Under the pieces are notes generated by a model that worked only from the letters and a program-made list of their open reading frames with translations, was not told the origin of the DNA and made no database searches. A stretch of 63,111 nucleotides of DNA, filler included, from Octopus bimaculoides (lineage: Eukaryota), in NCBI RefSeq assembly GCF_001194135.2. It is 7 parts of 5 records of this genome, joined end to end, with 100 filler letters (N's around TTAATTAATTAA, not from the genome) between each part and the next. Parts side by side here need not be neighbours in the genome. Positions count along the whole stretch, not along the records: positions 1 to 17,723 come from NC_068988.1; 6 more parts are not named here. One strand, given 5' to 3'. Positions 1 to 63,111 of the stretch are shown one piece after another (position 1 is the stretch's first letter; every line of letters begins with the position of its first letter). Both the position numbers and the translations under genes were made by a program.

Positions 1-32
<32 letters not shown>

Positions 33-1734
33 GTACATTCATGTGAGTGTGTGTGTGTGTATTTATGTATGTATACAAAAATGCAAACACTAAACTAAGC
101 ACTGATAAACTAGTTCAAAGAATAAACTTCTGAAAAAAATTAAAAGGAAACAAACAAAAGAAGACATAAAATAACAAAAGCAAACAACTAAACAATGATG
201 GTTAATGACAACAACAACAACAACAACATTAAGAATTTTTATTTTGGCTTGAATCCAAAGAATTCCGAAGCTGGGTATAGTCAGTTGAATTGAGCCTAGT
301 TCGTAACTGGTATGATTTATTTTATAAATGCTGGAAGTTGAAAAATACCTTGGTAGAATTTGAATTTTTAATGCAAAGATTTTAATTCAGTTCTCTGCCA
401 TTTCTGCTTTTACACCTACCACAAAAAAAGCAATGGGTACATTGTAAATGTTGGTGAATAAGTCGCTTGGTTTGTTATCATCCTTGGGTGTCTTTAGCAC
501 CATTTATACTGTTGCCAGTCACGTTTATATTGTTCAGGACCCGTTTCTGGTCTGTGAACTACTTCTGTCCTTCCAGTGTCCAGTCTTAAGTATTAGAGTT
601 CCTGCAAATAGACACAGACACTACTACTTCTCTTCTTCTAAGCCATTAAAACAAAAAGAACAAAAATATCGGTTTTTAAGAATTTCTTTACATTGATATC
701 AGCCCCTAAGTTTTAGAAGTTGTGTCCATCAACTTCTTTAGGGTTGGCACTATAATATATGCACTTTGTTCTTTGGTGTTAGGAAGGGCATCTAGCAATA
801 GGAATCATCAAATATGGAAAATATGGAGATGTGATTGTCTGTTAACAATTGAGATGTAAATGCATGGGCCATGCACTTTCAGAAGAGAAACAAGTTTTAT
901 AAAACAAACTTTGAACTTTTGTGAAGAAGGTATTTAGACTGAGAGAACTATGGCTAAGAACAACGAGGAAAGCGATTGGATGGATATAGAGGAAATGCAC
1001 TCAAGATAGATTTAAGTTGCATGTGTTCTTGAAAACCGAATGCATTTTGTGGTGGATGTTAGATAATTAATCTAATGTCAAATTTAAATAATACAGTAAT
1101 ACCATCGAAAAAGGCACAAATATCCCAACATTTGTAATTTAATCTAAAAGCCTCAGGCTTCCTGCCTACATTATAAATTAATAATAATGCAATTTGTTGG
1201 TATTCGTTGCCATGATCTTCATCGTTATCATTTTATTAATGTCCACTTTTCCATTCTTGCAAGAGCCAGACAGAATTCATTTAGGCAGATTTTCTATGGC
1301 CCAATGTCCACCTGTCTACATTCAACTGTTTGAAGCAAGGGATTATTTTCCCATGTCTAAACATGTTTTTTGCAGAAGAGATTGGAAATGAACGACCTTG
1401 AGTGTATAATGATGATGCTTGTAGAGTACAGGTGGTGGAATATAATAGAATTGGTAGAGTGAAGAACTTGCAGAATTCAGTTGTGACCCATGACAATCTG
1501 AGTTCACATTCCACCAACACCAGTTTTTGCCTTTCATCCTTCTGTGGGGTGAGGGTGAACAAATAAAGTAACAATCGAGTATTTGGTTGATATAATCCGT
1601 ACTGAACTGCGTGATTTTGTGCAATGTTTGAAATCAATACTTATATACGTAAATGTTTTGAATATCACATAATGTAAACAAAAATTTTTGTTATTAGATC
1701 TTCTAATTGTATGTTTCTTTAGACAGTGAATCCT

Positions 1735-2085
1735 ATCATCATCATCATCATCATCGCCTTTTAACGTCCGCCTTCCATGCTGGCATGGTTTGGACGGTTT
1801 GACTGAGGACTGGCAAGCCAGAAGGCTGTAACAGGCTCCAATCTGATCTGGCAAGGTTTCTACAGCTGGATGCCCTTCCTAATGGCAACCACTCTGAGAG
1901 TGTAGTCGATGCTTTTTAAATGCCACCAGCACAGGGGCCAGTCTGGCGGTACTAGCACTGACCATACTTAAATGGTGGTTTTATGTGCCATTGGCACAGG
2001 AGTCAGTCACGCAACACTGGCAATGACCATGCTCGAATAGTGCTTTTGCATGCCACTGGCACGGGAGCCAGTTGGCACAGAAACT
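1735..2085 (-). mobile_element. Family C retroposon, (GAT)n tail, with ~65-bp internal subrepeats
   Basis: (CAT)n then GCCTTTTAACGTCCGCCTTCCATGCTGGCATGG...TTCTACAGCTGGATGCCCTTCCTAA, homologous to 58653-58985, 59747-59997 and 56503-56705; three subrepeats of TTTT.TGCCAC..GCAC.GG.GCCAGT. Confidence 0.85.
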
Positions 2086-2257
2086 CTGTATTATGCTGGA
2101 GTCTAATTTTGTAAATTTCATACATTCTGAACTTGATGATAACCACAACAAACTGACATGTTTTCAAACATAATGTATCTAGGACTATATTATCCAATGT
2201 ATCTTTTCTTCTTTTTAAGAAAGTATATGACTGTAGATCATCATCTTCATTTTTATG

Positions 2258-2508
2258 TATTAATGACAAAGGTATTATTAATACTGAGAGTTAATAATTA
2301 TCCCCACTTAAACATGGATGTTCTATTAGAACAGACAATACTGCAGTCGTCACCATGAGAGAAACTCTCATATCGGCTTCAGCAAAAGGCAAATATGAGA
2401 CTTTCTCTCATGGTAACTACTGCAGTATAGACTGTTCTAATAGAACATCCACATTTAAGAGGAGATAAACATTATTTCTTGGTATTAATAATGCCTTTGT
2501 CATTAATA
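2258..2508. mobile_element. Foldback/MITE-like long inverted repeat (~116-bp arms, 19-nt spacer)
   Basis: Arm 2258-2373 is the reverse complement of 2393-2508 at high identity, e.g. GGATGTTCTATTAGAACAG / CTGTTCTAATAGAACATCC. Confidence 0.85.
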
Positions 2509-3070
2509 TATCTTTTTAAACGCTATTTATGGGGACAAAGAAACAAAAACTAAGATGTTTACAGCTGGAATATTTTGATAAAAGGTCTGTTCATTCATGC
2601 CTGAGGACTAAACCACAACAACTTCCCCCTCCCCGACTTACATACCCTACTACTACCTCTTAGATATTTCAATAACGAGAATGGGGGTGGGTATGATTTC
2701 ACATCTTACAATACATTCCAGTACAAAAACAATATAAATAACACAAGACATGACACAATAGCATTGCAGTTCCCTTGATATCCTAAAACAATTTGCAGAA
2801 ACTCATCACATACTTCATCTAACTAACTTACAATAACTTCCTCCCCAGACATCAGTTTCTCTTCTCCTTCACACACACATCCAAGCTAAAAGTAACCACA
2901 TGGCACAAACAATACCTCCACGACTCTACTTCAAACATCTGCNNNNNNNNNNNNNNNNNNNNNNNNNNNNNNNNNNNNNNNNNNNNNNNNNNNNNNNNNN
3001 NNNNNNNNNNNNNNNNNNNNNNNNNNNNNNNNNNNNNNNNNNNNNNNNNNNNNNNNNNNNNNNNNNNNNN

Positions 3071-3301
3071 CCACCACCAGCACCAGCACTTCTACCATCA
3101 CCGCTACTGCCACCACCACCACTACCATCATCGTCATCACCACTGCAACCACCATCATCATTATCACCATCAAGACCACCACCACCACCACCACAACCAC
3201 CACCACCATCATCATCATCACCACCACCATCATTGTTATCACCACCACCACCATCACAGCCACCATCATCACCACCATGACCACTACGACCAGGACCACC
3301 A

Positions 3302-3332
<31 letters not shown>

Positions 3333-3580
3333 AATCATATCATCATCATTATCCTCATACTCTCTCCCATCATCATCATCCTCATATCATCATCACCACC
3401 ACCACCACTGCCGTCACCGTCACCACCGCCACCACCACCAATGTCACTGCTGCCACCACCGTCATTGCCGCTGCCCGCACCACTGCCACCACTGCCAATA
3501 CCATTGCTGCTGCTGCCAACGACACTGCCACTGCCACCAGCACTGCTACCACCACCACCACCACCACCATCATCATCATA
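3071..3580. repeat. Compound (CAC)n/(CAT)n trinucleotide repeat
   Basis: Read directly; explains the poly-P/T/H/V ORFs at 2900-3673. Confidence 0.95.
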
Positions 3581-4209
3581 ACACTGACAATAATAAGCAA
3601 AGTAAAATAAATAAATAAATAAATAGATAAATAAAAGAACGCTTTCAAAAGAAATGATGAAAAAAAAAAACAAAAATCATTAAAAAAAAAAAACAGGCCC
3701 TTATGGGACTATTTTCCACACAAGAGACATAATTATATATACAGCTCACAGAATTTAACAACATTAGAATCACCAACATAGATTCTGTAGTACAGGCATT
3801 CAACAAAATAATTGTAGAAGCTTAAAATAATAATAAGAAAAAAAACAAACTAAAAAACATTACACAAGGAGAAATATATAAAAAAAATATACAACCCTAA
3901 CTAAACAAGTGAAATTATATTTGGTTTCTTTGATAGATCTTCACAGTGTTTGTCTTTGGAAAATTTTATTTTGTTTTCATATTTGTATTTTTCATGCATG
4001 TTCTATGTTTTTCTTGATAATTCTTCCTTATCCCACAAGTTTTCTTCATTCAGTTTTGGGGGTTTTTTTTTCCCCGAGTGTTAGAGAAATTTAAGAAAAA
4101 AAAACACAACAAGGAAATAAATAACAAAAAAGTACTTAAGGAAACAGATCGGATTGTCATTTTACTCAAGTAGGAAAACCTAGAAAAAAGACATCACAAA
4201 ACATAAATA

Positions 4210-4490
4210 AGAAAGAGACTGGAATGAATACACACATGCACACACACATACAGAGAAATATATATATANNNNNNNNNNNNNNNNNNNNNNNNNNNNNNNN
4301 NNNNNNNNNNNNNNNNNNNNNNNNNNNNNNNNNNNNNNNNNNNNNNNNNNNNNNNNNNNNNNNNNNNNNNNATACATATATGTATACATATATGTATACA
4401 TATATATATACATATATATTTATATATACATACATATATATATGTATATATACATATATATATACATATATATATATACATACATACATA

Positions 4491-4526
<36 letters not shown>

Positions 4527-4676
4527 AACATATATATATACATATATATAGGTATAATTTATATGTATGCATTATATATACATATTATATATGTATTATA
4601 TGTACATACTAAATATACATACATACATATATATATATTTATATATATATATACATATATATTTATATATATATAA

Positions 4677-4743
<67 letters not shown>

Positions 4744-4760
4744 CACAACAGATACATCAC
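4210..4760. repeat. Compound (TA)n/(CA)n microsatellite spanning a gap
   Basis: Read directly. Confidence 0.95.
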
Positions 4761-6182
4761 ACATGCATATGCACACAAACATATGTTTGTGTATGACGAT
4801 ATAAATGGGTGTGCACATTCATCTATATATATACATAAACTCACCGGTGGATACGCATGCACACACTGACACGCACACACATAAATGCACACGCACAAAC
4901 ACACAACCACATCCTATTTATACTTAGCAAGAGATACAGTGACAATGGGTAAAAAAATAAAACATATTAATCTCATACGTACACCCCACTTACACACGTA
5001 TACCGAAGCACATAAACACACACAAGCATCCAAACACACAGTCATTTCCTTATTCTTCCCATACAAAGGTAGAACACAAGAAAGAAGACAAAATAAGACA
5101 TTAAGCAGATCAATAAACATTTTTTCTAAAGTGAATTCAATGATATTACAATAACAACGTCGCAGTTTACCTAAGGTTTATGAAAATAAGATTATTAACA
5201 AATACAGCATAAGAAATGTACGAAACAAATAGAAAATGATACAAAAACTATCCCCTTTATGTCATGAAATAAAAACAAACTATTCTTTCCAACCCTCCCC
5301 ACTTAAGAAATTCTTTGTATTTTCATTTGGTGTCAATAATGTCTGAAGGTGTAACTGTAGTTAAAAAGTTTGCTTTATAACTATTTGGTTCCATGTTTGA
5401 TTCCTCTGTGCTGCACCTTGGGCCAGTTTTTTTACTATGATGTCCTGAGGAAGGCTGATATTGTATGAGTGTGGTATGATAGATAATAACTGTGTAGAGG
5501 GCTGTTGTCGAGTCTCTTTCTCTTTCAGAAAGTTTGCACTTGCCCCCGTAGTAGATAGTTTCCAGTGTGGTTCACACAACACCTTTCTAACAATGCTGGT
5601 TTTTGCGTACATTCCTGTACACAATGTTGGTTTGTTTACATTCCTGTTTGGCCAGAGAGGCTGATAGGATAAGCACCCGACTTACAAAATAAGTATTGGG
5701 GTCCATTTATTTGATTGAACCCTTTGAGATCGTGCTCCAGTATAGTTGCCGTCCGTCCAATGACTGGTAAAAGATGCACACACATGCACACACACACACA
5801 CACACACACACACAAGCAATACTTTCAAAAGCTTTTCAAACATTCGTTACATTGTTCATTAAGACTGCCATCTCTGTCTGAATGTTTTATGTGTGCATGA
5901 GTGTGTGCATATATGAACATGGGTGTGTGCATGTATGTATATGTATGAGTGTGTGTGTGTGTATGTGTTGTCTTGTTTGTCCGTACTGGTGTCTCCCTTC
6001 ATAACTTAGCCAGTCAACAAATCAATGAAATAAGTACCAAACTGAAATATAAACTGGGGTCGATATGATTAGTGAAACAACCTTGAAGACTCTGCCCTAG
6101 CATGGCTACACTCTAACAACTTTAAACTCTAAAATAAGTGTTTATCAGCAGCACCCAATAACTGCCCCACAAAAAAAAAAAA

Positions 6183-6487
6183 ACTGGCACTTAGTTGGTT
6201 ACAATGATGAGCGTTCCAGTTAATACGATCAACCGAACAACCTGCTCATGTGGCTGAATATTCCACAGACATGGATACCCTTGATGTAGTTCTCAAGTAG
6301 ATTCAGCATGACACAGAATGTGACAAGGCTACTCCTTTGAATTATAAGTACAACTCATTTTTGCTAATTGAGTGGACTGGAGCAACTTGAAATAAATCAT
6401 CTAACTCAAGGGTAGAACACATTGCTGGGTATTGAACTCAGTACCTTACAATTATGAGCTGAATACTCTAACCACTAAACTACATGG
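6183..6487 (-). mobile_element. tRNA-derived SINE (SINE-E)
   Basis: Minus strand CCATGTAGTTTAGTGGTTAGAGTATTCAGCTC (A-box) ... GAGTTCAATACC (B-box); TTGCTCCAGTCCACTCA segment shared with 54681-54965. Confidence 0.75.
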
Positions 6488-6602
6488 CTTACAATACAGT
6501 TCTGTATTTAAGAGATGAGGAATTATGTACATTATGTACATTATTTACATTATTTACATTATTTACGTTTGACATATATTTGTCCTCATCTTGTTTGTTG
6601 TT

Positions 6603-6648
6603 AACAGAACGTTTCGGCTGATATACCTTCCAGCCTTCATCAGGGGTC
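6603..6648 (-). ncRNA. Minimal type I hammerhead ribozyme motif (stem I mutated)
   Basis: Minus: GACCC CTGATGA A GGCTGG AAGGTATA TCAGCC GAAA CG TT CTGTT; core intact, stem I disrupted. Confidence 0.6.
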
Positions 6649-6697
6649 TTGGGGAAATTTTGAACCTGGGTTCTCATTCCTAAGGTATTTTTCGATG

Positions 6698-6734
<37 letters not shown>

Positions 6735-6852
6735 GGTCACTGAATATGCCCATAAGCAATTATGGAGTGAATTTTAGGGCTTATGGTGTAGTGGTTGAGA
6801 ATGTGGGCTACTAATCCCAAGATTCCGAGTTCAATTCCAGGCAGTGACCTGA

Positions 6853-6904
<52 letters not shown>

Positions 6905-6962
6905 CAACAACAACATTGAAAAATATCTTAGGGATGAGAACCCAGGTTTGAAATTTCTCCAA

Positions 6963-7008
6963 GACACCTGATGAAGGCTGGAGGGTGTATCAGCCGAAAC
7001 GTTGTGTT
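6963..7008 (+). ncRNA. Minimal type I hammerhead ribozyme (PLE-type, no stem III)
   Basis: GACAC CTGATGA A GGCTGG AGGGTGTA TCAGCC GAAA CG TT GTGTT: 5-bp stem I, 6-bp stem II, CG palindrome replacing stem III, predicted cleavage after 7003. Confidence 0.8.
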
Positions 7009-7611
7009 AACAACAAACAAGATGAGGACAAATATCCGTGAAATGTAAATAATGTAAATAATGTATATAGCTTATGTAGAAAGACACATTAATAGAATAC
7101 TGGACTGTCAACCAAATGGTCAGTAGTTAGGGTTCTCTTATTGACAATGTGCTGTACCACACTCTGTTTGTGACCAACTCTCTCGAATGATAGAGTCCGT
7201 CTAGCTTGAAGCTGGTTGTTGTTGTTGTTGCTGGTGGTGGTAGCAGTAGTGGTGGTGTTATTTAGCCTTTGGTCTACACTGAGCAAATGAACCTATGAAC
7301 TATGATCTAAGACGTTTTCATATTTTTCAAACTTAATGTAGATTGAACTACCTTATCTAATGTCTTCTATTTTTATGATTGTAAGATGTTATTTTTGAAA
7401 GAGCTGGCCACTACTTTATGCAGGTCAAACAACCAAATAACCAGTATATACTTGTGTGTGCATATATATATATATATATATCTTTATTAATATCTAGTGG
7501 AAGCAACAGAGTCTGGGAGTTTTGTGAGTAGGTAATGCTAAATATTAATAAAAATATACATATACTCATATTTTGAGTTGTATTTTTCTTGTTTGCATCA
7601 CCATACCTATA

Positions 7612-7694
<83 letters not shown>

Positions 7695-8489
7695 ATATAT
7701 ATACAGACATACACACACACAGACACACATACATATGTATATATGCATGTATATATGCATATGTCTATGTATATATAAATATGCACATACATATATGTAG
7801 TTACATAGTGTATCTAACATATATCATATACTATATAGTATGTGTTTTATACTTATTTTATACATTATGTGTAACTTTTTAACTACAGTGAGGAGAAAAG
7901 TGATTATCCTCAGGCTAAAACAAATTCACAAAATTCACAGTGGTATGTCTTTCCTTCTGTAAGAATATAATTGTGGTGTATTAAGTGACTGTAATAAGAA
8001 AATGATTTTCCACAGATTTCATATTTGAATGGCTGTTTACCAGCATGAATTTATTTGTAATCTTGTAATTTTGTACTCAGAGACATTGTTTTCCCACAAA
8101 TATCACAATGGTGTTTTTTTTTCGACCCTCTCTTTTTTTTACCCTCCTGAAAGAATGTGTTTATGACTTCATAATTTATAATTAAATGTGAACTCTTTGC
8201 CACCAACTTCAGGGTGGTATTGTTTTTCATCGGTGTCCAGGGCTTGGAGCTAAGATATTCAGTTCCCCTAAGCTAGTTCTGCTACGTTTGTTCCCTTCTC
8301 TTTGCCCTATAATGTACCCCACTTTTTCCAGCCCTAGACTGTGCACCCCTTTTTTCCTGCCTAATAATATGTTACCCTTCTCCTTGCCTATAATGTGTGT
8401 CACTCCTCCCAGTCCTACAATCTATCTCCTCCTCTCCTAACTTTATATTTGTGTGCCTCCTTAAACAATTTTTTTCTTCTAAGTAAAAA

Positions 8490-8893
8490 GTGCAGGCATG
8501 GCTGTGTGGTAAGAAGCTTGCTTCCCAACCACATGTTTCTGGGTTCAGTCCCACTGCATGGCACCTTAAGAAAGTGTCTTCTACTATATAGCCTTGGGTT
8601 AATCAAAGCCTTGTGGGTGGATCTGGTAGACATAAGCTGAAAGAGACCCGTCTGTATATGTGTATATGTGTGTGTGTGTGTCTTAGTGTCTATGTTTGTT
8701 CCCCACCACTGCTTGACAACCTGTGCTGGCATGCTTACATCTCTATAACTGAGTGATTTGGTTAAAAAGACTGATAGAGTAAGCACCAAGCCAATAAAAA
8801 AGTACTGGATCAATACATTTGGCTAAAATTTCAAGGTAGTACACTAGCATGGCTGCAGTCAAATGGCTGAAAAAACGTAAAAGATAAAAGATA
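8490..8893 (+). mobile_element. tRNA-derived SINE with internal microsatellite (SINE-B), CpG-decayed
   Basis: GGCATGGCTGTGTGGTAAG (A-box), GGGTTCAGTCCC (B-box), internal (TA)/(TG)n, AAAAGAT tail; more than 10 homologs in window. Confidence 0.85.
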
Positions 8894-9379
8894 AGTCCTT
8901 TTTACATCAGCTGAAAAATGCAGTTGTAAAATTATAGTCAACTTGTGTACAAGAAATGTGTAGAATTATTATCATGCATATGACCAAGTAGTTCTGTTTT
9001 CTCAAAATTTTCAATACTTCACACTGAATCATGTGATATGTCATAAGCCCACATGAGCTTTTCATCTACTCTACCTCACTCCATCTCTGTCCTCCATTCA
9101 ACTCTTTGTTCCATCCAATTCTGTTCTTCATCCAGTTCTATCCTCCAGCCTGATCTGAAAGTTATTTAAGTTTTTATAATTTTTGCAATACTCCAAATTT
9201 TAATGTTCTGGGTGAATGCAAAGTTTACTTAGCATATAGCACTGACTCTACCTGTGTCAACACATTTATGAAGACATAAGCTATTAAGATTTTTCTTTTT
9301 CCTCCAAAATTTCCCAGTGAATTTTTCTTATTGTACATTTGTATCAACTGAAATGTAATGGAAGCTAGAAACAGAGCTG

Positions 9380-10170
9380 ATCTTATAGATGTTTATTGTT
9401 CATTTCACAGAGCTTCTCTCTGTGAACTATTTTATGAGTTGAAAAGCTATTGCTCGTAGATAACTCTTTGCCACTTATTTCATATTTATCTGATATTTTC
9501 CCCTATATAAATATGTTTGTGAGTTTTAGCATGAGATCTCCCAGCAAGTTCTTGGTACAAATTTCATAGCAAACAGTAGTTATGGTTATTTCACCAATCA
9601 GAATGTGGTTATGTTAACCTAATAATATACTGAGCTAGAATAACTTTCCACAAACTTCAACTTTGCAAACTTTTTCTTTATGACTAATTTTATGACTGGA
9701 CAAGCTACAACTTGAAGATAACACTTTACCATGCATTTAACATTGGTATGGCATTTATCCTGTGTAAATATATTTGTGAACTTCAATTGATTATCCCAAA
9801 TAAACCTTTCCACAGAAATTTCACTCTTGTATGATTTTTCTCTCATGTGAACTCGTTTGTGATGTTACTTTACAGTTACAAGGAAACTTTTCCTCTACAA
9901 GTTTTACTACTGAATAGTTTTACTTTGTGAATTCATTTATGACCAGATAAGGTATGGTTAGAAGGAAATGTATTTCCAAAAATTTTGCATGGAATGCTTT
10001 TTCTCCTATGTGTGTGTATTTAAGATTTGTTAAAGCACTCTTTTGAGAAGACAATCTCTCATAAGCTTCATGTTGGTGTGGCTTTTCTTCAGTATGAGCA
10101 TGTGTATAAGATGTAAGGTCACTCATAGAAAAAGAAAATATTTTTCCCAGCATCAAACATCTCAGCAATG
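9380..10170 (-). pseudogene. Degenerate C2H2 zinc-finger array (~9 fingers; frameshifts and stops)
   Basis: Pieced minus-strand translations: GKIFS..HAHTEEKPH, THIGEKAF, PCKIFGNTF..GHK*IH, HKRVHMREKSY, HKYIYTG*MPYQC*MHGK..SHKISH, EVCGKLF, THKHIYIGE, SGKEL..THKIVH; H-x3-H plus TGEKPY-like linkers (Kruppel-type C2H2). Confidence 0.85.
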
Positions 10171-10479
10171 TATATTGTTGGTCTACTTTTAACTAATCTT
10201 CCAAAGCATAAACATCAATAGGATCAGTACTATTTCTGGTTTCCATAACATTTCAGCAGATACAAATTTAATCTGCCCTTGGATAAGACTCTGGTCGAGA
10301 ACAGATAAGTTTTTATCACTGGTGGAACTGAACCCAGTGCATTAAATCTATGTGATATTCTACCAGTTCTGTGTTGTTTTACTGCTAAAAGCAGTGAAAA
10401 TCTTTAGATTTGAAAATGCTCAAGCTTCTGATGTTTAACATTAAAAACTAAAATTCAGAAAGGTGCTATTTAATATAAT

Positions 10480-10870
10480 AAAAATGGTTTCATATTTTGG
10501 CACAAGGCCAGCAAGTTTGGGAGTGAGGGCAAAACAATTACATCAACCCCAGAGCTCAGCTTATTTTATCAGCCCTGAAAGGATACAAGGCAGAGTAAAC
10601 CTTATTTCTTTATTGCCTACAAGGGGCTAAACATAGAGGGGACAAACAAGAGCAGACAAAGGGATTAAGTCGATTACATCGACTCCAGTGCATAACTAGT
10701 ACTTAATTTATCGACCCCAAAAGGATGAAAGGCAAAGTCAACCTCGGCGGAACTTGAACTCAGAACGTAACAGCAGACGAAATACTGTTAAGCATTTCGC
10801 CCGGCATGCTAACGTTTCTGCCAGCTCGCCGCCTTGGTGGAATTTGAACCCAGAACGTAAAGATGGACTC
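10480..10870 (-). mobile_element. Older SINE-A copy interrupted by a younger SINE-A
   Basis: 10480-10601 (GGCACAAGGCCAGC..GAAAGGATACAAGGCAGAGTAAACC) continues at 10836 (GGTGGAATTTGAACCCAG), matching the consensus across the insert. Confidence 0.7.
10602..10835 (-). mobile_element. Young tRNA-derived SINE-A (tail type 1)
   Basis: Minus GGCGGCGAGCTGGCAGAAACGTTAGC head, GAGTTCAAGTTCC B-box, GCCTTTCATCCTTTTGGGGTCGATAAATTAAGTAC core; near-identical to 60719-60950. Confidence 0.9.
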
Positions 10871-11222
10871 AGCCCTCCTTTTATCCCATAGTTTCACACC
10901 ACACATTGCTCTAACCATTGCTCTCTTGGTCCTTCTCAAAATGCCATTTCACTTTCCCTCAGACACCAGGTCTCTCTCACTCCCATACAACATTTCAGAT
11001 CTCATGCAACTCTGATAAACCCTTCCTTTCATCTCCAAGGAGAACCTTTCCCATATAATAATACTAAGTGTTTGCTTGACTTTTGAAGAATGGTGAATCA
11101 TAGTTTACCTTTGTTCTCTTTAGAGAAGGGATTTCATTGTCATTTGGAAGAAATTCTTCCTCTTCACCTATTTTCATTTCATTTTATATAATTTCCCTTC
11201 CTTTTTTCCTTTTGTATTTTAT

Positions 11223-11442
11223 AAGGCATTAAGCTGGTAGAATTGTTAGTACACCTGGCAAAATGTGTAGCGACATTTTGTCCATCAGCCTGTTCCAAGT
11301 TCAAATCCTGCCAAGGTTGACTTTGTTTTTCATCCTTTTGGGGGTCAATAAATTAAGTACCAGTGAGACACTAGAGTCAATGTAATCAATTAGTTCCCAT
11401 CCACAAAATTCCAGGCCTTTTGCCTATAGTAGAAAGGATTAT
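11223..11442 (+). mobile_element. SINE-A (tail type 2), CpG-decayed
   Basis: Same head and core; tail CAGGCCTTTTGCCTATAGTAGAAAGGATTAT. Confidence 0.8.
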
Positions 11443-12600
11443 TTTTTCCTTTATCACACAATGAAGATGTGGTACTATATATTGGCACTATTAAGGAACA
11501 AAATGTTTGGTCATATATTTGAAATACTGAACATAAAAATATTTTATTTTGGTTATTCTAGAAATTAGGGTTTTCTGAAGGTTTTGCTGTTACTCTTCAT
11601 TATTTTTATTTTCCTTTTTGTTTTTTTTTGTTTTTTTTGTTTTGATTAATCTTTCCAATTATTCTGGTCATTCTGTTCTGAGGTGAAATTTACTCTGAAA
11701 AACGCAACAGCTAAGCTCTTTAGCTTGAGTCAACAATCTCATGCTCTTTATCTTGGCATCTTCTATTGGGCACATTTCCAGTATGATTCTGTGGCGTTCA
11801 GGTGACAATGGAACCTACAAATCCATTTCGATGCTCCTACATCCACAAGTCACCCTTTGTTAACATTGCTTTTACTACTCACCCACACTTCAATATAAAT
11901 ATAGTTCGACGTTCTTTCCAGTGCATAACTAGTACTTAATTTATCGACCCCAAAGGCATAGTCAGACGTATCACTGTTAATTTCAGCTTCAGTTTTAACG
12001 ATACAGAAGACAGTGCCATTGTGTTTAAAGATACAGATGATAGTACCTTTTTCAATTAACCGATTTTCTTCTGATCTGATATGTTCCTAAAAACCTGATG
12101 TACATGACATGAGGGAAAATTTAATCTGTTTCTGTCAATTCGTAAATGGAGATATAACTCTTGTGGCAAATAAATGCTGTCTACTTTAATCAAATTCTCC
12201 CACCAACATTTTCTTTGTATCTGCAAAAAGTCTAAAATTTCTCATTTTATATTAAAGAAACGTTTATCTTCCCACAGCTGTTGCATAAATGGACTGCAGT
12301 ATTTGAAATTGAGTGAGTTGTTGCTGCTATTGTAGGGTTACTAATAAAATATAGTAACTCAAAAATACATATATGAACTAGCTTATTGTAACAATTGCTG
12401 TAGAGTACTCAATACTTAGAACAGTTGCCATTTTTGAAACTATTTAATTGAGTATTTAGGGAATTTTCTTTAGTAATTATCTGCCATACAATCCATTTTC
12501 TTTTTCTGGTACATTTAGTTGTGTATTTAGGTTTTGTGTCTTTTTTTTTTCCATTATGTGTGTTAGCTATTTTGGATGTGCATTTATTAAACTGTTATGA

Positions 12601-13006
12601 GCCAGGCATGGCTGTGTGGTAAGAAGCTTGATTCTCAACCACAGAGTTCTGGGTTCAGTCCTACTGCCTGACACCTTGGGAAAATGTCTTTTCCTATAGC
12701 CTCAGGCTGACCAAAGCCATGTGAGTGGATTTGATAGGTGGAAACTGAAAGAAGTCCATCGTATATATGTATATATAAGTATGTATATATTTGTGTGTCT
12801 GTGTTTGTCACTCCCACCATCGCTTGACAACTAATGTTGGTGTGTTTATGTCCCCAGAACTTAGTGGTTCAGAGGCAAAAGAGACCAATAGAATAAGTAC
12901 TAGGCTTCCAAAGAATAAATCCTGGGGTCGATTTGTTTGACTAAATGCGGTGCTCCAGCATGGTCGCATTCAAATGCCTGAAACAAATAAAAGAATAAAA
13001 GAATAA
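12601..13006 (+). mobile_element. SINE-B, full length
   Basis: Head, internal TA/TG tract, 3' half and AAAAGAAT tail. Confidence 0.9.
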
Positions 13007-13042
13007 ATGAATGTAAAACAGCAAGAGTCAAAGCAATGATGT

Positions 13043-13125
13043 ATATATTCATTCTTAACATGTTCTGGCAGATTTGTATATGAATACGGCAATTACTGGA
13101 GTATTTCACTCTTGGAGAGCAACTT
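13043..13125 (-). repeat. Inverted partial copy of the ~330-bp tandem unit
   Basis: Reverse complement GAAGTTGCTCTCCAAGAGTGAAATAC..CAAATCTGCCAGAACATGTTAAGAATGAATAT matches ~13572-13655. Confidence 0.75.
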
Positions 13126-13235
13126 CTGCCATCACTCGAAGCTTTGATTGAAGAGACACAATCAAGTTGAAACACTAGTGTCTCAAATTTCCCCTTTGTC
13201 TCTAAACGACATGTGTTGTGAACACACATCATCTG

Positions 13236-13985
13236 AAAGGGGGAATTAATTTATAAAGGAAAAATACAACAGTAATTTGCATATTCAAGTTCAAATCTGT
13301 CAGAATATATTGAGAATGAATATACATGTCATTATTTTGATTCTCAGTTTTACAAGCACACAATTATTTAATGTCAGCTTGGTAAACATTAGCACATGTC
13401 AGTAAATAATTTGTTATGGAATTCTATGAATGTGAGTGGCCATGTTTGTTTAGATCAAATATCCAGGGTTAGCTTTAACTAAGGAGAAATAACCATGTTG
13501 AAACAGTGGTGTCCCAAAACTCCTCTGCATCACTGTATTGCATGTTGTCAAGGTACATAGTTTCAGGGGAAGAATTGCTCTCTAAAGTCGAAATACAACA
13601 GTGATTAGCATATTCATATTCAAATCTGCCAGAATATATTAAGAATGAATGTGGAAGTCATTATTTGCATTTTCACTGTTTTACATGCACACAATAATTT
13701 AATATCAACTTTGCACAGACATTAGCAAGTGTCAGCAAATAATTTGTTTATGGAATTCTATGAACACGAGTGTCCATTTTTTATTAAGATCAGAGATCCA
13801 GGAGTAGCTTTAACTGAGGATAAATAATCATGCTGAAACAGTGGTGTCTCAAAACTCCTCTGCATCACTGTATTGCATGTTGTCAAGGCACATAATTTCG
13901 AGGTAAGAATTCCTCTCAGAAGTTGAAATGCAATTGTGATTAGCATATTCATGTTCAAATCTGCCAGAACATGTTAAAAATGAAT
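13236..13985 (+). repeat. Tandem duplication, ~330-bp unit x ~2.2
   Basis: Anchor AAATACAAC/AAATGCAAT at 13262, 13591 and 13926 (periods 329 and 335). Confidence 0.9.
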
Positions 13986-14892
13986 ATGCATGCGATTGTT
14001 AATCCATTTATATTTTTCTTAAATATTATTTTAATATACGTCAATACCTATAACAATGTGTCACGTAATATCTATATATCAATGCGCTACCTTGTACTGA
14101 TGTGTGACTTAATACATTCTAATGGTTGGGGTATATGTATATACTTCTATTTATATCTATCAGAGTACTTAATATACCATACTTACGTAATTTCATTACC
14201 TTTCATTCTGCATCTGTGATGCTTATCTTTATGTATTACTAAGTTCCAATGAGACGTTTATGAATGTGGTTTTGCTGTGACAATAGTTAATATGATTTCT
14301 TTGCATCTTTACTATAATTGGATAACCCGCATTATATCCCTTCTTGGAGCAGATGCATAACATTTTTTTTTTAACTGTATTAGACTTCATGTGTTATTCA
14401 TTTCTGCCTGAACATCTATATGCTATTTTCTTAGTATATATGCATGTATGTATGTATATTTACATGTATAAATGTACTTATCTATGTGAACATGTATATA
14501 TGTTTTTCTTACCATCAATCTAATACACACACACACATTCATACATATATATAAACATATACACATAGAGATGCAGACGCACATCCCCCCCACACACACA
14601 TACATACACACACATTCTTATATGCAGGAGTGTATGTGTTGCATTTTAAGTGTTGAAGTAGCAAAATCATTAGAGTTTTAGACAAAATGTTTTGCAGCAT
14701 TCTAGGTTTTTTCAATTCAGTGTTCAAATACCTACTGGGACATATCTACTTTTCATGTTTTCAGATTTGCCAAAAATTTACCAATCTGTGGCAGTGGAAT
14801 GAATGAATTGTTAGAACATTAGGTAAACCAATTTACCATTCTTGTTCTGCCTGCTTATTATCTAAGTTCAAATCCCATATGCTATGTATATT

Positions 14893-15097
14893 CTTTTCTA
14901 TTCTAAGGCCTGAAATTTTGGGGTGGGGGCTAGTTGATTAGATCGACCCAGTACACAACTGGTACTTAATTTATCGACCCCGAAAGGATGAAAGGCAAAG
15001 TCGACCTTAGCAGAATTTGAACTCAGAACATAAAGACAGACGAAATACTGTGAGGCATTTCGTCCAGCGTGCTACCGTTTCTCCCATCTCACTGCCT
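14893..15097 (-). mobile_element. SINE-A (tail type 2) with 10-bp TSD
   Basis: TSD TATGTATATT at 14883-14892 and 15098-15107. Confidence 0.9.
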
Positions 15098-15354
15098 TAT
15101 GTATATTACATAAGTTGATTCAGTAACAAGTATGATCATTTCTTAATGAGCTTCAAAGAAAAGTTGATTTATAAACCCAGATGATGATTTGGAAGTTTTG
15201 CCACATCTGTTACATAAATGTCTCCTTTCAGTTAAATGCAATACAGAATCATGACATTTAGTATGGCATAGCTACATGCGTCCTTTCAGATAAACAATGA
15301 AAATACAACATTCATTATATGATTAGTACATATGTTCTTTCTCACAAATATCTT

Positions 15355-15738
15355 ATATCTTTTACTTGTTTAGTCATTAGGCTGTGGCTATGCTGGGGCA
15401 CTGCTTTCAAGAAATTTTAGTCAAATGAATTGACCCCATTAATTACTTTTGTTAAGCCTGTTACTTATTCTAGTGATCACTTTTGCCAAACTGCTAGGTT
15501 ATTGGGATGTAAACACACCAACACTGGTTGTCAAGTGGTGGTGGGAGACAAGCACAGATACAAAGACACATAGTCACACACACACACACTTCTTTCAGTT
15601 TCTGTCTACCAAATTTTACACACAAGACTTTGGTCGGTTCAAGGTTGTAGTAGAAAACACATTACACAAAGTGCCACACAGTGAGACTGAACCTAAAACT
15701 ATGAGATTGGGAAGCAAGTTTCTTACCACACAGCCATA
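15355..15738 (-). mobile_element. SINE-B, CpG-decayed
   Basis: Colinear with 61862-62313, most CpG converted to TG/CA. Confidence 0.85.
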
Positions 15739-15774
15739 ACTTCACCTAAAGTAACTTCACCTAAAGCATATATT

Positions 15775-15966
15775 CTTTTCTACTCTAGGCACAAAGCCCG
15801 AAGTTTTGGGGGGAGGGGGTCAGTCAATCAGATCGACCCAGTATTCAACTGGTACTTAATTTATTGACCCCAAAAATTGAAAGGCAAAGTCAACCTTGGC
15901 AGAATTTGAACTCAGAATGTAAAGACAGATGAAATACTGCTAACATTTCTGCCACCTCGCCGCCTT
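15775..15966 (-). mobile_element. SINE-A (tail type 2) with ~16-bp TSD
   Basis: ACCTAAAGCATATATT (15759-15774) / ACCTAACGTATATATT (15967-15982). Confidence 0.85.
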
Positions 15967-16564
15967 ACCTAACGTATATATTAACTTGTTTTGTTTCATG
16001 TAATGTTGAACTGCTAACAAGACCACCCTTAAAAATAGAATTTCTTACAAATTGGACATTTTAAGACATTCTTAATACCTCTGAAGCTTCCTTTCTTTGC
16101 TTCTCGTATCAATTTTGTGTGTTCACTGCAACTCTCTTCAAAATGCATGAGTGCACTGAATATAATTTTGTCAATGATGTCCTATCAATTGCGTTTTCTC
16201 CAGCTTTCCACATGAATATAAACATTGTAAAATTTGTATGTGCATATGAACAACAAACACATGTAAACACGTATAGCCACCCATGCATAAAAACATGTAT
16301 ACATAGGTGCATATAGCCACCCATGCATAAAAAAACATGTATACATGGGTGCACAGATAAGCTTATACATATGCAAGCACAAGCGTTTTTGTGCATGGAG
16401 CATGGACGAATCTGAGCACAGGACCAATTTGTTCATCCATCTATCCATACATATATATAGAAATACATATAAACTTATTTATCTATCTATCTATCCATTT
16501 ATCTACCTATCTATCTATTTATCTACCTACCTACCTACCTATCTGTCTGTCTGTCTGTTTGTTT

Positions 16565-16619
<55 letters not shown>

Positions 16620-16938
16620 NNNNNNNNNNNNNNNNNNNNNNNNNNNNNNNNNNNNNNNNNNNNNNNNNNNNNNNNNNNNNNNNNNNNNNNNNNNNNNNNN
16701 NNNNNNNNNNNNNNNNNNNNNNNNNNNNNNNNNNNNNNNNNNNNNNNNNNNNNNNNNNNNNNNNNNNNNNNNNNNNNNNNNNNNNNNNNNNNNNNNNNNN
16801 NNNNNNNNNNNNNNNNNNNNNNNNNNNNNNNNNNNNNNNNNNNNNNNNNNNNNNNNNNNNNNNNNNNNNNNNNNNNNNNNNNNNNNNNNNNNNNNNNNNN
16901 NNNNNNNNNNNNNNNNNNNNNNNNNNNNNNNNNNNNNN

Positions 16939-16992
<54 letters not shown>

Positions 16993-17029
16993 CATATATG
17001 TTTACAATGATCCCAGTGTTCAAATGATA

Positions 17030-17167
17030 CTCATTTTATCAACCCCCGACAGGATGAACGGAAAAAAACCAACCTTGCTGGAATTTGAAAGCAGAGCGTA
17101 AACACAGATAAAATGCCACTAACCATTTTGCCTGGCATTCTCAAGATTCTGCCAGCTCACTGCCTTA
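17030..17167 (-). mobile_element. SINE-A 5' part
   Basis: ACCCCCGACAGGATGAACGG..GGAATTTGAA..GATTCTGCCAGCTCACTGCC. Confidence 0.75.
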
Positions 17168-17678
17168 AGTATACACATGCATATTAACACAAAGAATATT
17201 GGGGAGATGTTTCCACCAAACCTTCTGCCAAATGAGTTCTTTACATATCAATAAAAAACAAGATCGGTATGGTTGGAATGTAGCCAATTATGTGTCTGTC
17301 CAATCAAGCATGACCTGAGGCTAATTAACAACAGTCAAGTAATACATCTATCTCTCATCTCATTAGTCTAATATGCCTCACCTCCTAATATATGCCCAGA
17401 ATATGTAGCTCAGTCTTCCTTCTTCTCAACAGCAGCCTGAAATTCTTCCCCTGTCCACATTTTTACCACAGGAGTTCCAACCTAAATATTAACTACATTC
17501 ACCGTGTTAATTTCATGGGTGATGCAAAGGTGACAGAGACTATACATCCTTCTCTGATTAATAATTAATAACAAAGAAAGCAAAGCCCAAAAGATAAAAC
17601 AAAACTTATTTTTAAATGTATTTAAAAATGGGTTTAATTTTTCACACACAACAGAAGGTATAAATGCAATCAATACTG

Positions 17679-17723
<45 letters not shown>

Positions 17724-17767
17724 NNNNNNNNNNNNNNNNNNNNNNNNNNNNNNNNNNNNNNNNNNNN

Positions 17768-17779
17768 TTAATTAATTAA
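17768..17779. other. Synthetic gap marker N44-TTAATTAATTAA-N44 (also 24386, 32438, 37833, 49713, 51791)
   Basis: Identical 12-mer centred in exactly 100-bp N-runs six times; TAA in all six frames. Confidence 0.9.
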
Positions 17780-17823
17780 NNNNNNNNNNNNNNNNNNNNN
17801 NNNNNNNNNNNNNNNNNNNNNNN

Positions 17824-17866
<43 letters not shown>

Positions 17867-18179
17867 GTATGCATGTATGTATGTATGTATATATCTACGT
17901 ATAAGAATTAATTTTGGTTTATACTGAAGACTGATACGTGCATATCAATTATTTAAACACATCTACAGCGGTAATTCAGAAGTCATATATAAGCAACATT
18001 GGATGACATTCTTTTTCCCTTTTGTTTATAGTACATTAAAGTATGCCTGTAGGTAGCCGTATGTATGTGTGTCTATGTATGTAAACATTTATGAGTATAT
18101 GTAACAAATATCTTCTTGTCTATCATCACATATTGGCAGATATGTATTTACGTGTGTACATATCTTTTATATTATATTC

Positions 18180-18550
18180 ATCACTTGTTCCACTCACAAA
18201 ATTGAGGCCACGCATGGGCGCCGCATTGAAGAATTTTAGTCGAATGAATCAACCCCAGTATTAAGTTTTGAAAGCTTGGTACTTATCCTATTTGTTTCTT
18301 TTGCTAAAGTACTAAAGTACGGGGACGTAAATACGCCCGTTGTCAAATGATGATGGGGAACAGAGATAGCTACAAAGACAAGCACACACATAGTGTAAGA
18401 CAGTTTTCTTACAGTTTCCGCCTCATAAATCTAGCCACAAGTCATTGGTTTAACCTGAGGCTGTAATATGAAACACTGGACCAAGATGCCACGCAACAGG
18501 ACTGAACTCGAAAACTTGTGAAACAAACTCCTTACCAAATAACCACACCT
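18180..18550 (-). mobile_element. SINE-B, diverged but CpG-retaining
   Basis: Colinear with other SINE-B; keeps GGCGCCGC, GTACGGGGACG and CCACGC. Confidence 0.8.
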
Positions 18551-18729
18551 GAACACACACACACACACACACACGTATGTATATGTATGTATGTATGTAT
18601 ATATGTATGTATATATGTATATTTATACACACACACATATTTAAGGATGGTATTATTAAAATACAATCCTGAGTGGTAAGCTTGATCCGTGATGGAAAAT
18701 TCAGCAAAAAAGTACTTCAAATTTCTGAC

Positions 18730-18875
18730 CTGGAGTTCAATAGAGAGTTAGAGATCACATAGCCTCCTTCTGCCAAAGGAACAAAAGTAAAGTTACTAAG
18801 TTGGCTAGCTACGTATGGACTTCGAAAGATAACGAAACAACGTAGGTGATTAAATAGCATCCACTTTAGGCTCAT
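18730..18875 (-). CDS. Candidate first exon/uORF MSLKWMLFNHLRCFVIFRSPYVASQLSNFTFVPLAEGGYVISNSLLNS
   Basis: ATG at 18875, 48 codons + 2 nt, donor AG|GTCAGA; ETS-like motif just upstream. No homology recognised and no in-frame next exon found. Confidence 0.3.
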
Positions 18876-18890
18876 GATACAACAGAGGGA

Positions 18891-18900
18891 AACTTCCGAG
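18891..18900 (-). promoter_or_regulatory. ETS-like motif CTCGGAAGTT at the edge of the CpG-retaining domain
   Basis: CGGAAGT core ~15 nt upstream of the candidate ATG; short motif, may be chance. Confidence 0.3.
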
Positions 18901-19182
18901 TGTAGTGTAATATAAATAACAGAACTAAGCTGAGGCTCACTACTATTATTTCAGGCATGTTTTTTTTTTTATTATCAATGTTCAAACCGTTTTCTTCAAG
19001 TTTTCTTCGGGCACCGAGATGAAAGAGTCCATATGTCTTCTATACCCCTTGGGTGAAAAGTCCTAAATGTTAAATTAAATCTTAATTTTAAGCGGACTTT
19101 ATATGATTTAATTGATTTTCTTTTCATCAATAAAAAACACTTCTGAAACAACTGCAGGTAACTGCTGTCTGCTTCTTTTATT

Positions 19183-20135
<953 letters not shown>

Positions 20136-20144
20136 AAAATGCTC

Positions 20145-20214
20145 GTCCATCAATCTATCGATCAATCGATCGATCGATCCATCCATCCATCCCTCTATCC
20201 ATCCATCCATCCAT

Positions 20215-20250
<36 letters not shown>

Positions 20251-20390
20251 CCGTTCATCCATCCATCCATGCATACTTATCTCTTTCTCTATTTATCTAT
20301 CTATCAATCAATCTATCTATCTATCAGTCTGTATGTCTGTCTGTCTGTCTGTCTGTCTGTCTGCCTGATTGTATATCTATCTATCTATCT
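20145..20390. repeat. Compound tetranucleotide repeat (ATCC/ATCT/GTCT)
   Basis: Read directly. Confidence 0.95.
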
Positions 20391-21279
20391 TGATGTTTGT
20401 TATTCATCTCTTATGTCCACCGTCTCTTATATATAAATACAATTGATTCAATAATTAAAATTCATTTTATAACTGATAATTTCATACAGTAGTCATATAG
20501 TTAACTCATTTCCTATGCAGAAGATGCCTGCATTATGTCACTTCCTGATTACATTCAGAAAACATGAAAGACGCTGCCAATCCTGTCAAGCCTTAACATT
20601 TATTTAACGATAAACCTCTCTGGGAATGTATCGCTGAAACTTTAATCAGTCGTATTCCTTCGCATCAAAGTCCTTCTATTGTACCAGCATTATGTACTCT
20701 TATTACTCTTATTGTTGAACGCGGTGAAATGGCAGAAGCGGTAAATATTTAAAAAGCTGCATCTTCACTGTTTTATTCGTACGCATATTATCGATTAGAT
20801 TTCTGTAAATTATGTACAAATGGTTGTTATAGAATTAGATGAAGCCAGTGTTAATGATGGCCAAAGAGACACATGCTAAAAAGAGTTCCATGTCATTAAT
20901 TATAAATATAGATTCTAGGTATCAAATTCTAGAGTAAAAGATTGTGTCATTTCTTTTCTAAAGCAAAATGATGTGAATTAAGAGAGGACTGGCTGATTTG
21001 AGAAGGATGTGTAAGTGCAAGATTAAGGATGGGCCAAATATCATCCGGATATGTCTCATTAAGTATTATATCGTAGAGTCACGGTAACAAAACATATTTA
21101 TTGATGTTAAAATTACGCTTTACCTACATTTGATCTTATATTTCGAATAGTAACATAGGAATATTTCACCATGCACTTCGTTTCACCGCAATTCGAATCG
21201 CTACAATTATGACCTTGCGTTTCAGTAATGAATATGTAATATAGATATATAACAGTAGAGCATCTTCTAAGTACATACA

Positions 21280-21311
<32 letters not shown>

Positions 21312-21689
21312 GAAATTCATGTATAGCCTGAAAGAGATGCAACTTTAAGTGACCAAATCCGCGCAGGTAAGTGGAACTTGCCGCAAATAGTGACCTTACT
21401 GCAAGAATAAGAAACTGACAAAAATGATATGTATTTTAAAAAAATCTGATAAGCGCAACTATAAGATTTATCTTCGTAATTTTCACCGCAAGAAATTATC
21501 GTCTTTACAGGAGGACTCGTAGAAATTATGGGATATTAGTATAGATAATAATAGTATGTGGTTTTTGTTACATAAATAATTTCAGAAAAACATTTAAAGG
21601 AAAACTATATTTAATTTTAACGATTTTGTAGGTTCATCAAAAACATTGAGGACTTATCTTCGAAATTATTTGACGAAAACCGAGCCTAT

Positions 21690-21964
21690 TTTGCAGGGTA
21701 TGGTGGAACATGTCAGATGTCCACAGGCAGTAGACTAAGGTGACATTTGTTTACTGCTAATGATCGAAGAACCCTGCACAGAATTCTTGCGGATCCAAGG
21801 AATGCTGATTTTGGGTGCCTATACTTCCAAGTGTGTAAATTACTAATGGTATCACGTCTACTCTCTTCACTGACCACTACCTTCGTGTTACCTACTTCAA
21901 ATCGTCGAAGTTGTTCAGTTTTATTTCTTTCTCTCTGATCCTGTAGTGCCTGGGATATGCTATG
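21690..21964 (-). mobile_element. R4/Dong-like non-LTR retrotransposon, C-terminus + 3' UTR
   Basis: PKSAFLGSARILCRVL (QKxxLLGTARILRKVL-type end); UTR GTCACCTTAGTCTACTGCCTGTGGACATCTGAC resembles ~45486-45520. Confidence 0.7.
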
Positions 21965-21987
21965 NNNNNNNNNNACACACACACACT

Positions 21988-22434
21988 CGAGGTCTGATCA
22001 ATAAGTAGTAGGACTGCTGCCATAGTAACGAAGCTAAAGCAGGCAGAGTTGGGACGCTTGGTGAAAATCGACCTTGATCTTTGTTATGCAAGCAGACTAA
22101 GCGTTAATATTCTCGCTTACTTCAACATGTTTTCGGTGGTCTTGGAAACGTCTGAAGAACTCGTAAACATGTGTGCCGCTCATACACTCCTCTCCATACG
22201 CCTCTGAGCTGGTGTCACTATGACAACGTTCTGTGCCAATGCCACTGCGACGATCACACGCTGCACACCTTCCTTCCAAGCACTGTTGTAAACTGCGAAG
22301 AGGAACAAGAGTGTTAAAAACTTAGAGCATATGCACAGCAGAATTCAAGATCAGTCTGTGGTAAGCGGCGTCACTGTGCGTTCTTTAGCTTCGTTACAAT
22401 GTCAACAATCCGGCAATGTAGTGATCAGACCACA
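21988..22434 (-). mobile_element. Internally deleted mariner element with ~50-bp TIRs
   Basis: TIRs CGAGGTCTGATCAAT..GTAACGAAGCTAAAG / CTTTAGCTTCGTTAC..TGATCAGACCACA; internal EAYGEECMSGTHVYEFFRRF (mariner HTH); TA on the right flank. Confidence 0.85.
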
Positions 22435-24441
22435 TAGGTATATATATATATAGGAAATTAAATATTTATTTCGTTGATCTGTTTTGCTTTTGCTACTCCT
22501 GAGTAAAGAAATCAGAAATAGTGCTATACTTTAACAGTGTCAAAAGATTTTTTCCATGTTAGTAAGACGAAAAATACAGACACACATACACACGAACACT
22601 CATATAAGAGGTGCATTNNNNNNNNNNNNNNNNNNNNNNNNNNNNNNNNNNNNNNNNNNNNNNNNNNNNNNNNNNNNNNNNNNNNNNNNNNNNNNNNNNN
22701 NNNNNNNNNNNNNNNNNNNNNNNNNNNNNNNNNNNNNNNNNNNNNNNNNNNNNNNNNNNNNNNNNNNNNNNNNNNNNNNNNNNNNNNNNNNNNNNNNNNN
22801 NNNNNNNNNNNNNNNNNNNNNNNNNNNNNNNNNNNNNNNNNNNNNNNNNNNNNNNNNNNNNNNNNNNNNNNNNNNNNNNNNNNNNNNNNNNNNNNNNNNN
22901 NNNNNNNNNNNNNNNNNNNNNNNNNNNNNNNNNNNNNNNNNNNNNNNNNNNNNNNNNNNNNNNNNNNNNNNNNNNNNNNNNNNNNNNNNNNNNNNNNNNN
23001 NNNNNNNNNNNNNNNNNNNNNNNNNNNNNNNNNNNNNNNNNNNNNNNNNNNNNNNNNNNNNNNNNNNNNNNNNNNATAATTGTATTTTTTATGTAAATTT
23101 CACTGGTTTTACATGTTTACGTTTTTGTTACTTCGCTAAATTCCCTTTGAGAATTATTCGGTCTTAGTAGACACGTGACATGTGATCTTCTTATAGCACA
23201 TTAGCAGTCCACCTAGTGGCCTCCTTTATATATATATTTATATATACATATACAATAATCCTTTGAGATCTGAGATATTTTTTCTGAATCTCCCTGATTC
23301 TTCTAATGTGCTGATTCCCTGGTATTAAATTGATATTAATTAATATCCAATTTTTTACCCTATTGTTTCATTTAATATATATATATTTATATATATACAT
23401 TGTACATAGGTATGTGTGTGTGTGTTTGTGCGTATTTTTTTTGTTCGTTTCAAACATTCATTGCGTACATTCAATGAGACCACTTTGAAGCGCTTAGTCA
23501 AATATATCAACCCCTACGTTACGGAGTTTTGAAGCGGCAGTAGGTGGGAAAATATAAATACACACACAATTAAATACAAGCACACATATATAGGATGAGC
23601 TTCTTTCAGTTCCCGTCAACCAAGTTTACTTACAAGGCTTTGCCGACCGGGATATACATACATACATACATACAGGTAGACAAAATTACACACGCACACA
23701 CAAACATACACACAGACACATGCACACACACAGACATATGCACGCACACAGACACATACACACACACACACATACAATTCCAAACTAGGGGAGTGGTGCA
23801 GGTAAAATTCAGGCTACATATATTTCCTAGCTAGTTGATCTCCTGATGTAATAATTACTCAACGGATTGTGCTCAGCTAGCTAATCATTGGTCTCAAGAT
23901 ATCTTAGTTTTATGAAGGTTACATTGTCGTTAAGAGATCTATAGTTAAATGGGCGACGATATAATTTGAAATGAATAGTGACGCCAGTAGTACAGAGGAA
24001 AGAGCATTTTTTAAAGAAATAAAATGGCCAATGAGTAAGAAAAGCGAGGGAAGAGATCAAATACATGCATGGTGGAAATTTGGAATTTTATTCGCATTCA
24101 TTGCGAATCAAGTTGCTAACCGTAAGGTTTAATAATTATATTTTCAGTTTATCGAACTTCGATGCAGGGAAAGCCGGCAACCCACACGAATAAATTACTA
24201 CTGTTCATGAATGATGTTATCTCTATACCTACCACGCCTGCTCGAAGCTTAGAAACTTCCTACGCTTACATCTTTGGACCTTATAATTACGCGCCCGCGC
24301 GCGCACACACACACACACACACATATACTACGTACGTATATNNNNNNNNNNNNNNNNNNNNNNNNNNNNNNNNNNNNNNNNNNNNTTAATTAATTAANNN
24401 NNNNNNNNNNNNNNNNNNNNNNNNNNNNNNNNNNNNNNNNN

Positions 24442-24945
24442 GTGAGAAAGAGTAAAACCTGGTTAGCATGCCACAGTTTGAGATCTGTATGGAAGTCGAA
24501 ACTTCGTAAAGAGCTGAGGATCCTTCTCTCCGTTGCTGCAGTAGATCTGTGTTGTTCTACGGGTCTGAAACTTGGACACTGATCAAGAAACTCACTCATA
24601 TGTTTGATGGGTGCTACGTCAAAATTCTGAGGATGGTTCTGAACATTAAGCAGTTTAAACTGAGGATGAAGAACTCAGAGTTGTACAAGAGCCTCCCAAT
24701 ATTTAGCTCCAAAATAACACAGAGACGGATATGCTCCCCGTCATTCAGAGTTGATACTGTACTCAGTGCTTCTGTGGGGAACCCTACAAGGACACATTAG
24801 AAGAGGGAGACTGAGCATAACATATGTTGATGCTCTAAGGACAGACACTTGTCTCTGGGAGATACAGGGCATGGTAGCGACGATGAAGGCCAAAGATCAC
24901 AGCAGAGAACACGTCCATGGATATCGGCAATTTTACACGCCTTAG
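24442..24945 (+). mobile_element. RTE-clade LINE, 3' part of RT ORF, frameshifted
   Basis: VLFYGSETWTLIKKLTHMFDGCYVKILRMVLNI..RRGRLSITYVDAL. Confidence 0.85.
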
Positions 24946-25487
24946 ATATGTTTGTGTGTGTGTGAGTGTGTGTGTGTGTGTGTGNNNNNNNNNNNNNNNN
25001 NNNNNNNNNNNNNNNNNNNNNNNNNNNNNNNNNNNNNNNNNNNNNNNNNNNNNNNNNNNNNNNNNNNNNNNNNNNNNNNNNNNNNNNNNNNNNNNNNNNN
25101 NNNNNNNNNNNNNNNNNNNNNNNNNNNNNNNNNNNNNNNNNNNNNNNNNNNNNNNNNNNNNNNNNNNNNNNNNNNNNNNNNNNNNNNNNNNNNNNNNNNN
25201 NNNNNNNNNNNNNNNNNNNNNNNNNNNNNNNNNNNNNNNNNNNNNNNNNNNNNNNNNNNNNNNNNNNNNNNNNNNNNNNNNNNNNNNNNNNNNNNNNNNN
25301 NNNNNNNNNNNNNNNNNNNNNNNNNNNNNNNNNNNNNNNNNNNNNNNNNNNNNNNNNNNNNNNNNNNNNNNNNNNNNNNNNNNNNNNNNNNNNNNNNNNN
25401 NNNNNNNNNNNNNNNNNNNNNNNNNNNNNNNNNNNNNNNNNNNNNNNNNNNNNNNNNNNNNNNNNNNNNNNNNNNNNNNNNNNNNNN

Positions 25488-25526
<39 letters not shown>

Positions 25527-26004
25527 GCAAACACAGACATATATATATGTATATATGGGTGGATGGATGGATGGATGGATGGATGGACGTATTTAGAGAG
25601 AGAGATGAATAGATATTTAATTGCTTGTGTCTGTGTAGAAAAGCTCATCGTGTGGAATATGTATGTAACTGAAATGTCAGAATTTTCTCTTGCTCTAACA
25701 TACTAATGGATTTCGGATGAGAATTACGTTAAGCGCACCAATAACCGTAGAATACTCAGTTACTCATAATGTTCGATGAGAAAGGATTTCATTTGATCGG
25801 GCATCTGGTATATTTCAGAAGAGTGCCAAAGATATTCTTACCTAATGGCAAAAACGAATGCATGCCCTGTTCTCAGATGAATAGATTAAAATACGTTCTA
25901 TTTTGCATATGAAATGGGATGGAAAACTGCGTGTAGTATTTCTAAAAATTATTTGCGGATCTATGAAATCTCCATGGACTGTTGACTAAAATATTGACTA
26001 ATAC

Positions 26005-51056: not shown

Positions 51057-52320
51057 CTGGAGTAAGCACATAAACGTGAAACAAGGTGAAAAAAAATAGT
51101 ACTCGAATACCGGAAGTAGAGTAGTGTGCTTTATTATTAAAGCTGAAAAAACATTACAAATATATCAGAAAGAAGTGATCTACCACTAGAATTCCTCAGT
51201 GTACGTTTAGTATAAAACAAATGATAGAGGTGGAAAATGGAATATACTGGAAACTTTGTTGCTCACAACGATCGTTTCGACACATCCTGCATCGATCACT
51301 CGCGGATGAGAAGCTATATAACTAGCTTGGAGGCTGTTGGGCAGGAATAGCGAGGGACAGATTCTGTTGCAAAGTTATAGATACAGACAGGGAGTAATTA
51401 AGAAAGAAAAAAAAAGAAATACTAAGTATAAGGACAATAAAACATACAATAAAATAAAACATTTGTGTCAGTACACAGATATAGTTACATCCGTACCCGC
51501 ACTTGTGGTCCTTTGTAGATATATACACATATACACGCTCGGTCCTCTGTACACGCACACGCGTTCGTGAACACGTGAAGTAGACAACATTAAACAGTGA
51601 AGCAGACACCATTAAATTGTCCGGGCATTCATCTGACTCTAAAACCACATCAAGTATTGAATACTTGCTGTGATTTTAGAGTCAGGTTTTGACTGTTATT
51701 TCAAGCATGGTGGTATCTCTTAGATACCCTTATTTATAATTTTAATNNNNNNNNNNNNNNNNNNNNNNNNNNNNNNNNNNNNNNNNNNNNTTAATTAATT
51801 AANNNNNNNNNNNNNNNNNNNNNNNNNNNNNNNNNNNNNNNNNNNNCACCACTCAGATAAAATGAATTACACCGGCGATAATAAATAAGTTTCAAAATGG
51901 AAAAAAAAAAATTGAACGAGGATGTTTAATTTTTCAAAATCAGTTTAAACGTATTTATATGGAAATAAATAAGTACAGTTTGGATACTGTGGTCGATGTA
52001 ATCGACTAAGCTACTTAACACTAAATTTCAGGCCTTTTGTTTGTATTAGAAGTGGTTTATATAGTAATTAATAAAATATTTCGCGACTTTTTCTCTTATA
52101 GATAATTCCTTGTACCACTTATGAATATGACCTAATAACAGAGAGAGAGAGAGAGAAAGAAAGAGAAGCAGAGATATAAAGGGAAGTGAATAAGAAATAT
52201 ATAGTTTTATTATAAAGAGAAACGGGGAAAAATCCGAAATAAATGAAATGAAATAAATAAGAGGTTTGTGTTGAATGATTTTGCTGTTGGTCATGGGACA
52301 ATGTGAGGTTTTTGTAATGG

Positions 52321-52363
52321 AACCGGAAATAAACAGTCCGCCGTAGTTTTGACAACCGGAAGT
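52321..52363 (+). promoter_or_regulatory. Paired ETS/GABP-like motifs (AACCGGAAAT, ACCGGAAGT)
   Basis: Two CCGGAA cores 34 bp apart, directly upstream of an ATG in good context. Confidence 0.55.
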
Positions 52364-52380
52364 TAGCTTGTACTAGTAAC

Positions 52381-52444
52381 ATGGCTTCAGCTGTGGTGGA
52401 CACGTCTGATCTAGCCTCCCGAGGAAGGATTTTAGCTAATTCAG
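52381..52444 (+). CDS. Candidate first coding exon MASAVVDTSDLASRGRILANS (unknown protein)
   Basis: AACATGG start context, 21 codons + 1 nt, donor CAG|GTAGGA, locally GC-rich; downstream repeats are CpG-decayed as expected in a gene body. Confidence 0.55.
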
Positions 52445-54680
52445 GTAGGAATTCTGACGCTTTCACCTGTAAAAAAACGATCTTCTTTTATATCCAGTCT
52501 TACATGTATGTTTAATGGATCATCTGTGTGTTTAGTTTTGTTGTAAATGTCTTTGGTAACATGAATCGTTGTCCGTTCTTCTTTCTCTCTTTCTTAGGCC
52601 AGAAACCAGTTGCAGCGAATTAAACTTGGAATATAAATGTAATCACGCCACTTTCTTTCAACACCTGATCACTTCGATTCAACCACAGACACACACACAC
52701 ACACACACAGATACAACTACACACACACACATCAATTTCCAAATATATTCCAGCCCCGAATATCTAATTTATTGATGTCACTTCCTTTTAATACTCAAAT
52801 TACCTTTATGTTATTAATTATTATAATATTGTGAAGTATATTTGCCACTTAAATGCGGCTAAACCCTAACGGTGAATGTTACTGTTAGCCCCAGGAGAAC
52901 ATCTCCTCCAGCTGGCTATTGACACACATCTGTGTCCTGTATTATAATATTTACGCCTCTAAATTCCTGTGGGAATGGCATGAGCGCCGCTACAACCTTT
53001 GATTCTTTCTCCCCTCTGAAATCTAATTTAATTTTGAGGCTTCGTGATTAACCAAGAATTAATCGTTTAACGAATATTAAAATTAGAACTGGAAACAGTA
53101 AATTAAATCATTCAATTTCGACACCTCTTTAATAATTCTGTGACCTTTTTGTCTACGTAATAAGGCATTATTTCTCGGTTTCGTATTTTATTTAATAGCA
53201 TTGATGTTGAATTAACATTTTATTTCTGCGGGATCGATAAAAATCCATAATCGCTTCAGTTAATTCTGTTTCATATTATACACCATCCTTACAACTACTA
53301 TTTCCTTTCTTTATTTCTCTCGCCGAGCTTAATAATCTCATTGATAAGAACCGTTTGTTTCAAACACACACTAACATGTACATATGTATAAATATATATA
53401 CACTGTATTCAATATATCACCTTATTTCTTAACAGATACGGTTGTTTGGTGTCTTAGTTTGCTCAACTTTGTACTAAACTGACACCAACTCTTATAACTT
53501 CGTTGTATGACACATGTTGCGTAATGTTTATAGTTGAGTTAGCAAAGTTACTCCTCTCAGAATTCGTGTTTAGATTTTCTTTTTAATTTCTTGCAGTTAC
53601 AAATAGTAATTTTTATTTGTTGTACATCTCTGTAGTTACGTAGTCTAATTATATACATTTTATAATTAAAATTCCATGTATGTGTGAGCGACACCAACAT
53701 CGCAGTATAAAGTTTCTCTGCTAAATCTAACGTTTCATTCATATTTAACAAACATTATCGCTTGATATGAATGGACCCACACATTATATTCACATGTGAG
53801 GATATCCAAGATATACACAGGTATAAACACACGGTATTTACGTACATGCGTACTCGAAGTATTCGAATTATGGATTAGTTAACAAAAGAGTCTTTAGCTG
53901 ATCGTCTATATCCTGCTAGAATTAGCATCGAAATCTCCCTTACATTACACTGGACCGTCTTAAATTAGGATGGGACACACTGTAAATAAAAACAAATTTA
54001 ATTATAGGCGAAGTTTCGGATCTGCACCGTTGGTACATATGTCCCTGACAGCAAACATTCGAACGATACACATGTTTCCACAATGTGGTCATGGCTGGAA
54101 TGCCTTTGATTATTATAGGCCTGGTCGATCGAGGCTTGGGCTAAACAGTAATTATTATATAATAATTTATATACGCAATCGCTGGCTATAGCTTTGTATA
54201 TATGTTGTGCCTCTGTACATATGTGCGTTTGATAGTACTTATAAATAAACCACGTAAATTATGAGTGATCTGGAGACTCAACTCACTATAATGTTTGTTA
54301 GTTGAATCATAAATAGCTTTTAATGATGTTTATAGCAATTATTTACCACAGAATACGTACGATACCCCCACTAAACAAACATAATCATTATATGATATAA
54401 TAATACTGGTTACAGAACTAGAATTCCACCGAAACGCAAAAGAGAATAATTACGAATGTCCTGAATAAATATTTTATCTTTCATAATGTGGAACACAATG
54501 TGATTAATTCATAACTTAGAAAAAACAAACAACTTTACATGCGTAACATTTGTGTAGTTTGAGTAGGGATGAATGACCTGGAAGATAAGGAGCTATTATC
54601 AGGCCAAGAATAATAGGTTCAAATCCGCCACAGGTATTCAGTTATGCTTTTTTGGACAAGATGTTTGATAAGTAAATGAA

Positions 54681-54965
54681 GTCGCGTGGCCTAGTGGATA
54701 ACGTGTTGCAACTCAAGATCGCAAGGTGGCGGTTTCGATTCCATGACCAGGCGGTGCTTGGTGATCTTAAGCAAAACAGGTCATTTCACACTGCTCTGGT
54801 CCACCCCGGCGGTAAATGAATAACTTCTGCGACAGACTGGCGTCCCGTTTCGGTGGGGGGGGGAGGGGTGATCTCGGTCACTTGTACACCATGCAAACTG
54901 GTTAACTGGCTCTACGAAGTCTGGGACTTGATTCACTCATGTCCATGAGATGATGATGATGATGA
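54681..54965 (+). mobile_element. tRNA-derived SINE-E variant with (GAT)n tail
   Basis: GTGGCCTAGTGG A-box, GGTTTCGATTCC B-box, CTGCTCTGGTCCACCCCGGC segment, CTGCGACAGACTGGCGTCCCG, GATGATGAT tail. Confidence 0.75.
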
Positions 54966-55004
54966 ACTAATACCAGGTCATTTAACTCAAGGGGCCAGAG
55001 GAGC

Positions 55005-55290
55005 TGGCATCAACCACAATCGGATGGTGCTTTTTACGTGCCACTGGCATGGAAGCCAGTCAAGACGGCACTGACATGGGCCACGTTCGGATGGTGCTTT
55101 TTACGTGCTGCCGGCACAGGGCTCACAACTACAATCTCCATTTGATTTGATTTTTATATCGGGGATGTTGATGTACTTGACTCAATAGGTCTCCTCAAGC
55201 ACAGCATGTCGTCCTACGACCCAAGGTACTTTTGGGCTGGTTATGCGACACTGGTGTAAGTTACAGCTGTGGACTCACTTTATTTGCCGG
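55005..55290 (-). mobile_element. Family C internal part (subrepeats and upstream region)
   Basis: GGATGGTGCTTTTTACGTGC twice, 67 bp apart, same reading as the minus copies at 1735 and 58653. Confidence 0.65.
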
Positions 55291-55374
55291 GCCAATTGAA
55301 TGTGATGCATCCATTTCCAAGTAAGTTTCTATGTATACACATGTATATAAGACACCCATACTGGTGATATGGCA

Positions 55375-55545
55375 AGGGCACCCAGTACACTTTGTGAGGT
55401 GGTTGGCATGAGGAAGGGCATTCAGCTGCAGGAACCATGCCACAGCAGACTGAAACCTGGTACAGCTCTCCAGCTTAGCAGTCCCAATCATACTGTCCAA
55501 CCCATGCCAGCATGGAAAATGGATGTTAAATGATGAGGCTGATGA
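55375..55545 (+). mobile_element. Family C 3' end
   Basis: GAGGAAGGGCATTCAGCTG..GTCCAACCCATGCCAGCATGGAAAATGGATGTTAAATGATGA. Confidence 0.8.
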
Positions 55546-56032
55546 ATAATGCAGTATTCTTTGTTCTAACGAGTTGGGTATAAAGATTACATTTTGTTAC
55601 TAATACTACTTTTGTCGCTAATAATTAATTTTTAATAAGCCTGATGGGTCTTTGCAACATCAATGTCTGGAAAGATGCCAATGTTCAATATATCATAGCA
55701 GTGAGGTTTGACTGGCATGCAGTGAACGGGTGTCCTCCCCTGATGATTTCCAGTAGAATGAAATCATGTGATATGAGAATTCCGGGAATGAAATCATGTG
55801 ACATGGGAAACCCGTGCCAGATAGTTGTTATCTGCTAGGGGCCTATGTGAGTGGGATGAAGACAGAGAAACAGGCATGTGGGATAGGGACAAGGGATCGT
55901 GTGATGTGAGCAACTAATGATTAAGAGTTGAGGAATATAGGGGAAGGATGTGATGCAGGGAAGGGGGCATGGAAACGGTGAACATCAGTTTGGAGGAAGG
56001 CTAAGGAAGTATATGTGTGTGTGTGTATATAT

Positions 56033-56432
56033 TTTTTTATTTGTTTCACTGAATTGACTGCGGCCATGCTGGAGCACTGCCTTTAGTCGAACAAATCAAC
56101 CCCAGAACTTATTCTTTGTAAGCCCAGTGCTTATTCTATCGGTCTCTTTGCTGAGCCGCTAAGTTACGGGGATGTAAACATACCAGCATTGGTTGTCAGG
56201 CGATGTTGGGGGTGGGGACAAACACAGACACACAACACACACATATATACATACATATATACATATATATGATGGGCTTCTTTCAGTTTCCGTCTATCAA
56301 ATCCACTCACAAGGCTTTGGTCAGCCTGAGGCTATAGTAGAAGACACTTGCCCAAGGTGCCATGCAGTGGGACTGAACCCGGAACCATGTGGTTGGTAAG
56401 CAAGCTACTTACCACACAGCCACTCCTGCGCC
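56033..56432 (-). mobile_element. SINE-B full length, CpG-decayed
   Basis: Complete head GGCGCAGGAGTGGCTGTGTGG; TATGATGGG, GCCTGAGG and CCATGCAG variants. Confidence 0.9.
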
Positions 56433-56498
<66 letters not shown>

Positions 56499-56502
56499 AT
56501 TG

Positions 56503-56705
56503 TGATCATCATCATCATCAGTTACCGTTTGTGCTTCATGTGTGGATGGGTTGGACAGTTTGACAAGGATCAAATGAGTCCAAGGACTGCATTGTGTTCC
56601 AATGTCTGCTTTCGCATGGTTTCTACAGCTGGATGTCCTTCTTAACACCAACCACTTTACAGAGTGTACTGGGTGCTTTTTTTTTCATGCCACCAGCACC
56701 ATTGA
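56503..56705 (-). mobile_element. Family C variant 3' end
   Basis: (CAT)n..GGTTGGACAGTTTGAC..TTCTACAGCTGGATG. Confidence 0.75.
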
Positions 56706-56758
56706 GGACACCATGTAGCTCAAAAGTCAAAAAAGCCCTAGGAGGAGTGTGTGACATC

Positions 56759-56888
56759 CAGGGCTGTGGAGTCAAAGTCAGAAACAATTAGCGGGTAGCT
56801 GGAGTCGGAGTCAGTAAAGTAGACCACTATCACTTAATTACATAGGGGAGTCGGAGTTAAGCATTTTTGTTTTGACTCCACAGCCCTG
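56759..56888. mobile_element. 130-bp hAT-type MITE
   Basis: Perfect 18-bp TIRs CAGGGCTGTGGAGTCAAA / TTTGACTCCACAGCCCTG; 8-bp TSD GTGACATC / GTTGCATC (6/8); internal GGAGTCGGAGT motifs. Confidence 0.85.
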
Positions 56889-57076
56889 GTTGCATCTATA
56901 TGTTAGCATAGAAAACAGACGTTAAATGATGATGATGATGTATAGAAGCTATTGTGTGTAATCTAGTTTATTGCCATGTAAACAAAAATGTATGCCAAAG
57001 TAGTAACTCTAAAATATTGTAGATATATGCACAGGGAGGAAATTCCATGTTTTGTTTGTTTAAAAGAGTTTTTCAG

Positions 57077-57224
57077 ATTTCAAAATCCTTCCTACAGAAG
57101 TTAATTTTTGTGCAGTTAACAGAAAAACGTTGTTGATGTTTTGACTGCAGCTGTCACCCACAGTACCTTCGCCATTCTGTTATTGTACAGTTTTGAATTT
57201 AGACTGGAGGCTGAAAAGGAAACG
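57077..57224 (+). CDS. Possible second exon DFKILPTEVNFCAVNRKTLLMFLTAAVTHSTFAILLLYSFEFRLEAEKE
   Basis: TTTTTCAG acceptor, open in the phase required by the 52381 exon, AC|GTAAGA donor; alternative acceptor at 57115; no homology recognised. Confidence 0.25.
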
Positions 57225-57289
57225 TAAGATGAAGTTGCTGAGATAAAGATAGGATAAACAATTGATGCAGATGAAGCAGTGGTTGTGGT

Positions 57290-57415
57290 TGTGGTCGTGG
57301 GTTCAGTTCCACTGCGTGGAACCTTGCGTGAGGATCTTCTACTAGAGCTCCAGGTCAACTAAAGTTTTGTGAGTGGATTTGGTAGATAGAAACTGTAAGA
57401 AGCCTGTTATATATA
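57290..57415 (+). mobile_element. SINE-B 5' fragment
   Basis: GGTTCAGTTCCACTGCGTGG..GTGAGTGGATTTGGTAGA..AAGAAGCCTG. Confidence 0.8.
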
Positions 57416-57676
57416 TATATATATATCTGTTTGCATCAGCAAACAGGAAAAAATATTTCAAAACATGAATATATATATATATGTATATATATATANNNNN
57501 NNNNNNNNNNNNNNNNNNNNNNNNNNNNNNNNNNNNNNNNNNNNNNNNNNNNNNNNNNNNNNNNNNNNNNNNNNNNNNNNNNNNNNNNNNNNNNNNNNNN
57601 NNNNNNNNNNNNNNNNNNNNNNNNNNNNNNNNNNNNNNNNNNNNNNNNNNNNNNNNNNNNNNNNNNNNNNNNNNNN

Positions 57677-57822
57677 TAGGACAGGTATAATTACCAACAC
57701 AGGAACATGTATCATACATCAAAATGAAGCTGGTCCTCTGTCGATCACATCCCTACTTCTCAACATAGTCACCGTTTCTCTCAATAGCAATGTTCTACCT
57801 TCAAATGAGAGCATGTGTCCCA
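57677..57822 (-). mobile_element. Mariner transposase C-terminal remnant
   Basis: GTHALI*R*NIAIERNGDYVEK* (RW..IE.NGDYVEK end motif). Confidence 0.7.
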
Positions 57823-57846
57823 ACCCCAACCCTAGAATGACTAGAC

Positions 57847-58190
57847 CAGGGTTGGCCAATCTGAGGCCTGCAGACTTTTATCTTGCAGCCTGCTTGATAC
57901 TTTCTTGAAATGTGTTTATTTAAACAAACATTTTAAAAATTTTATCAAAAATTAAAGATTGTAATGAAAAGCAAAAGAGAAAGATAGTACTGTTTTTGCA
58001 ACGATAATATTTCATGTTGAATCAATGATCATTCCTTCATTATTGTAATAATAGCATGAGAAAGCAAAATGCTTGCAATTCTGTCAGCAGTGATTATTTG
58101 ACTATTATTTGCATAAAGTATACAAGCAGTCCTCAAAAGAATTTCTGTGATTAAAGTGGCCTGCAATATAATTCATGTTGGCTAGGCCTG
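57847..58190. mobile_element. hAT (Charlie-like) MITE
   Basis: Termini CAGGGTTGGCCAA / TTGGCTAGGCCTG; 8-bp flanks GACTAGAC / GTCTAGAT fit the nTCTAGAn target of Charlie-group hATs. Confidence 0.75.
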
Positions 58191-58652
58191 GTCTAGATGG
58201 TCCTCGTTATTCTGATAAATGCACAGCATTGCATAAACCAGTTTGGTTAAATACAACCATAATATTTTTCTTGGGTTATTTTATTTCATGTGGCATTTAA
58301 TGTTAGAGCTGGTAAGTTATGACTTTTAACTAGTAGTAATAAAACAAATATAAACGTACTATGAGAAGAAATAAAAAGGAAATGTTAGTGTTTATAGATT
58401 GCTATAGTCTGAAGTCAATAAATTGATTTTAACAATGACAAAAAGACAAAAACCAAATATGTTAATTAAGAAAAAATTTTTGTGGTTATGTGGTTAAGAA
58501 GCTTGCATTCCAACCATGTGGTTTCAGGTTCAGGCAAGGGAGGCTAGAGGTGACCAAGTCTATCTAGAGGAGTGGTATGCCGTGGCACACTGGTGTGCCA
58601 GGAGACGATGCTAGTTGTGTCGCAGTGTAACCTGAATATAATTGTTTTCCCT

Positions 58653-58985
58653 ATCACCATCATCATCATCGTTTAATGTCCGCTTTCCATGCTAGCATGG
58701 GTTGGACGGTTTGATTGAGGACTGGCGAGCCAGAAGGCTGCACCAGGCTCCAATCTGATCTGGCAAGGTTTCTACAGCTGGATGCGCTTCCTAACACCAA
58801 CCACTCCAAGAGTATAGTAGATGCTTTTTATGTGCCACCAGCATGGGAGCTAGTCAGGTGGCACTGGCATTGACCACATTTGAATGGAGCTTTTTATGTG
58901 CCACTTGCACAGGAGCCTGTCAGGGGGCACTGGCATTGACCATGTTTGGATGGTGCTTTTCACATGTCACCCAGCACGGGAGCCA
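58653..58985 (-). mobile_element. Family C with three ~65-bp subrepeats
   Basis: Colinear with 1735-2085. Confidence 0.9.
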
Positions 58986-59305
58986 TATACTTTGAGTTAT
59001 ATTTTTAGCTCAGGTGTACCACTTCATTTTGAAAAGAATATAAGTATACCATAAGTGAAAAAGAAAAATGGTTGTGGAGCACAGATCTAGAGGTCCACTG
59101 CCTGAAACAAATAAGAAAAGAAATAAAAATCTCACGCTGTATTGTCAAAGCTAATAAAGAATTATATTGTCTGTACAGCTGTCAGTCTAAGATCAACATC
59201 TATTTAGATTTGTCTCTTAACTGTTAAACATAGATTCCATTGACCTGTTGAGAATACCACAATCTGGGTTACTGGGTCCAAAGCAGTTACCATTTTTAGT
59301 TTGAT

Positions 59306-59681
<376 letters not shown>

Positions 59682-59689
59682 CGTATCCC

Positions 59690-60166
59690 TTTGTGAAGGT
59701 TGAACTATATAAAACATTAGAGAAAGAAACCTGGCTGTTTCTTGCATCATCATCGTTTAACGTCTGTCTTCCATGCTAGCATGAGTGGGACGGTACCACA
59801 AGAGATGGCCTGGCCGAAGCCTGCACCAGACTTCTGTGACTGTTTTGGCAGGATTTTTACAGCTGGACTTCATGCTTTTTACGTGGCACAAGCACAGGCA
59901 AGGTTTTTACAGCTGGATGCCCTTCTGAACACCAACCACTTTACAGTGTGGACTGGGTGCTTTTAAGTGGCACCTGCACTGACAGGGTCACCAAGTACTT
60001 GCAAAACAAAAAAATATATATATATATACCAATACATCTAAAACAAAACTTTCAGGGACACTTAAAATACTATTATGGGGCCCCTAATTTACTATTTTGT
60101 TGTGTGGACCCCAAAACTCTTAGATAGACCTTCAGGGGTCATATAGACCCCAGTTGAGAATCACTG
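59690..60166 (+). mobile_element. hAT-like MITE interrupted by family C (59747-59997)
   Basis: Right end CAGTTGAGAATCACTG; homologous to 41773-42090 on both sides of the insert. Confidence 0.7.
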
Positions 60167-60718
60167 TCTTAAAGGAACTCCTCTCTAAGGCAGTGGCTCT
60201 CATGTGGTCCCACCAAAAACATGCTGCCCACTAATCATCTTCCTTCTATAAATATAATAAATTTTCCTTTAATTGACTTGTGTTTTACTTTTTTGGCGCA
60301 GCTCCTTGAAAAAAAATTCAGGTTTTGGATCTGACCCAGATATTAAGAATGACTAAGGGTTTATCTTACACACCAGTGACTCTTTGTTTTGCCTTATCTA
60401 CTCAAGTAAACCAGGATGTAGATCTAACAACCTTTAACAATGACAAAGCAATCATTAAACAGAGGCTAGTCATTGATATTTGCATAAAACTGCCTGCTAT
60501 AGTATAAAAGATTGTCTGACATATAAGATAACCAAACATCCATGCACCGGAGACGGATCTGCGTAATTTTTTTGCAGCTGTTTTCCTTAATTTCCTGAAT
60601 TTTTTATTGGATTTCTTGAATCAATGTTTGAGCAACATAAAATATATCAACTAAATTTAAGAAGTCAATCATTAATAAATCATTAACCTCCAATAGATTA
60701 TCATAATTAATAATTCTT

Positions 60719-60950
60719 GCTTATTTCTTTATTGCCCACAAGGAGCTACATGCAGAGGGGACAAACAAGGACAGACAAAGGGATTAAGTCGATTACATCG
60801 ACCCCAGTGCGTAACTGGTACTTAATTCATCCACCCCGAAAGGATGAAAGGCAAAGTCAACCTCGGCGGAATTTGAACTCAGAATGTAGCAGCTGATGAA
60901 ATACCGCTAAGCATTTCGCCTGGCATGCTAACGATTCTGCCAGCTCACCA
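60719..60950 (-). mobile_element. SINE-A (tail type 1), young
   Basis: Near-identical to 10602-10835. Confidence 0.9.
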
Positions 60951-61324
60951 CAATATTATAACTAATAGTATTGGACAGGATTTATCGTTCTTTCTATTAT
61001 AGGCACAGGCCTGTCCCTTCAGCCATAACCTGCTCAAATTGGTGGAAAAAATAAGACATCAAGAGATAAAGATCAGTTGTCAAAGATGCCTAGAACAACT
61101 TGCACTTCCTTGACCCCNNNNNNNNNNTAAAGATGCCTAGAACAACTTGCACTTCCTTGACCCCCACCAACTCTCCCCTGCGATAAACCCCCCCCTCCTG
61201 TTCTTCTATACCACTCTTGGTTTGAACAGCCACCTCAGGTACCAACACCCTTTGCATCCATCAGGATGAAGAGGCTCAGAACTCTCTACAGATCTACTAC
61301 TCAGGTACAAGTTAACCTTGACAC

Positions 61325-61495
61325 TAGGCACAAGGCCTGAAATTTGTTGGAGAGGGGACAAAGTCTATTACATCAACCCCAGTACTAGACTGGTACTTAA
61401 TTTTTCGACCCCAAAAGTCAGTTCAGAATGTAAAGACTGGAAAAATGCCACTAAGCATTTTGTAGAGTTTGCTAACATTTTGTCCAGCTCGTGGC
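61325..61495 (-). mobile_element. SINE-A (tail type 2), internally deleted
   Basis: GGCACAAGGCCTGAAATTT..CTGGTACTTAATTTTTCGACCCC..CCAGCTCG. Confidence 0.8.
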
Positions 61496-61861
61496 CTCGT
61501 ATTTAGGCCTTATGATGTTGATCTGTATGTCTGTATTTGAGAGAAAGTGTGTGAGTATGTGTGTGAGACTCTTAGATCAGTTCTTATGCAAAACAATATT
61601 GTAATTTAGCATTTCCAAGGCCGTGGCCTTTTAGTTTGCCCTATATTCTTTCCTTTCCTCTTTTATTTTCAAACATTTGCAGACTCTAACCAGCAGTGAG
61701 AGAGAGAGAGAATTCCATGAGATCTTGTTTCAGTTCTTAACAAGATCCATTCCTTGTCTGCATTCTGCAGAAAATAAAACAGAATTTAATTTACAAGTTC
61801 CTGCATTGCTCATACTGTTTGCTTGTGTGTTTAGGGGTGGGCTGTGTCTGAAGAAAGATAC

Positions 61862-62071
61862 TCTTTACTTTTTTACTTGTTTCAGTCATTTGACTGTGGC
61901 CATGCTGGAGCACCACCTTTAGTCGAGCAAATAGACACCAGGACTTATTCTTTGTAAGCCTAGTACTTATTCTATCGGTCCCTGTTGCCGAACCGCTAAG
62001 TTACAGGGACATAAACACACCAGCATCGGTTGTCAAGCGATGTTGGGGGACAAACACAGACACACAAACAT

Positions 62072-62150
<79 letters not shown>

Positions 62151-62313
62151 TATACGACGGGCTTCTTTCAGTTTCTGTCTACCAAATCCACTCACAAGGC
62201 TTTGGTCGGTCCGAGGCTATAGTAGAATACACTTGCCCAAGGTGCCACGCAGTGGGACTGAACCCGGAACCATGTGGTTGGGAAGCAAGCTTCTTAGTAC
62301 ACAGCCATGCCTA
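61862..62313 (-). mobile_element. SINE-B full length
   Basis: All modules present, including internal (CA)(TA)n. Confidence 0.92.
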
Positions 62314-62319
62314 TAGAAA

Positions 62320-62440
62320 TGATGCCAGAGCAGACGCTAGGGCACAAAGCAGTCCTTGGACTCATCAGATCCTTGTCAAACAGCCAAACCCTTGCCAACC
62401 TGGAACATGGATGTTAATTGATGATGACAACGATGATGGT
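62320..62440 (+). mobile_element. Family C variant 3' end
   Basis: CAGTCCTTGGACTCATCAGATCCTTGTCAAAC..GGATGTTAATTGATGATGA. Confidence 0.7.
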
Positions 62441-63111
62441 GAGGGTGCCTGCTGCAGAGAAATTTGAAGGGTGTGTAGTAAGACCCCTGGGTATTACAAA
62501 TGTAAAGCTTTGGGTGGCAGGGTGAATGATGGAGGCAGGGTGTAATGACATTAACAGGAGCTGGGGGTGGGGACCATGGTTAGTGGTGTATGTTTAGAAG
62601 TTGGCATTTAGCCCCAGGTCAGTCGTGGTTGAGCAGACCTGTGATGATCAAAGGCATTCCAACCATGGCCATGTGTCTGTCTCTCTTTCAAGCATTGCAT
62701 ATCTAGGACTACATAAACCAATGCGTCCTTCCTTTTCAAGATGGTTGGATGTAATTTTGAGTGAAAATTGGCTGCTACTTCTGTCAGGTCAAGCAACCAT
62801 GTAGGGCATGTTTATGGGTGGTGATAGTGGTGGGGGGGAAGGGATGGTTTCTGTGAAAGGCCTGTTTGTGACAGTTTAGGATTGTTACACACGCACACAC
62901 ATTCTTATTCACACATCCTCACTCACACATTCTCACACACGTGCTCTCTCACACACACTCACATGCACATTCTCACACGCACATGCTAACAGACACACAC
63001 ACACACTCATACATGCACATTCTCAACTGCACACTATCATTCACATATATACACACACACATATACACACACATTCACAGACACCCACATTCACACACAC
63101 ACTCACACATG

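What the first reader, a model, noticed from the sequence alone, without database searches (positions are those of the whole stretch)
6493..7063. A tRNA-headed SINE-like element that carries a hammerhead ribozyme
Seen: Pol III A/B boxes (TGGCGTAGTGG, GAGTTCGATTCC; best preserved in copy 2), an (AAT)n tract, then GACAC-CTGATGA-A-GGCTGG..TCAGCC-GAAA-CG-TT-GTGTT and an AATGTAAAT tail, in three insertions (6493, 34182, 45568). Established: hammerheads with stem III replaced by a short palindrome are typical of Penelope-like elements and are reported to cleave as dimers. Inference: a non-autonomous tRNA/PLE chimera whose Pol III transcript is processed by its own ribozyme and copied by PLE machinery. 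I do not recall this combination being described; novelty is unverified.
Basis: partly seen in the sequence, partly recalled or inferred. Interest (0 to 1): 0.9.

Follow-up and report, generated by a model that had tools for sequence, protein, structure and literature searches.

The report
Inverted pair of hammerhead-carrying SINE-like retroposons
The interval holds two old, head-to-head copies of a short non-coding mobile element that ends in a Penelope-type minimal hammerhead ribozyme; one copy also has a tRNA-like front end. This is a modest new variation on known ribozyme-bearing retroposons, not a new kind of system.

Summary
A complete type I hammerhead lies at 6963-7008 (+), predicted cut after 7003, against 0.007 expected by chance per window. 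Pol III A and B boxes at 6784 and 6828 have the canonical 44-nt spacing. (AAT)16 and an AATGTAAAT tail are also there.

The interval is not one element. It is an inverted repeat (6542-6733 / 6878-7069, 91% identical): a full right copy on + and a left copy on - that keeps only 8 nt of the head and has a broken helix I. Tails point outward and 5' ends inward.

The ribozyme matches the published Penelope-like element (PLE) minimal hammerhead: bulged A before a 6-bp helix II, 5-bp helix I, palindromic ACGU helix III. An inverted 5'-truncated partner is the published PLE insertion signature.

PLE-mediated copying is therefore supported. Self-processing of a Pol III transcript is not: the cut would remove the 3' module, and such monomers are nearly inactive. 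Schistosome Sm-alpha elements (Pol III promoter plus hammerhead) and PLE-dependent retrozymes are precedents.

No further copies or partner PLE could be retrieved, so whether the head belongs to the family is unproven.

The parts
6777..6849 (+). tRNA-related head of the right copy. A box TGGTGTAGTGG 6784-6794 and B box AGTTCAATTCC 6828-6838, 44-nt start-to-start spacing. The last 8 nt, CAGTGACC (6842-6849), fall where a tRNA's 3' acceptor strand and discriminator would be.
   Evidence: Direct reading. A+B box scan: 3 hits in the piece against 0.05 expected. No standard tRNA call. About 65% similar to the head of the neighbouring SINE at 6484-6405 (I13).
6854..6914 (+). Internal microsatellite spacer of the right copy, (TAA)16 followed by (AAC)5.
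   Evidence: TRF. Also present in the left copy as (ATT)11 at 6701-6733, so it belongs to the repeated unit and is not the target site.
6915..6962 (+). Body segment between the microsatellite and the ribozyme.
   Evidence: Aligned to the left copy; counted over 6917-6963 there are 6 differences in 47 nt.
6963..7008 (+). Intact type I minimal hammerhead. Helix I is GACAC/GUGUU (5 bp). Core is CUGAUGA plus a bulged A. Helix II is GGCUGG/UCAGCC (6 bp) with an 8-nt loop. Then GAAA, helix III reduced to the palindrome ACGU, and U17. Predicted cut between 7003 and 7004.
   Evidence: Descriptor scan gives 1 hit against 0.007 expected. The hammerhead-compatible fold scores -13.0 against an MFE of -13.6 kcal/mol. 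The architecture matches the PLE min-hammerhead description (PMC4209133).
7009..7041 (+). AC-rich block immediately 3' of the cleavage site (AACAACAAACAAGATGAGGACAAATAT...). It is the best-conserved stretch between the two copies: no difference from 7005 to 7035.
   Evidence: Module-wise differences. By analogy, the anole PLE starts reverse transcription in an AC-rich stem-loop about 85-92 nt 3' of its hammerhead cut (PMC11167929). The analogy is an inference.
7042..7069 (+). 3'-terminal tandem 9-mers (AATGTAAAT), about 3 units. Homology to the left copy ends here.
   Evidence: (I16, I17).
6522..6566 (-). 3'-terminal tandem 9-mers of the left (minus-strand) copy, 5 units.
   Evidence: TRF: period 9, 5.0 copies, 97% matches. 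The repeat finder D2.
6603..6648 (-). Hammerhead of the left copy. Core, bulged A, helix II and ACGU are intact. Helix I is broken by two uncompensated changes (GACCC / CUGUU), which leaves 3 bp.
   Evidence: Alignment, difference list. It fails the descriptor that requires helix I of at least 4 bp.
6649..6742 (-). Body, (AAT)11(AAC)2 spacer and the last 8 nt of the head (GGTCACTG on +, 6735-6742) of the left copy. Homology with the right copy stops here, so this copy lacks almost the whole head.
   Evidence: (I4). A further shared 8-mer, GCTTATGG (6750-6757 in reverse complement versus 6779-6786), has p about 0.025. It may mean an internal deletion of the head rather than a 5' truncation.
6743..6776 (.). 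Junction between the two inward-facing 5' ends, with no homology between the copies.
   Evidence: Alignment.

Best explanation
The locus is one old insertion complex of a short non-autonomous retroposon, about 290 bp. It consists of a complete copy on the + strand (6777-7069) and, abutting its 5' end, an inverted copy on the - strand (6522-6742) that has lost nearly all of its head.

The unit has three modules:
(i) a tRNA-derived head with internal Pol III A and B boxes;
(ii) an (AAT)n(AAC)n spacer plus a roughly 48-nt body;
(iii) a 3' module taken from a Penelope-like element (PLE). This holds a minimal type I hammerhead, an AC-rich block and terminal 9-mer repeats.

Proposed mechanism:
- Pol III transcribes the unit from the head. 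This is inferred. The sense strand of both copies has no T4 terminator.
- A PLE reverse transcriptase/GIY-YIG endonuclease supplied in trans binds the 3' module. It nicks both strands of an AT-rich target and primes cDNA on both. The result is two copies with tails attached to the flanks and 5' ends meeting in the middle. This is inferred from the architecture and from published PLE biochemistry.
- The hammerhead is there because it is part of the PLE 3'/pLTR module. As a solitary monomer with a 2-bp helix III it is probably almost inactive, and the uncleaved RNA is the template. Cleavage would need a second hammerhead in trans or in tandem. It would separate the head and body from the RT-initiation region.

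Both copies are now decaying neutrally. They differ at 9% of positions, and the left ribozyme's helix I is destroyed.
For: - Inverted repeat, 192 nt at 91%, with 3' tandem 9-mers at both outer ends and the 5' ends inward.
- The microsatellite and CAGTGACC are shared by both copies on their inner sides, so they are part of the unit and not the target.
- The hammerhead is complete, with a chance expectation of 0.007, and its fold is within 0.6 kcal/mol of the MFE.
- Its features (unpaired nucleotide 5' of a long helix II, 4-5 bp helix I, small palindromic helix III) are those reported for PLE hammerheads. 'Dual min-HHRs about 100-700 bp apart on opposite strands' were also reported (PMC4209133).
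- An inverted 5'-truncated copy adjacent to the 5' end is typical of PLE insertions (PMC8557442).
- A purified PLE protein cleaves and extends both target strands, prefers AT-rich/ATT sites, and starts reverse transcription in an AC-rich stem-loop downstream of the hammerhead (PMC11167929).
- The A and B boxes have exact tRNA spacing. CAGTGACC sits exactly in the acceptor-3' register, 3 nt after the B box.
- Neither copy has TTTT on its sense strand.
- The head resembles that of a resident SINE, as expected for module shuffling.
Against: - Only one locus is available, and the two copies may stem from a single event. The family-level structure (head plus hammerhead module) is therefore not demonstrated here.
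- The head scores below every tRNA detector.
- Only 8 nt of the head are shared by both copies, plus a second 8-mer with p about 0.025.
- Absence of T4 is weak evidence: 17% of random 293-nt windows of the piece also lack it.
- No target-site duplication was found.
- No RT or GIY-YIG coding remnant is in the window.
- No partner PLE or further copy could be retrieved from any accessible collection.
- With two sequences there is no covariation. The core has no changes, but that is not significant: I estimate about 2.6 expected changes at the overall divergence, P about 0.07, from the difference list.
Confidence: 0.55

Rival explanations
1. The two arms are simply 5'-truncated 3' ends (pLTR fragments) of an autonomous PLE, inserted as the usual inverted pair. 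The tRNA-like piece is not part of the element. It would be a fragment of an unrelated resident SINE or tRNA-derived RNA, captured as filler at the 5' junction (template switch or repair) or already present there.
For: - Most genomic min-hammerheads are solitary and were interpreted as truncated PLEs. Opposite-strand pairs 100-700 bp apart were noted (PMC4209133).
- tRNA-like heads are frequent in this window, 3 in 17.7 kb.
- Head B fails the tRNA models.
- The left copy has no recognisable head beyond 8 nt.
Against: - Homology between the copies runs through the microsatellite into CAGTGACC. That 8-mer lies in the exact acceptor-strand register of the head, 3 nt after the B box, with canonical 44-nt box spacing.
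- A second head 8-mer is shared (p about 0.025).
- No coding remnant lies upstream of the body.
- A roughly 150-nt unit with an internal (AAT)n is an odd 3' end for an autonomous PLE.
Confidence: 0.25
2. A single insertion was later duplicated in inverted orientation at the DNA level, by fold-back or template switching during replication or repair. The palindrome would then say nothing about the integration machinery.
For: - A short inverted 8-mer (CCATAAGC 6750-6757 / GCTTATGG 6779-6786) sits near the centre and could have seeded a fold-back.
- The 9% divergence shows the structure is old.
Against: - Homology ends at both outer sides exactly at the terminal 9-mer arrays, the natural 3' end of the unit, rather than at arbitrary points.
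- The arms are not contiguous with the central short repeat: 8 nt on one side against 55 nt on the other.
- The arrangement is the one documented for PLE insertions.
Confidence: 0.12
3. A MITE or foldback-type DNA transposon with terminal inverted repeats of about 190-250 bp that happen to contain a hammerhead-like sequence.
For: Long inverted arms flank a short unique centre. The read-through RNA or DNA would form a very stable hairpin, -321.6 kcal/mol for 6522-7069.
Against: - No target-site duplication at either candidate boundary.
- The termini are tandem 9-mers of unequal copy number (5 against about 3), which is typical of retroposon 3' ends.
- A complete hammerhead is expected 0.007 times per window by chance.
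Confidence: 0.05
4. The hammerhead resemblance is fortuitous and the repeat is an ordinary SINE or LINE tail without any ribozyme relationship.
For: No Rfam hammerhead model matches. There is no covariation evidence, and activity is untested.
Against: All invariant core positions, both helices and the PLE-specific peculiarities are present. Chance expectation is 0.007 per window. The core and helix II are unchanged in the second copy despite 9% overall divergence.
Confidence: 0.03

Closest known systems
Minimal type I hammerheads of Penelope-like elements (Cervera & de la Pena 2014, PMC4209133; Lunse et al. 2017, cited in PMC6765202)
   Same: The core is the same. Both have an unpaired nucleotide 5' of a long helix II (6 bp here), a short helix I (5 bp) and helix III reduced to a small palindrome (ACGU). 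Both occur as solitary motifs or as pairs on opposite strands a few hundred bp apart.
   Different: Here the motif is not in the pLTR of an RT/EN-encoding element. It sits in a roughly 290-bp non-coding unit that appears to begin with a tRNA-like Pol III head.
PLE insertion architecture (Craig et al. 2021, PMC8557442; Frangieh et al. 2024, PMC11167929)
   Same: An inverted 5'-truncated copy abuts the 5' end of the main copy. The flanks are AT-rich. The 3' end lies some tens of nt downstream of the hammerhead, after an AC-rich segment.
   Different: There is no direct partial tandem (pLTR), no ORF and no demonstrable 30-40-bp 'tail' extension. The partner PLE is unknown.
Schistosome Sm-alpha / Sj-alpha SINE-like elements (Ferbeyre et al. 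1998; Laha et al. 2000; summarised in PMC6765202)
   Same: Both are short non-coding retroposon-like repeats that combine a Pol III promoter with a hammerhead ribozyme.
   Different: Per the review, Sm-alpha units are often in tandem, cleave in cis or trans, and carry the promoter on the 3' side of the cleavage site. Here the promoter-like head is 5' of the ribozyme, the ribozyme is of the PLE minimal type, and the copies are inverted rather than tandem. Sequence relatedness could not be tested.
Metazoan non-LTR retrozymes (Cervera & de la Pena 2020, PMC7229834; Li et al. 2026 preprint, 10.64898/2026.07.22.740005)
   Same: Both are non-autonomous hammerhead-bearing elements thought to depend on PLE machinery, and solitary 'monomer' copies are known.
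   Different: Retrozymes are defined by tandem direct repeats that yield 170-400-nt circular RNAs. In the papers searched here no tRNA or Pol III head is described for them.
tRNA-derived SINEs (SINE2)
   Same: A tRNA-related head with A and B boxes, a body, and a 3' end of short tandem repeats. Heads of similar type are abundant in the same window.
   Different: Classical SINEs borrow their 3' end from a LINE and insert as single copies with TSDs. Here the 3' module is PLE-like and the insertion is an inverted pair without a detectable TSD.

Membership tests
Hammerhead ribozyme, type I, PLE minimal variant | Invariant core C3-U4-G5-A6-N7-G8-A9 ... G12-A13-A14, A15.1-U16.1, H17 | tested here: met
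   CUGAUGA 6968-6974, GAAA 6996-6999, U16.1 at 7002 and U17 at 7003. The same core is intact in the left copy.
Hammerhead ribozyme, type I, PLE minimal variant | Helices I and II base-paired around the core | tested here: met
   Right copy: helix I 5 bp, helix II 6 bp. In the left copy helix I is reduced to 3 bp by two uncompensated changes.
Hammerhead ribozyme, type I, PLE minimal variant | PLE-type peculiarities: unpaired nucleotide 5' of helix II, long helix II, helix I of 4-5 bp, small palindromic helix III | tested here: met
   Bulged A6975, 6-bp helix II, 5-bp helix I, ACGU palindrome at 6999-7002. Compared with the description in PMC4209133.
Hammerhead ribozyme, type I, PLE minimal variant | Match to a curated Rfam hammerhead covariance model | tested here: not met
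   No hammerhead family is listed at E<=10, even when only 62 nt are searched. I expect this because the motif lacks a closed helix III; that reason is my inference.
Hammerhead ribozyme, type I, PLE minimal variant | Self-cleavage (as a dimer) and stem covariation across copies | not testable with these tools
   Only two copies are available, with no compensatory change. Cleavage needs an experiment.
tRNA-derived SINE | tRNA-related head with Pol III A and B boxes at tRNA spacing | tested here: met
   TGGTGTAGTGG at 6784 and AGTTCAATTCC at 6828, 1 and 2 mismatches to consensus, 44-nt spacing. Three such pairs in the piece against 0.05 expected.
tRNA-derived SINE | Head recognisable as a tRNA by structure-aware models | tested here: not met
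   ARAGORN finds 0 genes. Rfam tRNA gives no hit on 6772-6858. The relaxed ARAGORN hit is not above background.
tRNA-derived SINE | Dispersed multi-copy family in which the head and the 3' module are joined in most copies | tested here: inconclusive
   Only the two adjacent copies exist in the piece. Both share the head's last 8 nt. Scans of the viral, metagenome and prokaryote-genome collections gave nothing.
tRNA-derived SINE | Target-site duplication flanking the insertion | tested here: not met
   No direct repeat of at least 9 nt (1 mismatch allowed) links the flanks; the only matches fall within or beside the 9-mer arrays.
PLE-dependent non-autonomous element | Inverted 5'-truncated copy adjacent to the 5' end, or a pLTR partial tandem | tested here: met
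   An inverted partner is present. There is no direct tandem. The feature is described in PMC8557442.
PLE-dependent non-autonomous element | 3' region shared with an autonomous PLE (RT + GIY-YIG) of the same genome | not testable with these tools
No RT or GIY-YIG domain occurs in the window.
Metazoan non-LTR retrozyme | Tandem direct repeats, each with a hammerhead, giving unit-length circular RNA | tested here: not met
   The two hammerheads are on opposite strands and there is no direct repeat of the unit. CircRNA formation is not testable.
MITE / foldback DNA transposon | Terminal inverted repeats reaching the element ends, plus a fixed TSD | tested here: not met
   Inverted arms exist, but they end in tandem 9-mers of unequal number and no TSD is found.

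The most novel reading that the evidence does not exclude
This is a real, multi-copy family of Pol III-driven, tRNA-headed SINEs whose 3' end is a PLE recognition module including the minimal hammerhead. It would be a SINE whose autonomous partner is a Penelope-like element rather than a LINE, inserting with the PLE double-strand-priming signature. I found no description of such a tRNA-head/PLE-tail SINE in the literature I could search. Repbase and Dfam could not be consulted.
Probability: 0.35. Interest if true: 0.6.

Novelty: new variant of a known kind. Interest (0 to 1): 0.4.

Why it matters
The mechanism of PLE mobilisation and the role of the PLE hammerhead are still open. Reviews call the role unknown (PMC7761336), and cleavage was dispensable in vitro (PMC11167929).

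A natural 290-nt Pol III-transcribed passenger would delimit the minimal RNA a PLE enzyme needs. It carries only the hammerhead, an AC-rich block and a short repeat tail. It would also give a compact reporter for PLE retrotransposition and for testing whether the ribozyme acts in vivo.

It would extend the SINE concept to a third class of autonomous partner. If it turns out to be only a truncated PLE end next to an unrelated SINE fragment, it is routine repeat annotation.

Tried and rejected
- Exact-pattern scans for the ribozyme, the AC-rich block and the body in viral, metagenome and prokaryote-genome collections returned zero hits.
- Protein-space trick: I searched the spurious sense-strand ORF of the left copy, and an ORF of a neighbouring SINE, against the 5.8-billion-protein collection to find other copies or the organism. 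There were no hits.
- A full-text search of the paper library for sequence fragments gave no hits.
- Ferbeyre 1998 and Lunse 2017 could not be opened. They are used only through reviews.
- Relaxed ARAGORN as evidence for the head was rejected, because shuffles give 7.2 hits per window.
- Extension of the element to 6495 and 7108 through the shared AATAC.G.ACTGT was rejected (p=0.08).
- L1-style twin priming was rejected. The two arms duplicate the same 3' region instead of covering adjacent parts of one RNA.
- (AAT)n as the insertion target was rejected. It lies on the inner (5') side of both copies, whereas TPRT joins the 3' tails to the target.
- An assembly palindrome artefact was rejected, because the arms differ at 18 of 192 positions.
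- The miRNA-family hits are TG/TA microsatellite artefacts below gathering score.

Full report
**1. What is in the sequence**

The piece is AT-rich (33.6% G+C), rich in microsatellites, broken by three assembly gaps, and without real ORFs. It looks like animal intergenic DNA packed with short repeats.

- TGGTGTAGTGG at 6784-6794 and GAGTTCAATTCC at 6827-6838.
- (TAA)16 at 6854-6901, then (AAC)5.
- A roughly 48-nt body.
- GACAC-CUGAUGA-A-GGCUGG-(8 nt)-UCAGCC-GAAA-CG-UU|GUGUU at 6963-7008.
- An AC-rich block.
- (AATGTAAAT)n up to 7069.

**2. Is it more than chance?**

I wrote a descriptor for the hammerhead. It required CUGANGA, an optional bulge, helix II of at least 4 bp, GAAA, A15.1/U16.1 with 0-8 nt between them, H17, and helix I of at least 4 bp. 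It finds exactly one site in the 17.7-kb piece. Dinucleotide shuffles give 0.007 sites per window. The hammerhead-compatible secondary structure is within 0.6 kcal/mol of the MFE.

A+B box pairs at tRNA spacing occur three times in the piece, against 0.05 expected. One of them is the head of this element, with a start-to-start spacing of 44 nt, as in a tRNA.

The head is nonetheless degenerate. ARAGORN and the Rfam tRNA model do not call it. Relaxed ARAGORN is no better than background.

No Rfam hammerhead model matches. I expect this for hammerheads that lack a closed helix III.

**3.

The interval is an inverted repeat. Arms 6542-6733 and 6878-7069 are 192 nt long and 91% complementary.

The left arm is a second copy on the minus strand. 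It contains:
- Five terminal 9-mers (6522-6566).
- The AC-rich block.
- A hammerhead (6603-6648) whose core, bulge, helix II and ACGU are intact. Its helix I is broken by two uncompensated substitutions.
- The body.
- (AAT)11(AAC)2.
- GGTCACTG at 6735-6742.

That last 8-mer is the reverse complement of CAGTGACC (6842-6849). In the right copy CAGTGACC sits 3 nt after the B box, exactly where a tRNA's 3' acceptor strand and discriminator would be. Beyond it the copies diverge.

A second head 8-mer, GCTTATGG, recurs 7 nt further on in the left copy (p about 0.025). The left copy may therefore carry an internal deletion of the head rather than a clean truncation.

The 3' tails point outward and the 5' ends meet in the middle. 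The microsatellite and the end of the head are internal to the repeated unit.

Differences between the arms (18 of 192; 13 transitions) are spread roughly evenly. The stretch 7005-7035, just 3' of the cleavage site, has none. There is no covariation, and with only two sequences no significant excess conservation of the core.

I found no target-site duplication. Homology beyond the 9-mer arrays is not significant. The element therefore spans about 6522-7069, not 6493-7063.

**4. Comparison with the literature**

Cervera & de la Pena (PMC4209133) describe PLE hammerheads as having:
- a longer-than-usual helix II;
- a helix I of 4-5 bp;
- in the Drosophila, rotifer, shrimp and mosquito variants, a small palindromic helix III.

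That is the anatomy seen here. They also report pairs of such motifs 100-700 bp apart on opposite strands, and that most genomic motifs are solitary and probably belong to truncated PLEs.

Craig et al. (PMC8557442) state that PLE insertions often have an inverted 5'-truncated copy immediately adjacent to the 5' end.

Frangieh et al. (PMC11167929) worked with a purified anole PLE protein. It nicks and extends both strands of AT-rich (ATT) targets. It needs only RNA from about the hammerhead cut site to roughly 150 nt downstream. It starts reverse transcription internally in an AC-rich stem-loop, and it does not need hammerhead cleavage.

Priming on both strands predicts exactly the arrangement found here: tails joined to the flanks and 5' ends in the middle. 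L1-type twin priming does not fit, because the arms duplicate the same region.

**5. Most likely mechanism**

I read the locus as one PLE-type integration of a non-autonomous unit.

- Shown: the anatomy, the inverted pair and the match to the PLE hammerhead type.
- Inferred: Pol III transcription from the head. No T4 occurs on the sense strand of either copy, but 17% of random windows also lack T4.
- Inferred: recognition of the hammerhead-proximal 3' module by a PLE enzyme in trans.

A cut after 7003 would sever the head and body from the AC-rich block and tail. Monomeric minimal hammerheads showed no detectable activity, and dimers were weak. The hammerhead is better seen as an inherited part of the PLE 3' module, whose in vivo role is still called unknown (PMC7761336).

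A read-through transcript of the whole locus would fold into a long hairpin (-321.6 kcal/mol), which would sequester both ribozymes.

**6. Rivals**

- Main rival, 0.25: the arms are ordinary truncated PLE ends, and the tRNA-like piece is unrelated filler or a neighbour. tRNA-like heads are common in this window, which makes this plausible. The register of CAGTGACC relative to the B box argues against it.
- 0.12: a DNA-level inverted duplication.
- 0.05: a MITE or foldback DNA transposon.
- 0.03: a chance motif.

**7. Known relatives and novelty**

SINE-like elements with a Pol III promoter and a hammerhead exist in schistosomes (Sm-alpha and Sj-alpha). [quoted passage not shown]

None of the papers I could search describes a tRNA-derived head joined to a PLE-type minimal hammerhead tail. 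Repbase and Dfam were not available, and the family may already be catalogued.

I rate it a new variant of a known kind, of moderate interest, conditional on the genome-wide check.

**8. Limits**

No other copy and no partner PLE could be obtained. No RT or GIY-YIG domain is present in the window.

From memory only, the neighbouring repeat families resemble abundant octopus SINEs. Three tRNA-derived SINE families were described in octopus in 1994 (cited in PMC10886601). That paper could not be read, and the organism is unverified.

Noticed in passing
window 6171-6484 (- strand): A different tRNA-headed SINE-like unit abuts the left copy's tail. A box at 6482 and B box at 6438, 44-nt spacing. 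Rfam tRNA scores 28.3 bits, just under the gathering score of 29. The body is about 250 nt and the unit ends in a T13 run (6183-6171) on its sense strand. Its head is about 65% similar to the head of the finding.
   Followed up: partly
window 8490-8893 (+), 12603-13002 (+), 15349-15745 (-): Three copies (71-72% identical) of a roughly 400-bp tRNA-headed SINE family with an internal TG/TA microsatellite. From memory it resembles an abundant octopus SINE, which suggests a cephalopod source. This is unverified.
   Followed up: partly
window 10668-10835, 14932-15098, 15769-15939, 11221-11419 (-), 17002-17166: At least five copies (70-85% identical) of another repeat of about 170 bp (…ggatgaaaggcaaagtcaacctcggcggaacttgaactcagaacgta…). 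It is probably a further SINE family of the same genome.
   Followed up: no
window 2255-2511: A self-complementary stretch (83% over 257 nt) that forms a long hairpin. It is MITE- or foldback-like and explains the sub-threshold MIR6224 hit.
   Followed up: no
window 13140-13988: A 335-bp unit present in about 2.2-2.5 tandem copies (80-84% identical).
   Followed up: no
window 7913-8272 and 9622-10192 (- strand): Decayed C2H2 zinc-finger-like fragments. Pfam zf-C2H2 scores 16.5 bits, below its cut-off, on 7913-8050; the 9622-10192 fragments were judged by eye. They may be a zinc-finger pseudogene.
   Followed up: partly
window 4372-4911, 5776-5964, 7444-7813, 14432-14609, 16233-17010: All microRNA-family hits (mir-297, mir-3149, mir-466, mir-1277 and others) sit on TG/TA microsatellites and are far below gathering scores. 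They are composition artefacts, not miRNA genes.
   Followed up: yes
window 2943-3070, 4269-4371, 16620-16938: Three assembly gaps (runs of N), each next to microsatellite or low-complexity sequence. A long CCA/CAT/CAC-rich tract lies at 3071-3570.
   Followed up: no
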